Shown: positions 1 through 64,000 of the stretch, piece after piece | Layout: every line of letters begins with the position of its first letter | Position numbering within the stretch: the stretch's first letter is position 1 | Notes under the pieces: generated by a model | Told to the model about the DNA's origin: nothing | Databases searched by the model: none | Seen by the model: the letters and a program-made list of their open reading frames with translations, nothing else | Made by a program: the position numbers and the translations under genes | Source: Candidatus Doudnabacteria bacterium | GTDB taxonomy: Bacteria; Patescibacteriota; Doudnabacteria; UBA920 | DNA: 64,000 nucleotides | Direction of reading: 5' to 3' | Assembly: GCA_023245995.1 (NCBI GenBank) | Contig: JAHFJH010000003.1 | Location: forward strand, 1,585 to 65,584

Positions 1-287
1 GTAAGCCGCAACGTAAATTCAGAAACTCCAAACAAAGAAAATAAACCAGCAGTAGTATATATATAAAGAGGGTTTTTATACTCCCCAAAAGCTTTAAAGT
101 ATATTGGTAAGAGTACACCATGTTCGTCACGTGCAGTATGCGCAATCAAATAAGCGTTATACCCTATTGAACTTTCATCTACATATAATCCGCGTGGCAA
201 AGTAGACAAACGCCACACGTGAACAAAAACTAAAAGTGTAAGTATAAGTGCAAGAATAAGTCGGAAAAAAAGTGAATTACCATGCAT
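1..287 (-). CDS. GT-C family glycosyltransferase (ArnT/PMT-like), N-terminal part; the 3' end runs off the window
   Basis: Minus-strand translation from the ATG at 287 gives MHGNSLFFRLILALILTLLVFVHVWRLSTLPRGLYVDESSIGYNAYLIAHTARDEHGVLLPIYFKAFGEYKNPLYIYTTAGLF. The DE..GY.AY..A....GDW-like motif and the hydrophobic N-terminus are typical of the ArnT/PMT family. It is not in the ORF track because there is no stop inside the window. Confidence 0.5.
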   Translation of the reverse strand, partial: MHGNSLFFRLILALILTLLVFVHVWRLSTLPRGLYVDESSIGYNAYLIAHTARDEHGVLLPIYFKAFGEYKNPLYIYTTAGLFSLFGVSEFTLRL

Positions 288-418
288 AAAGTTTTGCTAC
301 TTTTTAGTATACTTTTCTCCCAAAAGAGCAAAAGTTGCTTCCCACTATAAATAAGATGCAAAGCGCTATAACTGAAATGACACAGAGATCTTTTTTAAAT
401 AAATATATAGCTTTTGCT

Positions 419-625
419 TTATTTATTTTTGTTCTTAACAAATTTTGGTTTTACAGAGATTATTCGCTGAGGCTTTGGCGCTTCATTCCACAACCTTCTA
501 TCATTTTCACGACTTGCCTTAAGGCAAGGCAAATGCAGATTGTATGTTTCTTTATTTTCGAACCAATCCCCGCAATCAGGACAAACTTCGCCAGCGTGAC
601 GATCTACAAACTCTCCTCTTGGCAT
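419..625 (-). CDS. small hypothetical protein with a CPDCG...C zinc-ribbon-like motif
   Basis: 68-aa ORF MPRGEFVDRHAGEVCPDCGDWFENKETYNLHLPCLKA... with cysteine pairs and a basic tail. No clear SD. It is more plausible than the overlapping plus-strand ORF 335..646. Confidence 0.3.
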   Translation of the reverse strand: MPRGEFVDRHAGEVCPDCGDWFENKETYNLHLPCLKASRENDRRLWNEAPKPQRIISVKPKFVKNKNK

Positions 626-728
626 ACAATATTGTTAGCCAATTAACCTTTATAAGTATACCAAACCTAAAAAAAGACTGTCCCGCTATAGGCGGAGACA
701 GTCTTTTCTATAAGCTAGAACCTAGCAA

Positions 729-1916
729 CTACTTTAGTATTTTTGTAACAACACCAGCACCAACAGTTCTACCACCTTCACGGATAGCGAACTTGCCTTT
801 TTCTTCCAAGGCGACTGGAGTAATAAGTTTAATTGTTACTGTAATGGTATCGCCAGGCATAACCATTTCTGTACCTTCAGGTAAGGTTACTTCACCAGTT
901 ACGTCTGTTGTACGAACGTAAAACTGTGGTTTATAGCCTTTAAAGAATGGAGTGTGGCGTCCACCTTCTTCTTTAGTAAGAATGTAAACTTCAGCAGTAA
1001 ACTCAGTATGAGGAGTAATAGAGCCAGGCTTGGCCAAAACTTGACCGCGCTCAACTTCTTCCTTCTTCACACCGCGAAGTAGTACACCTGCGTTGTCGCC
1101 TGCAAGACCTTTGTCCAGTTGCTTGTTAAACATCTCAATACCAGTAGCAACGGTCTTCGTTGTAGGCTTGAGTCCGACAATTTCAATTTCGTCGTTTATG
1201 TTCAACGTACCGCGTTCAATACGGCCAGTTACCACAGTACCACGTCCTTCAATAGTAAAGATGTCTTCTATTGGCATTAGGAACGGCTGGTCTACTGCGC
1301 GCTCTGGTTGTGGAATGTAAGAGTCCAAAGCTTCTACTAATTTTAGAATAGAAGGTTCGCCAATTTCACTCTGATCGCCTTCCATAGCCTTAAGCGCGCT
1401 ACCACGAATAATTGGAGTGGTGGCACCTGGGAACTCATACTTGGTAAGAAGATCGCGAATCTCTTCTTCTACAAGATCCAACAATTCTGCATCTTGCACC
1501 ATGTCTACTTTGTTCATGTACACAACAATGTATGGCACACCAACTTGGCGAGCAAGCAAAATGTGTTCACGAGTCTGTGGCATAGGACCGTCTGCTGCAC
1601 TAACAACCAAGATTGCACCGTCCATTTGAGCGGCACCGGTAATCATGTTCTTAATGTAGTCGGCGTGTCCTGGACAATCTACGTGCGCATAGTGGCGCTT
1701 GTCAGACTCGTATTCAACGTGAGCTGTGTTAATGGTAATACCACGGGCTTTTTCTTCCGGGGCATTGTCAATTTGGTCATAGGCGCGAGCCTTAGACTTT
1801 CCCGTCTTTGCAAGCACGGTTGTAATGGCCGCAGTTAAAGTGGTTTTACCGTGGTCGACGTGACCAATGGTACCCACGTTTATGTGCGGCTTGGAGCGAT
1901 CAAACGCTTCTGCCAT
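729..1916 (-). CDS. tuf: elongation factor Tu
   Basis: 395 aa: [32 protein letters not shown]...DCPGHADY...NKVD. Full-length EF-Tu with the G1-G4 GTPase motifs. Confidence 0.97.
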
Positions 1917-2179
1917 TGTTCTATTCCTTCATCGCCCGAGAAATCCTCGCCCCTGCATCTGTATAGACAGATTCAGAGCCGAGGGACTCTCTTTTTTACC
2001 GCAGGTCACCCATAGCTTTGCGCGAAGGGTGATAAACCACGATTATCCAGAGCGAAATTAATTAATAATTAACCAATAATAAGCGCGCTTCAGTTTCCTG
2101 TGCGCTATAGAGATTATAGAGAATAACTGGCTTCCATGTCAAACAGTACAACCGCATGGCTAAAAGCTGTAAATACCAA

Positions 2180-2215
2180 AAAAAGATGCGTATAGGAAAA
2201 CCCTCATCTTGTATA
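2180..2215 (-). terminator. intrinsic terminator downstream of the Phd-like gene
   Basis: Minus strand reads AAGAUGAGGGUUUUCCUAUACGCAUCUU followed by UUUUUUUGG, a stem-loop plus U-run. Confidence 0.4.
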
Positions 2216-2247
2216 TAAAAATATAATAAAACTACTATCAAAAAAGA

Positions 2248-2610
2248 TTAAAGGTCGTCGGGAGCATCAAAGTCGAAACTCGGGTCTATAACTTCTTCCC
2301 GCAAATCATGTTTTGGTAGGTTGGTCTTTATTTGTGGTGGGAACGTGGAAGGATACGGATTTCGCGCCGCAGGAGCCGTCCCTACTTTAAGCGCCTGTTC
2401 TGCTAACTGCGCCTTTAATATTTCTTCATTTACCACTGCTGGATCTGGCACGTTTGGAGATTGAAAATTAGAGATTGGAAGTTTCTGCTTCAGTTTACCG
2501 TACTCCTCCACCCCCATAAGCACGAGCTGAACATTTCCCTGCTCATCCATAATAAAAACCTTCCCCGCTTCCTGTTTACAAAGTTTTACAATGTCTTCCA
2601 AAGTTTTCAT
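2248..2610 (-). CDS. Phd/YefM-like antitoxin-domain protein with a Pro/Asp-rich C-terminal tail; no cognate toxin adjacent
   Basis: The N-terminal segment LEDIVKLCKQEAGKVFIMDEQGNVQLVLMGVEEYGKLKQ matches the Phd/YefM pattern (..ilitr.g..v.vlms.eeY..L). The C-terminal 70 aa are low-complexity P/D/E-rich. Confidence 0.45.
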   Translation of the reverse strand: MKTLEDIVKLCKQEAGKVFIMDEQGNVQLVLMGVEEYGKLKQKLPISNFQSPNVPDPAVVNEEILKAQLAEQALKVGTAPAARNPYPSTFPPQIKTNLPKHDLREEVIDPSFDFDAPDDL

Positions 2611-2794
2611 ATAAAAAAATTACTAGCCACCCCATAATACCCTAAATACCGCCCGGAGTCGAGCACGATAATACGCATACGGAACGCTATCCTAGCCATT
2701 TGAAATCTATTTTTCAATACGCTATACTTGCTTATTCTTCTTATGGGCTCAGTACGAAATATGAGAAAATTGACCAGACACATAATCTTCACAT

Positions 2795-3703
2795 ATGCAA
2801 AATAGGTTAGCCATTGGTGTTTGCGCAAAGAATGAAGAAGGGGGCATTGCGACTTGCCTTACGAGTATCCTAAAATCTGCGAACAGATTATCTTGTGACT
2901 GGAACCTATACATATGCGTAAACGGATCTACGGATTCTACTTTGGTACAAATTCACAGATGGATAACAAAAACGGGATTCCAATGCAAAGTGTTAGTGCT
3001 GCCGCATGCAAACCTAGTTGAAGCCCAGAGATGCATTGTGAACCAAGCAGTAGTAGACAAATGTAACTATTACGGATTTATTGACGCTGACACCAAAATT
3101 CACAAATACTGTATCCCCTATCTTATGGATAGAATTGTTAAAAATAAAAACATCAAAGCAGTTTACGGGCTATCCATACCTTCCAAAACGCATAAGCCAA
3201 CCCTCATTGAAAGGATAATGAATAACTATGACCAACCGAAAGCAGAAGTGTACTCTGCGCGCAAACACCTACACGGCAGAGCCTTTATCACCACAGACTG
3301 GAATATTCCCAAAAATATAGAAGAACCGCTGATTTGCGATGATATTTATCTCTCGTGCTATTTACTAAAAAAATATGGAGAACAGAGCATACAAGGCGTT
3401 GAGAATGCACAAGTTCAATTTAAACAAATTAGATCGTTTGAAGACTACTATAAGCTCTACAAAAGACATAAGCTTGAAAAAGACAAGGTATTAAAAAACT
3501 ATAACGAATTTAAGACATTGCCCACAGATCAAGTGTATCGACAATTCTTACCTAAAAACCTTTTACACGACTCATTGAAAAACGGCCTGTTATGGGTGCT
3601 TCTGTTAGGCATAAAACAAGTAGCGAGTTATAGGTTGACCATAGAAAAGCTCTTTTACCCACACGTAAAGCCTCAATGGGAAGAAACACTAACCAGTAAG
3701 TAA
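2795..3703 (+). CDS. family-2 glycosyltransferase (GT-A fold)
   Basis: The N-terminus IGVCAKNEEGGIATCLTSI resembles the GT2 '.v.IPa.NEe..i...l.S' start. A DxD-type GFIDADT motif is also present. Length is 302 aa. Confidence 0.55.
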   Translation: MQNRLAIGVCAKNEEGGIATCLTSILKSANRLSCDWNLYICVNGSTDSTLVQIHRWITKTGFQCKVLVLPHANLVEAQRCIVNQAVVDKCNYYGFIDADTKIHKYCIPYLMDRIVKNKNIKAVYGLSIPSKTHKPTLIERIMNNYDQPKAEVYSARKHLHGRAFITTDWNIPKNIEEPLICDDIYLSCYLLKKYGEQSIQGVENAQVQFKQIRSFEDYYKLYKRHKLEKDKVLKNYNEFKTLPTDQVYRQFLPKNLLHDSLKNGLLWVLLLGIKQVASYRLTIEKLFYPHVKPQWEETLTSK

Positions 3704-3707
3704 GTGT

Positions 3708-4301
3708 ATGAAGATAATCATTTTCGAAGGCATTTGCACAAGCGGAAAATCATCGGTTATACAAAAATTAAAAAGAATTCTCAGCGAACGCAAACTACCA
3801 TGCAATATTGTTACAGAGGATGAAGTTAAAAAAGCGATGTTTGCCAACACGGACATGACAAAGAGTATTCTCCGTATGGAAAAGTTCCTTGCTAAAAACG
3901 TACATAGCAAAAAGAACGTTTTGTTTGATCGTTTATATTTATCTTTGGTAGACAGATGCGAACAACCGGACTCATTGTTTAAAAACCTAGAGGAACGCAT
4001 TATTAAACACAATGCATCAATAGTATTTTTGTATATTCCACCCCGAAGTATAAAAATTCGTTTATCTGGTGCGTCGCTCCATCGCGGAACAAAATGGAAG
4101 AATTATCTAGATGGTTTAGGTGGTATAGAAATGGCTACCACATATTACTCAAACCAACAAAAGAAAATACTGCGATACTTAAAACAATGCTCAGTTCCTC
4201 ATATCATTTACAACACAGAGAGTAGAGACTACGAGCACATATCTGAAAAAATATACAAAACTCTTATTAAACCACCAAAAGACCGTCTCCCTACGCGGTA
4301 A
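3708..4301 (+). CDS. P-loop nucleoside/nucleotide kinase-like protein
   Basis: Walker A motif IFEGICTSGKSS at the extreme N-terminus and a size of 197 aa fit the dNK/thymidylate-kinase/zeta-toxin-like kinase fold class. The 4-nt gap to the upstream GT2 gene suggests an operon. Confidence 0.5.
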   Translation: MKIIIFEGICTSGKSSVIQKLKRILSERKLPCNIVTEDEVKKAMFANTDMTKSILRMEKFLAKNVHSKKNVLFDRLYLSLVDRCEQPDSLFKNLEERIIKHNASIVFLYIPPRSIKIRLSGASLHRGTKWKNYLDGLGGIEMATTYYSNQQKKILRYLKQCSVPHIIYNTESRDYEHISEKIYKTLIKPPKDRLPTR

Positions 4302-4320
4302 GACGGTCTTTTTCTTTCTT
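4279..4320. terminator. bidirectional intrinsic terminator between the kinase gene (+) and fusA (-)
   Basis: Inverted repeat aagaccgtct-(12 nt)-agacggtctt, followed by tttttctttc on the plus strand and UUUUGG on the minus strand. Confidence 0.6.
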
Positions 4321-4362
4321 TAACCTAAAACCTAGTAGCTAGCACCTATAAGCTACTCGGAA

Positions 4363-6486
4363 TTACATACCCTTACGAACATTTATACCGGCACGACTTT
4401 CTATAATCTTTTGAGCAATATTATTTGGTACTTCGCCGTAGTGGTCAAATTCCATACTGTAGCTCGCTTGGCCTTGTGTCATGGAACGCAAACTTGTGGC
4501 ATAGCCAAACATTTCCGACAAGGGAACCATGGCATCTATAATTTTCAAGTGCAAGCGATCTGTCATTTCGTTTATCTGTGCGCGCTTAGAATTTAAGTCG
4601 CCAATGACGTCACCCATGTTTGACTCTGGTGTGGTAACTTCCACTTTCATAATCGGCTCTAAAATTACTGGGTTCGCGCGTTTAACTGCTTCCTGCAAAG
4701 CCTTGCTGGCTGCAATTTTAAACGCCATTTCAGAAGAGTCTACTTCGTGGTAGCTACCGTCGTAAACTGCCGCACTAAAATCTACCAGTGGGTACCCTGC
4801 AATAACACCGTTAGCAGCCGATTCCTGAATACCTTTGTCTATTGGCTTTATGTATTCTTTTGGAATAACACCACCAACAACTTCATCTTTAAATTCATAA
4901 CCCTTACCGCGTTCTAGAGGCTCTACTCGCAAGTAGACATGGCCGTACTGTCCACGACCACCAGTTTGACGAATGTATTTATTTTCCGCAGTGGCAGTAC
5001 CTTTAATAGCCTCTTTGTAAGCAACCTCTGGTTTACCCACATTGGCTTCCACTTTAAACTCGCGCTTCATGCGGTCTACAATAATTTCCAAATGCAACTC
5101 ACCCATACCGGCAATAAGAGTTTGGCCGGTTTCTTCGTTGGAGGTAATTTTAAATGTCGGGTCTTCTTCTGCCAACTTTTGCATAGCAATACCCATTTTT
5201 TCTTGGTCTGCTTTGGTCTTTGGCTCTATGGCCATGGAAATAACAGGGTCAGCAAACTTGATTGACTCTAAAACAACCGGCTTATCTACATCACAAAGTG
5301 TATCTCCTGTAAAAGTGTCTTTGGGGCCAACTAAGGCACAAATATCTCCGGCAAAAACTTCTTTTACTTCGTCGCGTTCGTCTGCTTTCATGCGAACTAT
5401 ACGACCCACGCGCTCTTTGTTGCCGGTACGCGCATTCAACACATACGAGCCTGCTTCAAGCGTTCCGGAATACACACGGAAGAAACACAAGCGTCCTACA
5501 AACGGGTCGGTAGCAATTTTAAACGCTAAAGCAGAAAAAGGTTCAGTGTCACTTGGGTTGCGTAAAACTTCTTCGCCCGTTTTAAGGTCGTGGCCTTTTA
5601 CTGAGCCCTTATCTGTTGGACTTGGTAAAAAGTTCACCACTGCATCTAACATCATTTGTACTATTATGCCTCGGTTGTCTCCACCAATAACTGGGAAAAA
5701 CTGGCCGGACTGAGTAGCCTTACGAATAGTTTGCAAAAGTTCAAGTTCCGTAAGCTCCGCTCCAGATAGATACTTTTCCATGACTACATCGTCGTACTCC
5801 ACAACTTTTTCTATAAGCTTATGGCGCCACTCTTTGGAGAGTTCTACCATATCGGCAGGAATTTCGCCTACTGTAAACTCTTTGTCGTGGAATTCTTTGT
5901 AGGTATAAGCTTTCATTTGCACCAAGTCCACCACACCACAAATATCTTTCTCAAACCCAATTGGAAGCTGCACTGGCATTGCGTTTGGGTTCAAGCGTTT
6001 TTGAATAGACTCTAAGGATTTATAAAAATCGCCACCGGTCTGGTTAATCTTATTTATAGAACAGACACGTGGCACACCATACTTGTCTGCTTGGCGCCAT
6101 ACCGTTTCGCTTTGTGGCTCTACACCCATTTTACCGTCGAACACAGTAACAGCACCATCAAGCACGCGAAGAGACCTTTCTACCTCTACAGTAAAATCTA
6201 CGTGTCCAGGAGTGTCTATGATGTTAATTTTATATTTCTGGTCTGCTGCCAACTTTATGTGCTGAGGGCTCCAATAACAAGTAACAGCCGCGCTTGTGAT
6301 TGTAATACCACGTTCGCGTTCCTGTTCCATCCAGTCAGTTACAGTTTCACCTTCGTGCACCGCACCAATTTTATGAATCATACCGGTGTTAAACAAAACA
6401 CCTTCTGTTGTTGTGGTCTTACCCGCGTCAATGTGGGCAATAATACCAATATTACGGGTCGCTTCTATAGGGTATTCTCTGGGCAT
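4363..6486 (-). CDS. fusA: elongation factor G
   Basis: 707 aa: [28 protein letters not shown]...DTPGHVDF. Canonical EF-G. Confidence 0.97.
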
Positions 6487-6605
6487 AGTAGTAAAATTTC
6501 CAATTTTTAATTTTGCAATTTTTAATAAATGCTTAAATGCATTAGGCTTTAAACATTTATAAATTGAAAATTCATTAAAAATTAAAAATTATAAAAATTA
6601 AAAAT

Positions 6606-7166
6606 TTATTTTCTCTTATTACCGAACCGTGCAAAGTGCGCAAAGGCTTTGTTAGACTCTGCCATACGGTGAGTGTCTTCGCGCTTTTTGTACGCGTTAC
6701 CAAGTTTGTTGTATGCATCTATCATTTCTGCGGCTAGCTTTTCACCCATTGGAGCGCCCTTGCGAGCTCGGGCAGCATTTATAAGCCACTTCATACCAAG
6801 TGTAGTTTTGCGTGGTTCTTGTACTTCCATTGGTACCTGATAGTTGGACCCGCCAATGCGACGACCCTTAACTTCAACCATTGGGCTAACATTTTTTAAA
6901 GCAATTTCAAAAACTTGTTTACCATCTAAAGACTTATCCGCAGTCTCTTTAGAGTCCGTAGAACCGGCACCAGTGGAAGGATTGCTTGCACTTAGCGCGG
7001 CCATTTTCTCGGTTACAGTATCTATGGCAGTGTAGAATATCTTTTGAGCAACAGTTTTCTTGCCCCGTTCCATGAGGTAGTTAATAAACTTTGCGTACTT
7101 TACACTGTTAAATTTTGGATCAGCCGTAGGAATACGGCGTTCGTAACTTCTTGCTCTTCTTGGCAT
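6606..7166 (-). CDS. rpsG: 30S ribosomal protein S7
   Basis: MPRRARSYERRIPTADPKFNSVKYAKFINYLMERGKKTVAQKIFY...; 186 aa with an internal Ser/Thr/Gly-rich insertion. Confidence 0.95.
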   Translation of the reverse strand: MPRRARSYERRIPTADPKFNSVKYAKFINYLMERGKKTVAQKIFYTAIDTVTEKMAALSASNPSTGAGSTDSKETADKSLDGKQVFEIALKNVSPMVEVKGRRIGGSNYQVPMEVQEPRKTTLGMKWLINAARARKGAPMGEKLAAEMIDAYNKLGNAYKKREDTHRMAESNKAFAHFARFGNKRK

Positions 7167-7249
7167 ATATGTAATAGCTTCTAGGTTCTAGCTAATAGGT
7201 GCTAGCTCAAGATTTCTCTAGAAGCTAGTTCCTAGCAGCTAGAAGCTAC

Positions 7250-7666
7250 TTAGGCTTTCTTGTTCTTAGCGCCGTATTTAGAACGACCACGCTTTCTCCC
7301 GTCGACTCCGAGAGTGTCTAACTTACCTCTAACTATGTGGTAACGTACACCAGCCAAATCTTTTACTCTTCCACCACGAAGTAGTACCACGCTATGTTCT
7401 TGCAAATTGTGCCCAACTCCAGGAATGTAGGCCAAAACTTCCATGCCATTGGTAAGTTTTACCTTGGCCACTTTACGTAAAGCAGAGTTAGGTTTACGAG
7501 GAGTAGTAGTGTACACCTTTAAACAAACGCCACGAATAAAAGGAGCTCCTTTTATTTCTATGGGCTTATTTTTTATTAAATTAATGCGACGGCGGAGTGC
7601 CGGAGACGCAGGTTTTACCCGTAAGGGTTTGCGGCCTTTTCTGACCAGCTGATTTATTGTTGGCAT
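7250..7666 (-). CDS. rpsL: 30S ribosomal protein S12
   Basis: [24 protein letters not shown]...[17 protein letters not shown]. Canonical S12. Confidence 0.97.
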
Positions 7667-7760
7667 TCTTAATTAGTGGCTAGTGATTAGTGGCTAGTGA
7701 TTAGTAATTAAATTCATGAAAAGTGCAGTATTGGCCAGACTAATCACTGTCCACTGTCCA
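7667..7760. repeat. short tandem direct repeats upstream of rpsL
   Basis: ttagtggctagtga occurs twice in tandem at 7673-7700. It is followed by three cactgtc units (cactgtccactgtccactgttcactc). Both blocks begin with taatcact. Confidence 0.4.
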
Positions 7761-7781
7761 CTGTTCACTCAAAATAAAAAC

Positions 7782-7812
7782 CCAAGCAAAGGGTTTTTTG
7801 CTTTTCTTCACT
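7782..7812. terminator. A-run/hairpin/T-run element (possible bidirectional terminator)
   Basis: aaaaaccc-aagcaaa-gggttttttg; the stem is extended by A/T pairing on both strands. Confidence 0.3.
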
Positions 7813-7817
7813 ACCAG

Positions 7818-7853
7818 TACCCGCCTCTTCGGCGGGTCGCCGATGAGGCGACT
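7818..7853. ncRNA. conserved double-hairpin motif, copy 1 (unknown function)
   Basis: tacCCGCCtcttcGGCGGG followed by GTCGCCgatgaGGCGAC. The same two-hairpin unit recurs at 23863-23897 with compensatory stem changes, and partially at 24301-24322. Confidence 0.3.
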
Positions 7854-8122
7854 CCCTTGAAACCTGTAAGGGTTAAACTTCCTAGTAAATGAGACCAAAT
7901 AATAGTAATTCCTTAAAGTTTCGACTCTAAGGGGCTTCCTATTCACTTGTTAAAGAAATTATACCTAAATAAGCCCAAAACCGTCAATATTGACTTTATA
8001 GTCAATATATGCTACAATATCGCATATTTGCTTGCTTATATAGAACATAGAACTTCGATCCTCAATTAAGGGGAACGAATACCTGTAAACGCCCATAAAA
8101 AGTAAGCCAGTAAGGAGGAAAC

Positions 8123-8476
8123 GTGACAGACCAAGAAATGCAGACACTACTAGCTCGCATGCGCGATGCTAAAACTGCAGAAGGGCTTTTTATAGCTGAG
8201 ATCGCCAACAGAAGTGGCCAAGCAGCGGAAAGTCACAGAAGTAATGCCACAACGGTTGTAGCCGCCCTAATTATGATGGCCTATACAGCCTACATTCACT
8301 ACGACTGGCCTCACCCTTTCTCGTGGCTAATGGTTGGAGGATTTTTTCTGGCCGGAGTCGCGTGCATTGGTAGCAAGGTAACAGAAAAAGACTATGTGGA
8401 GTTGTGTCATGGGTGCTGGACGATTGCATTCTTTGTATGGCTAATTTTCATAGCCGTACCGAACATCTTCCTGTAA
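8123..8476 (+). CDS. hypothetical small membrane protein (GTG start)
   Basis: Strong SD taAGGAGGaaacGTG. 117 aa with two or three hydrophobic helices. Confidence 0.5.
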   Translation: MTDQEMQTLLARMRDAKTAEGLFIAEIANRSGQAAESHRSNATTVVAALIMMAYTAYIHYDWPHPFSWLMVGGFFLAGVACIGSKVTEKDYVELCHGCWTIAFFVWLIFIAVPNIFL

Positions 8477-8558
8477 GCCATGGCCTGTTACGCATACTAC
8501 AACTTAAGAGCCTGGAGCGGACCGACTAAACGTCGTCCCCGCTACCAGGCTTTTTCCT

Positions 8559-9617
8559 TTATACGTATGGAGGGCGCAAATTAGCGGGCATATGCTCAAA
8601 CATCAGCTCTTGAGCAATTATTTGTGCTTCCAAATGACTAATATTGACTTCCAAGTGATGAACCCGAATTAAATTTTCCAAGTCCGCAACGTAATCATAC
8701 TCTTTCGGTTGATACTGCGGATTGTCCGCATATCTAAAATACTCTCTAGCTTTTGTCGCCACCAGAGCTTCAAGGTTAGGATACACCTGTTTTGTATTAT
8801 CCCACTTTCCATGCATTCTGATGAGCTCACCGACCTCGCGACTAGATAATCCTAAAGCTTTTAACTGCTCTAGCGTTCCCACAGCATAAGCAGTTTGATA
8901 GTGTTTCCCTTTATACATAGGGCTATGTTCAATTGTGTCTGCCACATCTTGGCGAGACTTCAACACTGAACCATCGCCATACCTATAGGCATGCGCCTCC
9001 TGCAACTCAACACTTTGATGCAACGAGCGTGCTATATCCATTGCACTAAACTTTTTATCAACAAGCAAAGCAATCCGTCTGATAACTCCAGGAAATTGGT
9101 ACCCGTGTGTAGCTTCGTGGTTTAAAGTTCTCACACTGTCTGGTAGGTCTCCATAAGCCGCAAGATGAAACAATGACTCGGCGGTAGACGGCACGGGAGC
9201 TGACATTGTGGCTTCTTTAAAAAAAGGCAAGGGGTTAAATTCTCCGGAGGCATGCGTCATACCTTCATTCCAGGACACTTTTACGTTAAATGGTTTATAA
9301 CCTTCATCAAAGTCATGGAGTATATAATCAAATACACCGGCCTCTTCAAACTCTTCAAAGAAATCAGTCTCTCTTTTTATTTTAAGAAAAGTATCCTTAT
9401 ATAAGGCAGTTAGCTCTGCTGAAGGCAAGGCCTGAATGGCCTCGACCATATAAGGCTGACGAAACTGCAAGAAACGCGGCTTAGTTTTTAGCTCTCTTTG
9501 CCTAGAGAGCAGCTCTTCTATTTTCTTTTCAACGCCCCCAGCCACTGTTTCCTTCTGTTCGACCTCTGTGGGTGTGGACTGCTCGTGCGAACGAAAACTC
9601 ATAAAAATATTAAACAA
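8559..9617 (-). CDS. hypothetical protein with an HExxH motif (possible zinc-dependent hydrolase)
   Basis: 352 aa containing NHEATHGYQ (HEATH). No other family recognised from sequence. Confidence 0.45.
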   Translation of the reverse strand: MFNIFMSFRSHEQSTPTEVEQKETVAGGVEKKIEELLSRQRELKTKPRFLQFRQPYMVEAIQALPSAELTALYKDTFLKIKRETDFFEEFEEAGVFDYILHDFDEGYKPFNVKVSWNEGMTHASGEFNPLPFFKEATMSAPVPSTAESLFHLAAYGDLPDSVRTLNHEATHGYQFPGVIRRIALLVDKKFSAMDIARSLHQSVELQEAHAYRYGDGSVLKSRQDVADTIEHSPMYKGKHYQTAYAVGTLEQLKALGLSSREVGELIRMHGKWDNTKQVYPNLEALVATKAREYFRYADNPQYQPKEYDYVADLENLIRVHHLEVNISHLEAQIIAQELMFEHMPANLRPPYV

Positions 9618-9662
9618 TTAAGTTACTACTTAGTGGAAACTCCGCCTATAAATACAGAAGTA

Positions 9663-10271
9663 CTAGAAAAAATTAATGCCAAGCAATCGAGAAAACCAAA
9701 GTATTACGGGAACTAATACACGGTCTAAAATGCCGAGATAGAGGAAAATAAATACAAGTATAAAACCAAAACGTTCATAAGAAAGTATTTTATACATCCA
9801 CTCTTCTGGCGCAAAAGCTGCTAACACTTTACTGCCATCTAGCGGCGGAATGGGAATAAGGTTAAATGTACCCAAAACTAAGTTTATTAGCACCGCTTGA
9901 ATAAGTACAGTGACTGCAAAACCTGAAAAAAATCCGGTTTTTAAAATAATCGCAAAAATAATTGCCAGACCAAAGTTAGAAAGCGGACCAGCCAAAGACA
10001 CTAGCACCATACCCAGTCTTCTTGGTTGCAAGTTGTAAAAATTTACCGGCACAGGTTTTGCAGCACCCAAAATAACAGGACTACCAACTAGCATTAAAAC
10101 TAGCGGTAACATTATAGACCCAAACGGGTCTATATGCGGTATGGGATTTAGGGTAATTCTCCCCTCAAGGCGAGCAGTATCGTCGCCAAACTTCTCCGCC
10201 ACAGCCCCATGCATAACTTCGTGCACTATGGCCGAAAATATTAATATAACTAGTTGGATTATGTAGGACAT
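9663..10271 (-). CDS. site-2 protease family (peptidase M50) membrane metalloprotease
   Basis: HEVMHG (HExxH) in TM1 and the NLIPIPPLDGS motif, which is the M50 'LDG' signature. 202 aa, polytopic. Confidence 0.8.
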   Translation of the reverse strand: MSYIIQLVILIFSAIVHEVMHGAVAEKFGDDTARLEGRITLNPIPHIDPFGSIMLPLVLMLVGSPVILGAAKPVPVNFYNLQPRRLGMVLVSLAGPLSNFGLAIIFAIILKTGFFSGFAVTVLIQAVLINLVLGTFNLIPIPPLDGSKVLAAFAPEEWMYKILSYERFGFILVFIFLYLGILDRVLVPVILWFSRLLGINFF

Positions 10272-10443
10272 AAAATAAATTTCTAGTTTCTCCTAATACT
10301 TGCCAAGTATATCAAAATATGGTAGATTTATCTAGCTACTATTACTAAATTATAACGGCGTGTAAGCATAGAGTTTCTAGAAAAAACCTTGCCAATTCGG
10401 CATTTTCTACACCCTATCCCCTATACGCTATACCCTAACTTCC

Positions 10444-10632
10444 ATGCCAAGAATGTGTACCGTATGCGGCAAAACCTACGCCCGTACCATAAAAAGAAGT
10501 CACTCCATGCGCGCCTCCATTGTACGCCTGCAACCCAATTTGCAATGGACCAGAGACGCAAAAGGCCAGCGCGTAAAAGCCTGCGCCAGATGCATTAAGA
10601 CTAAAACCAAGTCTGCCCGCGTGACTGCTTAA
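10444..10632 (+). CDS. rpmB: 50S ribosomal protein L28
   Basis: MPRMCTVCGKTYARTIKRSHSMRASIVRLQPNLQ... The C-x-x-C-GK...RSHS...PNLQ pattern is characteristic of L28. Confidence 0.85.
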   Translation: MPRMCTVCGKTYARTIKRSHSMRASIVRLQPNLQWTRDAKGQRVKACARCIKTKTKSARVTA

Positions 10633-10644
10633 CTATAAATAAAA

Positions 10645-10677
10645 AATACCGTTGGGTACCCAACGGTATTTTTTTAT
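10645..10677 (+). terminator. intrinsic terminator after rpmB
   Basis: aataccgttgg-gta-cccaacggtatt followed by ttttttt. Confidence 0.6.
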
Positions 10678-10727
10678 TGTATATACCAAACCCTAAAACA
10701 GGAACTCACAGATAAACATAGCAAGAA

Positions 10728-10991
10728 CTAATCTAACTCGTCCTCTTTGGGCTGTTCATGAAGTTGCTCTCTTATAGCTCTTATCTCAGCTTTTTTACTG
10801 TCAATTATTGCAATATCTGCCGCGACAGGATCCCCCATTGCGACCATACCTCTTACTTCCCTACGTAATACATCTATTCTTTTCCGCAATGCCTCATCTT
10901 CCGCGTTAAAGCCTTCTTGCTTCTCTAAGGCTCCGCTCAAAGTCCCATCCTGCGACTTTGTTTCAAGCCCAATCATACTTCTCCAACTCAT
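10728..10991 (-). CDS. hypothetical small charged protein
   Basis: 87-aa ORF with a helical, coiled-coil-like composition. No motif recognised. Confidence 0.35.
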   Translation of the reverse strand: MSWRSMIGLETKSQDGTLSGALEKQEGFNAEDEALRKRIDVLRREVRGMVAMGDPVAADIAIIDSKKAEIRAIREQLHEQPKEDELD

Positions 10992-11049
10992 ATAGGTAAT
11001 TTTAATGCTTAATCTACCACTTAAAGTATATCACTTCTAGCACAGCCCA

Positions 11050-11778
11050 TTACTCCACCATTTTTGAGATCTTTTCTACCATGGCTACAAACTGTTTGCT
11101 GTGCACGTTACGAGGTCGTGGAAACGGATTGTCTATTATTTTCTCTATAGTCCCAGGACGTGCTGTAAACACGGCTATACGGTCTGCCATAAGCAATGCC
11201 TCTTCCACCGAATGTGTAACCATAACCACTGTAACCTTGTGCTCCCGCCAAATTTTTAAAACCTCTTGCCGTAATTTTACTTCTGTAAACGTGTCTAGCG
11301 CAGAAAAAGGTTCATCAAAAAAAATAATTTTCGGACTCATGGCCAAAGCTCGGGCAATTCCCACCCTTTGTTTCATACCCCCTGAAAGTTCTCGCGGATA
11401 AGCTCGCTCAAACCCTTGTAAACCCATTTCCGCTACCAAGTCTGCTACTATTCTATTTTTAAGACCACCGTGCACGTTGTTCATGTCCAAACCAAAACGA
11501 ATATTTTGCTCCACATTTAGCCACGGGAACAAAGCAAAGTCTTGAAATACAAAAGATATATTTGCATTTGTCTTTTTTACGCTCCCACTATCTGGTTCTT
11601 CTAAACCCGTTAATAAGCGCAACAAAGTAGACTTACCACTTCCCGAAGGTCCAAGTAACATTAAAAATTCGTACTCACGAACGTCTAAATTTATATCACG
11701 CAACACTTGTACACGTTTTTCGTCTTCGTCAAAATGCTTCGTGACATTTTTTACCTGAATTAGTATTTTTGGTTTCAT
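11050..11778 (-). CDS. ABC transporter ATP-binding protein (NitT/TauT-like)
   Basis: Walker A GPSGSGKST, signature LSGGMKQRV, Walker B IIFFDEPFSALD. Confidence 0.85.
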   Translation of the reverse strand: MKPKILIQVKNVTKHFDEDEKRVQVLRDINLDVREYEFLMLLGPSGSGKSTLLRLLTGLEEPDSGSVKKTNANISFVFQDFALFPWLNVEQNIRFGLDMNNVHGGLKNRIVADLVAEMGLQGFERAYPRELSGGMKQRVGIARALAMSPKIIFFDEPFSALDTFTEVKLRQEVLKIWREHKVTVVMVTHSVEEALLMADRIAVFTARPGTIEKIIDNPFPRPRNVHSKQFVAMVEKISKMVE

Positions 11779-11790
11779 TTTTATATTACT

Positions 11791-12534
11791 TTATTCGGTC
11801 AACATCTTATGACTCTTTTCTAGAAGTGGCAGCCAAATTATATGATTTAGTGCAAAAATAAATAAAAGCAAAGCCATTACACCAAAAAACACTGCATGCC
11901 CTGCGCTACTGTTACTACTAAAAAAATTGCCCAAACCGTGGTCCTTAAGTCCAACAATAATTTCTGCACCGACTACCGCTTCCCAACCCTCGCCAAGCCC
12001 GACTATGGAACCCGTAACTATTCCAGGAGCCGCAATTGGCAAAGCAAAATAAACTACCCGCTTCCAGCCCACAGCTCCATATACAGTAGCAGCTTCTTCC
12101 CAACCCGCTTTAATAAGTTTTTGAGAGCTAATAATTGCAAAAAGCATGGGCCATATTACTGTAATAATTAAAAAAATAATTACAGTAGTCTCGCTTGGGC
12201 CAAAAGTTGCAACTGCCAAGGGCAACATAGCAAATGTGGGAAAACTTTGTAGAACGTCGAACAGTGGCAACATAAAAGTACCAAGCTTCCCACGCGACAA
12301 AGTAACTCCGAGTACCACAGCTATGACTAGAGAAATAATATACGCGACAATTAGTCTAACCGCAGAGGCCAACAAGTCGCCTATAAAACTAACTTTGGCT
12401 TCGGCTGTAAGTGAGTCGATAAATAAAATAAAAATAAACGGCAATAGGACTATTAAAAATGCCCACAAAATATGTATTCTGCGTTTATATATTTTTAAGT
12501 ACCTATGAATCATACATATATCATAGCACGGCAT
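11791..12534 (-). CDS. ABC transporter permease (binding-protein-dependent type); start uncertain
   Basis: Polytopic protein, 13 nt from the ATPase gene. EAA-like region ...GAVGWKRVVYFALPIAAPGIVTG... Confidence 0.75.
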   Translation of the reverse strand: MPCYDICMIHRYLKIYKRRIHILWAFLIVLLPFIFILFIDSLTAEAKVSFIGDLLASAVRLIVAYIISLVIAVVLGVTLSRGKLGTFMLPLFDVLQSFPTFAMLPLAVATFGPSETTVIIFLIITVIWPMLFAIISSQKLIKAGWEEAATVYGAVGWKRVVYFALPIAAPGIVTGSIVGLGEGWEAVVGAEIIVGLKDHGLGNFFSSNSSAGHAVFFGVMALLLFIFALNHIIWLPLLEKSHKMLTE

Positions 12535-12711
12535 TCATAATAAAGTCGTCATCTCTAAAGATATTTTAGTAAAGCAATAAATTATGTAACTTCAATAAAA
12601 CTTGCACCGCCTTAGATGCACTACATACAAAACTTTATTGATCTAATTTTCTGAAAATATAAATAAAAAAACCTTTAAACAAAGGTTATATGCCATAAAA
12701 ACCCAAATACG

Positions 12712-13884
12712 CTACTTAATCTCTTTAACTATTTGTGAGCCACCAATTTTATAACGCTTACTTTTATAAATCTTTGAAATAATTAAATTAAGGAATGCAG
12801 TCATTAACAAAAGCAATACAAAATAGAGAGTACCAATCATAGTAAACTTTGGCAAAGTGTCTCGTCCCATGTACCCCAAAATTGCGGCAACCACACCTAT
12901 TGTGGTTATAACCTGCAAAGAAGCAATGTTATTTTTAGTTGTCTTAGCTTGTATGTCGGTAAAAGACTCTAAAGCCGATGACAAGTACTGCCTTGTCATA
13001 TCCCATAAATACTTAATATACTCGTGTGTGTCCTGCAGAGTCTCAAATTTAAACTGAAATAACGGGTTAAGATAGTCATCAATATTTTCTACGTCTGTAA
13101 TCTTCTGCCGAGTACGAATATACACACCCATTTGGTTAATGCGCGCACCAATTAAATCTATGGTCTTTTGTATGTCTATCAGCTCCCCGTGATATTTATC
13201 CACTTCGGTGCCGGCTATACTTCCCTTCTCCTTAATGCCTGCAATCTTTTCCCATATTACACGGTGTATAGTCAAGTACCTGTGTAATTGAGTTTTAAAC
13301 TCACGAAAAAATATTTGTGACTCTATAATTTCACGCGCCAAATTCTGATCTTTAAGGTTGTTTATTACTATGAGACCGGTGCCACGATACACCTCAACAC
13401 TTTTTGTTTTCAATGTGGAATATACTTCTTCTTTGAAAGAAGCATACAGTTTTTTTATGTCACCACCACCTGCTTCTTCAACTGTAAGTATGTACGGGAG
13501 TATCGTACGTATATTTGCTAACTCCTTCGGGACTGGCGCGCCCTTGCTAAATATTACTGAAAGCGCCTTAGAAAGCTTGGTGTCGTAATAAGTCTTAATT
13601 AGGTCAATATCACTGGCTAAATCTACAATATTTTTCTCTAAAATAATTAACCCATCTTCATATATTCTGTATTCAATACCTGAAATAGTAAGTACGCGTA
13701 TATACTCCAATTTGCCGTTCTCGCGGCTTATTTCCCTAATACCTACCAACTTCTGAACCCCAATTAGTTGTTGTTTGGAAAAACCAATTTGCGATTTACC
13801 ATACTTAAAAACGTCCCACACCTCCGTCAGATGCAATGTCGTACGCTGAAACCACCCTCCTATATAAACTCTGTTTATTTTCAT
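12712..13884 (-). CDS. hypothetical protein with a large soluble N-terminal domain and two C-terminal TM helices
   Basis: 390 aa. The C-terminal segments LQVITTIGVVAAILGYMG and IGTLYFVLLLLMTAFLNLIISKI are hydrophobic. Confidence 0.45.
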   Translation of the reverse strand: MKINRVYIGGWFQRTTLHLTEVWDVFKYGKSQIGFSKQQLIGVQKLVGIREISRENGKLEYIRVLTISGIEYRIYEDGLIILEKNIVDLASDIDLIKTYYDTKLSKALSVIFSKGAPVPKELANIRTILPYILTVEEAGGGDIKKLYASFKEEVYSTLKTKSVEVYRGTGLIVINNLKDQNLAREIIESQIFFREFKTQLHRYLTIHRVIWEKIAGIKEKGSIAGTEVDKYHGELIDIQKTIDLIGARINQMGVYIRTRQKITDVENIDDYLNPLFQFKFETLQDTHEYIKYLWDMTRQYLSSALESFTDIQAKTTKNNIASLQVITTIGVVAAILGYMGRDTLPKFTMIGTLYFVLLLLMTAFLNLIISKIYKSKRYKIGGSQIVKEIK

Positions 13885-13999
13885 GACAAGTTTATTTTTG
13901 TAACAAATCTTTTAGCAAACTACTAGTATATTACCATAAACAATACATAAACACAGAAACAATGCTTTGCAAGTGATAACTCCCCCAATGCTAAAACGA

Positions 14000-15658
14000 T
14001 TACTGTATACCAGACTCACTCAAGGTGCGTACACCAGCTTCGTAACCGCCAGTTTTAGCGCCTAAACAAAATAGTAATTTATACTTGTCGGTACCAGTCT
14101 GCAAATAGGTATAAGTATTTTTAGCAGGTGTACAAACACCATCCACTGGCAAGGGTGCTATTGGTAATTGTCCTATATATGTCGGAGTTAAATCCGAGAG
14201 TTTGGGCGGATAACTATTGTGATCGTTAAAATACAACTCAAGTGCAGAAGCTAATTGGCGCACATCTGCTAGTCTTTTTGCGTTCCTGGAGGCGCCTTTT
14301 GCACCCTCAATTTCTTTAGCTGTGTCAAAATAGTCTTTCGGTGCAGAAACAGTTTGGGCTTTCCCATAATCAAAAAACTCTAAATCAAAGTTAAAATTAG
14401 CACTAAACTCCAAAGCGCTTAGCAAGCTATTTATTCTATCAGTTATGGTTGCGGAAGTTAGCGGTTTGCAAGGCTTAGAATAGTCACCACACGCTTGTCT
14501 GTAACGCTCCATTTCCTTCTCACTCTCCGCCTCCATTGCTTTTGCAAAACTAGCAACAGAAGGTGCGTTACTCTGAAATACAATTTTATATACTTCTGCA
14601 TCACTCCTACCAACCCATATTTGCATGTCTTGAATTTCAAGCTTGTCTATAAGTCCATTCAAAAATGCGCGAGTGGTATTTTGAGTTTCCTTATCTTCGC
14701 TACCAAGTAACTTATCAATAAGATTATTTAGCGCGGTACGAACTTTTTCTTTTTTTATATTGGTTTTGTAGTGCAAGGTTTCAACGCCATGGACTTTATC
14801 TTTGCCAATATAGGTAGGGGTCTCCAAAAAACTTTCTTTCTTCCATTCCGTTACTAAGTCTTGCCAGTAGCGCTGATCTGACAGTTTGCTTACATCTGCC
14901 GTGCCACCCCCAACCTCCTGTAACTGCGCTAAATCTTTCGGATTTAAACTAACTTTTATCCAATCATATTTATGCGAATCTTGCACTCCCGAGGAGGTGG
15001 ACATGAGTCCAGACAAAAAAGGATTTTCCCCAATATTTACATAAAGAGCCTGCCCTACTATACGGTATTCAAATCCAGTAGAGAAACTGGTGTTTCCACT
15101 GGAAAGACTATATGTAAGCGTGCTCTCAGATTGCAACGCATCTAGACTATTTGCTCCGTTTGCGTACACTTTGCCACCAACAGCAACTTTAATATTTTTC
15201 AATACACCGCCAAAAGGACTTTCAGTTACATCACTACCCTTGTCTGTGTAATTAAAATTAAAATTAGCATGTATGGGTTTAGAAACAGTCTGACCCTGAA
15301 ATTTTGTCCAAACTTTAGAAGAACTTACCGGCAACCAAGATATAGAATACTTACCTGTATATTGAGCATAAGCCAAGCCACCAAAAGCAAAAATAACTAA
15401 TGCAATAACCGCAAACAACAAAACTCGTTTGCGCATACTTTTAACAGGAGCGCCTTCCAATGTTGACACCGGTGCAGGCGTTACAGCTTCTGGACTTGTA
15501 TGTGCTACTGCTTCCGATGTTGCTAAAGCCACAAAAGCCTCTTCTATGGCAGCCTCAGTTACTCCGGGTTGCGTACTTAGGTCGGTACGAATAGCAGAGT
15601 CGGTTTTACCTTGTGCACGAGTCTGCTTTATATAATCAACTATGTGTTGTTCGGCCAT
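14000..15658 (-). CDS. large membrane-anchored hypothetical protein with a C-terminal type IV pilin/pseudopilin-like globular domain
   Basis: Likely start is MAEQHIV at 15658, where the plus strand reads 'cat'. One TM helix (LLFAVIALVIFAFGGLAYA). The C-terminus NAKRLADVRQLASALELYFNDHNSYPPKLSDLTPTYIGQLPIAPLPVDG...YTY...YKLLFCLG resembles the GspG/ComGC-type pilin head but lacks the class-III signal. Confidence 0.5.
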   Translation of the reverse strand: MAEQHIVDYIKQTRAQGKTDSAIRTDLSTQPGVTEAAIEEAFVALATSEAVAHTSPEAVTPAPVSTLEGAPVKSMRKRVLLFAVIALVIFAFGGLAYAQYTGKYSISWLPVSSSKVWTKFQGQTVSKPIHANFNFNYTDKGSDVTESPFGGVLKNIKVAVGGKVYANGANSLDALQSESTLTYSLSSGNTSFSTGFEYRIVGQALYVNIGENPFLSGLMSTSSGVQDSHKYDWIKVSLNPKDLAQLQEVGGGTADVSKLSDQRYWQDLVTEWKKESFLETPTYIGKDKVHGVETLHYKTNIKKEKVRTALNNLIDKLLGSEDKETQNTTRAFLNGLIDKLEIQDMQIWVGRSDAEVYKIVFQSNAPSVASFAKAMEAESEKEMERYRQACGDYSKPCKPLTSATITDRINSLLSALEFSANFNFDLEFFDYGKAQTVSAPKDYFDTAKEIEGAKGASRNAKRLADVRQLASALELYFNDHNSYPPKLSDLTPTYIGQLPIAPLPVDGVCTPAKNTYTYLQTGTDKYKLLFCLGAKTGGYEAGVRTLSESGIQ

Positions 15659-15747
15659 ACGTATAGTATTTATAAATAATACTATAAGTGTAACACGCAA
15701 TATAAAACCCCGACTAATCGGGGTTTTATATTGCTTATAAATTAGCT

Positions 15748-17892
15748 TTAGCTAAAAATTAAGCGGAAAATATTTTTCTTTCTGTGTAAAACGTAACCGG
15801 CAGTCAATAGTCCTGCAAAAGCTATACCACTAAGGGCGTCGGTCATGCCACCAGTTTTTGGTGGAGTGTAAGATGGTGGAGGGTTAATAACTATGGTTAT
15901 AGTATTGCCAAAGGTGTTTACCATTTGGTAACTAATATTTGTAGACAAATAGTACTTTACGCGTACACGAAATGTCTTAGTTACTGTTCCATTTGCTGCA
16001 ATAGTTACTGCTGGGTAAGTAATTGTCTGCCCAGTAAGTGTTCCACCGCCAAGGTCTGTAACATCGGCCAACGGAAGCACGCCTGACAAATTATCGGAGA
16101 TAATATAATTTGGCGCTTCAGCATTACCGGTATTATTTACAGTCAACTTATAGGTAATAAAGTCCTCACGGCTGGCTGGAGTAGTTATGGCGTTTACATT
16201 CTTAGTGTCGTTCCATGCGCTCTTAGAAAGAGTAATGCTTGGGGCTCCGGAAATAGTACCGGTTACACATGAAGTATCGGAGACGCCAGTAGCGTTAGAA
16301 GCAGCAGTAGTTGCAGTGTTACACACATTTGTGTTAACGCTGACAGCGCTTGCAGCAGTGTACAAATACCCAACAACAATTTCTTGATTGGCAGCTAAAG
16401 TACCTGTAAAGTTTACTGCGCCATTATATAACTGGCCAGTGAAAGAACGAGTAGCGGTAAAGCTTCTAAAATCGGTAACTAAGTTTGATGGGTTTATAAG
16501 ATCGTTTAAGGTAACCCCAGTTGCATCTATGTTACCGGTATTACGAATGCGAACTTGGTATTCCAAAACGTCACCAGCTTTCACATTGCTTAAGTTTTCA
16601 GCAAATGGACCATTTTGTGTGACGTTGCGTACTAACTTTATTATAGACAAGCTAGTGTAGTTTTGAGTTACGTTTACGTTACAATTAACGGAATCATTGC
16701 CAGAATTTACTGTTACAGTTTTGTTACCAGCGGTAGCGTAACTTACTTGAGCACTAGCGTTGTTAACAGATGCTGTGGCTGTACCAGGTGTAGACCAAGA
16801 GTAAGTTCCAGTACCACCAGTTGCAGTAATAGTTACCACTTGGGCAATATTTGCAGCTTGGTTTGCAGGTGTACACACTAGCTTAGCTGGTGTTGGGGTT
16901 GGAGTAGGAGTTGGTGTAGGAGTTGGGGTTGGACAGTTTGAAGAAACATTAGTTTTAACTGTATTGCTAAAGACTAAAGTTTTAAAATTATTTAACTCAA
17001 GAGCTGAAATATTTGCAACGTTAACAATGTCTTTATTGGTACAATTAGCCAAGCTCTTTACTTTTACACGAATATTTACTTGTCCAGTTTGTCCTGGTGT
17101 GACTGTATTTGCGTTCCAGTACATGGTTCTTGTTGCAGAATCATACACTGCTTTATCTATATAACCAGCAGTAACATTGGCTGAATGGGTTTCGCTAACG
17201 TAGTCAACAAGTTCATCTAAATGGTCAACCAAACGAACACCACTACCTGTACAGCTGGCAGTTCCAGTATTTTTAAAATTTACAGTGTAGGTTAGTTCAT
17301 CACCTGGTTTTGCATTAGTTTTATCTACAGCCTTGGTTAGTTCCAACTGACACACGCCTACTGGTGTAGGAGTTGGTGTAGGGGTTGGAGTAGGAGTAGG
17401 TGTTACACAAACAACTTTTGTGGACATCATAGCCCAAGTCTGTGCATACGGATTTTGGGAAGAAACCTCAGCCTTAATAGGCATATCTGCTCCGCAGGTA
17501 GGATTACTTACTACTCGGAAAGTAAATTGCGTATTGACTGTTTTACCTGGGTCAATAGTGGCAATAGTACAAACCGAGGTAAGGTTTGACTGATCAAAAG
17601 TACAGGTGCTTCCCGTAGCTTTTACGAAGTTAAGGAAACCTGGGTTGTAGAGGTTGCTAATAGCAACACCGTTTAATACCACTGCACCAGGGTTTGTAAC
17701 AGCAACATTGTACACAACTTCTTGGTTCGGGCTCATTGTAGCCGGACCTGTCATTTGTGCAACAATAATTGAAGCTGTGTCTGCTTTAACAGGTGTATTT
17801 ACTGCAAAGGCAGAACCCAATATAAGACCAAAAGCGGCAACAAGCATTAAGCTTTTTGGACTTATTAAATTCTTCAGAGTTTGTAACATCAT
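15748..17892 (-). CDS. secreted cell-surface protein with DUF11-like repeats, two (TP)n linkers and a C-terminal sortase-type sorting signal
   Basis: N-terminal signal peptide. Repeated ...YxVxVxNxGxxxxxxVxLxDxL motifs (DUF11-like). TPTPTPTPTPTP appears twice. The C-terminus PPKTGGMTDALSGIAFAGLLTAGYVLHRKKN is an LPxTG-like motif followed by a hydrophobic segment and a basic tail. Confidence 0.7.
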   Translation of the reverse strand: MMLQTLKNLISPKSLMLVAAFGLILGSAFAVNTPVKADTASIIVAQMTGPATMSPNQEVVYNVAVTNPGAVVLNGVAISNLYNPGFLNFVKATGSTCTFDQSNLTSVCTIATIDPGKTVNTQFTFRVVSNPTCGADMPIKAEVSSQNPYAQTWAMMSTKVVCVTPTPTPTPTPTPTPVGVCQLELTKAVDKTNAKPGDELTYTVNFKNTGTASCTGSGVRLVDHLDELVDYVSETHSANVTAGYIDKAVYDSATRTMYWNANTVTPGQTGQVNIRVKVKSLANCTNKDIVNVANISALELNNFKTLVFSNTVKTNVSSNCPTPTPTPTPTPTPTPAKLVCTPANQAANIAQVVTITATGGTGTYSWSTPGTATASVNNASAQVSYATAGNKTVTVNSGNDSVNCNVNVTQNYTSLSIIKLVRNVTQNGPFAENLSNVKAGDVLEYQVRIRNTGNIDATGVTLNDLINPSNLVTDFRSFTATRSFTGQLYNGAVNFTGTLAANQEIVVGYLYTAASAVSVNTNVCNTATTAASNATGVSDTSCVTGTISGAPSITLSKSAWNDTKNVNAITTPASREDFITYKLTVNNTGNAEAPNYIISDNLSGVLPLADVTDLGGGTLTGQTITYPAVTIAANGTVTKTFRVRVKYYLSTNISYQMVNTFGNTITIVINPPPSYTPPKTGGMTDALSGIAFAGLLTAGYVLHRKKNIFRLIFS

Positions 17893-18226
17893 ATAATAGT
17901 TCTACTATTAGTAATTAATAACTAATAACTATACACTTTTTAACCAGTTTTGTCAACATCTTTTAATTGGCAAAATAAAGAAATTATGGCTTATATAAGC
18001 TATATATATAAATAATACAAAAATATTCAACATATTTTTGTTAAAAATTCGTTAAACTTTTGTCCACCTTATAACCTAATACGGAGTTAAAAAATTACAA
18101 TTTTTACTATTTAGAAATCACTAATATGAAAAGCGCCCATAGCGCAGACCAAAAACTTTCATAAACACTATTACTTTTGAATATTACGCACAAATATTTT
18201 AAAAATGCGTTACAATATATAAAGTT

Positions 18227-20713
18227 ATGCCAAAAGTTGAAACACATAGCACACATCAACAAAAATCCAATACCCACAAACCCAAGGCCTTACCAAACAA
18301 AAGAAAAAAAGTAAGTCGTAATATAAAAACCGGCAACCTTTTTAGAAGTCTTTTGAAAGGTGTTATATTTGGTTTCGCTTTGGTCGCGTCTTTAATTGGT
18401 TTGGTGTTACTAACTTACCTACTTATTTATAAGCTAGTTTCTCCAGACATTCAAAGCTATTTACAAAGTCCTGGTAAACAGTCTACAAAACTTTACGCAA
18501 GCAATGGCACGCTACTCTACGAAATTTATAAAGACGAAAAACGAACTGACATACCCTTAAAAGATATGTCACCTCACTTTGTACGTGCCATGCTAGCAGC
18601 AGAAGACAGGGACTTCTACACACACCCAGGTTTCTCTGCTACATCTATTATTCGTGCAGCATTCCAAGACTTAGGCTCCCCTGAGCAACTTTCAGGTGGT
18701 AGTACCATAACACAACAGCTGGTAAAAAACTCCATTTTAACTAGACAGAAATCTTTTTACCGCAAAGTAGCAGAGGCAATATGGGCACGAGAGCTTGAGC
18801 GACATTTAAGCAAAGATGAAATTCTAACTCGCTATATTAACAGCACATCCTTTGGACGAAACAGCGCTGGCATTGAAGCAGCCAGTCTTTCGTACTTTGG
18901 CATTCACGCAAAAGACTTGGACGCTAGCCAAAGCGCATACCTTGCCGCCATGCCAAAAGCACCAAGTCTGCTTAGCCCAGGGGGTCCAAACAGAGAAACT
19001 CTAGACGCAAGACAACAATACATACTTTTTACCATGTACCAGCATGGAGACATAAACACTGAAGACTACAATAAAGCAAAAACAGAACAGGTGAATTTTA
19101 TACAACCGAACAATAGCATTATTGCGCCATACTTTACACTCTGGTTAAAAGGGCAAATAATTTCACAGTTCGGAGAAGAAAAAATATACGGTGGAGGCTT
19201 GAAAATATATACTACTCTTGACGCTAACTTGCAAAATTTGGCGGAACAAACTGTAAAAACATATGCCGCAAAAAATAAAAAATCTAATCGTGCTTCCAAT
19301 GCAGCGCTAGTCGCCATAAACCCAAAAACTGGTGGACTTCTGGCCATGGTTGGTGGTAAAGATTACTATGGAAAAAGCGAACCAGCCGGTTGCGTGCCAG
19401 GCAAAAATTGTTTGTTTGAACCTAACACGAACGTCGCCACTGCCCTACGCCAAGTTGGTAGTAGCTTTAAACCATATGTGTACGTAACTGCCTTTGGGCC
19501 AGACTTTAAATACACGCCTGCTACACTCGTCTCAGATATTTCTAAAAATTTTAGCGCACCAGGGGCTCCGGCGTACATACCGCATAACTACACAGGACAA
19601 CAATTTGGTCGTGTACCGGTGCGCAAGGCACTTGCCGGAAGCCTAAACATTGCTGCTGTGAATACGCTTGCACAAATAGGCATAGACCCTGTTATCCAAA
19701 ACTTACGCAACCTTGGCATAACCGCTCCTTTAAAAAATTGCGGTCTCGCGCTTGCTTTGGGTGGCTGTGAAATAAGCCTACTTGAACACACGGCGGGATT
19801 TGCCACCTTCGCAAATTTAGGCAAACGAAACACCGTCACGGGAATAGACCATATAGTAGACTCCAGCGGAAAAATTATTGTCCAAGATAATCCAGAAAAT
19901 AATCAAGTCATAAACGCTCAAGCAGCCTACGAACTGGTTAGCATAATGACAGACAACGACGCTAGAAGCTACATATTTGGTAAAAATAGTCCCCTGACTC
20001 TTGCAGACAGAAAAGTCGCAGCCAAAACTGGAACTACACAAAATTGGAAAGATGGTTTTACTGTAGGCTTTACGCCTTCACTCTCCGTGGGAGTATGGAC
20101 AGGAAATAACGACGGCACGCTTATGCGGGCAGGAGCAGATGGTGTAGTTACAGCCGCACCGCTCTGGCACGAGTTTATGACATCTGCTCTTGCCGGAACA
20201 GAACCAGAAGAATTTCCTGAACCAGATGGCATTACCAGACTTAAAATAAATCCTGCTACAGGTAAAGTTATAAAAACTGGTAATTCTGGTAAGTTGGAAG
20301 TTTTTGCTAGCTATGCCATTCCTTATAACGACTTCCAACTACCCGTAAAAGTTAAAAAGCCCACTGGTGTAGGAACTACTAAACCCAACTACAAAAACTT
20401 ACTAGCCAATGACGAAGAAGAAACTGTTGTTTTAGAACCATGGCAAAATGACATAGTTTTTAAGAGCCCGTTCGACGTGAAAGTATATACTGGCACAAGC
20501 AGTATAGAAACAAGTGTGGACTTGCTTTTAGACGGCAAGGTTATTGCTACAAAAACCGAAGCTCCATTTTTGTTTACTATTACAAACAAACTAACAAACG
20601 GCGCTCATACGCTAACAGCAAAAGCAACCCACTTCGGTTTACTGGAAAGCACAGACAGTGTAAACTTTAAAACATTTTTCAATCCCCCACCCGTGTCTCC
20701 TCGCGGGAAGTAG
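18227..20713 (+). CDS. class A penicillin-binding protein (glycosyltransferase + transpeptidase)
   Basis: N-terminal TM helix; GT51 motifs (AAEDRDFYTHPGFS, STITQQLVKN); transpeptidase S*xxK-like SSFKP and KTGT. 828 aa with a C-terminal extension. Confidence 0.9.
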   Translation: MPKVETHSTHQQKSNTHKPKALPNKRKKVSRNIKTGNLFRSLLKGVIFGFALVASLIGLVLLTYLLIYKLVSPDIQSYLQSPGKQSTKLYASNGTLLYEIYKDEKRTDIPLKDMSPHFVRAMLAAEDRDFYTHPGFSATSIIRAAFQDLGSPEQLSGGSTITQQLVKNSILTRQKSFYRKVAEAIWARELERHLSKDEILTRYINSTSFGRNSAGIEAASLSYFGIHAKDLDASQSAYLAAMPKAPSLLSPGGPNRETLDARQQYILFTMYQHGDINTEDYNKAKTEQVNFIQPNNSIIAPYFTLWLKGQIISQFGEEKIYGGGLKIYTTLDANLQNLAEQTVKTYAAKNKKSNRASNAALVAINPKTGGLLAMVGGKDYYGKSEPAGCVPGKNCLFEPNTNVATALRQVGSSFKPYVYVTAFGPDFKYTPATLVSDISKNFSAPGAPAYIPHNYTGQQFGRVPVRKALAGSLNIAAVNTLAQIGIDPVIQNLRNLGITAPLKNCGLALALGGCEISLLEHTAGFATFANLGKRNTVTGIDHIVDSSGKIIVQDNPENNQVINAQAAYELVSIMTDNDARSYIFGKNSPLTLADRKVAAKTGTTQNWKDGFTVGFTPSLSVGVWTGNNDGTLMRAGADGVVTAAPLWHEFMTSALAGTEPEEFPEPDGITRLKINPATGKVIKTGNSGKLEVFASYAIPYNDFQLPVKVKKPTGVGTTKPNYKNLLANDEEETVVLEPWQNDIVFKSPFDVKVYTGTSSIETSVDLLLDGKVIATKTEAPFLFTITNKLTNGAHTLTAKATHFGLLESTDSVNFKTFFNPPPVSPRGK

Positions 20714-20826
20714 CATAATACTTATAGGTCCTACAAGTCTTATATTCGCCCAGCCAATTTTACCAATGGAAAAGCGCGCAGATCATAAACCTGCGCGCTT
20801 CGTTGGCATCTCATTAATTCAAATCA

Positions 20827-21597
20827 CTACTGATAGTGGGCTTGGAATCCGTATAATTTGGCTACATGATTCCATTCCACGTGGTATTTTCGAAGCACCT
20901 GCTGAACCTGTGGGTCCGGGTGTTCCAACCAGTTGTACCAGATGGCATTGTAACTGCCACTGTCAGCACGATTAGGATTCACAAACACTGCAGTCTCGCC
21001 CAGATGCAAGGTTAAATCCTGATAGTTGCGTTCACGGAGCAGACGCGCCACTTCGGCGTCGAGGCTTACCGCAAGCGCTGCCGTTATTTCTTTGACGGCT
21101 GTGATGGCCTGCGCGTTGTCTGGGTTTACAGTAAGCTCAGTTTGATAACCAGCATTTACCAAAAACCCATTTCGAGACTCATGCACAGTGTCAGCCCGTA
21201 CCATAATGGTGCGGGGCTGCCAATACACACCCACTTTGAGCGGGTTGAGCCATTCACCTCCTTGTTCACTAATTACTCGGCCGCTATCCACAACCCACCA
21301 GCCATTAGCCCAACCAGAAAATCGGCACACACCTGCAAACGCTACGATGTTCAGTAATACCAATGGCAGCAGCCAACGCTGAGGGTCGACAGGATACCCA
21401 AACACCCGAACCGAAGAAACAATGAACAGCACCGCACCCACTACAAGCCCTAAGAGAAACCCGAACGAAGCATTCTCGTTGTTCATGCTACTGCCACGCA
21501 CGAACAGCGCGATCGCGAGTAATGCCAAACAGGTGTTAATAGTCCAGCCAGCAGCCCTAAGGACCGATGGCCAACGAACTGCGATTTGATGAGTCAT
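20827..21597 (-). CDS. hypothetical membrane protein on a GC-rich (~53%) island, possibly horizontally acquired
   Basis: Start reassigned to MTHQIAVRW (ATG at 21597), preceded by cAAGGAGGAGaag. Two N-terminal TM helices. GC is visibly higher than in flanking genes (~40%). Confidence 0.55.
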   Translation of the reverse strand: MTHQIAVRWPSVLRAAGWTINTCLALLAIALFVRGSSMNNENASFGFLLGLVVGAVLFIVSSVRVFGYPVDPQRWLLPLVLLNIVAFAGVCRFSGWANGWWVVDSGRVISEQGGEWLNPLKVGVYWQPRTIMVRADTVHESRNGFLVNAGYQTELTVNPDNAQAITAVKEITAALAVSLDAEVARLLRERNYQDLTLHLGETAVFVNPNRADSGSYNAIWYNWLEHPDPQVQQVLRKYHVEWNHVAKLYGFQAHYQ

Positions 21598-21819
21598 CTT
21601 CTCCTCCTTGATTGAGAGATGAGAACAATTTTTGCCATGCACCCACACGCTTGCGCGGCAGGCACGTTAAACTTATGACTAATTAAACATGTTTTTCACC
21701 CATCTGTCAAGGCATGTTTATCAAAAGCCCTTTATTCTGATCAGGATTTTAATTTCCCATTACTGCACTTAATATGTCTAAACCTCTTCGCATTTGCAAC
21801 TTGATTTACATAAATATTA

Positions 21820-22869
21820 TTAATGCGACAACGGAGAAGTCCAAACAACTGCGTTCGGATTGGTTCTGGAAATAAGCCCTATCCAAATTTGCCCTGGGTT
21901 TAGGACAACAATATTTCCCTGCGCGTCAAAATACTTTGCCAATTCTCCTTGGTTACGTTTCCACGTACCTTGAACAACGCCACCATTTCTAAAAATAAAG
22001 GCCTTTCCGGAACCATTTGTACGTATGCTCATACGACCCTTCTCGTCTCCCGGAATTTCTGCAACATCTGTAAGCTGGACAATTACGGTTGTAGGACTAA
22101 GTTGTTTTTTATTTTCAGCGTCAATATCCATTTCTCCGGCTAAAAACCGCGAATATGTTTTTGCAATAACATCATATTTAAATTCAACTTTATAACTTTC
22201 GGTAGAAAAATTCAGCGTAATTTTATTTGCTACCTGCGAAGATTGTTCAGTCACACTTGAAAATGCAAATGGCGTTGAGTCTAATGTTCTAGGTAAGTCG
22301 TGATCTGATAAATATTTTAGTAGCTTGTCTGTTGAGGTGTATACATTGTGCGGTGCTGCTCGTTGCAATACGCGTTCAAAAGTTGAGTCATTGTAAAACT
22401 GATTTACGTCTACAAGATGTGGAAATGCTTTTGCTTTTAATTTCGCAATAACTTCTGGACTCCCCCCAACATGGGCGTATAACGCACCGTAAGAGTCAGC
22501 AATCTCTGCGTAATACTCGCGAGCAGAACGAACAGGACCTATGTTTGGGCTATCTTTTTGGAACAAAGCTAGATAGCGAGTAATTCCACCCTCAGCTGCC
22601 ATTTCGTAAACTACTTCTGCGTTAGAAAGGCCACTTTGTGGACGCGCATCAGGGTGATTCTCTACCATAACCGCTAAAGGACGTCGGTGGGCAATTTCAG
22701 GCTTTGCCAAAATTCCGTTTAGAGTAGCTAGTTGTGTCTGTGTTGCCTCTTGTTGTGTTGGTTTTCTGACTGGCTCTGCGCTAGGCAAAAAACGCCATAC
22801 TAAAAGTCCAATTGCGATAAATAAAAAAACAACACCTGAAATTACCCATTTTTTAGATGAACTTTGCAT
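21820..22869 (-). CDS. DUF3048 (YerB-like) secreted or lipoprotein-type protein
   Basis: N-terminal TM or signal segment. PLAVMVENHPDARPQSGLSNAEVVYEMAAEGGITRYLALF matches the DUF3048 core. Confidence 0.55.
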   Translation of the reverse strand: MQSSSKKWVISGVVFLFIAIGLLVWRFLPSAEPVRKPTQQEATQTQLATLNGILAKPEIAHRRPLAVMVENHPDARPQSGLSNAEVVYEMAAEGGITRYLALFQKDSPNIGPVRSAREYYAEIADSYGALYAHVGGSPEVIAKLKAKAFPHLVDVNQFYNDSTFERVLQRAAPHNVYTSTDKLLKYLSDHDLPRTLDSTPFAFSSVTEQSSQVANKITLNFSTESYKVEFKYDVIAKTYSRFLAGEMDIDAENKKQLSPTTVIVQLTDVAEIPGDEKGRMSIRTNGSGKAFIFRNGGVVQGTWKRNQGELAKYFDAQGNIVVLNPGQIWIGLISRTNPNAVVWTSPLSH

Positions 22870-22880
22870 AAGCCTAATTG

Positions 22881-23711
22881 CTATTTATTATTCGAGTCGT
22901 CTTTGTGTTGCGCCGGCAAGACTGAGACGCTAAAATTCTCGCTCGCAGTAATTGCAGTGTTTATTTCTTTATACCTAGCTATGGCAGTGCTAGCGGTTAT
23001 GTAGCCGTCTACATAAAAATCTTTTCCTACATAGTTCTGTGCTGTAGTATAAAGCTCGGTTGTCGCGGCAAGTGCGTCGGTTAAGGTTGCATACTGCTCT
23101 GGCCGAAGCATATTCTGTGCGTCGGTTAAAGCCTGTCTTGTAATTTTGTTAGTTTGGTCAAGTAAACTTATCTTTCCGTCTATGCCTTTTACTAAATTTT
23201 GTTGTTGATAGGCGTCTCGGAACTGCTTGTCTATGTCGCTACGAAATTGCTCAAAAGCACTGAGATTGTTTTGCATAAACATAATGTCTAATCCCGATCT
23301 TGTCGTGTCATTGTCTATAAGCGCCTTTAACACTTGCTTGTGTATGCTAGTAATAGAGACGCTATTTGCAGCCAAAGTATCTGCCGACTTATAGTCTCCA
23401 CTGCGTGTGTCGGAAATTATTGTAGCTATAACTCTACCAACGGTTATATCTAGAGCTACTCTAGCAGATTTTTCCTCAGCACTGTTTTTACTAAACCAAG
23501 CACTTTCAATTTCTGCGTACCTCTGGTCTAGTTGGCGCGCCAAAGTTTCTGCTCGTGCGGGACCAGTTATATTTACCCATACCCATACCGGCTCGTTTAT
23601 TTTGGTTTCTAAACCGTACAAAAAACCAGATGGCCTTGCTTGAATAGCAAGCGGGATACTTACCACATAAGCCAAAACAAGCAAAAGAAAAATTATTTTT
23701 ATGTATTTCAT
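22881..23711 (-). CDS. hypothetical secreted protein
   Basis: Signal peptide MKYIKIIFLLLVLAYVVSIPLAIQA. 276 aa, no motif recognised. Confidence 0.45.
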   Translation of the reverse strand: MKYIKIIFLLLVLAYVVSIPLAIQARPSGFLYGLETKINEPVWVWVNITGPARAETLARQLDQRYAEIESAWFSKNSAEEKSARVALDITVGRVIATIISDTRSGDYKSADTLAANSVSITSIHKQVLKALIDNDTTRSGLDIMFMQNNLSAFEQFRSDIDKQFRDAYQQQNLVKGIDGKISLLDQTNKITRQALTDAQNMLRPEQYATLTDALAATTELYTTAQNYVGKDFYVDGYITASTAIARYKEINTAITASENFSVSVLPAQHKDDSNNK

Positions 23712-23781
23712 ACGACGATTTTTATTTTATTGGATGTATTTTATTAAAATAAATTTATATAAAACAGTCAACAAATAAATT

Positions 23782-23862
23782 TGGTCAGGATACTGGGAAT
23801 TGAACCCAGTCTACACCCACCCCACGTGTCCGCCATAGCTTTAGCGAAGGCGGATGGGCGCG
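23782..23862 (-). other. tRNA-like 3' half (T-arm, acceptor 3' strand, ACCA) with no foldable 5' half
   Basis: Minus strand reads ...GACUGGGUUCAAUUCCCAGUAUCCUGACCA, a perfect T-stem/loop plus 7-nt acceptor strand plus discriminator and CCA. The expected CAGGAUA 5' strand is absent upstream. The conserved double-hairpin motif lies where the 5' half should be. Confidence 0.3.
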
Positions 23863-23897
23863 TACCCGCCTCCTCGGCGGGCTGCCGATGAGGCAGC
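23863..23897. ncRNA. conserved double-hairpin motif, copy 2
   Basis: tacCCGCCtcctcGGCGGG followed by GCTGCCgatgaGGCAGC. Relative to copy 1 the second stem changes TC/GA to CT/AG, which is compensatory. Confidence 0.3.
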
Positions 23898-23922
23898 TAC
23901 CACTACTTTAATAAATAAGCTC

Positions 23923-23996
23923 TGGTCGGGGTACCAGGAATCGAACCGGGACTACAAGACCCCCAGCCTTGCGTACTACCACTATACTATACCCCG
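23923..23996 (-). tRNA. tRNA-Pro (anticodon GGG)
   Basis: Hand fold: CGGGGTA/TACCCCG acceptor stem, D-loop AGTGGTAG, anticodon stem CAAGG/TCTTG with loop CTGGGGG (GGG, G37), T-loop TTCGATT, ACCA encoded. There is one C·U mismatch in the T-stem. Confidence 0.75.
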
Positions 23997-24004
23997 TCCC
24001 AAGC

Positions 24005-24279
24005 TCACCTACTAGTTCTATTTTTAAAATAACTTTCTAGTTTCTGCCTTAGCACTTCTCTCCCATATCCTGTTTTGAAAAACTTCTCTGCTTTTAAAGC
24101 ATCACGCTTTTCTATATACGCTTCATAAAATACCAGTTTAAACGGTCCATTCTTGGCTGTATATTTACCACCACGTTACCATTATGTTCTTTAAACCTTC
24201 TCCTTAGATCATCAGTACTGCCATAATATAGTTTATGATTACCAATAGATTCCAAAATGTAGGCATACCACATATACAT
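24005..24279 (-). pseudogene. frameshifted GIY-YIG (YhbQ/UPF0213-like) small nuclease gene
   Basis: Frame A gives MYMWYAYILESIGNHKLYYGSTDDLRRRFKEHNGN, then a stop. The +2 frame continues with GGKYTAKNGPFKLVFYEAYIEKRDALKAEKFFKTGYGREVLRQKLESYFKNRTSR*. The two frames together make a complete GIY-YIG domain broken by about a 1-nt indel near 24175 (AAA/AA run). Confidence 0.6.
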
Positions 24280-24300
24280 TCAACACTGCACCGTCTTTTT

Positions 24301-24322
24301 GGTGAACCGCCGATGAGGTGAC
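24301..24322. ncRNA. partial third copy of the conserved hairpin motif
   Basis: gaaCCGCCgatgaGGTGac shares the CGCCGATGAGG core with copies 1 and 2. Confidence 0.2.
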
Positions 24323-24346
24323 TAATTACTCTTTGCTTGCTAACAA

Positions 24347-25372
24347 CTACACCGTAAAGTAGGGCATGTCGTTTGAGCTGTCCGTTGAAGTATTAAGTGC
24401 TTCTTTGTGCTCAGCCATCTTTTCTATTATATCCTGCAGTTCTTCGTCGCTGAAAAATTCTATTGTTATTTTTCCACCCTTACCCTGACGTTGAACCTTT
24501 ACTTGTGTGCCCAAACGAGTCCTAAGCTCTGACTCTATGGCCATGAGTTTTGGATCTGGAGCTGCAGCGTCCATTTGTCGTTTTAGTGAAAGCTCACGAG
24601 CTTTAGCTTCTACCTGACGCACATTTAAATTTTGGTCAATAATTGCTTTAAATAAAGCTAACTGTTTTTCCGGTTCACTTACCCCAAGTATTGCGCGTGC
24701 ATGCCCTTCGGTAATTCTACCGTCAATAACTGCCCGCTGAACTTCCACTGGCAAATTTAATAAACGAAGGGTATTGGTCACAGCTGGCCGGCTTTTGCCA
24801 ACCTTCTGCGCCACTTGATCTTGAGTTAAATTAAAAGTTTTAATTAAACGGTCGTAAGCCCGCGCTTCTTCTATAGCGTTAAGTTCCCTGCGTTGAATAT
24901 TTTCAATTAATGCTACCTCTAGTTTAGTTTGGTCTTCTAAACTTTGTTTTACAATTGCAGGAACGCGCAAAAGCCCAGCCAAAATAGAAGCACGAAACCT
25001 GCGCTCCCCTACTACTAACTCATAACCCGCAGATGTTTTAGTAACTACAATTGGTTGAATAACTCCATACTCTTTTATGGAGGCAGCAAGCTCTTTTAGA
25101 CCCTCTGGGTCAAAAATTTTTCTTGGTTGAAAAGGATTTGGAACAATCTTTGTAACTTCTATTTCTTCTATTTGCGCATCTTGATAGGAAACTCGTTCAT
25201 TTACAGTATCTGGTATATTTAAAGGTTCGAACACTTCAGTCGGAGCGGCAACAGTAGCAACCTGTGGCACTGGTGCCATGTAACCTAAAATAGATGAAAA
25301 CACATCATCGTCCAATACTGGTTCAGTGTATAAATTGTTGTTTGTAGTTTGTGTTGTTATACCGTCTAACAT
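24347..25372 (-). CDS. parB: ParB/Spo0J-family partition protein (start moved to an internal ATG)
   Basis: GERRFRASILAG box, HTH region LTQDQVAQKVGKSRPAVTNTLRLL, ParB N-terminal domain. The track ORF's N-terminus overlaps tRNA-Leu, so the start is taken at MLDGITT (ATG 25372). Confidence 0.85.
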   Translation of the reverse strand: MLDGITTQTTNNNLYTEPVLDDDVFSSILGYMAPVPQVATVAAPTEVFEPLNIPDTVNERVSYQDAQIEEIEVTKIVPNPFQPRKIFDPEGLKELAASIKEYGVIQPIVVTKTSAGYELVVGERRFRASILAGLLRVPAIVKQSLEDQTKLEVALIENIQRRELNAIEEARAYDRLIKTFNLTQDQVAQKVGKSRPAVTNTLRLLNLPVEVQRAVIDGRITEGHARAILGVSEPEKQLALFKAIIDQNLNVRQVEAKARELSLKRQMDAAAPDPKLMAIESELRTRLGTQVKVQRQGKGGKITIEFFSDEELQDIIEKMAEHKEALNTSTDSSNDMPYFTV

Positions 25373-25417
25373 ATTTGAAAACTGCTGGATACTACTCCAG
25401 CAAATAAAAGATAATTT

Positions 25418-25502
25418 TGGTGCCGGTGGTGGGAGTCGAACCCACACATCTTTCGATACACGATTTTGAGTCGTGCGCGTCTGCCAGTTCCGCCACACCG
25501 GC
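25418..25502 (-). tRNA. tRNA-Leu (anticodon CAA), class II with a long variable arm
   Basis: GCCGGTG/CACCGGC acceptor stem, D-arm TGGCGGAACTGGCAGACGC (close to E. coli tRNA-Leu), anticodon loop CTCAAAA, T-arm GTGGGTTCGACTCCCAC, CCA encoded. Confidence 0.85.
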
Positions 25503-25563
25503 CTTTCTATTTCAAAAAGCCCTCATATTTTAGCAGACTGGCTTCTAGGTGGCAAACAAGAAT

Positions 25564-26103
25564 CTAATGAATAAAACTCGTTATAAAACCAAAAACTCCT
25601 AAAATACTTAGGCCAAATAACACTATGTAGGCTATGGCTATTCCGCCAATCATGTCCGCAACATAGTGGTACCCAAGAGCTACCCTACTTGCACTTGCCA
25701 AAATTAAAATAATAAAACTTATAACCCCAGCCGCTGGCAAATAAGCAAACAACAGCATACTAATAATTGCGAGGGATGTTATGTGGCCAGAAGGAAATGA
25801 GTCGCGCCGCTTTTCTATATCGGAGAAAAGTCCTTCTCCAGCAACTGGAATAAACTTGTATTTTTGATACGGCCTTGGAACGGGAAATAAAAATGAGACC
25901 GTTTGTACTAGTATGCCCCAACCTACAATAAGTGATAGGCCTATGCTTACCATAAGCTGTCGCCCAAGAGGAGTCCATGCAAGCACCAGTGGCAAACAAA
26001 CATAAGCGTAAATTACGCGCATGGCAAAGAAATCCGCGCTCTTGCGCCACCACGTATGTTGGCTAAAAAAAGTTTGTAATTGTATGTATTGGTTTTTATG
26101 CAC
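25564..26103 (-). CDS. PAP2-family membrane phosphatase
   Basis: Motifs KRRDSFPSGH and SRVALGYHYVADMIGG (PAP2 signatures PSGH and SR...H...D). Confidence 0.7.
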   Translation of the reverse strand: MHKNQYIQLQTFFSQHTWWRKSADFFAMRVIYAYVCLPLVLAWTPLGRQLMVSIGLSLIVGWGILVQTVSFLFPVPRPYQKYKFIPVAGEGLFSDIEKRRDSFPSGHITSLAIISMLLFAYLPAAGVISFIILILASASRVALGYHYVADMIGGIAIAYIVLFGLSILGVFGFITSFIH

Positions 26104-26106
26104 AAG

Positions 26107-26910
26107 TTACCTACGCACTAAATATACTACGGCAATTAAAATTGCAAACGCAACTCGGTACCATACAAATAAAGTAAAATCTTTTTTTGCGAGCAAGCGC
26201 AGTAAGAATCTGATAGATAAAAAGCCAAACACCGCAGCGGTAATAAACCCAATCAAAAGCTCCGGCGTAGTTACTCCGTCGTGAAAGTGTTTTATCTTTA
26301 TAAGACCCGCACCAAAAATAATAGGTATGGACATTAGAAAAGAAAACCTTGCTGAGTCTGCCCGCTTAAAACCCAACAAAAGTCCAGTTGTCATAGTGCT
26401 TCCACTTCTAGACATCCCAGGAATAATGGCCAAAGCCTGACTACAACCTATTAAAAATGCGTGTATGGGTTTAATGTGGTCGAGATTATGAAGCTTTTTA
26501 CTAAAATAATCTACCAACCATAAAATAATTCCAAAACTAAACATGGTTATTGCAATAAGTGGTGGACTGCGAAAAGCATCTTCTGCTTTTTGTTCTAAAA
26601 GTTTGCCAATAATTGCCCCAGGGATAGATGCAATAATTAACAACCAAGAAAGCTTTTGATAGATGTTGCTTTGAAAATCACGTGTGGACTTAAATAACGA
26701 ATGCCAAAAACCTTTCGCGAGTAACCATATGTCATTTCTAAAATATGCAAGCACCGCGAGTAATGTGCCCCAGTGAAGCGCCACATCAAACCCAAGACCT
26801 GGATCCGGCCAACCAAACAGCCATGGAGTGATTATTAAATGCGCCGAACTCGATATCGGTAAAAACTCCCCAAGCCCCTGAACTAAACCTAAAACAAACG
26901 CGTGGAACAT
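26107..26910 (-). CDS. uppP: undecaprenyl-diphosphate phosphatase
   Basis: MFHAFVLGLVQGLGEFLPISSSAHLI... matches the BacA/UppP family across its length. Confidence 0.9.
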   Translation of the reverse strand: MFHAFVLGLVQGLGEFLPISSSAHLIITPWLFGWPDPGLGFDVALHWGTLLAVLAYFRNDIWLLAKGFWHSLFKSTRDFQSNIYQKLSWLLIIASIPGAIIGKLLEQKAEDAFRSPPLIAITMFSFGIILWLVDYFSKKLHNLDHIKPIHAFLIGCSQALAIIPGMSRSGSTMTTGLLLGFKRADSARFSFLMSIPIIFGAGLIKIKHFHDGVTTPELLIGFITAAVFGFLSIRFLLRLLAKKDFTLFVWYRVAFAILIAVVYLVRR

Positions 26911-26929
26911 AATAAAATTATATTTAAAA

Positions 26930-27274
26930 TTAACTTAAAAATGCGAGCGCAGGAAACGCTACGATTATTAGTACATTAAGTAAAACCCACAGCCAAGATG
27001 TTAAGTTATTACGAGCTGACCAAAAAGAAAGCAAGAACATAAACAATCCTATTGGCACAGTCAGGTAACTTGCAATAAACCAAGGCAACCCGAAAGCATT
27101 TATAAAAGGCCAATATCCTATCGTAAATATAACCATAATTACAAATACAAAAGAAGTGGCTATACGCACTAACCATTGAACTATTTTATTTTTATCCATT
27201 TTTATTATTCCGTACGCCAGAGACTTCACTGAGCGCCTAGGCGTGTTAATTATAAAATCGGAAACTGCGCGCAC
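26930..27274 (-). CDS. hypothetical small membrane protein
   Basis: 114 aa with three hydrophobic helices. It overlaps the glyA start by 25 nt. Confidence 0.35.
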   Translation of the reverse strand: MRAVSDFIINTPRRSVKSLAYGIIKMDKNKIVQWLVRIATSFVFVIMVIFTIGYWPFINAFGLPWFIASYLTVPIGLFMFLLSFWSARNNLTSWLWVLLNVLIIVAFPALAFLS

Positions 27275-28557
27275 AAATCACGTACTAGGTTACAAATAAC
27301 TTTAATACGTTCATCTGCCTGCATGCGGGCTTTAAAGTCTTGAATATACTTTTGTCGTTCTTCTTTTGCTTCGGGTAATTTATCACTCTTTATAATCTCT
27401 ACTACTTCAGCAATCCACTCCGCGATCTTTACCATTTCATGTTCTTTAATACCACGCGTGGTTATAGCTGGGGTACCAATACGGACGCCGGAAGGATAGA
27501 ATGGACTGGGATCGTTTGGAACAGTATTGCGATTAGTTACAATTCCTGCAAAATTTAATGCAGATGCTACTAAGGTTCCTTTACCAAGTGAGTCGCCAGA
27601 AAAGTCCATTACTAGCAAATGGTTTTCCGTTCCCCCGCCAACTAGCACTATCCCCTTAGCCCTTAGCCCTTCTGCTAACACTTTGGCATTATTCACTACC
27701 CCGTGTCCATATTCTGCAAATTCTAATTGCGATGCTTCAAATAAGGCAACAGCAATACCAGCCGTGGTGTTATTATGTGGGCCGCCTTGCATGCCTGGCA
27801 TAACTGCAGAGTCTATTTTCTTTGGTAAGTCAGGGTCTTTTGCAAGCCCTTCATCTGTAACTAAAATTATTGCCCCCCTTGGGCCCCGTAGCGTTTTGTG
27901 TGTAGTAGACATTACTACATGAGCAAAAGGCACAGGGCTTGGGTGCACACCAGCAATAATTAAACCTACGATGTGCGATATATCTGCAACCAAGTAAGCC
28001 CCCACGCTATCGGCAATACTTCTCGCTTGTTCCCAGTCTAAAATAAACGGGTAGGCCGTAGTACCAAAAAATATCACCTTTGGTTTATGTTCCAAAGCTT
28101 TTGCTCGCATGTCGGCGTAGTCTATTTTTGCTTCTTCTGTAAGTCCAAACTGCACGGAGGTGTAATATTTTCCGGAAAAAGTAACACGTGGGTGCCCATG
28201 AGTTAAATGACCGCCACTAGAAAGTCCTAGACCCATAATCGTGCTACCCGGCTCTGCAAGTGCAAAAAGTATTTCGCTGTTGGCCGGACTACCCGAGTAG
28301 GGTTGAACGTTTGCATGTGGCACACCAAAAAGCTTTTTGGCACGGCCTATAGCCAGTAGCTCAATTTGGTCTACTATTTCATTGCCCTCATAGTACCGCT
28401 TACCCGCATACCCTTCCGAATACTTATTTGCCAAAACCGAGCCTACGGCTTCCCGCACAGCTTTAGACGCGTAGTTCTCGGACGGAATAAGCATAAGAGT
28501 ACTTTGTTGCCTCTCTGCTTCTTGGCCTATTAAATTTTCAATTTCTGTGTCTTGCAT
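27250..28557 (-). CDS. glyA: serine hydroxymethyltransferase
   Basis: SHMT motifs: PLP lysine context THKTLRGPRGA, GGHLTHGH. Confidence 0.92.
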   Translation of the reverse strand: MQDTEIENLIGQEAERQQSTLMLIPSENYASKAVREAVGSVLANKYSEGYAGKRYYEGNEIVDQIELLAIGRAKKLFGVPHANVQPYSGSPANSEILFALAEPGSTIMGLGLSSGGHLTHGHPRVTFSGKYYTSVQFGLTEEAKIDYADMRAKALEHKPKVIFFGTTAYPFILDWEQARSIADSVGAYLVADISHIVGLIIAGVHPSPVPFAHVVMSTTHKTLRGPRGAIILVTDEGLAKDPDLPKKIDSAVMPGMQGGPHNNTTAGIAVALFEASQLEFAEYGHGVVNNAKVLAEGLRAKGIVLVGGGTENHLLVMDFSGDSLGKGTLVASALNFAGIVTNRNTVPNDPSPFYPSGVRIGTPAITTRGIKEHEMVKIAEWIAEVVEIIKSDKLPEAKEERQKYIQDFKARMQADERIKVICNLVRDLCAQFPIL

Positions 28558-28560
28558 ATA

Positions 28561-29709
28561 CTAAAGTAGTAAATAGAGCAAAGCCAACAAGGCCGCCATA
28601 AAAAAGAGTAATACAAAACTGCCAGTCACCGCAAATAGCAAAGCTGCCAAAAGCGCAGTTAAGAGCTTACCTACCGATAGGCTTTGCTCAAAAAAAACTA
28701 TATATGGCATAACTTCTGTGGCTTCGGCGCGTTCGTAAGTTACCGTATTCAGCGGAACATAGTAAATATTTTTACCCACTCTAGCTGCAGTGTCGGAAGT
28801 TAACGCACCCCACGCCCCAGGCAAAAATGGTCGTAAAAGCCAACCAGAGGCTGTAAACAAGGCGCCAAACCGTAAAAGCGCAAGTTTTGCACGACCGTCT
28901 GTACGTTTACCAATATAGAGGGTAATAATTGCGGAAAATATAGAAGCAGTGGTAACTACGAGACCAGTATTTTTATAACCCTGTACGGCCAAAAAAATAA
29001 AAATTGGCCACAGTGTTAAAAAAAGCAGTTCTTCGCCAAAACCCAAATAGCCAAAAAACTTTTTTGTTCGAGTAAAAAATAGCTCCCAAGTACTCCGAAA
29101 ATGGTAGGGCCGTTTATAACCGTTCTCTTTATGCATAGCAAGAGGAACAATGGCCATAGCATACACAATTCCGGCCACCACTAACAACGCTCCACTTCCG
29201 TGTAGTTGGGCAATAAAACCACCAACCAACGGACCTAAAATTTGCACCACCTGTACTATAGCCATAAGCACACTAAACTCCCTACCAACTTGGCCTTGGT
29301 TTGCAAAACGAGCCACTATAGACCCAAACGCCGGCCAGTAAAAGGCTTTGCTAAACGCATACATAATAGGCGCAACAAAAATAAGCAATGGAATATCTCG
29401 AGCAAAAAATAAACACGCCCAGTACAAAAGCTGGAATGGAACACTAACAATAAGCGCGTGCTTAAAACCAAAATGGGTGGCAAATTTTCCGCCAAGAGGA
29501 ATAACTAAAATGTACCAAGCATAAACTGCTGCAAAAAACAGCATAACTTCCGGAATGCTTAAACGCAAACTTTGGTATAAGTAAATAGGCTCAAAAATAA
29601 GCATCGCCGCTGCCGCAGTGTCGGTTATTGCGGTAGCTACGTAAAGCTCTTTTACCTCCCTATGAAGCCGGTGGGTAAAGTAATGTGAGACTCGATTAGC
29701 AAGGGTCAT
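28561..29709 (-). CDS. MFS-type transporter (start uncertain)
   Basis: About 12 hydrophobic segments with typical MFS spacing. 382 aa. Confidence 0.65.
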   Translation of the reverse strand: MTLANRVSHYFTHRLHREVKELYVATAITDTAAAAMLIFEPIYLYQSLRLSIPEVMLFFAAVYAWYILVIPLGGKFATHFGFKHALIVSVPFQLLYWACLFFARDIPLLIFVAPIMYAFSKAFYWPAFGSIVARFANQGQVGREFSVLMAIVQVVQILGPLVGGFIAQLHGSGALLVVAGIVYAMAIVPLAMHKENGYKRPYHFRSTWELFFTRTKKFFGYLGFGEELLFLTLWPIFIFLAVQGYKNTGLVVTTASIFSAIITLYIGKRTDGRAKLALLRFGALFTASGWLLRPFLPGAWGALTSDTAARVGKNIYYVPLNTVTYERAEATEVMPYIVFFEQSLSVGKLLTALLAALLFAVTGSFVLLFFMAALLALLYLLL

Positions 29710-29914
29710 AAAGCGTGGAACAAGTAAACATTAAACATATTTTAGAAATACCAAAGCAAGAAATGGCAGGTGTGCAACTTTTTGGTATGCGTATATATCT
29801 TCAATAATAAGTATATCAGGTTTATATCTTTTGGCTTAAATACAAGTACTTAAAACAGACATTTGACAAAATTGTCAAATTTGTAGATTGTTGAAATAGA
29901 AGGAGGTACTGCTT

Positions 29915-30199
29915 ATGTCTATCATCAACTTGCATGCCTATGACGATGCAGTCTGGCTTGCAGAAAGACTGTTAGTAGATGCGGGAGCCAATGTAGTCGT
30001 ACTGCGCGACTATGGAGGCCCTCCAACCAAAGAGCTGAAACAAAAAATACTGATTGCGCTGTATGATGCGGTTTTACATGACAGGCTCAAAACCATACAA
30101 GCGCTAGCAAGGTTACTGGAGGCTAGGTATGAAACACCGAGGGACACCATTCCACAGTTGCTTGTCGCTCTCCAAGCGGAGGAGCTCGAGGCAGCTTAG
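29915..30199 (+). CDS. hypothetical small protein
   Basis: Strong SD gAAGGAGGtactgcttATG. 94 aa, helical, slightly GC-enriched. Confidence 0.5.
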   Translation: MSIINLHAYDDAVWLAERLLVDAGANVVVLRDYGGPPTKELKQKILIALYDAVLHDRLKTIQALARLLEARYETPRDTIPQLLVALQAEELEAA

Positions 30200-30209
30200 G
30201 CACACACAA

Positions 30210-30252
30210 AGGCACAGGACAATCCTCACAACTGTCCTGTGCCTTTTTTATT
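30210..30252 (+). terminator. intrinsic terminator
   Basis: aggcacaggaca-atcctcacaact-gtcctgtgcct followed by tttttta. Confidence 0.65.
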
Positions 30253-30281
30253 TACTCGCTGTTATATTTTTAGATTTACAG

Positions 30282-32753
30282 TTACACAACTAAATTCAGT
30301 AATTTATCCTGCACAAATATTGCACGCTTTACTTCACTGCCCGCAAGTGCGGTTTTTATTTTTTCATCTTCAAAGGCTGCCGACTTTACAACGTCCTCTG
30401 TCGCTCCTTGGAGCATAGTTAGCTTGCCTCGCATTTTGCCATTTATTTGCACTACCAAAGTTACCGTCTCATCTCGTACAAAACTTTCGTCCCACGCTGG
30501 CCAGTGATCTTTCTGAACAGTGTCGCTATGCCCTAGCTCCTGCCACAGCTCGTCTGCTATGTGTGGTGCAAAAGGTGCGACCAACTGCACTAAACTTTCC
30601 AAAGCGAACTGCCAAGAAGTAGACCCAACAAATCCGTGTTCTGTTTTTTCGGCGCTCAAACTATTTACTAGTTCCATCATACTAGAAATTGCTGTATTGT
30701 ATTTCAAGTTGCCTAAATCGGAAGTCACTTTTTTTATAGTCTTATGCGTTGTGCGCAGAATTATATCATTGCTAAGTGGTGACTCCTCTGCTGCCAAAAA
30801 TTCTTGCACCAGTGTCCATATGCGACCAAGAAAACGAAGTGCAGCGGGCACGCCTTGCGGGTCCCAACGTATCCATATTTCTAATGGTGCTGCGAACATT
30901 AAATAAATACGCAACGCGTCTGCTCCGTGCTGGCTTATAATTTCCAGCGGGTCCACTCCGTTACCCTTGCTCTTACTGAACATTTGTCCGTCAGAGGCCG
31001 TGACTTTACCGTTGAACAAGAATTTTTTAAATGGCTCAGCCGTTTCCAGTAAACCTTTTTTGTGGAAAAATCTAGTCACAAAACGAGCATACAACATATG
31101 GGCAGTTGCGTGGTCTGCACCGTTGTAAAAGTCTATTGGCATCCACTTATTCACTAGGCTGCTATCAAAAATTTTCTCAGAATTAGCCGGGTCAAAATAG
31201 CGCAACATGTACCAGCTACTACAAATATAGGTGTCCAAAGTGTCTGTCTCACGTTCCCCTTCTCCCCCACACTTAGGACACTTTACATGTACCCAGTCTT
31301 GAGCGCGAGCAAGTGCGCTACGTCCGTCCCCACTGGGGCTAAAATCCTTTAGCTCCGGCAACACAACCGGCAAATCTGCGTCTGGCACAAGCTGTGGCCC
31401 ACAAGTTTTACAATAAATAATTGGAATGGGCGCACCCCAATACCTCTGCCTGGAAACACTCCAGTCCCGCATTTTATATTGCACTGAACGAGTGCCCATG
31501 TTGTGCTCTTCAATATATTTTATAATTGGTTCGCGCGCTTCACCCCACTTCATTCCTACTATACCCTCTGGAGCCTGCTCCAATACACCTTCTGGGTCAT
31601 GGTGGTAACAGACTTCTAAATCTCTTACTTTTTTTGCCATGGCTTCATCTGCAGGAAACATGACTGGGCGAAGCGGGATGTTATACATTTTAGCAAAAGC
31701 AAAGTCGCGTTCATCATGAGCGCTACATGTCACAAATCCACCTCCATAGTCTGCTACAACAAAAGAAGCAATCCATATGGGTAAGTCGCCGGTACCAAAC
31801 GGATTTGCCAAATATCGGCCAGTAAAAATGCCTTCAATGTCTTTTTCAACATCAAACTTATCTTTTAGCTTACGCTTACGGATTTTGTCCACCATTTCTA
31901 AAACTGGCTTTTCGTGCTCAGTACCTTCTATAAGCTCTCGGACCATTGGGTGCTCAGGCGCTATAACTGCAAAAGTTTGAGCCATAAAGGTTTGGGGCAC
32001 GGAATCGTATGACTGCAACTCTATGCCTAAATCTTTCACTGTAAACGTAAACAACACACCCTCACTCTTACCAATCCAATTCTTCTGTGCGGTCTTTACT
32101 GTTTCCGTCCAGTCTAGTGCATCTGTTGCTTCTAAAAGTTCGTCTGCGTAGTCTGTAATTTTGAAAAACCATTGCTTCACTTCGCGCTGCACGACCTCGG
32201 GATCAGTTATGGCGTCATGTCGCCAGCATTTACCATCTATAACCTGCTCGTTGGCAAGTACGGTCTGACATTTATCGCACCACCATTGTAAGCGTGTGTC
32301 TTGATATGCTAAACCAGCTCTAAACATTTCCGAGAAAATCCACTGCGTCCATTTATAATATTCGGGCGTATGAGTTGCTATTTCCTTGCTCCAATCATTG
32401 CTCCAACCCATGGCTTGGTACTGCTTGTGGTAGTTTGGAATTATTTTGGCCATGGACTCTTGAGGCGACACTCCGGCTTTTATAGCATAATTTTCCGCGG
32501 GCAAACCAAAACTATCCCAGCCAACTGGGTGGTAACTCTCGTAGCCTGCCTGACGCTTAAAGCGTGCAAGCACATCGCTAATAGTGTAGTTCATGGCATG
32601 CCCTATGTGTATTCCTGCTCCACTTGGGTAGTTAAACATGCTCATGGAAATAAATTTTGGCTTGGAACTGCCTAAGTCAGCCTTATAAACACCTGTTTCC
32701 TGCCATATTTTCCGCCATTTTGACTCAATGTTTTTTGGATTATACTTTTTCAT
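30282..32753 (-). CDS. leuS: leucyl-tRNA synthetase
   Basis: HIGH-type motif (HIGHAMNYTISD), KMSKS (FSKSKGN context), CP1 editing domain. 823 aa. Confidence 0.95.
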   Translation of the reverse strand: MKKYNPKNIESKWRKIWQETGVYKADLGSSKPKFISMSMFNYPSGAGIHIGHAMNYTISDVLARFKRQAGYESYHPVGWDSFGLPAENYAIKAGVSPQESMAKIIPNYHKQYQAMGWSNDWSKEIATHTPEYYKWTQWIFSEMFRAGLAYQDTRLQWWCDKCQTVLANEQVIDGKCWRHDAITDPEVVQREVKQWFFKITDYADELLEATDALDWTETVKTAQKNWIGKSEGVLFTFTVKDLGIELQSYDSVPQTFMAQTFAVIAPEHPMVRELIEGTEHEKPVLEMVDKIRKRKLKDKFDVEKDIEGIFTGRYLANPFGTGDLPIWIASFVVADYGGGFVTCSAHDERDFAFAKMYNIPLRPVMFPADEAMAKKVRDLEVCYHHDPEGVLEQAPEGIVGMKWGEAREPIIKYIEEHNMGTRSVQYKMRDWSVSRQRYWGAPIPIIYCKTCGPQLVPDADLPVVLPELKDFSPSGDGRSALARAQDWVHVKCPKCGGEGERETDTLDTYICSSWYMLRYFDPANSEKIFDSSLVNKWMPIDFYNGADHATAHMLYARFVTRFFHKKGLLETAEPFKKFLFNGKVTASDGQMFSKSKGNGVDPLEIISQHGADALRIYLMFAAPLEIWIRWDPQGVPAALRFLGRIWTLVQEFLAAEESPLSNDIILRTTHKTIKKVTSDLGNLKYNTAISSMMELVNSLSAEKTEHGFVGSTSWQFALESLVQLVAPFAPHIADELWQELGHSDTVQKDHWPAWDESFVRDETVTLVVQINGKMRGKLTMLQGATEDVVKSAAFEDEKIKTALAGSEVKRAIFVQDKLLNLVV

Positions 32754-32764
32754 AACGGTACAAA

Positions 32765-33643
32765 TTATAAAGCAATATTAAACAATTGTACTGCATTTGC
32801 GGTAGTTTGGCGAGCCACCTGTTCAAAAGATATATTTTTAATTTCTGCAATCTTATGGGCCACCGCCTGAACATTTATGGGCTCGTTACGCTTACCGCGC
32901 ATAGGTGCTGGCGCTAAGTATGGAGAATCTGTTTCAAGAACTAAGCGGTCCAGCGGCACGCCCCTTACCACTTCTTCCATATTGCCAGTTTTGTCGAAAG
33001 TAAGAATACCATTAAGACCAATATACCCACCAAGCTCAATAAACTTTTTTGCGACTTCCAAACTTCCCGTAAAGCTATGTATCTCAAATCTCAATACTGA
33101 CAACTGACTACCAGCTACCGAATTCAGTATTTCCAATACATCATTGTAAGCATCACTACTTCCTTTACTTGGCCTGCAATGTATAACCAACGCCTTGTCC
33201 ATATTCTGCGCGAGTTGCAACTGCTTCAAAAAAGCTTCCTTTTGCAACTTCTTAATTACTGCATGATTCATACTTCCTAATTCTTGATCCGGTAATCTGT
33301 AATAATCCAACCCGCACTCACCTATCCCCACCACTTTTGGGTTCTCCGCAAGTTGCTTATAAGCTTCAAAGTTAAACTCTTCTTGGCCTGTAACAAAAGC
33401 ACTTTCGTTTTCATCTAAATACGGATTTTCATACGTATGGCTTGGGTGTAGCCCTACTACCGCAAAAACATTTTGTGTATACCGAGAAAGCATTTCTACT
33501 GCCTGTTTACTAGTATTAAACTCGGTCCCCACGTTTATTACGGCCACACCCGCGTCTAAGCTACGCCTTATAACTTCGTCTGCATCATCGCGAAAAGCGT
33601 GTAGGTTTATATGTGCATGTGTGTCTACGAGCATATATTGCAA
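32765..33643 (-). CDS. tatD: TatD-family metal-dependent hydrolase/DNase
   Basis: MLVDTHAHINLHAF...; the internal HxH and conserved His/Glu pattern are typical of TatD. Confidence 0.85.
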   Translation of the reverse strand: MQYMLVDTHAHINLHAFRDDADEVIRRSLDAGVAVINVGTEFNTSKQAVEMLSRYTQNVFAVVGLHPSHTYENPYLDENESAFVTGQEEFNFEAYKQLAENPKVVGIGECGLDYYRLPDQELGSMNHAVIKKLQKEAFLKQLQLAQNMDKALVIHCRPSKGSSDAYNDVLEILNSVAGSQLSVLRFEIHSFTGSLEVAKKFIELGGYIGLNGILTFDKTGNMEEVVRGVPLDRLVLETDSPYLAPAPMRGKRNEPINVQAVAHKIAEIKNISFEQVARQTTANAVQLFNIAL

Positions 33644-33737
33644 AATAATAAGACTATGAATATAATATGAAAACTAGTAACTGAACGCAACCTTATTTCA
33701 CCGTGCCAATTACGTAACACAAATCGGAGGACTAACA

Positions 33738-33986
33738 ATGAAGCGAGTAAAGCAGACGACTGAATCAACAACGACGATGCTGCCAGAGCGTTTCTATGTT
33801 GAACATGTGAACGAAGCAGATCGTGTCAGAAAGGCCACACCACATCTTAACACCGCCACCCTGATAGAATGCCCGAGTAGGTGTGGTCAACAACACTTCG
33901 CAAACGCAATTCCAGTACAATGTTACCGGACCCATACAAAATCTAAGCGTCCACCACGAAACCCCAATCAATACAACGGCGGTTAA
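33738..33986 (+). CDS. hypothetical small basic protein
   Basis: SD cGGAGGactaacaATG. 82 aa, contains CPSRCG. It competes with two overlapping ORFs in the same gap. Confidence 0.3.
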   Translation: MKRVKQTTESTTTMLPERFYVEHVNEADRVRKATPHLNTATLIECPSRCGQQHFANAIPVQCYRTHTKSKRPPRNPNQYNGG

Positions 33987-34061
33987 GTTGAATAAGTCAC
34001 CGAGCTCCCTTATACCCCACACTTCCAATATGCGCAGTGTGGGGCTTTGTTCTATACAGAA

Positions 34062-35507
34062 TTATTCAACCCTGGGAAAAAGTCGTGGAATCGTACCTGT
34101 AGACATGTCTTGCAATGCAATTAGTATCTTTTTAGCAGTATCGGGTAACAAAGGCTGTAAATGATAAGCAATAAGCTCTAGGTGTGCGAGTAAGTATTCT
34201 ATATCTTTTTTACCTGCTTCTGCGTCTACCTTAATCTTTTTAAATGGCTCTTCCCTAGCTATATACTCATCTACTTCTTTTACTTTGCCCCAGACCCAAT
34301 CTGCCGCCTTCTGAATTTCATAGTGTTCTAAATACGTTTTGTATTCCGCATTAAAATCTGCAATCTGCAATCTAAAATCTGCAATTCCCGCATTCGTTGC
34401 CATCTTTAGCACACGACTAACCAAATTTCCAAGTCCGTTTGCAAGATTTGCGTTATAACTTTCCTTAAACTTCTCTTCAGTAAAATCTCCATCTTCGAAC
34501 ATATTCATTTCACGAGCAAGCCAATACCTAAGTGCGTCTGTGCTATACGTGTCTACCACCTTGAATGGATCCACCACATTACCAAGAGACTTAGACATCT
34601 TCTGTCCGCCAGAATTTATAAATCCATGTATAACTACCTGCTTAGAATTTGGTAGACCTGCAGAAAAAAGCATGGCTTGCCACATTGCCGACTGCTGACG
34701 TAAATTATCTTTACCTGCAATTTGAACCCCGTTTGAATTTTCTGCTGTACCCCAAAACTGCTCAAAATTAGAAACATCTTCGGGCCAACCAAGAGTAGAA
34801 ATATAATTTACCAACGCGTCGAACCATACATACATAACTTGTGTTTCATCTCCTGGTACTGGCACGCCCCATGACATTTTTTCTTTTAGACGCGATATAC
34901 TGAAGTCTTGCAGTCCGGCCTCTACAAACTTCTTTATTTCATTGAATCTAAAATCTGGAACCACAAAAGTTTTATTGTCTGCGTAAAATTCCAACAAGTG
35001 TTGCCCATACTTAGAAAACCTAAAGAAATAATTTTCTTCTTTTCTTATTTCTATTTCTAAATTTGTATGTAGTGGGCATTTGCCGTCTACAAGCTCAGAG
35101 TCGGTTTTTTCCAACTCACAACCAACGCAATATTTTATTTCGTATTCTTTTTTGTAAATATCACCGCTTGCGTTACAGCGCGTCCAAAATTCTTGTGCAG
35201 CCTGCTTGTGATGAGCGTCTGTGGTACGAATAAAATGCACCTCTGGCAATATGCCGAGCTTTGGTAATAGAGCCTTAAAACGCGCAGCATAAGAATCTAC
35301 ATATACTTGCGTGTCCTTGCCTGCTTCAAGAGCTTTGCCATGAATTTTTGCGCCGTGCTCGTCTGTCCCTGTATTAAAAAATACCTCTTCGCCCATAAGT
35401 TTATGGTACCGTGCTAAAATGTCCGCCTCAACCACTTCCAAAGCAAACCCAATATGCGGGTCAGAATTTACATATGGAATAGTTGTTGTTATGTAAAACT
35501 TATTCAT
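34062..35507 (-). CDS. metG: methionyl-tRNA synthetase
   Basis: [24 protein letters not shown]... and [12 protein letters not shown]. Start set to the ATG at 35507; the track begins 4 codons earlier on TTG. Confidence 0.93.
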
Positions 35508-35565
35508 AAAAATAAACAAAAAGAGCTCGTTTAAGCCCTTTTAGTATAGCGGTTTTGAACATTTA

Positions 35566-36597
35566 CTACAATTGAGCCACTTTATAGTCATTTTGCTCAC
35601 CAGTAAACTCCTCTATAAGCACCAAAACTGCTCCCGCAACGGGGACTGCCAGAAGCAGACCAACTATGCCGGCGAGCTTAAAACCTATAAGCAACGAGAG
35701 GAGTACCACTAGCGGAGAAGTGCCAACTGTTTTATGCATAATTTTTGGCACTAAAACATAACCTTCGGTTTTTTGGATAATTATATATAAAATTATTATT
35801 CCAAAAGCCAAAGCTGGGTTTTGAATAAGGGCAAAGAAAAACGCAGGTACGGCAGAAAGTATGGGGCCAATGTATGGTACAACTTCAAACAAGCCTGCAA
35901 GCAAAGCCAGTACCAATGCATACCGAATGCCTAAAATACTTAAGCCCACATATGTGAGAACAAAAATACTGATGCTTAAAAGCAACTGTCCAAGAACCCA
36001 CAAACCCATTTTACGCTGAATTTTGTTAATTACATGCATTACCAAGTCGCGTCTTGCCACTGGTACAAGCGGGCGTATGAGTTCTTTCATACCGTTTTGG
36101 TCCGCAACCACAAGGTAAAAAGAAACAACCATAACAGTTATAAACCCAACGGCTCCGCTAAAAACGCTCACGGTACGACTTACCACGGTACCCCCGCCGT
36201 CCCCTCCTACAATGCTATGGAATATTTGGCTGCCGCTCACATCTCCAACAACGCTGTTGAAGAAAGGGTACTTGGCCTGAAAGTCTGCTAAGTACTCGGG
36301 AAAATGTGCCGCCAAAAGTCTAAATTGCTCTATAACAGGAGGAATAATAGTAGAAACTACCAATGCAATAATACCTAAAACAAGAATATACAAAGCAAGC
36401 ACGCTTACTCCGCGAGGAATTTTACGCTTATGCAAGTAGTCAGCCAACGGATCCATGGCCGAGGCAAAAACCACTGCTAGTAAAAATAATGTAAGTATGT
36501 CTCGTACTGCCCACAAAAAAGCCAGAGACAAAACCACTAAAACTATTTTTAGTATTACCTGCGTGGAATATTCTAGCTCTCTAAATTTCATGTACAC
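35566..36597 (-). CDS. AI-2E family transporter (PerM/YhhT-like, UPF0118)
   Basis: Polytopic 343-aa protein with the characteristic helix arrangement and the ...VPYIGPILSAVPA... segment. Confidence 0.75.
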   Translation of the reverse strand: MYMKFRELEYSTQVILKIVLVVLSLAFLWAVRDILTLFLLAVVFASAMDPLADYLHKRKIPRGVSVLALYILVLGIIALVVSTIIPPVIEQFRLLAAHFPEYLADFQAKYPFFNSVVGDVSGSQIFHSIVGGDGGGTVVSRTVSVFSGAVGFITVMVVSFYLVVADQNGMKELIRPLVPVARRDLVMHVINKIQRKMGLWVLGQLLLSISIFVLTYVGLSILGIRYALVLALLAGLFEVVPYIGPILSAVPAFFFALIQNPALAFGIIILYIIIQKTEGYVLVPKIMHKTVGTSPLVVLLSLLIGFKLAGIVGLLLAVPVAGAVLVLIEEFTGEQNDYKVAQL

Positions 36598-36635
36598 AGT
36601 ATAACCCTAAATAAAAAAACCGGCTACTGCCGGTT

Positions 36636-36854
36636 TTACACTGTTGGAATAGGATTATTTTCTAAAATTTTCTTGGCTTCCTCTGTTTCTACATCCATTT
36701 TTCTCAGTCCTTCTAAACAGTAAACCTTAATTTGCTCACGCAAGAACTCTGTAAGACCATCCGCAAGCAAGTCGCGAATGAGTATGTCCTTAATCGTTTG
36801 ATCGAGCTCAGACATTTGTACTAAATAAACAATCTTTTGTACTTTTTCATCCAT
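36636..36854 (-). CDS. hypothetical small protein
   Basis: 72-aa acidic helical ORF. Confidence 0.35.
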   Translation of the reverse strand: MDEKVQKIVYLVQMSELDQTIKDILIRDLLADGLTEFLREQIKVYCLEGLRKMDVETEEAKKILENNPIPTV

Positions 36855-37156
36855 ATAAACATTATACCATGCACATCAATAACCGTTCTGACTATTATTC
36901 TCCCTCAACAGCCTCAAACAAAGATACATAACCGCGTTCAGCTTTACTTACTTTACTTTCAAACTTGCTAAATCTCTCCTCTACCTGCTGTACAACGTCG
37001 CTAGAAAACTCAATTTGCTGCACATTTTCCGACGCATTTTTTTCACTAAACATATATATTTGTTTCTTACTGCTAGCAAAATTCTTATTATATGGAATGT
37101 AACACTACTAAAAAATTTATGCAAGCACTTATGACAATATTTTAAATTAATTACCT

Positions 37157-37354
37157 TTATTCCTGCTCTTGCAGCTTATTGGATGCCTTATCATGACCAG
37201 CTTTATCAGGACTAGTCTTGGACCTATCGCTCGCTTTCGAATCTGGTGTTTGATCAAAATCTGGACCTACGCCAGTGTAAGTCAGTTTTTTCTTACCTGA
37301 CCTGAACTCTTCGTCAATCATGCGATCTATAGCACTTTCGTCTTCTTTTGACAT
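37157..37354 (-). CDS. hypothetical small disordered protein
   Basis: 65 aa, K/D/S-rich. Confidence 0.3.
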   Translation of the reverse strand: MSKEDESAIDRMIDEEFRSGKKKLTYTGVGPDFDQTPDSKASDRSKTSPDKAGHDKASNKLQEQE

Positions 37355-37359
37355 ATATT

Positions 37360-38238
37360 TTATCGTAAAGACTTTAATAACTTTATATCTTCTTTAACCT
37401 TATCGTGTTCTGTTTCTAAAATCAAGGGAAAATACTCAGAATCTCTAATACCTAATTTCAAATTTCTAATTTCAGATATAAAAGCCTTAAACCCAGCAAG
37501 GCCGATGTGGCCGTCGCCAATGTGCTCATGCCGGTCTTTATGGCTTGCAAACTCAGGTTTGCTGTCGTTTACATGGCTCATTCTTAACCACTCTAGGCCA
37601 ATAATGCTTTCAAACTTTTTAAACGTGTCGCCCGCAGCTTTTTGAGTGCGAATGTCATAACCAGATGCAAACGCATGCTGGGTGTCATAACAAATTCCTC
37701 CAAAGCCTTTGTATTTCTTTAAAACTTTAACTAGTTCTGCTAGCTCCTCAAATGTATCGCCCACTACTTGACCTGCCCCAGCAGATATTTCTATAAGCAA
37801 TTTTGTTGTGCCCTTGTAGCCCTCTAAAACCTCTTTAAGGCCGCTCTTTACCTGCTTCATGCCATCAACTTCACCCAAGTCCTTAAAGCTTCCAGGGTGA
37901 AACATTACGTAGCTTGCTCCCAAAAGACTTCCCCTTTCTAGCTCTGTGCGGATAATATTTATAGAACCATGGAAAGTGCTGGCCTTGGCTGAACCGAAAT
38001 TTATAATGTACGGCGCGTGGATAACAAAGTCCGTAAACCTGTACTGCTCCATTTCAGCTTTAAACTGATGCACAATTTCCTTGGTCAAAGGTGGAACGCT
38101 ACCGCCTTGTGGGCTCCTAGTAAATATTTGAAAAGTCTCACAACCCAAGTCTGCAGCATTCTTTGGCGCTTTAAATATTCCCCCCGCAATGCTGACATGA
38201 CATCCTATTTTTATATTCATAGCAGTTGAGTTACCCAA
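37360..38238 (-). CDS. nfo: endonuclease IV (AP endonuclease family 2)
   Basis: IGCHVSIAGG...; the TIM-barrel xylose-isomerase-like AP endonuclease pattern runs throughout. Confidence 0.85.
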   Translation of the reverse strand: MGNSTAMNIKIGCHVSIAGGIFKAPKNAADLGCETFQIFTRSPQGGSVPPLTKEIVHQFKAEMEQYRFTDFVIHAPYIINFGSAKASTFHGSINIIRTELERGSLLGASYVMFHPGSFKDLGEVDGMKQVKSGLKEVLEGYKGTTKLLIEISAGAGQVVGDTFEELAELVKVLKKYKGFGGICYDTQHAFASGYDIRTQKAAGDTFKKFESIIGLEWLRMSHVNDSKPEFASHKDRHEHIGDGHIGLAGFKAFISEIRNLKLGIRDSEYFPLILETEHDKVKEDIKLLKSLR

Positions 38239-39152
38239 TTTTTATATTTATCTATTTTACCATACTGTAACTGTTCGTATGTATCTAGAAGTTGTTTCGT
38301 AACTTTACCAATGCTATGGCCAATGGCGCGTTTATCTACAGATAAAATTGGTGCAACACGAGCACTAGACCCACAGAAAAACAGCTCATCGGCAATATAC
38401 AACTCACTTCTATCTACTGCGCGAACATCCACAGGTATATTTAAATATTCCGCTATGCGCAAAATCGTATCCCTTGTAATACCTTCTAAGATGTCGGTAG
38501 AAACATCTGGGGTAACCAGCATACCATTTCTTACCATAAAAATATTGGCCACAGTTCCCTCGGTTACGTGCCCCTCACGGTCTAAACATATGGCTTCGTC
38601 GAAACCATTTAACAAAGCTTCATTTTTCATGAGGCTATTACTTACATACAAACCATTTACTTTAGCTCTGGCTGGTATGGCATCGTCCTCCACATGTCGC
38701 CATGTACTTACACATACATTTACTCCTTCTGGTTTATAAAACTGCCCCATTGGGTACACGTAAGCAGAGAAACTGTTCTGCAGACCCGCAATCCTAGTAC
38801 CGGCTATGAGCTCATCTATAAATATACTTGCACGCACCAATACATTTTCTTGAATTTGGTTCTTCTGCAAAAGCTCAATCATTAATTGTTCAAACTGCTT
38901 ATAGGGGTGGCTTTCCGCAAAGTCCGCAAAACCCATTATGCGCGCCGAATTACACAACCGTTTCCAGTGATCTGCTAACCTAAAAATGAGTAAGCTTTTA
39001 TTTTGGTCGTCCCAGACCACATTAAAAACCGTGTACACCGCCAGTCCATACAAAACCGGTGAAGAAGCAATACTCACACTAGCCTCGATAAATGGTACAA
39101 ATTCGTCACGAAATATAGCGGTACTTGTTTTATAGTTGAAATTCATATGCAT
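38217..39152 (-). CDS. class IV (branched-chain / D-amino-acid) aminotransferase
   Basis: Fold-type IV PLP motifs, e.g. ...EGTVANIFMVRNGMLVTPD..., and the catalytic Lys region. 311 aa. Confidence 0.8.
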   Translation of the reverse strand: MHMNFNYKTSTAIFRDEFVPFIEASVSIASSPVLYGLAVYTVFNVVWDDQNKSLLIFRLADHWKRLCNSARIMGFADFAESHPYKQFEQLMIELLQKNQIQENVLVRASIFIDELIAGTRIAGLQNSFSAYVYPMGQFYKPEGVNVCVSTWRHVEDDAIPARAKVNGLYVSNSLMKNEALLNGFDEAICLDREGHVTEGTVANIFMVRNGMLVTPDVSTDILEGITRDTILRIAEYLNIPVDVRAVDRSELYIADELFFCGSSARVAPILSVDKRAIGHSIGKVTKQLLDTYEQLQYGKIDKYKNWVTQLL

Positions 39153-39261
39153 TCCAAATCTACAAATACGACAAATTTACGAATACCCACAAATAAATGC
39201 ACGTGCCGTATTGATTATCCGTAGTCATTAGTAGATTTGCCCATTAGCAAATTTGAATAGG

Positions 39262-40539
39262 TTAAAATTTAATAATTTTCTCCAAACGTTTCTGTAGTCC
39301 CCCGTCTTTATACGGACCAACAACCGCTAAAGATGCAAATTTAGAAACAAAAATTTCCTGAGCAACTTTTTGCACTTCTATGGCAGTTACTTTGTCTATA
39401 CGTTCGAACGCTTCTTTTGGAGTACGCACCTGCTTCTTAAACGCCACTTGCTCTAAGTACCAGTCTAAGCGTACTTGGTTGTCTTCTAGGGCAAGTGTCG
39501 TCTTGCCTTTCATATACTCTTTAGCCTTCTGCAACTCTTTTTCAAGAACCGGAGTTTCAACTGCACGTTTAAGCTCTGCAAAAATTACTTGTACCGCCTC
39601 TTCTACTTTGCCAAGTTGCACGCCAGCAGAAACATAAAACTGACCAGTATCCAGAAAAGCTCCTGGACTGCACCGTACGTAGTAAGCCAGTCCGCGTTTT
39701 TCACGAATTTCTTCCCAAAGTCTTGAACTCATGCCACCGCCAAGTACAATTGAAAGCACAGAAAGAGCAGCGTTTCTCGGGTCGTTGTTATGAAAAGCCT
39801 TAAAACCAAGTACCAAATGAGCCTGTTCTGTTTCTTTTTTTATTACAGAAACTCTGGATTGTTTTTGTTTATCTGTAACTTTTTCAAAACCTCCACCGCG
39901 TCGCTTTGGAACCTTGCTCCATGTTTTTCTAATAATGCGACTTAAATCTTTTTCGTTAAATTTTCCAGACACACCAATAAGCATATTCCCCGGCAAATAA
40001 TGCCGTTGCATATATTGCCTAAAAACTGCGGGAGTAAAGCTGGTAACTGTTTTTTTAGTACCAATTATATCACGACCAAGTGCGTCTTTAGGCCACATAA
40101 GCGCGTCTAAAGCGTTGTCCGCTACCGACTGCGGGCTGTCCTTATACATGTTCATTTCTTCCACAATCACGCCCTTTTCTTTTTCAAGCTCAAGCTGGTC
40201 AAATAGTGGTGCTTGCACCATGTCACTTAAAATATCAAAAATAAGGGGTAAATATTTACTCTGCGCTTTAATATAGTACTGCGTAGACTCTTTGCTAGTA
40301 CACGCGTTCATGTCTCCACCTATTCCGTCTACTATTTCATTTATAGACAGCGCCGTTGGATATTTTTTTGTACCTTTAAACAAAAAATGTTCTAAGAAGT
40401 GCGATATACCTGCTTCTTTAGAAGTTTCAGACCGAGAACCGGTCTTAACAAAAATATCTACTACCACACTCTCAGCGTCACTACTTGGCACCGTGACAAC
40501 GGTTAGTCCATTTGCTAAAACCCTTTTCGTGTATTTCAT
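39262..40539 (-). CDS. M16-family (pitrilysin-like) zinc peptidase
   Basis: Inverted zinc motif HFLEH...E (GISHFLEHFLFKGT). 425 aa. Confidence 0.85.
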   Translation of the reverse strand: MKYTKRVLANGLTVVTVPSSDAESVVVDIFVKTGSRSETSKEAGISHFLEHFLFKGTKKYPTALSINEIVDGIGGDMNACTSKESTQYYIKAQSKYLPLIFDILSDMVQAPLFDQLELEKEKGVIVEEMNMYKDSPQSVADNALDALMWPKDALGRDIIGTKKTVTSFTPAVFRQYMQRHYLPGNMLIGVSGKFNEKDLSRIIRKTWSKVPKRRGGGFEKVTDKQKQSRVSVIKKETEQAHLVLGFKAFHNNDPRNAALSVLSIVLGGGMSSRLWEEIREKRGLAYYVRCSPGAFLDTGQFYVSAGVQLGKVEEAVQVIFAELKRAVETPVLEKELQKAKEYMKGKTTLALEDNQVRLDWYLEQVAFKKQVRTPKEAFERIDKVTAIEVQKVAQEIFVSKFASLAVVGPYKDGGLQKRLEKIIKF

Positions 40540-40547
40540 AAAAATAT

Positions 40548-41195
40548 TTAACCGTTAGTTGCTAAAAACTGGTTTATATAACTCGAAGCCTCATTTAAAG
40601 TATTTATACCTAAATTACTTGCAAGCCAACTCGCACACAGTTCCTTGGCTACATGTCCGTGTTCCCTGTCTGACATTATTTCGGCTTCCACAAAGTGCTT
40701 TTGCTTGCCTCCTATAAGTATACTATCAAGCGAAACTGTTGCAGTAAACTCACCTATTTTTCCAATAAAATCTTGTCTGTGCTTTATTATGACTGGATGG
40801 TTTTTTGGCGCTTGCTCAACCATTTGTTCAAATTCTGCCTTAGTTAAATCTTTCGGCTCTTCTAGGCGAATTTTATTGCCCTGTGAATCCTGCGAGTGAG
40901 TTTTTCGGTTCCACCAATACAAAGTAGGTGTGCCTTCCACACTTACAATGCGTGCACGATCAAAATTAAATCCACCTAAAGTTGATTTTTCATGAGTAAC
41001 GTAGTGGTCCTCATGGGTTACAGGACTTTGCATATCAAACCCAAGCTTTAAAAGCAGCTCTGGCAGCTGCTTGTACTCACTAACCAATATTTCGTATTTT
41101 ACTTCTGCTTCTACAGGCGTGTCCATTGCATTGCTTATTTTGATGGGAATTATAATCCCCTTATATAAATTTATAAGTTTAGAATTAACAACCAA
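40548..41195 (-). CDS. CYTH-like (CyaB/thiamine-triphosphatase-like) domain protein; tentative
   Basis: EAEVKYEIL start-of-domain pattern, acidic residues spaced as in CYTH barrels (E.E.K, ...R..E.E). Weak call; the start is likely MDTPVEAEVK. Confidence 0.35.
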   Translation of the reverse strand: MVVNSKLINLYKGIIIPIKISNAMDTPVEAEVKYEILVSEYKQLPELLLKLGFDMQSPVTHEDHYVTHEKSTLGGFNFDRARIVSVEGTPTLYWWNRKTHSQDSQGNKIRLEEPKDLTKAEFEQMVEQAPKNHPVIIKHRQDFIGKIGEFTATVSLDSILIGGKQKHFVEAEIMSDREHGHVAKELCASWLASNLGINTLNEASSYINQFLATNG

Positions 41196-41485
41196 AAACT
41201 AGTCAAGACTGCCAGAGTTACAACAATTAAAATATACCCTAAAAGAGGTATAGTTTTACGAGTAATTAAAAGCATGCTAGCTATTAAAGCAATAACAGCT
41301 GATGGAAGCCCAAACAGTATGAAAATACCTACACCTCCACCTGGTACCATGGAATTTGTCCCTTGCGCAGCCATAGACATAAATAGAACAAAAAGTTCTA
41401 TTAAAGAAAATATCACCGCCATAACTGCAACTGGTGAAATATTTCTTGCCCAATTATCGTTAGGACTCTGAACTAAATTATCCAT
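41171..41485 (-). CDS. hypothetical small membrane protein
   Basis: 104 aa with three TM helices. It overlaps its neighbours by a few codons. Confidence 0.4.
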   Translation of the reverse strand: MDNLVQSPNDNWARNISPVAVMAVIFSLIELFVLFMSMAAQGTNSMVPGGGVGIFILFGLPSAVIALIASMLLITRKTIPLLGYILIVVTLAVLTSFWLLILNL

Positions 41486-42902
41486 TTATTTTCTCGTTTA
41501 AATAATTGACAAGTTCGTCTAAGTTTACTCGCACTTGCTCTGCGGTATCGCGGTCGCGCACAGTTACAGTATCGTTTTCAAGAGTGTCAAAATCTACAGT
41601 TATGCAGAAAGGTGTACCAATTTCGTCTTGGCTGTAGTAGCGTTTACCCACGTTTCCACGATCGTCCCATGCAACGGGAAGTAGTGAGTCGTGTGAAGCA
41701 AGCTGTGAATATATTTCCTTGGCTTTTGCAACAAGCTCGGGTTTATTTTTTAGAAGCGGAAATACCGCACACTTGTACGGCGCAAGTTTAGGTGGAAGCG
41801 ATAAATATACTCGTTTATTTTCACCATCAATTTGCTCTTTGTAATGTTCGCACAAAACAGCTAAAAATGTCCTGTCTACGCCCCAAGTAGGCTCTATTAC
41901 ATGCGGTACAGTTTTCTCCCCTGTTTCTGGGTCTGTATATTTTAGTTCTTGGCCACTAGCGCGCTCGTGATTCTTCAAATCAAAATCTGTCCTGTATGCA
42001 AGACCATAAAGCTCTTTGACACCAAACGGGAAATGGTACTCAAAGTCCATAGTGCGCTTACTGTAATGTGCTAAGTCCTCACGTGGTACTTCCAACTCGT
42101 GAATGTGCTCCATACTTAACCCTAGGTCACGGGTAATCCAACTTAAAATATCCTGTCTCCACAATTCAAAATACTCATTCCAATCTGCGTCTACAGTTGG
42201 TACTGGAATAAAGTACTCAATTTCCATTTGTTCAAATTCGCGCGTACGGAAAATAAAATTCCCAGGGGTTATTTCGTTTCTAAAAGCCTTGCCTTGTTGT
42301 GCTATGCCAAAGGGAAGTTTTCTACGCGTAGTGTCAAGGACATTCTTAAACTGCACAAACATTGCCTGTGCTGTCTCTGGCCTAAAATAGGCCACACTTG
42401 TTTGGTCTTCCGACGGACCAATAAATGTTTTAAACATTAAGTTAAATTGCTTTGCCGGTCCAAGATCGTGTTGTCTTAAATGGACTGGATCAGAGACTGA
42501 ACAAATCAATAAACCCTTTATATCTTCAGGCAAGTCTTTCTCTTTTGGAAACTCATTTGGTGATATCACCCATTTGTGAATCGCCTCTAGATGGTGGTCA
42601 GCCCTAAATCGTTGATGACATTTTTTGCATTCAACAAGCGGGTCAGAAAAAGTCGCGACGTGGCCACTAGCTTCCCAAACTTTTGGGTTCATTATTAGTG
42701 CCGCGTCTAACCCCACCACATCTTCCCGGCTTTGCACAAACCGCTTCCACCAGAGCTGTTTAATGTTATTCTTTAGCTCCACACCCAAAGGCCCGTAGTC
42801 CCACGAGTTACTCAGCCCGCCATAAATATCACTCCCAGGAAAAACGAATCCTCGGCGTTTACAAAGACTTACAATCTTCTCCATCAATTCTTGTTCTGCC
42901 AT
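41478..42902 (-). CDS. glyS: glycyl-tRNA synthetase, alpha2 (class II, eukaryote/archaeal-like) type
   Basis: MAEQELMEKIVSLCKRRGFVFPGSDIYGGLSNSWDYGPLGVELKNNIK...; class II motifs and anticodon-binding domain. 474 aa. Confidence 0.93.
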   Translation of the reverse strand: MAEQELMEKIVSLCKRRGFVFPGSDIYGGLSNSWDYGPLGVELKNNIKQLWWKRFVQSREDVVGLDAALIMNPKVWEASGHVATFSDPLVECKKCHQRFRADHHLEAIHKWVISPNEFPKEKDLPEDIKGLLICSVSDPVHLRQHDLGPAKQFNLMFKTFIGPSEDQTSVAYFRPETAQAMFVQFKNVLDTTRRKLPFGIAQQGKAFRNEITPGNFIFRTREFEQMEIEYFIPVPTVDADWNEYFELWRQDILSWITRDLGLSMEHIHELEVPREDLAHYSKRTMDFEYHFPFGVKELYGLAYRTDFDLKNHERASGQELKYTDPETGEKTVPHVIEPTWGVDRTFLAVLCEHYKEQIDGENKRVYLSLPPKLAPYKCAVFPLLKNKPELVAKAKEIYSQLASHDSLLPVAWDDRGNVGKRYYSQDEIGTPFCITVDFDTLENDTVTVRDRDTAEQVRVNLDELVNYLNEKING

Positions 42903-42904
42903 AT

Positions 42905-43110
42905 GTATTTATTATACCAATAAAAAAACTCATCTCTAAATATAATCACTTACATTTAGGGACGAGTCTTTAAGCCCGCGGTTCCACCCTGTTTACCCCA
43001 CTTAGCGGGATCATCTTTATTCAGTTTCAGCTCCAGCGTGCCACCGCCTTCATAGCTACTGTTAGTATAGCCTCCGAACTAAAGCGTGTCAAAAATTATT
43101 AAACACCCAA
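42905..43110 (-). promoter_or_regulatory. T-box riboswitch leader (glycine-specific) controlling glyS
   Basis: The minus-strand RNA contains the T-box sequence AAACAGGGUGGAACCGCGGG (consensus AAnnnGGGUGGnACCGCG). The UGGA bulge is complementary to the tRNA-Gly 3' UCCA. An overlapping terminator (ACUCGUCCCUAAAU...AUUUAGAGAUGAGU + UUUUUUU) lies directly before the glyS ATG. GGC triplets are present in the stem I region. Confidence 0.75.
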
Positions 43111-43123
43111 TCGGGTAATGATG

Positions 43124-43651
43124 CTACGCAGTATAAGCTTTGATTTGCTCATATAATAAATCAATATTATCGCTACTCCACAGCCATCGCTTTAATTCAG
43201 CGACTTTAATTCCATCTACTTCCAACACTGTGGGATAATGGGAACCACCTTTTGGTGTAATCAAAGGGCGAGGTGTATCGTACATCCTCACCGACCTCTT
43301 GTTCATCTGGACCGTAATAAAATTTCTATTTTTTCTGGCAAATAAATTACTAATAGACAATACTTTGGGCAAAGCATTTGGCTCACCATCTTCCACAAAA
43401 GCATAGGTGCCACCTAAACGTTCCGCAAGCACTAGCATAAGCTGCGCGCGTTCTCGTACACTTACCATGGCAAAAGTTAGATACATTACCAACGCTATGG
43501 GTATCCAGAAAATGTAGATCTTGTCGAACTCCAAACCATGCGAAAGTTGGTATAGGGTAATGCCAAGAAGAAGCACAACAAACGCTATGTTCACAATAAG
43601 GCTCTTCATAAATACACTGGCCGGCACCCGCTCCGAGTTTGGAATTAGCAA
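43124..43651 (-). CDS. hypothetical membrane protein
   Basis: 175 aa with two N-terminal TM helices. No motif recognised. Confidence 0.45.
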   Translation of the reverse strand: MLIPNSERVPASVFMKSLIVNIAFVVLLLGITLYQLSHGLEFDKIYIFWIPIALVMYLTFAMVSVRERAQLMLVLAERLGGTYAFVEDGEPNALPKVLSISNLFARKNRNFITVQMNKRSVRMYDTPRPLITPKGGSHYPTVLEVDGIKVAELKRWLWSSDNIDLLYEQIKAYTA

Positions 43652-43805
43652 CTAGGGCAACAAGATTAGCGTCCCAGAAGGAACCGTGAAGATTCCTTGG
43701 GAACATTGAAAAATTTTGAACCTTTTACAATAAATAAAACGAAATGCAGTTCTCAGAGGATCCTTGAGGGCTGTTCTAAAAATTTAAAATATAAACACCT
43801 TTGGG

Positions 43806-44777
43806 CTATTTATCTTTCTCAATGAGCATTGGGTCACTGTCAAAAGAACCAATGAAATAGAAGCGATAATTTAGATACCCTGCAATTCTTTCCACGCGAG
43901 AAAGTATTCCATAAATTTCGTTTCCTAATTTATACTCCTCTGTATTTGTCTTTACTGTACCTTCACCAAAAATACTTTTAGCTTCAGTTTTATCTATAAC
44001 AAAACCGTGGTCTTTGTATTCATTAACTAACTTTTTTGCAATATCCGCAGGATTTCCGCTAAGTGTATCCTTATGACTATTTAATAACCGTTCGGCGTAT
44101 TGTGCCACGGATTCTGCCGCCCTCTCATAATATCCAATTTGAATAGGCTCTACTGAGTATTCTAAATACCTCGCAAACATCTGTGCAGATTTGGGCATTT
44201 TACTCACTAGACTAGCTATGTGCTCAATCGAATATTTCAAAGCTAAAGCTGGCATTCCATTAATCTGCAAATCTATTGGACCTAATTCACTTAAGCTACC
44301 CATATGTATCTCATTTGCGGCACTAGCCAACAAAGTTGCTGCTGATTTTGCATACCTAGGGACGACAACTACAAACCTTCCATTACTGGACTCTCGGCAC
44401 AACTGACCAATTAAATAAGCTGCTCCAGGCTCTCCTCCATTGGAAAGCAATATTAGAAGCAAGGACTTCTCTTTGTCTTTTAAAGCAGTTATGGCTTGAT
44501 AAATTCTGTCTGAGTCGCTTTTAACCATGACAATATTATCGTACATTACGAGAATATTATAATTCTTTTCACAGGTATATTTTGCAGCAGACTGTTTTAA
44601 GTGATTGGATAATAATTGGTTGAATTTCTTTTTATCTTCTTCACTTGCTTTTTTGCCATAGCCTCCGACTAATGCTGTCAATACATCGTCGTAAGTAACT
44701 TCTAATGAAGCAGACCCTTCTATGTCTGCTGGTGCACTAGGACTTATTTCTGGTTGTACAGGAATTTGAGCGTCCAT
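43806..44777 (-). CDS. ClpP/crotonase-fold serine protease (S49/SDH-family-like)
   Basis: LLILLSNGGEPGAAYLIGQL...VVVPRYAKSAATLLASAANEIHMG resembles the SppA/NfeD/SDH-proteinase active-site region. Confidence 0.55.
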   Translation of the reverse strand: MDAQIPVQPEISPSAPADIEGSASLEVTYDDVLTALVGGYGKKASEEDKKKFNQLLSNHLKQSAAKYTCEKNYNILVMYDNIVMVKSDSDRIYQAITALKDKEKSLLLILLSNGGEPGAAYLIGQLCRESSNGRFVVVVPRYAKSAATLLASAANEIHMGSLSELGPIDLQINGMPALALKYSIEHIASLVSKMPKSAQMFARYLEYSVEPIQIGYYERAAESVAQYAERLLNSHKDTLSGNPADIAKKLVNEYKDHGFVIDKTEAKSIFGEGTVKTNTEEYKLGNEIYGILSRVERIAGYLNYRFYFIGSFDSDPMLIEKDK

Positions 44778-44785
44778 AATAAAAC

Positions 44786-45106
44786 TTACTTTTTAAAACT
44801 TTTTAAATAATTTTCATACCAACCATCTTCGTTTGATAGAAATTCTTGAAAACTTTTTTTTAACCATTCGACGTATTCGGATTGGTCAAACCAGCCTTCT
44901 TTTTTTTCTTGCTCACTAGGATTTTCACCAGTCCAATCCAACTTTTCCTGTACCAACCCATAGAAAGTGCTTTGTGGTAAGGTTAAGGCATCTTCTGGAA
45001 TCTCTTCAAGGTAGTAATTGTAATATTCCTTTTCAAATTCTGGGACAGTCCATTTATTTGAAATTAAGTTATTTATCTTTTCTGCAAGGATATCTTTATG
45101 ATTCAT
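44786..45106 (-). CDS. small acidic W/Y/E-rich protein; candidate immunity protein for the upstream RHS C-terminal toxin
   Basis: 106 aa, 6 nt downstream of the toxin cassette's stop. Composition is typical of polymorphic-toxin immunity proteins. Confidence 0.45.
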   Translation of the reverse strand: MNHKDILAEKINNLISNKWTVPEFEKEYYNYYLEEIPEDALTLPQSTFYGLVQEKLDWTGENPSEQEKKEGWFDQSEYVEWLKKSFQEFLSNEDGWYENYLKSFKK

Positions 45107-45112
45107 AATTTA

Positions 45113-45931
45113 TTATTTTAATGGTGTAAACCTTCCATTTGCAATACCATTTTTCACATTTTCGACTGTATTAAGTCCAGCTGAAATTACTCTAGTCATT
45201 TCAGGATTGGTTGTAATTCTAATAAATCCTTCACCGCCATCAGGCCTTGCAATCCATGTATTAATATTTCCGCTGTTCCCATTATCTACAAATTTTTGAG
45301 TACTATTAGAAGCTTGATTGAGTATGTCGTTAGTACTTAAACCAAATTTTTGAGATAATGAATCTAATTTTTGTTGTGCAGATGATACAACTTGCAAGTC
45401 TCCAAAATTTGTAAGACGAGGCGCGACCTGAGAAACCTCATTGGTAACTTGAGTTGCCTGGTTACAGAAGGCTACGCAAGTTCCGCCTAAGGTGCTGATA
45501 CCAGCGGCACCTAAACCATACAATACTCCGGCAGCTCCTCCTGCTGCAATTCCCACTCCTCCAACTGCATAAGCTACTCCAACATGGTTAGTTGCGTAAT
45601 TAAATACCGGATCATATTGAGCGTAAGTATTAGCTGCATTTCCTACACTGACAAACCAAGGTGCATTTATGGAATTAAACGGATTCCATAATTGGCCTGT
45701 AGGATCATTATACAATATTGGGTTATTTCTTGCATAACTATAACTATTTAGGTTCTGCGGGTCGGAGAGGAAGACAACTAACTTCTGTTGGGTAATAGCT
45801 TTTAATTGTTGGTTGTCTCCAATAGCGAGGAAGGCCTGGTCCTGAGAAATAAACCTTCCAGTAGTCGGATTTTGATAGCGAGCATTATAATAATTTAAGC
45901 CAGTGCCTGCGTCATACTCCTGCCCCGTGAA
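45113..45931 (-). CDS. orphan RHS/YD-repeat C-terminal fragment carrying a polymorphic toxin domain; no N-terminal RHS body and no ATG
   Basis: The open frame runs from the tgt stop codon and reads FTGQEYDAGTGLNYYNARYQNPTTGRFISQDQ...SYSYARNNPILYNDPTGQ. That is the terminal YD repeat followed by the RHS core-end motif Yx[YF]xxNNPxxxxDPxG. After it comes a roughly 195-aa variable C-terminus containing a glycine-zipper-like segment (VGVAYAVGGVGIAAGGAAGVLYGLGAAGISTLGG). The track ORF 45113..45715 only starts at an in-frame TTG. Confidence 0.75.
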   Translation of the reverse strand, partial: FTGQEYDAGTGLNYYNARYQNPTTGRFISQDQAFLAIGDNQQLKAITQQKLVVFLSDPQNLNSYSYARNNPILYNDPTGQLWNPFNSINAPWFVSVGNAANTYAQYDPVFNYATNHVGVAYAVGGVGIAAGGAAGVLYGLGAAGISTLGGTCVAFCNQATQVTNEVSQVAPRLTNFGDLQVVSSAQQKLDSLSQKFGLSTNDILNQASNSTQKFVDNGNSGNINTWIARPDGGEGFIRITTNPEMTRVISAGLNTVENVKNGIANGRFTPLK

Positions 45932-47176
45932 TTATTTTTGTTCCGTATAATCTTTAAACTCAACAAGCATCTTTTCAAAGTAGTCGTATTGTATAGCGTT
46001 GCGAATCTTTTCCATAAAGTTTAAGTAGAAACGCAAGTTGTGCATGGTTGCAAGACGCTCGCCTAAGGGCTCTCCTGTTTGGAACAGGTGACGCACATAG
46101 GCGCGGGTATGATGCAGACACGCGTAGCAGTTGCAGGTGGCGTCTATAGGCGTAAAGTCTTCTTTGTGCTTTTCAAGCCTGATATCAATTGTTTCGTACC
46201 CTTCTATAAATCTACTGGACAGTTCGTCATTGTCTAACGATACCTGTCCGTTATCAGGCGCAGCCCGACGTAGCCTTGGCGAAGTTGGGTCAATTTCCAC
46301 TTGCTTTGCCACATATAGCCTTCCATGCCTTGCTTCCCTTGTCGGAATAACACAATCAAACGTATCACACCCGCGGGCTACGGCCTGAATAATATCGTAA
46401 GGAGTACCTACCCCAAGTAAATGTTTAGGTGCATTTTCCGGCAAATGAGGAACAGCGGACTCAACTGCAAGCATCATTTCCTCATGTGGCTCCCCTACTG
46501 CAACACCACCAATAGCAAAACCTTCGAAGCCCAAAGCTACCATGTCCTGCGCCGATTGTTTTCGTAAATCCGGAAAGCTTGCACCTTGCACTATACCCCA
46601 AAGTTTTTGTCCGGGGTTTACTGGGTCGCCGTCTACAATAATTTTTTGATGCTCTTTTACTGCGCGCTCCGCCCAGCGTTTGGTTAGGGCTATGGACTCG
46701 AGGCTTCTTTCGTGCTCGAAAGGGAACCCAGGAAAGTCGTCTAAAATTAAGGCCACATCGCTTCCTAAGTTTGCCTGTATGTCTACCGACTTCTCAGGTG
46801 ACAAAATTTCATGTTTACCGTCCATGTCAAACTGGAACATGACACCAACTTCCATGGTCTTTCGCATTTTTGCCAAAGAGTAAACTTGAAACCCGCCAGA
46901 GTCGGTAAAAATTGGTCCATGCCAATTCATAAACTTATGCAAGCCACCGGCTTTGTAAATAAGTCCGTCACCAGGCCTCTGCCACAAGTGGTAGGTATTT
47001 GCTAACACCATAGAAGCACCCCAAAATTTTAGCTCTTCACTAGTAACTGCTTTTACAGTACCGCGAGTACCAATAGGCAAAAACTGTGGCGTATGTACGT
47101 CACCATGCGCTGTATGTATAACGCCCTTCCGTGCGCGTGACGACGGATCCTTTTTTTCAATTTCAAAATAATCCAT
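45932..47176 (-). CDS. tgt: queuine tRNA-ribosyltransferase
   Basis: TGT motifs including the zinc site CxCxxC...H (CNCYACLHHTRAYVRHL), a catalytic Asp region and LANTYHL. Confidence 0.92.
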   Translation of the reverse strand: MDYFEIEKKDPSSRARKGVIHTAHGDVHTPQFLPIGTRGTVKAVTSEELKFWGASMVLANTYHLWQRPGDGLIYKAGGLHKFMNWHGPIFTDSGGFQVYSLAKMRKTMEVGVMFQFDMDGKHEILSPEKSVDIQANLGSDVALILDDFPGFPFEHERSLESIALTKRWAERAVKEHQKIIVDGDPVNPGQKLWGIVQGASFPDLRKQSAQDMVALGFEGFAIGGVAVGEPHEEMMLAVESAVPHLPENAPKHLLGVGTPYDIIQAVARGCDTFDCVIPTREARHGRLYVAKQVEIDPTSPRLRRAAPDNGQVSLDNDELSSRFIEGYETIDIRLEKHKEDFTPIDATCNCYACLHHTRAYVRHLFQTGEPLGERLATMHNLRFYLNFMEKIRNAIQYDYFEKMLVEFKDYTEQK

Positions 47177-47238
47177 AAAGATAAAAAATGGACGCCCGCT
47201 TAGGACGGATGTCCATCTTATAAATAAATTTCTGTTAG

Positions 47239-49503
47239 CTACCTATGTCCATGAGAACTGCCACGTCCACCTCGGTCGTGACTTCCACTGTGACCTCCAC
47301 CACTAAATGGCCTGCGCGGCGGGCGGGAGTCAAAGTTATTGCTCTGCGATGCAGCTAACTGCTCAGGCGTGGCTTCTAGCGCAAATGGTTTATGAGTTAG
47401 GTTTACCCGGCCTTGGTCATCTATTTCACTAACCTGCACTTTAAGCTTGTCGCCAACATTTACTACATCTTCCACGCGGTTAACTCGGTAGTTTGCAAGC
47501 TGAGAAATATGCACCAAACCTTCTTTGCCGGGTAGCACTTCCACAAACGCCCCAAAGTCCATAAGTCTGGTTACAGTACCTTCATAAACTTCACCGGCTT
47601 CTACTTCTTTAACTATATTTTGAATCCACTCAACTGCCTTCTTTGAAGCTTCAGCGTCAGCAGATACAACCATCACCTGACCACTGTCCTCTATGTCTAT
47701 TTTTACACCCGTGGCGGCAATAATTGCATTTATAACTTTTCCACCAGTACCAATAACTTCGCGAATCTTGTCTGGCTTTATAAAGAAGCTGGTAATGCGC
47801 GGCGCGTACTTGGACATTTCCGTACGTGGCGCAGAGAGTGCTTCTTTCATTTTGGAAATTATGTGCATGCGTCCAGGCTTGGCCTGCAAAATAGCCTTAG
47901 CCAAAATTTCCGGTGTTAAACCCTTAACTTTTATGTCCATTTGCATGGCGCTTACGCCTTTTTCGTTTCCGGTAACTTTAAAGTCCATGTGTCCGTTAAA
48001 GTCTTCAATACCGGCAATATCTGTAAGCACTTTAAAGTTACTTGGGTTGCTTTCGTCCATTACAAGACCCATGGCAACCCCACCAATAATTTCGGTTATA
48101 GGTACACCTGCGTCCATAAGTGCAAGACTTGAACCGCAAGTGCTTGCCATGGAAGTAGAGCCGTTGCTTGCAATAGCCTCACTCACCAAACGCATAGTGT
48201 AAGGGAAATCTTCTGAGGCAGGAAGTGCGCCGGAAGCCTCTATAGCTTTTTCTGCAAGTGCACCATGGCCAATTTCACGGCGACCAGGACCCCTAAGTGG
48301 CGAAACTTCACCCACCGAGTACCCAGGCATGTTGTAATGGTGAATATAGCGCTTGGCAGTTCCGTCGACCGGGTCTTCTATGCCGTCTAACATTTGTTCG
48401 TCACTTTTACTTCCGAGTGTAACCACAGTAAGTACCTGCGTTTCACCACGAGTAAAAAGTGCGGAACCATGCGTACGTGGAAGTATGCCCACTTCGCAAA
48501 TTACTTCGCGTGTCTCGTCTAAGCGCCTGCCATCTACCCGACGTTCATTTTCCAAAATTTGCTTTTGCTGATACTTCTTTAAAACCTTATCTATACACTC
48601 GTTTACTTCCCGCTCAATGTTTACTTTTTCCAAACCTTCTGGGAAGCTGGCTGTAACTTTTTCAAAAATAGATTTTATGAGCGCGTTAATGTGTTCTTCA
48701 CGCTCGTCTTTGCTTTTTACATAAACTGCCTGCTCAATTTGCTCTGAAGTTAACAACTCTTTTACTTTTGCCATAACTTGTTCGTTTGGCAAAATATACG
48801 TACCCTCGCGGGACGGTTTTCCTGCTTGCGCTTTAAAGTCATGCTGTACTTGTGCCAAAGTCTTCAAAAATCCTTGCGCAAATTCCACACCGCCAATTAT
48901 TTCTTCTTCGCTTACAAGTTTAGCGCCGGCTTCTATCATCATTATATGTTCGCCCGTTCCAGACACAACTAAATCCAACGTACTCACACTACGTTGTTCG
49001 TGGGTTGGATTTACAACATACTGCCCATCTATTTTTCCAACACGCACCGCAGACACTGGTCCGTCGTAAGGTATGCCCGACAGCATAAGCGCCATGCTTC
49101 CTGCCGTTACAGCTAGCATGTCTGGGTCGTTTTCACCGTCTACAGAAAGCACGGTTACAACAATCTGAACATCGTTGCGCATACCGTCGCGAAATAGAGG
49201 CCGAAGTGTTCGGTCTATAACCCTACCTGTTAAAATAGCGTCGTCTGTTGCTCTGCCTTCGCGCTTTATCCAACGGCTACCTTTAATTTTACCCGCTGCA
49301 TAAAGCCGTTCTTCATAGTCCACCAAAAGTGGAAAATAATTCATACCTTCACGAGCCTTAGCACTCATAACCGCGGTTGCCAGTACTACTGTATCGCCAA
49401 GACGCGCTAAAACCGCCGCATCTGCCTGACGAGCCATGCGCCCAGTTTCAAAACTCATAGTAGCCTCACCCACCACGCACGATATAACCTTTTTTTCTAA
49501 CAT
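47239..49503 (-). CDS. pnp: polynucleotide phosphorylase
   Basis: Two RNase PH domains, KH and S1 domains, plus an RG-rich C-terminal tail (RPPRRPFSGGGHSGSHDRGGRGSSHGHR). 754 aa. Confidence 0.95.
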   Translation of the reverse strand: MLEKKVISCVVGEATMSFETGRMARQADAAVLARLGDTVVLATAVMSAKAREGMNYFPLLVDYEERLYAAGKIKGSRWIKREGRATDDAILTGRVIDRTLRPLFRDGMRNDVQIVVTVLSVDGENDPDMLAVTAGSMALMLSGIPYDGPVSAVRVGKIDGQYVVNPTHEQRSVSTLDLVVSGTGEHIMMIEAGAKLVSEEEIIGGVEFAQGFLKTLAQVQHDFKAQAGKPSREGTYILPNEQVMAKVKELLTSEQIEQAVYVKSKDEREEHINALIKSIFEKVTASFPEGLEKVNIEREVNECIDKVLKKYQQKQILENERRVDGRRLDETREVICEVGILPRTHGSALFTRGETQVLTVVTLGSKSDEQMLDGIEDPVDGTAKRYIHHYNMPGYSVGEVSPLRGPGRREIGHGALAEKAIEASGALPASEDFPYTMRLVSEAIASNGSTSMASTCGSSLALMDAGVPITEIIGGVAMGLVMDESNPSNFKVLTDIAGIEDFNGHMDFKVTGNEKGVSAMQMDIKVKGLTPEILAKAILQAKPGRMHIISKMKEALSAPRTEMSKYAPRITSFFIKPDKIREVIGTGGKVINAIIAATGVKIDIEDSGQVMVVSADAEASKKAVEWIQNIVKEVEAGEVYEGTVTRLMDFGAFVEVLPGKEGLVHISQLANYRVNRVEDVVNVGDKLKVQVSEIDDQGRVNLTHKPFALEATPEQLAASQSNNFDSRPPRRPFSGGGHSGSHDRGGRGSSHGHR

Positions 49504-49678
49504 TGTTTTACCTTTCTTGCCTCGCCAAAGCTTTCTTAAGCGAAGGCGGGCTTACCACGCCCCAGTCCAGACTAGCTGAACAAAGGCGGGTTTTCGTCGG
49601 TGCTACACAAGTAAACGATGACTAAAGAGTAGTCTTCGCGTTATCTGCATACCACCAACGATTAATTATAAATTGTTA

Positions 49679-49718
49679 GTAGTCCGTTGTGGATACCTAG
49701 TACCTACAACGGACTACT
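49679..49718 (-). promoter_or_regulatory. perfect 11-bp-stem hairpin in the rpsO-pnp intergenic region (candidate RNase III site or attenuator)
   Basis: gtagtccgttg-tggatacctagtaccta-caacggactac. It sits between the end of ORF 49729..50103 and the pnp leader. Confidence 0.5.
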
Positions 49719-49728
49719 ACAAACTGAC

Positions 49729-50103
49729 TTATGTTACATTCTTAAAAAACTCTTCAGCGTCAGGAGTACTACTATACACAATATGTTCTGCATTTGTAAG
49801 CTTCCGACCAGCCTGCGCAGTAGATGCTACTCCCTTGTGGTTATACCAATGGCGCCAACGGTCACGAAACTGTATGAAACTGCTAGAACCGTCCTCACCG
49901 TAAGTCTCATGTATAACTTCGTACTTTATTCTATTTGCAATAGCAATAAAGTCGCTACGCTGTTCAAGCGTTAAACTGCCATTAGTTTTGAAAACACGGT
50001 TCAACTCTTGAATTAAGCCATCCTCCGAAATACGCTTCACGATTTGCTCTGCCAAGTCAAACCACTCGCGTTCAAATATTTTTGGATCCGCGTCGTGACT
50101 CAT
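49729..50103 (-). CDS. hypothetical protein between rpsO and pnp
   Basis: 124-aa ORF starting 1 nt after rpsO. No motif recognised. Confidence 0.4.
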   Translation of the reverse strand: MSHDADPKIFEREWFDLAEQIVKRISEDGLIQELNRVFKTNGSLTLEQRSDFIAIANRIKYEVIHETYGEDGSSSFIQFRDRWRHWYNHKGVASTAQAGRKLTNAEHIVYSSTPDAEEFFKNVT

Positions 50104-50104
50104 A

Positions 50105-50431
50105 TTATTCTACTTCTTCTGGTGCGGGTTTCACCGGAGCCATTTTTGCAGGAGCAGCTGTCATGGCTACTTTAATTTTTAAGCGTTCTACCAATTTTTC
50201 AAAGCGCTTGGCGTCTTCTTGGCGTAAATATCGCAGGAGTCGACGGCGGTTGCCTACCATCTTCAAAAGTCCGCGCCTTGAGTGGTTGTCTTTTCTATGT
50301 ACCTTCAAGTGCTCACTTACGTCTTCTATTTCTTTGGTTAAAATAGCGATCTGCACTTCTGGACTGCCAGTGTCGTCTTTATGCGTACGAAATTTCTTTA
50401 TTATGGCGTCCTTATCTTGTTTACTTAGCAT
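50105..50431 (-). CDS. rpsO: 30S ribosomal protein S15 (with a short C-terminal extension)
   Basis: ...[48 protein letters not shown]... Canonical S15 core plus an A/P-rich tail. Confidence 0.9.
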
Positions 50432-50757
50432 GTATATTCCTTCGAGCCCACAATTGCCTCATCTCGGGAGGGCACTGCCCGCCGTAGTCTTGGCGAAGGA
50501 GGGTCTGCACGAAACCAGCTGCTTAAAGTCCGGTCCGTGGATTAATTAAACGTATTATACCAGTTTTACAGCTTTTTTAGCAAATGCAAACATTATGTAA
50601 TGTATACTATATATATGCTCAGTAAAGCTTTTTTGCACAACTTGAAAATTGTCCATAAATTGTAGAAGCCAAACCTGAGTAGTTAAATTATTATATTTAA
50701 ATTGCAGTTATAAAAATAACCGTTTACTAGGACAATTGCAAAGAAGTCTTACTGGGT

Positions 50758-51753
50758 ATGCAAGATAATGTAGAAAAAAATAGGCTACAAAAATACATTC
50801 GCGAGTTTCTGGAGTACTGTGAGATAGAAAAAAATAAGAGCAACCGAACTATTAGCAACTACGAACACTACCTTGGCAGATTTAGTAAATTTGCTAGCTC
50901 AGAAAGCGTAACTAAACCTGAGCAAATCAAATTGGAACTCGTCCGCAAGTACAGGCTCTACTTAAACAGATATGTAGACGATAAGGGCAACAAGTTAAAG
51001 CTCATCACCCAGAACTACCATGTAATAGCCCTCCGGGCTTTCCTTAAATACTTAAGTAAGAACGATATAGAAACTCTTGCACCAGAAAAAATAGAACTTG
51101 CAAAAAACCCTAGCCGCCAAATAGAAGCCCTAGAGCAAGACGAACTTGCAGGAGTAATGCAAGCAGTCGGCCAGGAACAAGAAGAAATTTTACGCCTGCG
51201 CGACCGCGCCATTTTGCTTACTCTATTTTCTACCGGTGTTCGTATAAGCGAACTAACTGCGCTAAAACGAGAAATGGTCAACGTAGACCGCGGCGAATTT
51301 ACCGTGCGGGGAAAAGGTGACAAACTACGTCTAGTATTTCTTTCACCCGATGCAGCAAACGCAATAAAGGCATATTTAAAAAAACGGATAGATAACCATC
51401 CGGGACTATTTATTGCCCACTCCAACATAGGAAAAGGTAAAGCAATGGAAGCAGAAATAACAGCGCAAGGTTTTAAGCGCTCGGAAAAAAACGACGGCAA
51501 GGCAGCTGGTCTATCGGCTAGAAGTATACAAAGACTTATACATAAGTACGCAATGCTTGCTGGCATTACCCACCACGTATCCCCTCACACTTTTCGCCAT
51601 AGCTTCGCAACAGATCTTTTGAGAAACGGCGCGGACATTCGAAGTGTACAAACCATGCTTGGCCACGCTAGCATTACCACAACACAAATTTACACCCATG
51701 TCACAAACGAAGGCCTACGCGAAATTCACAAAAAATTCCACGATAAAAAATAG
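50758..51753 (+). CDS. tyrosine site-specific recombinase (XerC/XerD / phage-integrase family)
   Basis: Catalytic residues in context: ...RDRAILLTLFSTGVRISEL..., HTFRHSFATDLLRNGADIRSVQTMLGHASITTTQIYTHV (R..H-R-H...Y). Confidence 0.85.
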   Translation: MQDNVEKNRLQKYIREFLEYCEIEKNKSNRTISNYEHYLGRFSKFASSESVTKPEQIKLELVRKYRLYLNRYVDDKGNKLKLITQNYHVIALRAFLKYLSKNDIETLAPEKIELAKNPSRQIEALEQDELAGVMQAVGQEQEEILRLRDRAILLTLFSTGVRISELTALKREMVNVDRGEFTVRGKGDKLRLVFLSPDAANAIKAYLKKRIDNHPGLFIAHSNIGKGKAMEAEITAQGFKRSEKNDGKAAGLSARSIQRLIHKYAMLAGITHHVSPHTFRHSFATDLLRNGADIRSVQTMLGHASITTTQIYTHVTNEGLREIHKKFHDKK

Positions 51754-51760
51754 CTTGATA

Positions 51761-52726
51761 TTAAGAATTAACCAGATTGGTAATCAAAGATGAAACCAAG
51801 TAACTCAGGCGTTTAGTATCGTGTCGTGCTATTGAATTATCAGTCCACAAATCAGCAGAAACCACACGCTCGTCGGTGCTATCTTTGGACCCACAAATTA
51901 TAGGATACTTACGCTCTGCCGCGTATTGCTGTAAAACTTCGTCTGAGGGAACTTGTGTATTCACTACGGCTTTGGCTATAGACCTACCGACATAAGATTC
52001 TAGTATATGTATGAGAGACTCTACAGTGCATCCTTGCATACCAGCACCCTCGGTTAACAAATTTGTAATGTATATTATTGGAGCATGTGAACTGACTATC
52101 GCCTCACGGACACCGTCTGGCAGCAAGTTAGGCAAAACGCTTGTGTAGAAACTACCAGGGCCCAAACATATAACTTGTGCGTTACGGATAGCAGCTAGGG
52201 CAGTATCTGATGCAGATACGGATTGTTCTAAATACAACTTTTCAACTACTTTGCCTTCGTATATCCCTACATCTACACTGGTTTCAGTCTTAAATACTTC
52301 GCCATCTGTATACCGAGCACATAAAACACTATGCTCATAGGTAATAGGAATAACCGTGCCTTTTACGGATAATAGTTGAGATAGTGCTACAACAGCCTCA
52401 GAAAAACTTCCGTAAACTTTCTCCAGTCCCAACAATAAAATGTTGCCTCCGGTATGCCCATTGTATTGAGGGTTGCGAATACGCCGCAATAAGATATCTC
52501 TGGCTTCCTGAGTATTTTCCGATAAAGCCAAAACACATTTAAGCACATCTCCCTGAGGGAGTGTACCAAACTTGTCTTTTAATTCGCCAGAACTACCACC
52601 CGTATCAAACATATTAACAAGCGCAGAAAGCTGAAGCCATGGATTATCTTTTAAACTGGTAAGTAGTGATGGCAAACCAGTTCCGCCGCCAATGCAAACC
52701 ACCTGTATGGGAGATATTTGTCGCAT
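51761..52726 (-). CDS. YvcK/CofD-family (UPF0052, gluconeogenesis factor-like) protein
   Basis: VVCIGGGTGLPSLL...NMFDTGGSSGEL are characteristic motifs of the CofD/YvcK family. Confidence 0.8.
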   Translation of the reverse strand: MRQISPIQVVCIGGGTGLPSLLTSLKDNPWLQLSALVNMFDTGGSSGELKDKFGTLPQGDVLKCVLALSENTQEARDILLRRIRNPQYNGHTGGNILLLGLEKVYGSFSEAVVALSQLLSVKGTVIPITYEHSVLCARYTDGEVFKTETSVDVGIYEGKVVEKLYLEQSVSASDTALAAIRNAQVICLGPGSFYTSVLPNLLPDGVREAIVSSHAPIIYITNLLTEGAGMQGCTVESLIHILESYVGRSIAKAVVNTQVPSDEVLQQYAAERKYPIICGSKDSTDERVVSADLWTDNSIARHDTKRLSYLVSSLITNLVNS

Positions 52727-52910
52727 ATATGTATTTAAAGAAATTAAATTGATATATTCTAATACCAGTATATTAAGTTAACTAATTTAAGCGGTCAAAA
52801 TCTAATTTGTAAAATTCATTATTCAGATAGTTGTAGCTTGTAATAGGTAACTTTTCATGCAACTAATAGATTATCCTTTTTAGTGGCGCAAAAACATAAA
52901 ACCGCGCAAA

Positions 52911-52976
52911 TTTACACCAACATACCAACGAAGGCCTACGCGAAATTCACAAAAAATTCCACGATAAAAAATAATA
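52911..52976 (+). repeat. degenerate duplicate of the recombinase gene's last ~65 nt
   Basis: tttacacc..acgaaggcctacgcgaaattcacaaaaaattccacgataaaaaata is almost identical to 51690-51753 (the 3' end of the Xer gene). It has a 1-nt length difference, so it is out of frame. Confidence 0.7.
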
Positions 52977-53103
52977 GAACAACTTTAATATACAAAAGAT
53001 AATCTAAACCATGCGCTTGGTCAGTATTATAGAACTTTACAAAGAAGATTAAATTCTGCAAAATACATGCACCTGATACCTAAGTACGGTCAGGCTATTT
53101 TTT

Positions 53104-53349
53104 ATGGGGGACAAGCGAATAGCGACAGTTAGAGTTATTGTTATCACAGCAGTGCGGTATGCAAAAGGAGTAGAAGCGAACCTCAACGGCGGGGTAAATT
53201 TTTCTTGGGCAGAGGCAGAAAAATTCAACGCTTCATTGGCGCAACAATCCAACGCATCTTTCACTATTGACGGAGATTCCGAATACACAATTGATGAGCT
53301 ATCGGATATGCTAGCCACGCTTTATGCGTCCGCCAGTCGCGGAATGTGA
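53104..53349 (+). CDS. hypothetical small protein
   Basis: 81-aa ORF ending just before a strong convergent terminator hairpin. Confidence 0.3.
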   Translation: MGDKRIATVRVIVITAVRYAKGVEANLNGGVNFSWAEAEKFNASLAQQSNASFTIDGDSEYTIDELSDMLATLYASASRGM

Positions 53350-53360
53350 AACAACCAAAT

Positions 53361-53404
53361 AGAGTCTGACTGGAATACCTCTGTACAAATTCCAGTCAGA
53401 CTCT
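53361..53404. terminator. 16-bp perfect inverted repeat (bidirectional terminator between convergent genes)
   Basis: agagtctgactggaat-acctctgtacaa-attccagtcagactct. Confidence 0.55.
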
Positions 53405-53412
53405 CAAACAAA

Positions 53413-54039
53413 TTATCTTTTAATCTTAAACAATTTGAACAAAGCAATTCTGCTTTGTTTATTTTTTAGGACGTGATAAATTCCAGGAGAAATAGAAAGG
53501 AAAATAATTATAACTATTCCTGGAACAATATATTTTTCTACATTGGGCACTGTTGTGCCTAGCCAAAAACCAAGCAGGGTTAGACCTATAGCCCAAAGTA
53601 GCGTGCCGACTACGCTATAAACCAAAAACAAACCATATCGCATGCGTGAAAGACCCGCTACCACCGGACTAAAAGTTCTAACAACAGGCACGAAGCGAGC
53701 TATAACCACCGCCTTGCCACCGTGTCGCTCAAAAAACTCGTGACTACGACGCAAATGATCTGGATTAAAAAATATAGACTTGGGTCGAGTAAACAATTTA
53801 GGTCCAGCCAGTTTACCAATATGGTAACCTAAGTTGTCTCCAATAAATGCCGCGACAAACAAACCTAAACACAACCACCAAATATTAAGGTAACCCTGCG
53901 AAGCTAAAATACCTGCAGTAAAAAGCAAACTATCCCCTGGCAAGAAAAAACCAACAAGGAGTCCTGTCTCGGCAAAAATTATTCCAAAAACGCCTATGTA
54001 ACCTGCAGTTTTAACTAACGAGGGAACGTCTATAAACAT
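53413..54039 (-). CDS. DedA-family (VTT domain) membrane protein
   Basis: ...GVFGIIFAETGLLVGFFLPGDSLLFTAG... is the DedA signature. 208 aa. Confidence 0.8.
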   Translation of the reverse strand: MFIDVPSLVKTAGYIGVFGIIFAETGLLVGFFLPGDSLLFTAGILASQGYLNIWWLCLGLFVAAFIGDNLGYHIGKLAGPKLFTRPKSIFFNPDHLRRSHEFFERHGGKAVVIARFVPVVRTFSPVVAGLSRMRYGLFLVYSVVGTLLWAIGLTLLGFWLGTTVPNVEKYIVPGIVIIIFLSISPGIYHVLKNKQSRIALFKLFKIKR

Positions 54040-54157
54040 AAGAGCAGTCTAATGATAAAAGATTATAATGAATGCCTCTAAAGTATAACAGAGAAATTAA
54101 AGAAAATTTAAGCCTTGATAAACTCAAAGAAATTCATTATAATAGCGTAGCAGTAAG

Positions 54158-54234
54158 GGCCTCGTAGCTCAGCTGGATAGAGCGTCAGCTTGCGGAGCTG
54201 AAGGTCGCAGGTTCAAATCCCGCCGAGGTCACCA
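54158..54234 (+). tRNA. tRNA-Arg (anticodon GCG as read)
   Basis: GGCCTCG/CGAGGTC acceptor stem, D-arm GTAGCTCAGCTGGATAGAGC (Arg-like), anticodon loop TTGCGGA, T-loop TTCAAAT, CCA encoded. Confidence 0.7.
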
Positions 54235-54237
54235 TAA

Positions 54238-54269
54238 TAAATCCCGCATTGACGGGATTTATTTTTAAA
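54238..54269 (+). terminator. intrinsic terminator after tRNA-Arg
   Basis: aaatcccg-cattga-cgggattt followed by atttttaaa. Confidence 0.5.
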
Positions 54270-54310
54270 CTATTTGCTAGTACCGTTACACTATATATAA
54301 TATAAATATA

Positions 54311-54385
54311 CGCCCTTGTAGCTCAATGGATAGAGCAGTGCTCTTCTAAGGCATTGATGTTGGTTCGATTCCAACCGAGGGCACC
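54311..54385 (+). tRNA. tRNA-Arg (anticodon UCU)
   Basis: GCCCTTG/CGAGGGC acceptor stem, D-arm GCTCAATGGATAGAGC, anticodon stem GTGCT/GGCAT with loop CTTCTAA, T-arm GTTGG-TTCGATT-CCAAC, CCA encoded. Confidence 0.85.
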
Positions 54386-54422
54386 ATTCGACTCGCGTTT
54401 CGTAAAACCTCAACACTCGCTC

Positions 54423-54737
54423 ATGGTCTACGACGAGCAGCAAAGTACTAAGTTTATACATAATAAAGTCGAATGCCCTGTCGTTCGAGACCCTGAGGGG
54501 TCCTCAGACCCTCGAAGGGAGCCTGTCGAAGGACAATACTATTTTTACATTCTGGAATGCAAAGATTCATCATTATATTGTGGCTCTTCAAATAATTTAA
54601 GCACTAGATTGCATACACACAACATAGGCAAGGCCGCTGAATGGACAGCTATCCGCAGACCTCTTCAACTTGTATACTACGAAAGCTACTATACATTAGT
54701 AGGTGCTCGCAAACGAGAACAGCAGGTAAAGGGTTGA
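54423..54737 (+). CDS. GIY-YIG (YhbQ/UPF0213-like) small nuclease
   Basis: YYFYILECKDSSLYCGSSNNLSTRLHTHNIGKAAEWTAIRRPLQLVYYESYYTLVGARKREQQVKG. The GIY-YIG motifs (Y..Y, G.T.[DN]L..R...H) are intact. Start set to MVYDEQQ, because the track ORF's N-terminus overlaps tRNA-Arg. Confidence 0.7.
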   Translation: MVYDEQQSTKFIHNKVECPVVRDPEGSSDPRREPVEGQYYFYILECKDSSLYCGSSNNLSTRLHTHNIGKAAEWTAIRRPLQLVYYESYYTLVGARKREQQVKG

Positions 54738-54787
54738 AGTAAAAAGAAAAAAGAATATTTAATAAACCATAAGTGGGGTAAACTATA

Positions 54788-55405
54788 ATGCTTAAAATAT
54801 ACCTTGCAAGACATGGACAGGACCAAGACAACGCAGCAGGCATTTTAAACGGTCATAGAAACATGCCGCTTACAGAAATTGGATTTGAACAAGCGCGAAC
54901 TGTAGCAACTAAAATAAAAGACGCGAATTTACATTTCGATGCAGTTTACACCTCGCCTCTTCTACGCGCCAAACAAACTGCAAATACAATAGTACAAAGC
55001 ATTGGTGGACCTACCCCAATTCCTTTAGAAAACCTTATAGAAAGAAATTTTGGGTGTATGAGTGGTAAACCTCAAAACATCATAACTGAAGTTTGTTCGC
55101 CCGATATTATTACAACCAATACTATAGTTTATTTTCTTAATCCTGAAGGCGCAGAAACTTTTCCAGATTTACTCGCGCGTGCAGAAAAATTACTCTTAAG
55201 AATAACCTCGCAGCACACAGAAGGTTCTATACTACTAGTTACCCATGGAGACTTTGGTAAAATGATTTACGCGCAATACTATAACCTACCCTGGCAAGAC
55301 ATACTAACACAGTTTCATTTTGGCAACTCTGAATTACTCCTGTTGAGTCCTGACTCTCCGGCTAACCAAGCGCATGTATTTGAAATAGAGCAGCATAACA
55401 CCTAA
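54788..55405 (+). CDS. histidine phosphatase family protein (phosphoglycerate mutase-like)
   Basis: The N-terminal LARHGQ (RHG catalytic motif) and the C-terminal VTHGDF are characteristic. Confidence 0.75.
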   Translation: MLKIYLARHGQDQDNAAGILNGHRNMPLTEIGFEQARTVATKIKDANLHFDAVYTSPLLRAKQTANTIVQSIGGPTPIPLENLIERNFGCMSGKPQNIITEVCSPDIITTNTIVYFLNPEGAETFPDLLARAEKLLLRITSQHTEGSILLVTHGDFGKMIYAQYYNLPWQDILTQFHFGNSELLLLSPDSPANQAHVFEIEQHNT

Positions 55406-55489
55406 ATTTTTACGAAATCAATCCATACGCTAAAATACTTAGGCCGAGACTAGCTTATGCAAATGATAAAAAAATAGTTGTTAATGCTT

Positions 55490-55855
55490 TTACTTCTCAC
55501 TTTCCGTATCTTCTTTTATTGCTTTTTCAATTACTTCTTCAATAGGCCTGCGGGCAGAAGGGTCGGTGTCACTTACAGGAAAATTGGCGAACTTCATAAA
55601 ATGCCTCACCTTACCACTTGGGTACTCTACTGCAACTGTCATGTCGTGGTCATAAAGCCTGAAGTTATATCCTTCTTGCAACATTCGTTCAGCCATGTCC
55701 TTAATAGGCCGGTAAAATTTCCTTTCACTTTCGGGTTCTTTGGGCACATCAACTCCGGACTCAAACTTTCCAGTAGCCGTTTCAGTTAACTCATGGCCAG
55801 TCGCGTCTAATTTTTCACCCCCACTGCCTAAGGAACTTTGTTCAATATTTACCAT
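55490..55855 (-). CDS. hypothetical protein
   Basis: 121-aa ORF. No motif recognised. Confidence 0.35.
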   Translation of the reverse strand: MVNIEQSSLGSGGEKLDATGHELTETATGKFESGVDVPKEPESERKFYRPIKDMAERMLQEGYNFRLYDHDMTVAVEYPSGKVRHFMKFANFPVSDTDPSARRPIEEVIEKAIKEDTESEK

Positions 55856-55953
55856 ATTTGTATACTTAATTCTATATAACTATTATATACCCGAAATTAC
55901 CTGCACTATAACAGACTTTTGGGTTCGTAAACCACTAAAAATACTTCGAACAA

Positions 55954-56640
55954 ATGGAACCAATTCGCGTGCAAAAATTTTTAAGTGAACGAGGTGTCGC
56001 CTCTAGGCGCAAAGCCGAGGAGTTTATTCGTAGCGGACAGGTAAGCATAAACGGGCGCAGAGCAAAACTTGGGGACAAAATAAATCCCGAAACAGACAAA
56101 ATAACCGTATACGGAAAAGTAGTTGAACATCTGGATGAAAAAATTTATATAGCGCTCAACAAACCAAAAGAATACGTCGTAAGCAAAAGCGACCCGCAAC
56201 ACAGACGGACTATTTTTAAACTCCTGCCCAAAGAACTGCAAAACAAAGTTTGGAATGTAGGTCGTTTAGACTACCATACCGAAGGCCTGCTTATTCTAAC
56301 TAACGACGGAGAACTGACTCAACAACTAGCACACCCATCGAACGAACACGAAAAAGAATATGAAGTGTTGGTAAATATGGCCCCAAATGACGCCCAGCTG
56401 CAACGTCTGCGCGAGGGAGTAGAAATTGCCACGGGTACAACGTATCCGGCAAAAGTAAAAAATAAAGGCACCACCATAAATATTACTATTCATGAAGGCA
56501 AAAAACGCCAAGTTAGACGCATGATAGAAACAGTCGGCCTAAAAGTAAAAAACTTAAAACGCACCCGCATAAATAAACTAAAACTGCCAGATATCCCTCC
56601 CGGACAATATAAGGAAGTACAAAAATCGGATATACTATAA
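55954..56640 (+). CDS. pseudouridine synthase, RsuA/RluB family (S4 domain + catalytic domain)
   Basis: S4-like N-terminus (RVQKFLSERGVASRRKAEEFIRSGQVSING) and the catalytic-Asp motif VGRLDYHTEGLLILTNDGEL. Confidence 0.85.
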   Translation: MEPIRVQKFLSERGVASRRKAEEFIRSGQVSINGRRAKLGDKINPETDKITVYGKVVEHLDEKIYIALNKPKEYVVSKSDPQHRRTIFKLLPKELQNKVWNVGRLDYHTEGLLILTNDGELTQQLAHPSNEHEKEYEVLVNMAPNDAQLQRLREGVEIATGTTYPAKVKNKGTTINITIHEGKKRQVRRMIETVGLKVKNLKRTRINKLKLPDIPPGQYKEVQKSDIL

Positions 56641-56744
56641 TTTTCAAATCTACGAATGAAGACAAAACTACAAATGTCTACGAATAATCCAATACACTAA
56701 TTGTAAGATTTGTAGATATCCGTAAATTTGTTACATTTGTAAAT

Positions 56745-57149
56745 TTGGACCATAAATCTATGAATTTAAACAAAGAAATAAAAACTATACCCTTGCTTAT
56801 AGGACTAACAGCTTGCATGGTGTTAGGCATTATACTTGCGTACTTTTTAGTACCGCACCTGCTACCAAAACAAGTTATAGAGGACACTATAACCATAGGC
56901 GGAAATAAAGTACACAACGAAAACCCAAATAACGTTAATAGCCCTCCACCCAATTTGATTTTACCTTCTAGAGGCACAAGCATAAAACCAACTACGGTAA
57001 CACCAACCGGCACAGACAAACCAAACCAAATATTTTGTGCACAAATAATTACCAAAGGTAAAAATCCTGCCACAGGCGAAATACGTGAGTTTCCCACCCC
57101 CTGCGACGTACCCGAAGGCTGGGAAACATTACCAAGCGGGCTACAATAA
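56745..57149 (+). CDS. hypothetical membrane-anchored protein
   Basis: 134 aa with one TM helix (IPLLIGLTACMVLGIILAYFLV). Preferred over the overlapping antisense ORF 56678..57163. Confidence 0.35.
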   Translation: MDHKSMNLNKEIKTIPLLIGLTACMVLGIILAYFLVPHLLPKQVIEDTITIGGNKVHNENPNNVNSPPPNLILPSRGTSIKPTTVTPTGTDKPNQIFCAQIITKGKNPATGEIREFPTPCDVPEGWETLPSGLQ

Positions 57150-57198
57150 AATATTTTACTCACAATACATAATTCTTAATTCATAAATCTGCAACTCT

Positions 57199-58944
57199 AT
57201 GCACTTACTGCTCGAATACTTAAAAAATTATAAAAAAATACTTTTCGGCGCACTGTTACTGGCTGTTGTTAACCAAAGCTTTAGCTTAATAGACCCGCAA
57301 ATTTTTAGACTTATAGTAGACAAGTATGCGTCCAGAGTTAACCAAATCCCACACTCAGAATTTTTGCGTGGCGTGCTCTTGCTACTACTAACATCCATGG
57401 CTACAACTTTTGTTTCTCGTGTAGCTAAAAACTTTCAAGACTACTACGTAAACGTAATTACGCAACGCCTCGGCGCCCGCATGTACAACCACTCGGTAGA
57501 CCATTCTTTCTCGCTCCCCTACGCAATTTTTGAAGACCAACGCAGTGGCGAATTCCTAAACAAACTTCAAAAAGCCAGAGACGACGCTCAGAAGCTAGTA
57601 CAAATAAGCATTAACTCTCTCTTTTTTGCTCTTGTAGGCATAGTGCTGGTGTTAAGCTACGCCTTTTATGTACACTGGCTTGTTGGACTTGTCTATTTCC
57701 TAATTATTCCAAGCCTAGGTACTGCCACCTACTTTATTTCTAAAAAAATTAAAACTTCCCAACAGCGAATAATTTTAGAAACTTCCTCCCTTGCCGGTAG
57801 CACCACGGAAACCTTGCGCAATGTGGAACTAGTGAAGTCTTTAGGTCTTGAGCAACAAGAAATACAAAGACTAAACCATGTCAACCAGCAAATACTAGAC
57901 CTAGAACTTAAAAAAGTACGACTTGTAAGAAAACTTTCTTTCTTGCAAGGTACCATGATAAACGCCCTAAGACTTGCACTCCTGTTCCTTATGCTCTGGC
58001 TCATCTCTACCCGAGCCATTACTCTTGGTGAGTTTTTCTCGCTCTACGTTTACTCTTTCTTCATATTTACCCCACTGGGTGAACTTGGCAACGTAGCTGC
58101 TACTTACCAAGAAACCAAGGCTAGCATGGACCGACTAGACATAATATTAAAAACTCCAAAAGAAGTTAAACCCGAGGGTGCAGTAGAAGTGAGCCATGTA
58201 GAAAACATTAAGTTTGAAAATGTTTCGTTTAAATACAGCTCTAGCACAGACAGTGCTTTAGAAAATGTTTCGTTTAACATAGCCCAAGGCAAAACCGTGG
58301 CTTTTGTTGGACCTTCTGGTTCTGGCAAAACCACAATTATAAAACTTATAGTTGGTTTATATCCGGTTACAAGCGGAAAAATATTTGTAAACGACACAGA
58401 AATGCAGAAACTGGACGCACCATACTACCGCACCCGCTTAGGATTTGTTTCCCAAGATACACAACTTTTTGCTGGTACCATTCGTGAAAACTTGTTATTT
58501 GTAAAACCGGACGCTACAGACAAAGAAGCAACAGATGCTTTAAAGTCTGCCTCGGCGCTACCTATAATAGAGCGCGGAGGGAAAGGACTGGATACCGTAA
58601 TTGGCGAAGGCGGACTAAAACTCTCCGGAGGTGAAAAACAGCGCCTAAGTATTGCTCGTGCCATACTCCGTAACCCAGACCTAATTATTTTTGATGAAGC
58701 TACAAGCGCACTTGACTCACTCACCGAACAAGAAATTACCGACACTATAAAAATTATTAAGGTAGAAAGACCAAACCTTATAACCGTTCTAGTCGCCCAC
58801 CGTCTTTCTACCATAGTACATAGTGACACAGTCTACGTGCTAGAAAAAGGTAAAATTGCCGAATCTGGCTCACATCAAGAGCTTCTAGAAAAACAAGGAT
58901 TGTATGGGGCCTTGTGGCGCCAACAGATTGCAGCAAGAGAGTAA
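57199..58944 (+). CDS. ABC transporter, fused permease/ATPase (exporter, MsbA-like)
   Basis: Six-TM domain followed by an NBD: Walker A GPSGSGKTT, signature LSGGEKQRLSIARA, Walker B IIFDEATSALD. Confidence 0.9.
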   Translation: MHLLLEYLKNYKKILFGALLLAVVNQSFSLIDPQIFRLIVDKYASRVNQIPHSEFLRGVLLLLLTSMATTFVSRVAKNFQDYYVNVITQRLGARMYNHSVDHSFSLPYAIFEDQRSGEFLNKLQKARDDAQKLVQISINSLFFALVGIVLVLSYAFYVHWLVGLVYFLIIPSLGTATYFISKKIKTSQQRIILETSSLAGSTTETLRNVELVKSLGLEQQEIQRLNHVNQQILDLELKKVRLVRKLSFLQGTMINALRLALLFLMLWLISTRAITLGEFFSLYVYSFFIFTPLGELGNVAATYQETKASMDRLDIILKTPKEVKPEGAVEVSHVENIKFENVSFKYSSSTDSALENVSFNIAQGKTVAFVGPSGSGKTTIIKLIVGLYPVTSGKIFVNDTEMQKLDAPYYRTRLGFVSQDTQLFAGTIRENLLFVKPDATDKEATDALKSASALPIIERGGKGLDTVIGEGGLKLSGGEKQRLSIARAILRNPDLIIFDEATSALDSLTEQEITDTIKIIKVERPNLITVLVAHRLSTIVHSDTVYVLEKGKIAESGSHQELLEKQGLYGALWRQQIAARE

Positions 58945-58996
58945 ATAATAAAATAATAAATTCAAGCGACAATGAGACTCCATTGTCGCTTTGGCT

Positions 58997-59191
58997 TTAC
59001 AAGAGCTCTTTTTTGCACCATGGACAGTGTGTAATCTTCTCTATCTTTATCGTAAAGGCAAAAATGGCAGCCCTAAACTGTTCTAACCACCAACTATCTT
59101 TATCCTTTAAAATAAGCATGTCCCACTGATCTTCGGGTCTTTGTCTACAGTCATGCTGCTGCCGAATGTTTAGTTCAAACTTTCTATTCAT
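58997..59191 (-). CDS. small hypothetical protein with a C-terminal HCPWC motif
   Basis: Internal ATG with a strong SD (cAAGGAGGtatctATG) gives a 64-aa MNRKFELNIRQQHDC...ITHCPWCKKELL. The track's longer ORF is rejected. Confidence 0.45.
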   Translation of the reverse strand: MNRKFELNIRQQHDCRQRPEDQWDMLILKDKDSWWLEQFRAAIFAFTIKIEKITHCPWCKKELL

Positions 59192-59322
59192 AGATACCTC
59201 CTTGAAATAACAATATCCTATCACAAAATATAATAACGTATATATAATATGACGCTGATTTATATAATATATGTGTATAAATACTGGTATACTTGACATA
59301 TATAAAGTAGACGTCATAATAT

Positions 59323-60063
59323 ATGACTACTATGAATACAAATGAGCTTTTAGAAAAGGTAGGACTAACAAAAAACCAGGCCATGGTATATACAGCTCTT
59401 TTGAAAATGAAGTCTGCCACCGGCTACGCTTTAGCAAAAAGAACGGGCATGAAACGAGCCACTACATATCTTACGTTAGAAGGTTTGGAGCACGAACGAC
59501 TGGTGCACAAAACCATTCGTAGACAAAAACTTTATTTCACTCCAGAGCCTCCAGATAGTCTTCTCAGAAGTCTGAATAAAAAAACAGAGCTAGTAAAACG
59601 AGCTCTGCCAGAACTTGTACACATATTTAACACAGGTGGACACAAGCCATCACTGGAACTATTTGAGGGAAAAGAAGGAATTAAAGAAGCCCTCGATAGA
59701 ATAATTGACTCTACTACCATAAAATTATTCGGTAGTAGCAAAATAGCCAGTGCTATATACCCAGAGGCATTAGGTGTGTTTATTAAAAGAGTTCAAGAAC
59801 AAAAAATAACAGTTCAAGATATTTTACCTAAAAACTCGGCTGAGAACGAATATATAAAGACTCTTGGTCAATATCAAAACTACCAAATAAGACTATCCGA
59901 GGAAAAGTTACATCCACAAAGTGACTTTGCATTATCTTCAGACAGTTTGTATATTTTTACGTATCAACCAGAAATTTATTGCATCTGTATTAAAAACATT
60001 GATATAGTAAGCATGTTTGAAAAGTTTTTCAATTTAGCCTGGAAATCAGCTACCCAAATCTGA
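59323..60063 (+). CDS. TrmB-family transcriptional regulator
   Basis: N-terminal wHTH: LLEKVGLTKNQAMVYTALLKMKSATGYALAKRTGMKRATTYLTLEGLEHERLVHK matches the TrmB N-terminal domain. Confidence 0.7.
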   Translation: MTTMNTNELLEKVGLTKNQAMVYTALLKMKSATGYALAKRTGMKRATTYLTLEGLEHERLVHKTIRRQKLYFTPEPPDSLLRSLNKKTELVKRALPELVHIFNTGGHKPSLELFEGKEGIKEALDRIIDSTTIKLFGSSKIASAIYPEALGVFIKRVQEQKITVQDILPKNSAENEYIKTLGQYQNYQIRLSEEKLHPQSDFALSSDSLYIFTYQPEIYCICIKNIDIVSMFEKFFNLAWKSATQI

Positions 60064-60117
60064 TACAAAAAATTGCAGATATTAATCCTGTTTCTACGAA
60101 ATATAAATTGCCATTTA

Positions 60118-60636
60118 CTACTTTTGAGTTTTAATCTTTTCTATTTCGTCTATTAACTTCCCAAGGGTAATCTCAATTTTATCAAGTGATTCTCTGGTCT
60201 GACGGTCTTTAAGTTCTTCTGCGGTTTCGCCTTCAGTAATGTCTTCTACGTCTTCTTGAATTTCGTCAACGTCTTTTTGGACTTCGTCTATGTCTTTCTG
60301 CACTTCATCAATATCTGCCTGAATTTCGTCAACGTCTTTTTGGACTTCTTCCACGTCTTCGGCAATTTCCGCAACGTCTTCCTCTACTTCTTCCAAGCTT
60401 TGCGTATTCCTATTCACCGTCATTTGAATAAATATGGCTAGGTAAATAGCTTCCAATGAAACCACTGTTGTTAATACCAGCAACATTTTTTCAAACGGTA
60501 CACCAAACAATACCAAAACAAAACACAAAATAAATAGTATGCTATGAACAACTAAAGACGAAATAGACCCAACCCACGCAGTAAAACTAACTGCTAACTT
60601 TTCCAGCTTAGATTCATATACTTTTTGCTTTGTCAT
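60118..60636 (-). CDS. DUF1003-family membrane protein with a C-terminal acidic heptad-repeat tail
   Basis: Two-TM DUF1003 core (...FTAWVGSISSLVVHSILFILCFVLVLFG...LVLTTVVSLEAIYLAIFIQMTVNRNTQ). This is followed by roughly seven 21-nt (7-aa) tandem repeats E[VI]Q[KAE]D[VI]D. Start taken at MTKQK. Confidence 0.6.
   Translation of the reverse strand: MTKQKVYESKLEKLAVSFTAWVGSISSLVVHSILFILCFVLVLFGVPFEKMLLVLTTVVSLEAIYLAIFIQMTVNRNTQSLEEVEEDVAEIAEDVEEVQKDVDEIQADIDEVQKDIDEVQKDVDEIQEDVEDITEGETAEELKDRQTRESLDKIEITLGKLIDEIEKIKTQK
60228..60400. repeat. 21-nt tandem repeats (about 7-8 copies) encoding the acidic heptads of the DUF1003 protein
   Basis: ttcgtcaacgtctttttggac / ttcgtctatgtctttctgcac / ttcatcaatatctgcctgaat ... 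repeated head-to-tail. Confidence 0.6.
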
Positions 60637-60868
60637 ACGCACCCTTTCACAGGACAAACAAAAATCAGTACACGCCTTTGGAAAAGACGTACTGCTTTAC
60701 TTATCCTGCATCCTAATCGTGTGCAAAAAATCTCCCTACCGCATGAAATATTTTGCTCCGGTCAGCATGTATTAATCTATTTTAATTATATCACAATACA
60801 TTATACTTGTAAAGAACAATTTTTAAATTTACTGGCAATTTAGGGCTATTTTAGATATACTAAGCCCT

Positions 60869-61840
60869 ATGAACCGAGGTTTTTGGGATACTCTACCAAA
60901 ACCATTTTTTATACTGGCACCAATGTACGACGTCACTGACGCCCCTTTTCGGCGTATTGTAAGTATGTGTGGTGCTCCAAATGTCTGGTTTACAGAGTTT
61001 GTATCTGCAGACGGCCTCACGTCTACAGAAGGACGAGCACGGCTTATGCATCACCTTACAATTAACAAAGGTGAAAAACCTATAGTTGCGCAACTTTTTG
61101 GAGCAAAACCGGAAAAATTTATTGAAGCGGCTGAGCTCCTGACAGAACTTGGGTTCAGTGGCATAGACATAAATATGGGCTGCCCAGACAAGAATATAAT
61201 TAAAAGTGGCTCTTGCGCAGCACTTTTCAAAAATCCAAAATTAGCGCAAGAAATTATTTCAGCTACTAAACAAGGAGCAGGTGGTCTACCAGTCTCTGTA
61301 AAAATTCGAATTGGCGACACAAAAGTAGACTGGGAAGACTGGATTTCAGAACTGTTAGTAGCAAAGCCCGCAGCAATTTCCATACACCTACGCACCAGAA
61401 AAGAAATGTCAAAAGTCCCAGCCCACTGGGAAATAATGAACGACATAGTCCAGTTTATAGGAAAAAATACTAGCGAGGACAATAGGCCACTTGTAATTGG
61501 CAACGGTGATGTACTAACACTTGCACATGCAAAACAAAAAGTGCTAGACACCGGCTGCGACGGGGCTATGATAGGCCGAGGTGTGTTCCAAAATCCTTGG
61601 GTCTTTGCAGAAGACCTTCCAAGCGCGCACTCATTAAAAGAAAAGGTTAAATTGCTAGCACTACATGCTGAACTTTTTGAGCAACACTTTACCGGCATAA
61701 AACCATTTGAACTTCTAAAACGGTTTTATAAAATTTATATTAACGGCTTCGAAGGGGCTGCGGAACTTCGCGAACAACTGTATACTGCAAATAACAGCCA
61801 AGAACTTAAGACTATATTAAATAACCATAAACTACTATAA
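60869..61840 (+). CDS. dus: tRNA-dihydrouridine synthase
   Basis: ILAPMYDVTDAPFRRI..., INMGCPDKNIIKSGSCAALFKNP, and the catalytic Cys and FMN-binding motifs of Dus. Confidence 0.9.
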   Translation: MNRGFWDTLPKPFFILAPMYDVTDAPFRRIVSMCGAPNVWFTEFVSADGLTSTEGRARLMHHLTINKGEKPIVAQLFGAKPEKFIEAAELLTELGFSGIDINMGCPDKNIIKSGSCAALFKNPKLAQEIISATKQGAGGLPVSVKIRIGDTKVDWEDWISELLVAKPAAISIHLRTRKEMSKVPAHWEIMNDIVQFIGKNTSEDNRPLVIGNGDVLTLAHAKQKVLDTGCDGAMIGRGVFQNPWVFAEDLPSAHSLKEKVKLLALHAELFEQHFTGIKPFELLKRFYKIYINGFEGAAELREQLYTANNSQELKTILNNHKLL

Positions 61841-61843
61841 GTT

Positions 61844-62584
61844 ATGCGCCAAAAATTTTTATTTACTGTTATATTAATACTAGGCATACTTCTCAGCACT
61901 GCATTGTGGATGAACTACGAGCTTAAAACCGAATCTAGCCTGCCCACGCCAACTCCAGTTACCACACACAATACTATAACCACCAACTACCCAGTACACA
62001 CAAATATAACTGCAACAGTATTTTGGGTCGGCGAACCTGTGGGTAACGGCTCCTCAGAAAACAATGCGGTTAGCGCGTGGGATGACGCTTGGCAAAAACA
62101 CTTCGGCTGTTTTGACAACTTCGCAAAAAGAGATGGTTACCTACCGGCTGGTTGCACGCCCAAAGAAAATCCATTTTATTTAGACTTGCCGTACAACGAC
62201 TTTACAGACGCAGGCACTCGAAAACAGGACGTGGCAACAGTTGTGCCTTGGGGTAAAGAAATGCGCGCAGAAGAGTCCCTCATGAAAAACCGCTGGGTTA
62301 AAATTACAAAAAACAACTCAACATGCTATGGCCAAATAGAAGACGCCGGCCCATACGAATACAACGACACTTCCTATGTGTTCGGAAAACAAGACCAACG
62401 ACCGAAGAGCCAAGAAGCAAATAATGCAGGCCTAGATGTGTCCCCCGCCCTGCGTGACTGTCTAAAATTTAACGGACTAAACAACGACGAAAATAAAGTA
62501 AACTGGCAGTTTGTAAACGAGACAGAAGTGCCAGACGGCCCTTGGAAAACTACAGTTACAACAAGCCAAATATTTTGGAAATAA
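61844..62584 (+). CDS. hypothetical secreted protein
   Basis: Signal or TM anchor plus a TPTP linker, then a 200-aa domain with two Cys pairs. No family recognised. Confidence 0.45.
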   Translation: MRQKFLFTVILILGILLSTALWMNYELKTESSLPTPTPVTTHNTITTNYPVHTNITATVFWVGEPVGNGSSENNAVSAWDDAWQKHFGCFDNFAKRDGYLPAGCTPKENPFYLDLPYNDFTDAGTRKQDVATVVPWGKEMRAEESLMKNRWVKITKNNSTCYGQIEDAGPYEYNDTSYVFGKQDQRPKSQEANNAGLDVSPALRDCLKFNGLNNDENKVNWQFVNETEVPDGPWKTTVTTSQIFWK

Positions 62585-62608
62585 TTTTTAACTTATTACG
62601 CAGAACAC

Positions 62609-63055
62609 ATGCAACATACTCCCCCATCTATAGCAGAACTCAAACTACTGCGCAGACCTGTTCGCAACGTTAACCAAGAACATATAGAGCATCTTACTCG
62701 CCTAGAACACCTTGCACTTTGGATTACACAACATGTCGGCACTATGGGATTTTTTATAATTATTTTTTGCTGGACAGTTTTTTGGCTTACGTTTAATACA
62801 CTAGCACCAGCTTCTTTGCGTTTCGATCCGTTCCCAGGGTTTGTGTTGTGGCTATTTATTTCTAACATGATACAAATTTTTCTTATGCCACTCATAATGA
62901 TAGGCCAAAATTTGCAAAACCGACACGCGGAAACGCGAGCCGAGGCAGACTTCGAGGTTAACATTCGTGCTGAACGAGAAACCGAAGCAATCCTCCAACA
63001 CCTAGAAATGCAAAACACACTAATTTCCAAAATACTAGAAAAACTGGATAAATAA
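62609..63055 (+). CDS. DUF1003-family membrane protein (paralog of 60118..60636)
   Basis: ...FDPFPGFVLWLFISNMIQIFLMPLIMIGQNLQNRHAETRAEADFEVNIRAERE... is the DUF1003 consensus region. Confidence 0.6.
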   Translation: MQHTPPSIAELKLLRRPVRNVNQEHIEHLTRLEHLALWITQHVGTMGFFIIIFCWTVFWLTFNTLAPASLRFDPFPGFVLWLFISNMIQIFLMPLIMIGQNLQNRHAETRAEADFEVNIRAERETEAILQHLEMQNTLISKILEKLDK

Positions 63056-63073
63056 TTTTACACCCACTATTCC

Positions 63074-64000
63074 ATGCCCAAATTCGCAAACCCAGACGAA
63101 AAACCAATCGATTACTCAACTTGGCAACTGTTACAAGACACGTGGCGGCGTTTAAAACCATATCGCGGGCAGTTTTTTGTGGCAAGTTTTTTCCGACTAG
63201 CCTCGGACGCAGTATGGCTTTATCCAAGCTACGGCCTTGCGAGTCTTATAAATATTCTTGCTCATGCGCAAACTAACCTTCCCCTAGCTACACATCAGGC
63301 TTGGAAAGTAGTTTGGTTGTGGAGCATAGCCGTAGTCATACGTTTTGGCTGCATGTTCCTTGCAAGAAAAATTGGTTTGTCAATTGCTTCGCGAGTCAAT
63401 GTAGATACTGAAGTTGCAGCACTTAAACACCTTTTTAAAATAGATATAGACTGGCACGAGCGTGAAAACTCAGGGAACAAGATAAAACGCATACAAAGCG
63501 GTGCGGGTAATTTTGATAGAGTTATACAAATTTGGTTTATGAACGTTATAGAAATTTGTGTCAACTTTATTGGTATGACATTTATTATAGCCAAATTTAA
63601 TTTACTTACTGGAGCTATAATGATATTTTTTGCTATAACATACTTTTTACTTTCACGCCGACTAACTCCTTGGGCTGCCCGCAGTGCATACGCTGTAAAT
63701 GCACAGGAAGAAACCATGACGGGCTTAGAATTTCAAGTGGTAAACAATATACGCACTGTAAAAGTTCTTGCTATGGGTGACTCTCTCATGGAAACCCTGC
63801 GCGAACAAGGAGAAGCCTTGTATAAAAAAATTAAAGAACGTATTTTTCGTTTTCAAACTAGGACAAACATATTGCCCATATGGGCGCACATAGTGCGTAC
63901 AGCAGCGGTGATATATGTAATAAAAGGTATTTTACACGGTCAGTTTGAAGTTGGCTTTCTTTTTCTGTTCAGTAGTTATTTCAGCATTATATGGCAATCC
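63074..64000 (+). CDS. ABC transporter permease/ATPase (exporter-type TMD), 3' end beyond the window
   Basis: ATG at 63074, then an open frame to the window end. MPKFANPDEKPIDYSTWQLLQDTWRRLKPYRGQFF... has ABC-exporter TMD features. It is absent from the ORF track because there is no stop. Confidence 0.7.
   Translation, partial: MPKFANPDEKPIDYSTWQLLQDTWRRLKPYRGQFFVASFFRLASDAVWLYPSYGLASLINILAHAQTNLPLATHQAWKVVWLWSIAVVIRFGCMFLARKIGLSIASRVNVDTEVAALKHLFKIDIDWHERENSGNKIKRIQSGAGNFDRVIQIWFMNVIEICVNFIGMTFIIAKFNLLTGAIMIFFAITYFLLSRRLTPWAARSAYAVNAQEETMTGLEFQVVNNIRTVKVLAMGDSLMETLREQGEALYKKIKERIFRFQTRTNILPIWAHIVRTAAVIYVIKGILHGQFEVGFLFLFSSYFSIIWQS

Follow-up and report, generated by a model that had tools for sequence, protein, structure and literature searches.

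A probable horizontally acquired orphan rhs-CT/immunity module in the tgt-glyS interval of a Doudnabacteria genome

The interval between tgt and glyS in the 64-kb stretch of Doudnabacteria DNA analysed here (hereafter the window) most probably harbours a horizontally acquired, solitary orphan rhs-CT/immunity module, a reading to which we give a probability of roughly 0.7. The module displays the main features of such orphans: it is 5′-truncated and devoid of a start codon, it is homologous to the end of an RHS core, and a co-occurring immunity ORF lies next to it. On the other hand, the array setting is missing, no rhs gene being present in the window or in about 10 kb around it. The module would represent one period of an RHS orphan array, acquired horizontally and lodged in the tgt-glyS interval. 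The cassette is a fairly ordinary sort of spare part of bacterial warfare, met in an unusual place.

RHS core end and its junction with tgt

The housekeeping context of the cassette, of which it is not itself a part, is tgt, encoding tRNA-guanine transglycosylase (45932–47176, minus strand; PF01702 451 bits, TIGR00430 427 bits). Its TAA stop codon (45934–45932) abuts the RHS fragment. Right behind this stop, the minus strand is open, as the initial annotation had proposed; from 45931 to 45116 it offers 272 sense codons. This frame begins with FTGQEYDAGTGLNYYNARYQNPTTGRFISQD, reaches SYSYARNNPILYNDPTGQ and continues for another 192 residues up to the stop. Its first 80 codons, from the last YD repeat to PILYNDPTGQ, form a 5′-truncated RHS core end without a start codon (45692–45931, minus strand). 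The core-end signature claimed earlier is confirmed by the NCBIfam profile TIGR03696 (RHS repeat-associated core), which matches residues 1–80 with E = 8e-15 and 55.1 bits, above the curated cut-off of 32.5, and covers model positions 19–76 of 76, that is, a 5′-truncated match. The PxxxxDPxGL demarcation motif, as defined in PMC3150448, is present as PILYNDPTGQ (residues 71–80), with a final Q in place of L. The full-length gene of locus L002 shares 91% amino-acid identity with this core end, and 83% nucleotide identity over 270 nt. The frame has kept only the last ~80 core codons, up to the PxxxxDPxG motif, and this core end is the stretch common to orphan cassettes and full-length rhs genes.

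The RHS piece carries neither the YD/RHS repeat shell nor an N-terminal region and is consequently a fragment, not an RHS protein. The absence of an RHS body and of an ATG, both noted initially, holds: no in-frame ATG precedes the toxin region, and upstream lies tgt. The earliest alternative start is TTG 45715, four codons ahead of DPTGQ, from which gene callers predict a 200-aa product; public records carry a 200-aa ‘hypothetical protein’ at this locus. As genes in the neighbourhood lack obvious Shine-Dalgarno sequences, this TTG call makes translation of a free tip possible. A search for a full-length rhs ‘master’ was negative: the window contains no further RHS-like sequence, and the source contig of 138.7 kb shows no rhs gene among those called within ~10 kb on each side of the window.

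At the tgt/RHS junction (45929–45946, minus strand), possible microhomology is seen between ACGGAACAAAAATAATTC and the RHS core sequence ACAGAACAAAGAAAATAT. The RHS-core similarity reaches ~17 nt into the final tgt codons (tblastn/blastn; TEQK* versus TEQRKY): with the master core of L002, the blastn match runs as far as 45946, and with P0001, an orphan of the same locus, it starts at 45929. An in-frame Tgt-RHS fusion, which this similarity could suggest, was rejected. The Tgt C-terminus reads FKDYTEQK* here and resembles the Tgt ends of relatives (DYT followed by 1–9 residues), so that the tgt end looks native. For the RHS similarity inside tgt, the best explanation is microhomology at the junction, or chance. 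The contig L008, from the assembly of a different sample, spans 46071 to 43963 and reproduces the junction. It differs from the window at a single position of the junction region, 45930, and is identical to it through the cassette, and therefore carries no selection signal.

A two-part tip and its immunity gene

The ~195 aa behind the core had been taken for a single novel domain. Our analysis shows instead a bipartite tip, with a separate N-terminal module ahead of a toxin proper of ~95 aa. The N-terminal module (~90 aa; 45422–45691, minus strand) displays the motif W..AN..Y..HP, a glycine-zipper hydrophobic stretch with Kyte-Doolittle hydrophobicity of 1.0–1.5 across residues 115–155, and a CxAFC motif; it has no Pfam match. 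It is common to P0001, P0003, P0005, P0008 and RHS proteins of 1900–2040 aa with differing C-terminal domains, which elsewhere include DUF4258, Tox-REase-7 and others. The earlier idea of a membrane-inserting or pore-forming toxin is not supported, since the glycine zipper sits in a module shared with unrelated toxin domains. The N-terminal module probably serves as a pre-toxin, in membrane interaction or in translocation, and would help the tip to engage or cross a membrane.

The C-terminal toxin domain (~95–100 aa plus stop; 45113–45421, minus strand) carries the motifs GNIN, RPDG, FIR(I/V)T, RVISAG and NGIANGRF and is terminal in full-length RHS proteins. It belongs to a family of 146 clusters without a Pfam family; as the initial annotation had advised, the residues past DPTGQ were searched against Pfam and matched none; at the sequence level, Colicin_D, RelE and the Ntox families of Pfam all remained without a match. 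The invariant residues are D46, R68, S80 and G82, with no conserved His, and the window copy has kept them all. The AF2 model (pLDDT 95.6) consists of H13-26, H30-38, E43-46, E52-58, E66-71, E77-84, H86-94 and E98-100 and shows a BECR-type fold (RelE/ParE/colicin D), without a significant match in a Foldseek comparison with the PDB. By definition (PMC3482391), BECR domains open with an N-terminal helical segment and continue with a meander sheet of four strands, to which a short fifth is often added; strand 4 bears a conserved S/T. Corresponding features are found here on the predicted structure only, namely the N-terminal helices, the strand meander and the invariant S80 in E77-84. This predicted fold makes the toxin a probable RNase. 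It would work as a metal-independent RNase in the style of colicin D or RelE, most likely as a tRNase or a ribosome-associated mRNase. The fold leaves the activity unfixed, since ParE members act as gyrase poisons and do not cleave RNA.

The 106-aa ORF (44786–45106, minus strand) begins 6 nt past the toxin stop and encodes an all-helical, acidic, aromatic protein, predicted to be soluble and not a membrane protein. Wherever its homologues occur (49–75% identity; L010 and L092–L094), this toxin domain stands immediately before them. In L092–L094 the toxin carries a +1/−1 frameshift pair running through an invariant motif and the immunity gene is intact; the L092 fragment has kept this gene without the RHS core and most of the N-terminal module. 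Small ORFs also follow the distant toxin homologues, and profile comparison revealed no relationship between these ORFs and the 106-aa family. The latter comprises nine known clusters. Its predicted model matches the colicin D immunity protein, with a helical-bundle ImmD fold, and this modelled likeness is fold-only: the Pfam search proposed earlier found no match for any of the nine members, and there is no PDB sequence match. Both the conserved linkage and the ImmD-like model support the immunity role first suggested for this ORF, whose product would block the toxin by direct binding. The toxin domain and the 106-aa ORF each show a dN/dS of about 0.1 (for the toxin, against L010), a low value that indicates purifying selection, which for the toxin may be older than the transfer. 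The segment formed by the toxin C-terminal module and the immunity gene has a GC content of 0.32 against 0.41, rank 6 of 634 windows.

Setting and origin of the island

A gene for an SDH-type ClpP-like serine protease (43806–44777, minus strand) begins 8 nt past the immunity ORF. The gene announced in the initial annotation is thus real, the spacing of 9 nt given there being off by one. It matches PF01972 with 44.8 bits against 31.3, over profile positions 74–168 of 286, phrog_11747 with E = 4e-30 and NF047768 with 58 bits, below the cut-off of 250. We considered and rejected this protease as a defining part of the cassette: it is missing from the other toxin/immunity loci, and no relatives were found but those at 40% identity, whose surroundings have nothing to do with RHS. 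No link between the protease and RHS was found. The 3′ part of the gene is polymorphic in L008.

Beyond the protease lies a remnant of an rhs-array spacer, the ‘leader’ (43609–43787, minus strand), which is 81% identical to the 179 bp preceding the P0001 RHS fragment in L002. By blastn, window positions 43787 to 43609 correspond to L002 9920–10098 and positions 45929 to 45464 to L002 10099–10564; leader and core-end fragment are contiguous in L002 and permuted in the window. A second, partial copy in L002 contains an in-frame stop, which indicates that the leader is non-coding, and a diverged copy precedes the orphan P0003 in L096. Rfam searches gave no match in the leader or the spacer block, and a three-copy alignment of this block revealed neither covariation nor a shared ORF. 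The exact degenerate pattern of the leader had no match in metagenome_contigs, a collection evidently without the known leader-bearing contigs. The last element of the lineage-specific interval is a 161-aa ORF (43124–43609, minus strand) with two N-terminal transmembrane helices (hydrophobic residues 1–22 and 28–52). It is an ORFan, being its own sole match among 5.8 billion clusters and matching no family library. On its conserved right-hand side, the variable interval is bounded by a T-box-like glyS leader (42955–43062, minus strand; RF00230 41 bits, below the gathering score of 93, E = 1e-6).

PNPase-tgt is kept in 26 related Doudnabacteria genomes, and none of them has the cassette. In 23 of the 26, those whose contigs reach far enough, glyS follows tgt; M16 comes next wherever the contig is long enough. 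The tgt-glyS interval of these relatives contains unrelated cargo or none, so that the ~3-kb island is lineage-specific; the flanking synteny, PNPase-tgt on one side and glyS-M16 on the other, is unbroken across it. The nearest homologue, P0001 (80% identity), belongs to an orphan array in L002, downstream of a full-length gene whose product is a 2152-aa SpvB/FG-GAP/TcdB_midN/YD-shell/Tox-REase-7 protein. Similar arrays exist in other lineages, namely in L010, L096 and L102, L010 and L102 being named Patescibacteria genomes, and the relatives in L002, L096 and L102 do lie downstream of a full-length rhs gene. The description of the locus as a classic orphan CT-toxin is therefore right for the module and for the array position of its nearest relative, but not for its own position, which is not behind a master gene. 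Among the 58 homologues, short RHS-core proteins predominate, and those with a named source are from Patescibacteria. An RHS toxin with its immunity gene is already known from a Saccharibacteria genome (PMC6031116). The module is real, but to call it unexpected in a tiny genome was an overstatement.

An odd feature is that the island amounts to exactly one array period, circularly permuted; that it moved as a discrete cassette is conceivable but unlikely. In the window, the core-end fragment comes first, right at the tgt stop, and the leader comes last, where the following ORF has its start codon. Both junctions would arise together if a one-unit cassette, circularised and then opened where leader and core end meet, underwent a single crossover with the site downstream of tgt; the circular form would carry the 43609|45929 join, with the leader joined to ACGGGGCAGGAG. 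The conserved non-coding spacer, made up of the leader and a block of ~190 nt, could act as a recombination or expression element. If true, orphan modules of Patescibacteria would excise from arrays and land outside rhs loci, loosely like integron cassettes.

Function, alternatives and known systems

As the fragment has no start codon, shell or export signal, this locus most probably does not deploy its toxin. On the minus strand, no terminator-like site was found from tgt to the end of the protease gene, so that the immunity and ClpP-like genes could be co-transcribed with tgt. The present benefit of the module would be protection when neighbours deliver the same type of toxin. The toxin itself would be a silent spare, re-armed only via core-end recombination with a full-length rhs gene elsewhere. 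Since no such gene lies in the window or within ~10 kb, this spare part has no demonstrated partner. The missing master would equally suit an immunity island in which only the 106-aa gene matters, the RHS part and the tip being decaying debris that is never used. The frameshifted toxins with intact immunity genes in L092–L094 point the same way, as does the finding that, in E. coli EC93, orphan immunity genes are expressed and confer protection (PMC3150448). We regard this as possible but doubtful, because the 272-codon frame is intact with its invariant toxin residues, and the toxin dN/dS is low, although the selection behind it may predate the transfer. Alternatively, translation of the tip could start at TTG 45715 and the 106-aa protein could neutralise the product in the cytoplasm, the pair forming an addiction module of the toxin-antitoxin kind. 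This is unlikely, and so is the role that it would imply, island stabilisation or abortive infection instead of inter-bacterial attack. The 200-aa call at that TTG, the RelE/ParE-like fold (the commonest type II toxin fold), the tight 6-nt spacing and a promoter-like site just ahead of the immunity start would agree with it. Yet homologues carry the domain as an RHS C-terminal end and not in two-gene toxin-antitoxin operons, the toxin precedes the immunity gene and still bears a remnant of an RHS core end, PADLOC gave no match, and the promoter scan was not enriched over shuffled sequences (14 sites versus 10.9 ± 2.8).

Killing by the glycine zipper, with the C-terminal 95 aa as an accessory, appears quite improbable. 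The 40-residue Gly/Ala-rich segment does show GxxxG-type spacing and moderate hydrophobicity, and the N-terminal module is conserved in many Patescibacteria RHS tips. But this module precedes different domains (DUF4258, restriction-endonuclease-like), as a delivery or pre-toxin module would, and the immunity protein, which is ImmD-like and soluble, belongs to a family that tracks the C-terminal domain, as the L092 fragment illustrates. Finally, the related contig L007 breaks inside the core end at 45879, which hints at a repeated core end in the community and could evoke a chimera, with reads from two organisms joined at a repeat. Such an assembly artefact is hardly credible, given that the junction is found both on the 138.7-kb contig and in L008, that L008 shows allelic differences further on, and that synteny is continuous from PNPase-tgt to glyS-M16.

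The orphan module, probably acquired horizontally, bears witness to a traffic of polymorphic toxins in Patescibacteria; these bacteria are ultra-small and for the most part episymbiotic, and descriptions of their antagonistic repertoire are poor. The module defines a hitherto unannotated RHS-borne toxin domain, an immunity family of predicted ImmD fold and a conserved glycine-zipper pre-toxin module. A toxin/immunity module can end up beside a core gene, where it probably acts as acquired immunity, and this calls for caution in annotation. The one-period permutation together with the conserved spacer would, if general, suggest that orphan modules move by a cassette-like mechanism.

Among known systems, TcB/TcC-like RHS cocoons (SpvB + FG-GAP + TcdB_toxin_midN + RHS repeats) share their build with the full-length carriers of both tip modules. 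Bacillus WapA is a further RHS system akin to the fused TcB/TcC-like cocoon proteins. Of such a cocoon, the window contains no more than the final 80 residues of the core, without shell, beta-propeller or N-terminal export region. With colicin D/ImmD (PDB 1TFK/1V74), neither partner shows sequence-level similarity; the catalytic set of colicin D ([KH]K, Hxx[ED], S, [TS]xxK) cannot be made out, and its catalytic His is missing from the invariant residues. RHS proteins and carriers of the TcdB/TcaC type are known to bear Tox-ColD domains (Zhang et al. 2012, PMC3482391). In contrast to type II toxins RelE/ParE and to the BECR CdiA-CT tRNases (E. coli NC101, PDB 5I4Q), the domain described here is an RHS tip and not a free toxin, and while the partner of RelE/ParE is a DNA-binding antitoxin, here it is an ImmD-like helical bundle, as predicted from its model.

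The orphan rhs-CT/rhsI and cdiA-CT/cdiI modules of Enterobacteria are likewise 5′-truncated and without initiation signals (PMC3150448, PMC3967940). They too keep the demarcation, PxxxxDPxGL in our case and VENN in CdiA, and combine a variable toxin tip with a small downstream immunity gene having its own start. The boundaries of cdiA orphans run from demarcation region to demarcation region (Poole et al. 2011, PMC3150448), as they do here. Whereas the enterobacterial orphans sit in arrays directly behind the full-length gene, the module of the window stands alone at the stop codon of a housekeeping gene, at another locus. It also differs from them in its host, a Patescibacterium, and in the protease gene and spacer remnant that it adds.

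An RHS core end in the frame of tgt

The tgt gene (47176→45932, minus strand; PF01702, 451 bits) ends with TAA and, as the initial annotation had stated, the same frame remains open after this stop codon, for 272 further codons (45931→45116, minus strand). It starts with FTGQEYDAGTGLNYYNARYQNPTTGRFISQD and reaches SYSYARNNPILYNDPTGQ at residue 80. Residues 1-80 match the NCBIfam model TIGR03696 (RHS repeat-associated core) at positions 19-76 of 76, with 55.1 bits for a curated cut-off of 32.5 bits. Such a match, above the cut-off but entering the model only at position 19, shows that the fragment is a genuine RHS core end, as had been proposed, with its 5′ side cut off. The fragment contains no in-frame ATG ahead of the tip (the 192 residues following DPTGQ), RHS repeats are absent upstream and tblastn with eleven RHS proteins detected nothing else RHS-like across the 64-kb window, so that the missing start codon and RHS body noticed earlier are both confirmed. 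The 106-aa ORF indeed starts 6 nt after the toxin frame, while the ClpP-like gene starts 8 nt further, not 9 nt as first counted.

A 138,735-bp contig of identical gene order encodes exactly the same 106-aa protein, as do shorter contigs of other samples. One of the latter, L008, covers 46071→43963 including the tgt/RHS junction and shows a single base difference in the junction region, allelic divergence being confined to the protease gene, in its 3′ part; the junction, suspected at first of possible chimerism, is thus not an artefact. RHS-core similarity seemingly extends ~17 nt into tgt (TEQK* versus TEQRKY). Since Tgt proteins of relatives end with DYT plus 1-9 residues, the end of tgt in the window appears native and this similarity would reflect at most a junction microhomology.

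The cassette is foreign to the tgt locus. In 26 related genomes (Doudnabacteria and other Patescibacteria MAGs, Tgt 71-81% identical), PNPase-tgt is kept and glyS, usually also the M16 peptidase gene, comes next wherever the contig is long enough. The distance between tgt and glyS varies there from 23 bp to 2.5 kb, and the genes in between are unrelated. RHS fragment, 106-aa gene, protease and transmembrane ORF are absent from all 26. GC content of the segment comprising the toxin C-module and the immunity gene is 0.32 (0.41 for the window, 0.46 for tgt), the sixth lowest among 634 windows of the same size.

Some features of the surroundings deserve mention. In Doudnabacteria-like genomes (loci L011-L035 and L040) lineage-specific cargo accumulates preferentially between tgt and glyS, where a ~430-aa membrane-anchored protein recurs (L020, L022, L029 and L040). 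Upstream of glyS lies a T-box-like leader (42955-43062, minus strand; RF00230, 41 bits, E = 1e-6, below the gathering score of 93) with a GGGTGGAACCGCG motif. About 5 kb from the island, past PNPase and rpsO, a tyrosine recombinase gene (50758-51753, plus strand), annotated on the source contig with Phage_integrase and SAM-like domains, likely encodes a housekeeping Xer-type enzyme. The probable colicin D/E5/RelE-type RNase cassette adjoins tgt (45113-47176, minus strand), whose product makes the queuosine-34 tRNAs described as colicin E5 cleavage substrates (PMC1669751); since relatives carry unrelated cargo at this place, the proximity is probably a coincidence.

A two-part tip and its probable immunity gene

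The tip was initially taken for a single membrane-inserting or pore-forming toxin of ~195 aa, a view which is not supported. Searched exhaustively with HMMER against 1.84 billion representatives, its 192 residues gave 146 matches in two groups. One group matches residues ~1-90 only, with a W..AN..Y..HP segment, a Gly/Ala-rich hydrophobic stretch and CxAFC; it includes RHS proteins of 1900-2040 aa, where 100-180 residues separate the segment from the C-terminus, and short proteins with differing C-terminal domains (DUF4258 in P0005 and P0008, others in P0001 and P0003). Most matches cover residues ~95-192 only and nearly always form the very end of the protein, also in RHS proteins of 1545-2009 aa. 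This distribution indicates that the glycine-zipper region is a separate, shared pre-toxin module, typical of Patescibacteria, and that the variable toxin corresponds to the last ~95 aa.

The toxin domain has no sequence match in Pfam, NCBIfam or PDB. A 42-sequence alignment displays four invariant residues, D46, R68, S80 and G82. The AlphaFold2 model is confident (pLDDT 95.6): two helices precede a meander of four strands, after which come a further helix and a short strand. This predicted fold corresponds to the BECR layout of Zhang et al. 2012 (PMC3482391), including the conserved alcoholic residue in strand 4, and the domain is probably an RNase.

The 106-aa ORF, proposed earlier as an immunity protein, is most likely the immunity gene of the toxin. 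Its homologues form only nine clusters and, wherever DNA is at hand, each is found immediately behind the same toxin domain: that of L010 (68% identical) behind P0002, that of L092-L094 (71% identical) behind an uncalled toxin fragment without RHS core. The latter (L092 2084-2467, also in L093 and L094) carries a compensating +1/-1 frameshift pair destroying the invariant FVDNGNSGNIN region, whereas the adjacent immunity gene is intact: it is a case of immunity kept after toxin decay. Comparing the window with L010 gives a dN/dS of ~0.10 for both toxin domain and immunity gene. Behind distant toxin homologues (34-40% identical), the next small ORFs are unrelated to the 106-aa family, as is usual for polymorphic toxins.

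Searched separately, the toxin and immunity models have among their matches the two chains of a single solved complex, 1TFK, which is the strongest argument that the pair may work like colicin D and ImmD. By sequence, neither protein belongs to the colicin D or ImmD family, and the catalytic histidine of colicin D is not conserved in the toxin family of the window. The models point to a so far unannotated, BECR-like toxin paired with an ImmD-fold immunity protein.

The SDH-type ClpP-like protease is absent from the other toxin/immunity loci examined and its relatives occur in unrelated contexts; we therefore rejected it as a defining part of the cassette and treat it as co-transferred cargo. 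Compared with L008 (43963-44121, minus strand), the ~50 last protease codons covered by that contig, which ends there, hold 45 of the 46 substitutions by which two strains, identical elsewhere, differ; 16 of the codon changes are synonymous and 16 non-synonymous. This suggests that the 3′ end of the gene is an alternative one or has been recombined. The 161-aa transmembrane ORF is an ORFan.

One permuted array period and its probable role

Between protease and transmembrane ORF, a 'leader' (43787→43609, minus strand) is 81% identical to the 179 bp directly before the P0001 RHS fragment in the related locus L002 (9920-10098), and window 45929→45464 matches the adjoining L002 10099-10564. Leader and core end, contiguous in L002, lie here at the far end and at the start of the island, which thus equals exactly one period of the array, in circular permutation relative to L002. 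Both junctions would be accounted for together by one crossover of a hypothetical circular cassette holding a single unit. The leader is non-coding, because a second, partial copy in L002 (6247-6292) has an in-frame stop; a diverged copy precedes the orphan P0003 (L096, ~3067-3210). Array copies of the leader form the 3′ part of a longer spacer, whose 5′ block of ~190 nt (L002 5201-5393 and 9701-9900, L096 2776-2965) begins exactly at the immunity-gene stop codon. The three copies of this block (77-84% identity) display no shared ORF, Rfam match or covariation signal, and the window lacks it.

At the tgt locus the toxin is most likely silent, since the fragment has neither start codon, shell nor export signal. 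Gene callers do predict a 200-aa protein from TTG 45715, and translation of the tip from this codon would make the toxin/immunity pair act like an addiction module, which we consider unlikely. On the minus strand, the stretch from tgt to the cassette shows no terminator-like site, and the immunity and protease genes can therefore share the tgt transcript. The most probable present function would be acquired immunity against the same toxin type. The toxin could be re-armed only if the genome contains a full-length rhs gene with which the ~240-nt core end can recombine.

Relationship with known orphan modules

A search of 5.8 billion protein clusters gave 58 homologues, nearly all 'RHS repeat-associated' proteins of 180-470 aa, and those with a named source come from Patescibacteria. 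The best match, P0001, is 80% identical from the core end to midway through the tip and stands late in the L002 orphan array, downstream of a 2152-aa protein (SpvB, FG-GAP, TcdB_toxin_midN, YD-shell and Tox-REase-7) and the latter's immunity gene. The core end of this full-length gene is 91% identical to that of the window in amino acids and 83% in nucleotides, and a divergent version of the pre-toxin module precedes its Tox-REase-7. The same array logic is found in other lineages (L010, L096 and L102). P0025 (385 aa) combines a signal-peptide-like N-terminal hydrophobic segment, few YD repeats, core end and toxin tip, so exported 'mini-RHS' proteins without full shell may exist.

The feature is real and, as correctly spotted from the sequence, best filed as an orphan RHS toxin/immunity module. 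Unlike classical orphan modules, which are accompanied by a full-length rhs gene, it has none in the window or among the called genes within ~10 kb past each end on the source contig. Otherwise it agrees with the orphan rhs-CT/immunity arrangement of Enterobacteria (PMC3150448). Poole et al. have also described cdiA orphan modules whose conserved extent runs precisely between successive VENN regions (PMC3150448), so unit-length modules are not new. What is new here is that such a module has landed between housekeeping genes, in an atypical, solitary position behind tgt.

What the first reader, a model, noticed from the sequence alone, without database searches (positions are those of the whole stretch)
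51690..52976. yvcK/CofD-like gene bracketed by a duplicated recombinase 3' end
The last ~65 nt of the Xer/integrase gene, including its stop, recur 1.2 kb downstream as an out-of-frame near-copy. The two copies flank a single oppositely oriented yvcK-like gene and a 300-bp AT-rich noncoding stretch. This looks like a footprint of site-specific recombination at the integrase's own 3' end. It could also be a remnant of a second, deleted integrase copy, or a small integrated cassette.
Basis: seen in the sequence. Interest (0 to 1): 0.5.

Follow-up and report, generated by a model that had tools for sequence, protein, structure and literature searches.

The report
Orphaned xer tail beside inserted yvcK
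A 67-base leftover copy of the end of a housekeeping recombinase gene marks where a horizontally exchanged 1.2-kb yvcK gene block was recombined into the chromosome of an uncultured candidate-phyla-radiation bacterium; it is most likely an ordinary recombination scar, not a new kind of mobile element.

Summary
The repeat is real. The last 68 nt of the Xer-type recombinase gene (51685-51752) recur at 52907-52973. The match is 12 nt exact, then a scrambled 9/8-nt patch with a 1-nt deletion, then 47 nt exact. These are the only two copies in 64 kb, and the pair is present in four independent assemblies.

Six related genomes are empty sites, with xer running straight into a terminator hairpin. So the yvcK block is an insertion at the xer stop codon.

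Synonymous divergence from the one other genome with this arrangement (L018) is 0.5 for yvcK but saturated (about 2) for xer. The block therefore moved horizontally.

Copy 2 is joined through a 5-nt CAAAT overlap to a piece of the native post-stop/hairpin sequence. L018 has a different xer-tail duplication (81 nt) bounding a PIN toxin-antitoxin cassette.

I found no convincing dif-like palindrome, no clear constraint on synonymous sites, no GC-skew switch and no fixed boundary. About 60 other Xer loci have no duplication.

Best reading: a scar of homologous plus illegitimate recombination (single crossover or 3'-end displacement) at the edge of a conserved gene. Xer-catalysed cassette insertion is not excluded (about 0.1). 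Interest is low to moderate.

The parts
50758..51753 (+). Xer-type tyrosine recombinase gene (331 aa). It is the housekeeping single Xer of this Patescibacteria clade and serves as the conserved anchor gene.
   Evidence: Pfam Phage_integrase 130 bits plus SAM-like N-terminal domain. Best NCBIfam matches are XerC/XerD at about 220 bits, below the equivalog cut-offs. The divergent rpsO-xer arrangement, mostly with pnp beyond, is kept in about 45 loci down to 45% identity.
51685..51753 (+). Copy 1: the functional 3' end of xer (Q-I-Y-T-H-V-T-N-E-G-L-R-E-I-H-K-K-F-H-D-K-K-stop, TAG). It includes the catalytic Tyr codon.
   Evidence: It shares the CTA Leu codon and the TAG stop with L018 copy B, the other xer tail that directly abuts yvcK.
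51761..52726 (-). yvcK (CofD-related, UDP-GlcNAc-binding YvcK family), 321 aa. This is the cargo of the inserted block.
   Evidence: TIGR01826 239.8 bits against cut-off 196; PF01933 218 bits. 96% aa and 88% nt identity to L018 yvcK. dS 0.50 against about 2.1 (saturated) for xer.
52727..52811 (.). yvcK upstream (promoter) region, part of the shared block.
   Evidence: Collinear with L018 4069-4153 inside the 88%-identity block. Promoter-like sites on the minus strand at 52813-52784 and 52798-52770 (consensus matches only).
52823..52852 (.). Tentative decayed copy of the loop, right arm and downstream flank of the native xer terminator hairpin.
   Evidence: 22/30 identity to L018 'CAAATATTTGCAGGGTGTTATCGGTAGCTT'; 4 of 1000 shuffles reach the score. 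Tentative.
52877..52911 (.). Remnant of the native sequence that follows the xer stop codon in relatives (post-stop, left arm and loop of the terminator hairpin). It ends in CAAAT.
   Evidence: 29/35 identity to L018 4148-4182, 0 of 1000 shuffles. Also matches the post-stop sequence of empty-site relatives L073 (0 of 1000) and L019 (3 of 1000).
52907..52974 (+). Copy 2: orphaned, frameshifted xer 3' end (last 67 nt plus TAA). Its first 5 nt (CAAAT) overlap the hairpin-loop remnant, which marks a microhomology joint.
   Evidence: It has ACC AAC and TAA-TAG like relatives L019, L006 and L008, and alignment to L006/L008 runs about 10 nt past the stop. A promoter-like TTCACA-18-AATAAT lies inside it at 52946-52975 on the plus strand (unproven).
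53104..53349 (+). orf81, a small ORF with no family match. It is the first gene after copy 2 and is followed by a perfect 16-bp hairpin (53361-53404).
   Evidence: inverted repeat I4. It is called as a gene in the source contig. No detectable similarity to orf129/130, which follow xer in L004 and L007.
53413..54039 (-). dedA (VTT domain), the conserved right-hand flank of the variable islet downstream of xer.
   Evidence: Orthologues at 73-85% identity lie downstream of xer in L004/L020, L007, L008, L019, L021 and L022.

Best explanation
The segment is a recombination scar at the border of a conserved gene. The DNA just downstream of the housekeeping xer gene is a variable islet in this Patescibacteria clade.

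A yvcK block (xer tail, yvcK, its promoter region, and the native post-stop/hairpin sequence) has been exchanged horizontally between lineages. It sits directly after the xer stop codon.

In this lineage a further event joined the hairpin loop at the right end of that block to position -67 of an xer gene, across a 5-nt CAAAT microhomology. That left two tails:
- copy 1, functional, with a TAG stop and abutting yvcK;
- copy 2, an orphaned 67-nt tail with TAA-TAG that continues into the local downstream DNA (orf81, dedA).

Two mechanisms give this topology. One is a single (Campbell-type) homologous crossover between the chromosomal xer tail and a circularised fragment carrying [xer tail, yvcK, half hairpin]. 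The other is homology-facilitated illegitimate recombination, anchored in xer, that displaced the resident tail downstream. Both depend on general recombination functions and are not catalysed by Xer.

Copy 2 no longer codes for anything. The 47-nt perfect tract is best explained by a recent event or by gene conversion between the copies. Copy 2 may incidentally supply a promoter for orf81.

Shown: the insertion, the horizontal exchange, the orphan tail, and the homologies at the junctions. Inferred: the order of events and the enzymes involved.
For: 1. Empty sites. L019 (Xer 89%), L073 (88%), L006 and L008 have the xer stop followed directly by a terminator hairpin and a Zn-ribbon gene. L004 and L007 have orf129/130 there instead. 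None has yvcK.
2. Horizontal exchange. Between the window and L018, yvcK has pS 0.37 (dS 0.50) while xer has pS 0.71 (dS about 2.1). Nucleotide identity is 88% over the block, 79.6% over xer and 67% over rpsO-orf124.
3. In another relative (L011) yvcK lies next to the rluB homologue, so its position beside xer is derived.
4. Window 52877-52911 matches the native post-stop/hairpin sequence (29/35, 0 of 1000 shuffles). It abuts copy 2 through a shared CAAAT.
5. Copy 2 carries relatives' states (ACC AAC; TAA TAG A, as in L019). Copy 1 and L018 copy B share TAG and CTA.
6. L018 has a different duplication, 81 nt and 76/81 identical, bounding a PIN toxin-antitoxin cassette. So the boundaries are not fixed.
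7. Long identity tracts (47 nt here, 45 nt in L018) next to diverged tracts are what heteroduplex repair or gene conversion gives. A 6-8-bp recombinase overlap would not.
8. Precedents. Single crossover of circular DNA duplicates the homologous segment, and HFIR junctions carry 3-10-bp microhomology (PMC3240628). Strings of orphaned 3' ends arise by displacement at Rhs and T6SS loci (PMC5361080).
Against: - All differences between the two copies lie in one 9-nt patch, with 0 in the other 59 nt. A simple donor-versus-recipient model predicts scattered synonymous differences, so conversion, near-identical partners or an error-prone joint must be added.
- 67 nt is short for RecA-dependent crossover.
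- Two tail duplications in the only two genomes that carry this yvcK block could hint at site preference.
- The gene involved is itself a recombinase, and one single-Xer system (XerS/difSL) does have its site adjacent to the gene (PMC5357621).
- Competence or recombination genes of this organism were not examined.
Confidence: 0.6

Rival explanations
1. Xer-catalysed site-specific insertion (IMEX-like, dif-module-like or integron-like). On this view the xer 3' end contains the recombinase's own recombination site. Recombinase-less circular cassettes (yvcK here; the PIN toxin-antitoxin pair in L018) integrate there, and each leaves a direct repeat of the site.
For: - Direct repeats flank cassettes that lack their own recombinase.
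- There are two different cassettes with xer-tail repeats in two lineages.
- The perfect-identity tracts of the two cases overlap on AACGAAGGCCT.
- The core holds an imperfect palindrome, CGCGAAATT-7-AATTCCACG, 7/9 matched; 14 of 500 shuffles of the 46-nt core do as well.
- Two-fold degenerate codons in the tail are slightly less variable than elsewhere (0.32 against 0.42, P=0.02).
- Precedent: xerS is adjacent to difSL, and IMEXs integrate at dif using host Xer (PMC5357621).
Against: - Left boundaries differ (-81, versus -67, or -72 with the overlap).
- The left joint of copy 2 is a microhomology with the hairpin loop, and the yvcK block in L018 has no xer-like repeat on its right side.
- The palindrome is weak (53 of 500 shuffles over the 81-nt tail), largely follows from the conserved peptide REIHKKFH, and degrades in relatives.
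- Codons with three-fold or higher degeneracy vary as freely as in the rest of the gene (0.663 against 0.659).
- GC skew is negative across all 64 kb, so the locus is not at a terminus.
- About 60 other loci with the same protein tail have no duplication, although different genes are inserted downstream.
- The nearest relatives of the PIN cassette are not next to xer.
- No viral, phage or plasmid match.
Confidence: 0.1
2. A purely intrachromosomal rearrangement. Slipped or unequal exchange at the CAAAT microhomology, between the hairpin loop and xer position -67, made a tandem duplication. Either the whole 1221-nt unit was duplicated, or a small unit of about 112 nt (tail plus post-stop) before yvcK arrived. 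Partial deletion or decay followed. No foreign DNA took part in the duplication step.
For: - 59 of 59 nt outside the 9-nt patch are identical between the copies, including the lineage-specific CTA codon. That fits two copies from one genome.
- TAATAGATTA at 52863-52872 equals L019's stop plus post-stop sequence, and TAATAGA recurs after copy 2. This is compatible with a duplicated tail-plus-post-stop unit.
- Copy 2 shows about 0.05 changes per site, far less than the roughly 0.25 per lineage implied by yvcK dS. The duplication is therefore younger than the arrival of the block (inference).
Against: - Duplication of the whole unit needs a second, very precise deletion to remove the second yvcK.
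- The sequence after copy 2 is not demonstrably homologous to the post-stop remnant (334-511 of 2000 shuffles do as well).
- TAATAGATTA alone is weak evidence (17 of 1000; 100 of 1000 when the query is extended).
Confidence: 0.2
3. Copy 2 is kept because it now works as a regulatory element, for example a promoter or 5' leader for orf81, or an upstream element of yvcK. Selection rather than recency would then explain the 47-nt perfect tract.
For: - A sigma-70-like match, TTCACA-18-AATAAT (10 of 12), lies inside copy 2 at 52946-52975, about 130 nt upstream of orf81. The TAA (not TAG) of copy 2 creates the AATAAT.
- Changes in copy 2 are confined to its 5' part.
Against: - The promoter scan finds no more sites than in shuffled sequence (5 found, 5.5 expected).
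- orf81 has no homologues or family and may not be a gene.
- This reading does not explain how the duplication arose. It is compatible with any of the other explanations.
Confidence: 0.1

Closest known systems
Orphaned 3' ends from '3'-end (C-terminal) displacement' at Rhs/CDI and T6SS effector-immunity loci, attributed to homology-facilitated illegitimate recombination (PMC5361080)
   Same: Incoming DNA is anchored by homology in a conserved upstream gene. The old 3' end is pushed downstream and survives as an orphan fragment. The inserted module is horizontally exchanged, and no dedicated recombinase is needed.
   Different: Here the anchor is a housekeeping recombinase gene and the tail is invariant in protein sequence. 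Nothing is diversified, the orphan is only 67 nt and non-coding, and the cargo is a metabolic or cell-wall regulator (yvcK), not a toxin-immunity pair.
Campbell-type single-crossover integration of a circular DNA, which duplicates the homologous segment (observed experimentally as 109-950-bp lacZ duplications, PMC3240628)
   Same: Direct repeats of the homologous segment flank the insert. One copy restores the gene and the other is a truncated remnant. The circle-closure joint is an illegitimate junction.
   Different: The homology is only about 67 nt, and the circular intermediate is hypothetical here.
IMEXs and dif modules: elements that use host Xer at dif or dif-like sites (PMC5357621, PMC7399989)
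   Same: Small recombinase-less modules, including toxin-antitoxin modules, are bounded by repeats associated with the Xer system. Successive modules sit in tandem (L018).
   Different: The repeat is the coding 3' end of xer, not a 28-31-bp dif-like site. There is no convincing dyad symmetry, the boundaries vary, the locus is not at a skew switch, and Acinetobacter dif modules have sites in alternating orientation.
Genomic islands integrated into the 3' end of a target gene (tRNA or tmRNA type attL/attR)
   Same: The insert is flanked by a direct repeat of the target gene's 3' end, so the gene stays intact.
   Different: There is no integrase inside the 1.2-kb insert, and the repeat boundary is a microhomology joint to native flanking sequence rather than an attP arm.

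Membership tests
Xer-type tyrosine recombinase (the gene at 50758-51753) | Tyrosine-recombinase catalytic domain plus an N-terminal SAM-like core-binding domain | tested here: met
   PF00589 130.3 bits and PF02899 37.2 bits. HTFRHS and the LGH...TQIYTH motif with the catalytic Tyr are visible in the translation.
Xer-type tyrosine recombinase (the gene at 50758-51753) | Scores above the XerC or XerD equivalog cut-off | tested here: not met
   TIGR02224 scores 220.5 against cut-off 335; TIGR02225 scores 213.4 against 330. It is best called a Xer-like single recombinase, not XerC or XerD proper.
Xer-type tyrosine recombinase (the gene at 50758-51753) | Housekeeping, vertically inherited gene rather than a mobile-element integrase | tested here: met
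   The divergent rpsO-xer arrangement, mostly with pnp beyond, is kept in about 45 loci spanning 45-91% identity.
YvcK (CofD-related, UDP-GlcNAc-binding) | Score above the curated cut-off of TIGR01826, and not F420 CofD | tested here: met
   TIGR01826 scores 239.8 against 196. TIGR01819 (F420 cofD) scores 24 against 257.
IMEX / dif module (Xer-exploiting element) | Flanking sites are dif-like: two half-sites of about 11 bp with dyad symmetry around a 6-11-bp central region (PMC5357621) | tested here: inconclusive
   The best candidate is 9-7-9 with 7/9 complementarity. 14 of 500 shuffles of the 46-nt core and 53 of 500 of the 81-nt tail do as well. It largely follows from the coding sequence and weakens in relatives.
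IMEX / dif module (Xer-exploiting element) | Integration at the chromosomal dif in the replication terminus region | tested here: not met
   GC skew is negative throughout the 64-kb window, with no switch near 51-53 kb. The rest of the genome was not available.
IMEX / dif module (Xer-exploiting element) | Independent insertions use the same site with constant boundaries | tested here: not met
   Repeat lengths are 81 nt (L018) and 67 nt (window; 72 counting the overlap). The right end of the yvcK block in L018 has no repeat.
IMEX / dif module (Xer-exploiting element) | Recombination catalysed by the host Xer | not testable with these tools
   Needs in vitro binding and cleavage assays or in vivo excision assays.
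Integron | IntI-type integrase, with cassettes inserted at an attI site beside the 5' end of intI and carrying attC sites | tested here: not met
   The integron-integrase model TIGR02249 scores 121.5 against 265. Insertions here are at the 3' end of the gene. No attC-like imperfect palindromes bound the cassettes.
Integrase-encoding island at a gene 3' end (attL/attR) | The element carries its own integrase and has a fixed att core | tested here: not met
   Only yvcK lies between the repeats. The left edge of copy 2 is a microhomology joint to native hairpin sequence.
Recombination scar (single crossover, or HFIR 3'-end displacement) | Conserved anchor gene, orphan 3' fragment beyond the inserted DNA, and a 3-10-bp microhomology at the illegitimate joint (PMC3240628, PMC5361080) | tested here: met
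   The anchor is xer. The orphan is at 52907-52974. CAAAT is shared by the hairpin-loop remnant and xer position -72 to -68. The joint is inferred from comparison with L018, L019 and L073.
Recombination scar (single crossover, or HFIR 3'-end displacement) | The inserted DNA is of horizontal origin | tested here: met
   dS is 0.50 for yvcK and about 2.1 for xer between the same two genomes. Six relatives are empty sites.
Recombination scar (single crossover, or HFIR 3'-end displacement) | The organism has DNA uptake and RecA-type recombination functions | not tested
   Only 64 kb of the genome was available, and com/recA genes were not searched for.

The most novel reading that the evidence does not exclude
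In this Patescibacteria clade the housekeeping single Xer recombinase may use a site embedded in the last 50 nt or so of its own gene. It would capture recombinase-less gene cassettes there (yvcK, a PIN toxin-antitoxin pair) and build small tandem arrays bounded by xer-tail repeats. That would amount to an integron-like or IMEX-like cassette platform on a chromosome-dimer-resolution enzyme.
Probability: 0.1. Interest if true: 0.7.

Novelty: new member of a known kind. Interest (0 to 1): 0.28.

Why it matters
As a scar, it is a clean, datable example of how gene order changes in uncultured, small-genome CPR bacteria.
- A core cell-envelope regulator gene (yvcK) has been relocated and exchanged between lineages whose backbone genes are saturated at synonymous sites.
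- The junctions record the mechanism: a homologous anchor plus a microhomology joint.
- This adds indirect evidence for transformation-like recombination in Patescibacteria.
- It identifies the xer-dedA interval as a variable islet.

If the minority reading were true (Xer acting at its own gene's tail), it would be a new cassette-capture system. It would also locate a Xer site in a phylum where dif is not, to my knowledge, characterised.

Tried and rejected
1. REP or terminator repeat: only 2 copies in 64 kb, and Rfam finds only tRNAs.
2. Phage or plasmid origin:
- no viral contig carries the degenerate xer-tail pattern;
- the block has no blastn match in the phage or plasmid collections.
3. 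JGI metagenome scan for close relatives: nothing above 55% identity.
4. 'Split' Xer hits in L037 and L038 looked like the same kind of insertion. They turned out to be an intein inside xer, which is unrelated.
5. orf81 as a homologue of orf129/130, which follow xer in L004 and L007: no similarity.
6. A third xer-tail remnant between yvcK and copy 2: not significant.
7. Sequence after copy 2 as a second copy of the post-stop region: not significant.
8. A dif-like motif in the rpsO-xer spacer: only promoter-like TATAAT/TATACT blocks were seen by eye. Not pursued.
9. PIN toxin-antitoxin cassette relatives as recurrent xer-linked cassettes: the nearest ones (52-53%) sit next to an unrelated gene.
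10. Mosaic breakpoints inside xer (sliding identity against L018, L019 and L073): no clear switch.
Full report
OBSERVATION

The region holds these genes:
- pnp (47239-49503, minus), orf124, and rpsO (50105-50431, minus);
- a Xer-type tyrosine recombinase gene (50758-51753, plus, 331 aa);
- a convergent yvcK (51761-52726, minus, 321 aa; TIGR01826 239.8 bits against cut-off 196);
- 377 nt of low-GC non-coding DNA;
- orf81 (53104-53349, plus), a perfect hairpin, and dedA (53413-54039, minus).

The repeat is real. The repeat finder gives 51703-51752 and 52924-52973 at 49/50 identity. The 46-nt core occurs exactly twice in the window at up to 3 mismatches, against 0 in shuffles.

Base by base:
- CAAATTTACACC is identical in both copies (51685-51696 = 52907-52918).
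- CATGTCACA in copy 1 corresponds to AACAT-ACC in copy 2, with a 1-nt deletion that shifts the frame.
- 47 nt are identical (51706-51752 = 52927-52973).
- Copy 1 ends TAG. Copy 2 ends TAA TAG.

The structure is in independent assemblies (L001, L002). A 1234-nt Logan contig has exactly the length of the k=31 unitig between the two 47-nt exact repeats (my calculation).

WHAT THE RECOMBINASE IS

It is not a mobile-element integrase. The divergent rpsO-xer arrangement, mostly with pnp beyond rpsO, is kept in about 45 loci from 91% down to 45% identity. Record titles place these relatives in Patescibacteria (Doudnabacteria, Azambacteria, Yanofskybacteria, Paceibacterota).

The protein tail TQIYTHVTN..LRE.HKKFH.KK is nearly invariant across 120 homologues. 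The gene scores below the XerC/XerD equivalog cut-offs, as expected for a divergent single Xer.

COMPARATIVE ANATOMY

Six relatives with 81-89% identical Xer have no yvcK next to xer:
- In L019, L073, L006 and L008 the stop codon is followed within about 10 nt by a terminator hairpin and a convergent Zn-ribbon gene. L019 reads ...AAATAA TAGATTAAAAAAGATAACACCCTGCAAAGTAATTTGCAGGGTG.
- In L004 and L007 an unrelated orf129/130 follows the stop.
- Where the contig extends far enough (L004/L020, L007, L008, L019, L021, L022), dedA lies further downstream.

So xer-to-dedA is a variable islet, and yvcK is an insertion.

In L011 (YvcK 75-84% identical) yvcK sits next to the homologue of the window's rluB-like gene (55942-56436, 85% aa). 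That suggests yvcK's usual position is about 3 kb away.

Only one other genome, L018 (4.4-kb contig), has yvcK beside xer. Its order is:
- xer, ending in copy A with a TAA stop;
- an 80-aa ORF plus a PIN_3 toxin gene (a toxin-antitoxin cassette);
- an 81-nt second xer tail, copy B, with a TAG stop;
- yvcK on the minus strand, then its upstream region;
- TAGTTAGGAAAAAACATAACACCCTGCAAATATTTGCAGGGTG (the native hairpin) and the Zn-ribbon gene.

Copies A and B are 76/81 identical. The first 45 nt are identical, and all 5 differences fall in the last 36 nt.

Among about 60 loci carrying the Xer tail, only the window lineage and L018 have a second copy.

HORIZONTAL EXCHANGE

Between the window and L018:
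- yvcK: 96% aa, 88% nt over 1141 nt, pS 0.37 (dS 0.50).
- xer: 91% aa, 79.6% nt, pS 0.71 (dS about 2.1, saturated).
- rpsO-orf124: 67% nt.

The high-identity block starts exactly at L018 copy B, which corresponds to window 51673. The block, xer tail included, therefore has a much more recent common ancestor than the genomes that carry it.

Codon states agree. Window copy 1 and L018 copy B, the two tails that abut yvcK, share the TAG stop. They also share the Leu codon CTA, where L018 copy A, L019 and L073 have CTC.

THE JUNCTIONS

Window 52877-52911 reads TTTTTAGTGGCGCAAAAACATAAAACCGCGCAAAT. It is 29/35 identical to the L018 sequence that follows the yvcK upstream region (0 of 1000 shuffles do as well). 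It also matches the post-stop sequence of empty-site relatives L073 and L019. So it is the native post-stop, left arm and loop of the xer terminator.

Where L018 continues with the right arm of the hairpin, the window continues with TTACACC..., which is xer from position -67. The 5 nt CAAAT are common to the hairpin loop and to xer positions -72 to -68. That is a classic microhomology joint.

Copy 2 itself looks like an xer end still in its original place:
- It has ACC AAC and TAA-TAG-A, as in L019.
- blastn alignments to L006 and L008 run about 10 nt beyond the stop.

A decayed copy of the hairpin's right half may also lie at 52823-52852 (22/30, 4 of 1000 shuffles). If real, the spacer is a patchwork of native downstream remnants. 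I could not establish further remnants.

MECHANISM

The topology is [xer with tail], [insert ending in an illegitimate joint], [orphan tail], [local downstream DNA]. Two processes produce it:
- A single homologous crossover between the chromosomal tail and a circularised fragment. This duplicates the homologous segment, as observed experimentally in PMC3240628.
- Homology-facilitated illegitimate recombination anchored in the conserved gene, which displaces the resident 3' end downstream. This has been proposed for orphan 3' ends at Rhs and T6SS loci (PMC5361080). HFIR joints carry 3-10-bp microhomology (PMC3240628).

L018 fits the same scheme, with the toxin-antitoxin cassette as the incoming DNA and [81-nt tail plus yvcK] as the displaced part.

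An inference on timing. Copy 2 has about 3 changes in 67 nt. The yvcK dS implies about 0.25 changes per neutral site per lineage since the block's common ancestor. So either the duplication is much younger than the block's arrival, or gene conversion has homogenised the 47-nt tract.

The clustering of all differences in 9 nt is not explained by simple neutral decay. It could be a single complex mutation at an error-prone joint. This remains unexplained.

TESTS OF THE SITE-SPECIFIC (XER-CATALYSED) READING

- Dyad symmetry. The best candidate is CGCGAAATT-7-AATTCCACG at 7/9. 14 of 500 shuffles of the core and 53 of 500 of the 81-nt tail do as well. It largely follows from the REIHKKFH codons and weakens in several relatives.
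- Nucleotide-level constraint. For invariant residues with three-fold or higher degeneracy, codon diversity in the last 22 codons equals the rest of the gene (0.663 against 0.659). Two-fold codons are slightly lower (0.32 against 0.42, P=0.02).
- Terminus. GC skew is negative over all 64 kb.
- Boundaries. They differ between the two cases, and the yvcK block in L018 has no repeat on its right.
- Mobile-element links. There are no viral, phage or plasmid matches. The nearest relatives of the PIN cassette are not next to xer.
- Points that keep the idea alive: two tail duplications in the two genomes with this block, the overlap of the identity tracts on AACGAAGGCCT, and the XerS/difSL precedent of a site adjacent to its gene (PMC5357621).

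I put this reading at about 0.1.

VERDICT

- The 'inserted cassette' and 'remnant of an integrase 3' end' parts of the interpretation are supported.
- 'Site-specific recombination at the integrase's own 3' end' is not supported.
- The feature is a new example of a known kind of recombination scar.
- It has some value as a record of horizontal exchange and gene relocation in CPR bacteria.
- Interest: 0.28.

Noticed in passing
L038 7974-10160; L037 7974-10163 (also L061, L070): In Yanofskybacteria-type relatives the orthologous xer encodes a 728-729-aa protein. A roughly 400-aa insertion interrupts the conserved HTLRH|S active-site motif. It starts with Cys, ends in HN followed by Ser, and contains a LAGLIDADG-like motif (LAGIYDAEGN), so it looks like an intein with a homing endonuclease inside the housekeeping Xer.
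   Followed up: partly
L018 2353-3016: A two-gene cassette (an 80-aa ORF plus a 152-aa PIN_3 toxin, overlapping) sits between the xer stop and an 81-nt second xer tail. It is a second, independent duplication of the xer 3' end, in the only other genome that has yvcK beside xer.
   Followed up: yes
window 47239-51753 and about 45 related loci: The divergent rpsO-xer arrangement, mostly with pnp beyond rpsO, is conserved across Patescibacteria down to 45% Xer identity. The rpsO-xer spacer ranges from 47 to more than 2000 nt. It often ends in a TGCGACATAA...TATAAT-like block just before xer. That is probably a promoter, but it resembles a dif half-site (GCGCATAA).
   Followed up: partly
L011 3-1546, compared with window 55942-56436: In a relative, yvcK lies divergently next to the homologue of the window's rluB-like pseudouridine synthase gene (85% aa). 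In the window an unrelated orf121 (55490-55855) occupies that position. This suggests yvcK moved about 3 kb within the same neighbourhood.
   Followed up: partly
window 53361-53404: A perfect 16-bp inverted repeat with a 12-nt loop lies between the convergent orf81 and dedA. It is likely a bidirectional terminator.
   Followed up: no
window 54158-54386 and 54354-54737: Two tRNA-Arg genes (anticodons GCG and TCT) lie 78 nt apart. The GIY-YIG ORF as listed overlaps the 3' end of the second tRNA, so its true start is probably further downstream.
   Followed up: no
window 51754-51760: xer and yvcK converge with only 7 nt between their stop codons and no terminator hairpin. In empty-site relatives a hairpin follows xer. 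Transcripts of the two genes probably overlap as antisense.
   Followed up: no
window 1-64000: GC skew is uniformly negative (about -0.1) over the entire 64 kb, so the window lies within one replichore.
   Followed up: no
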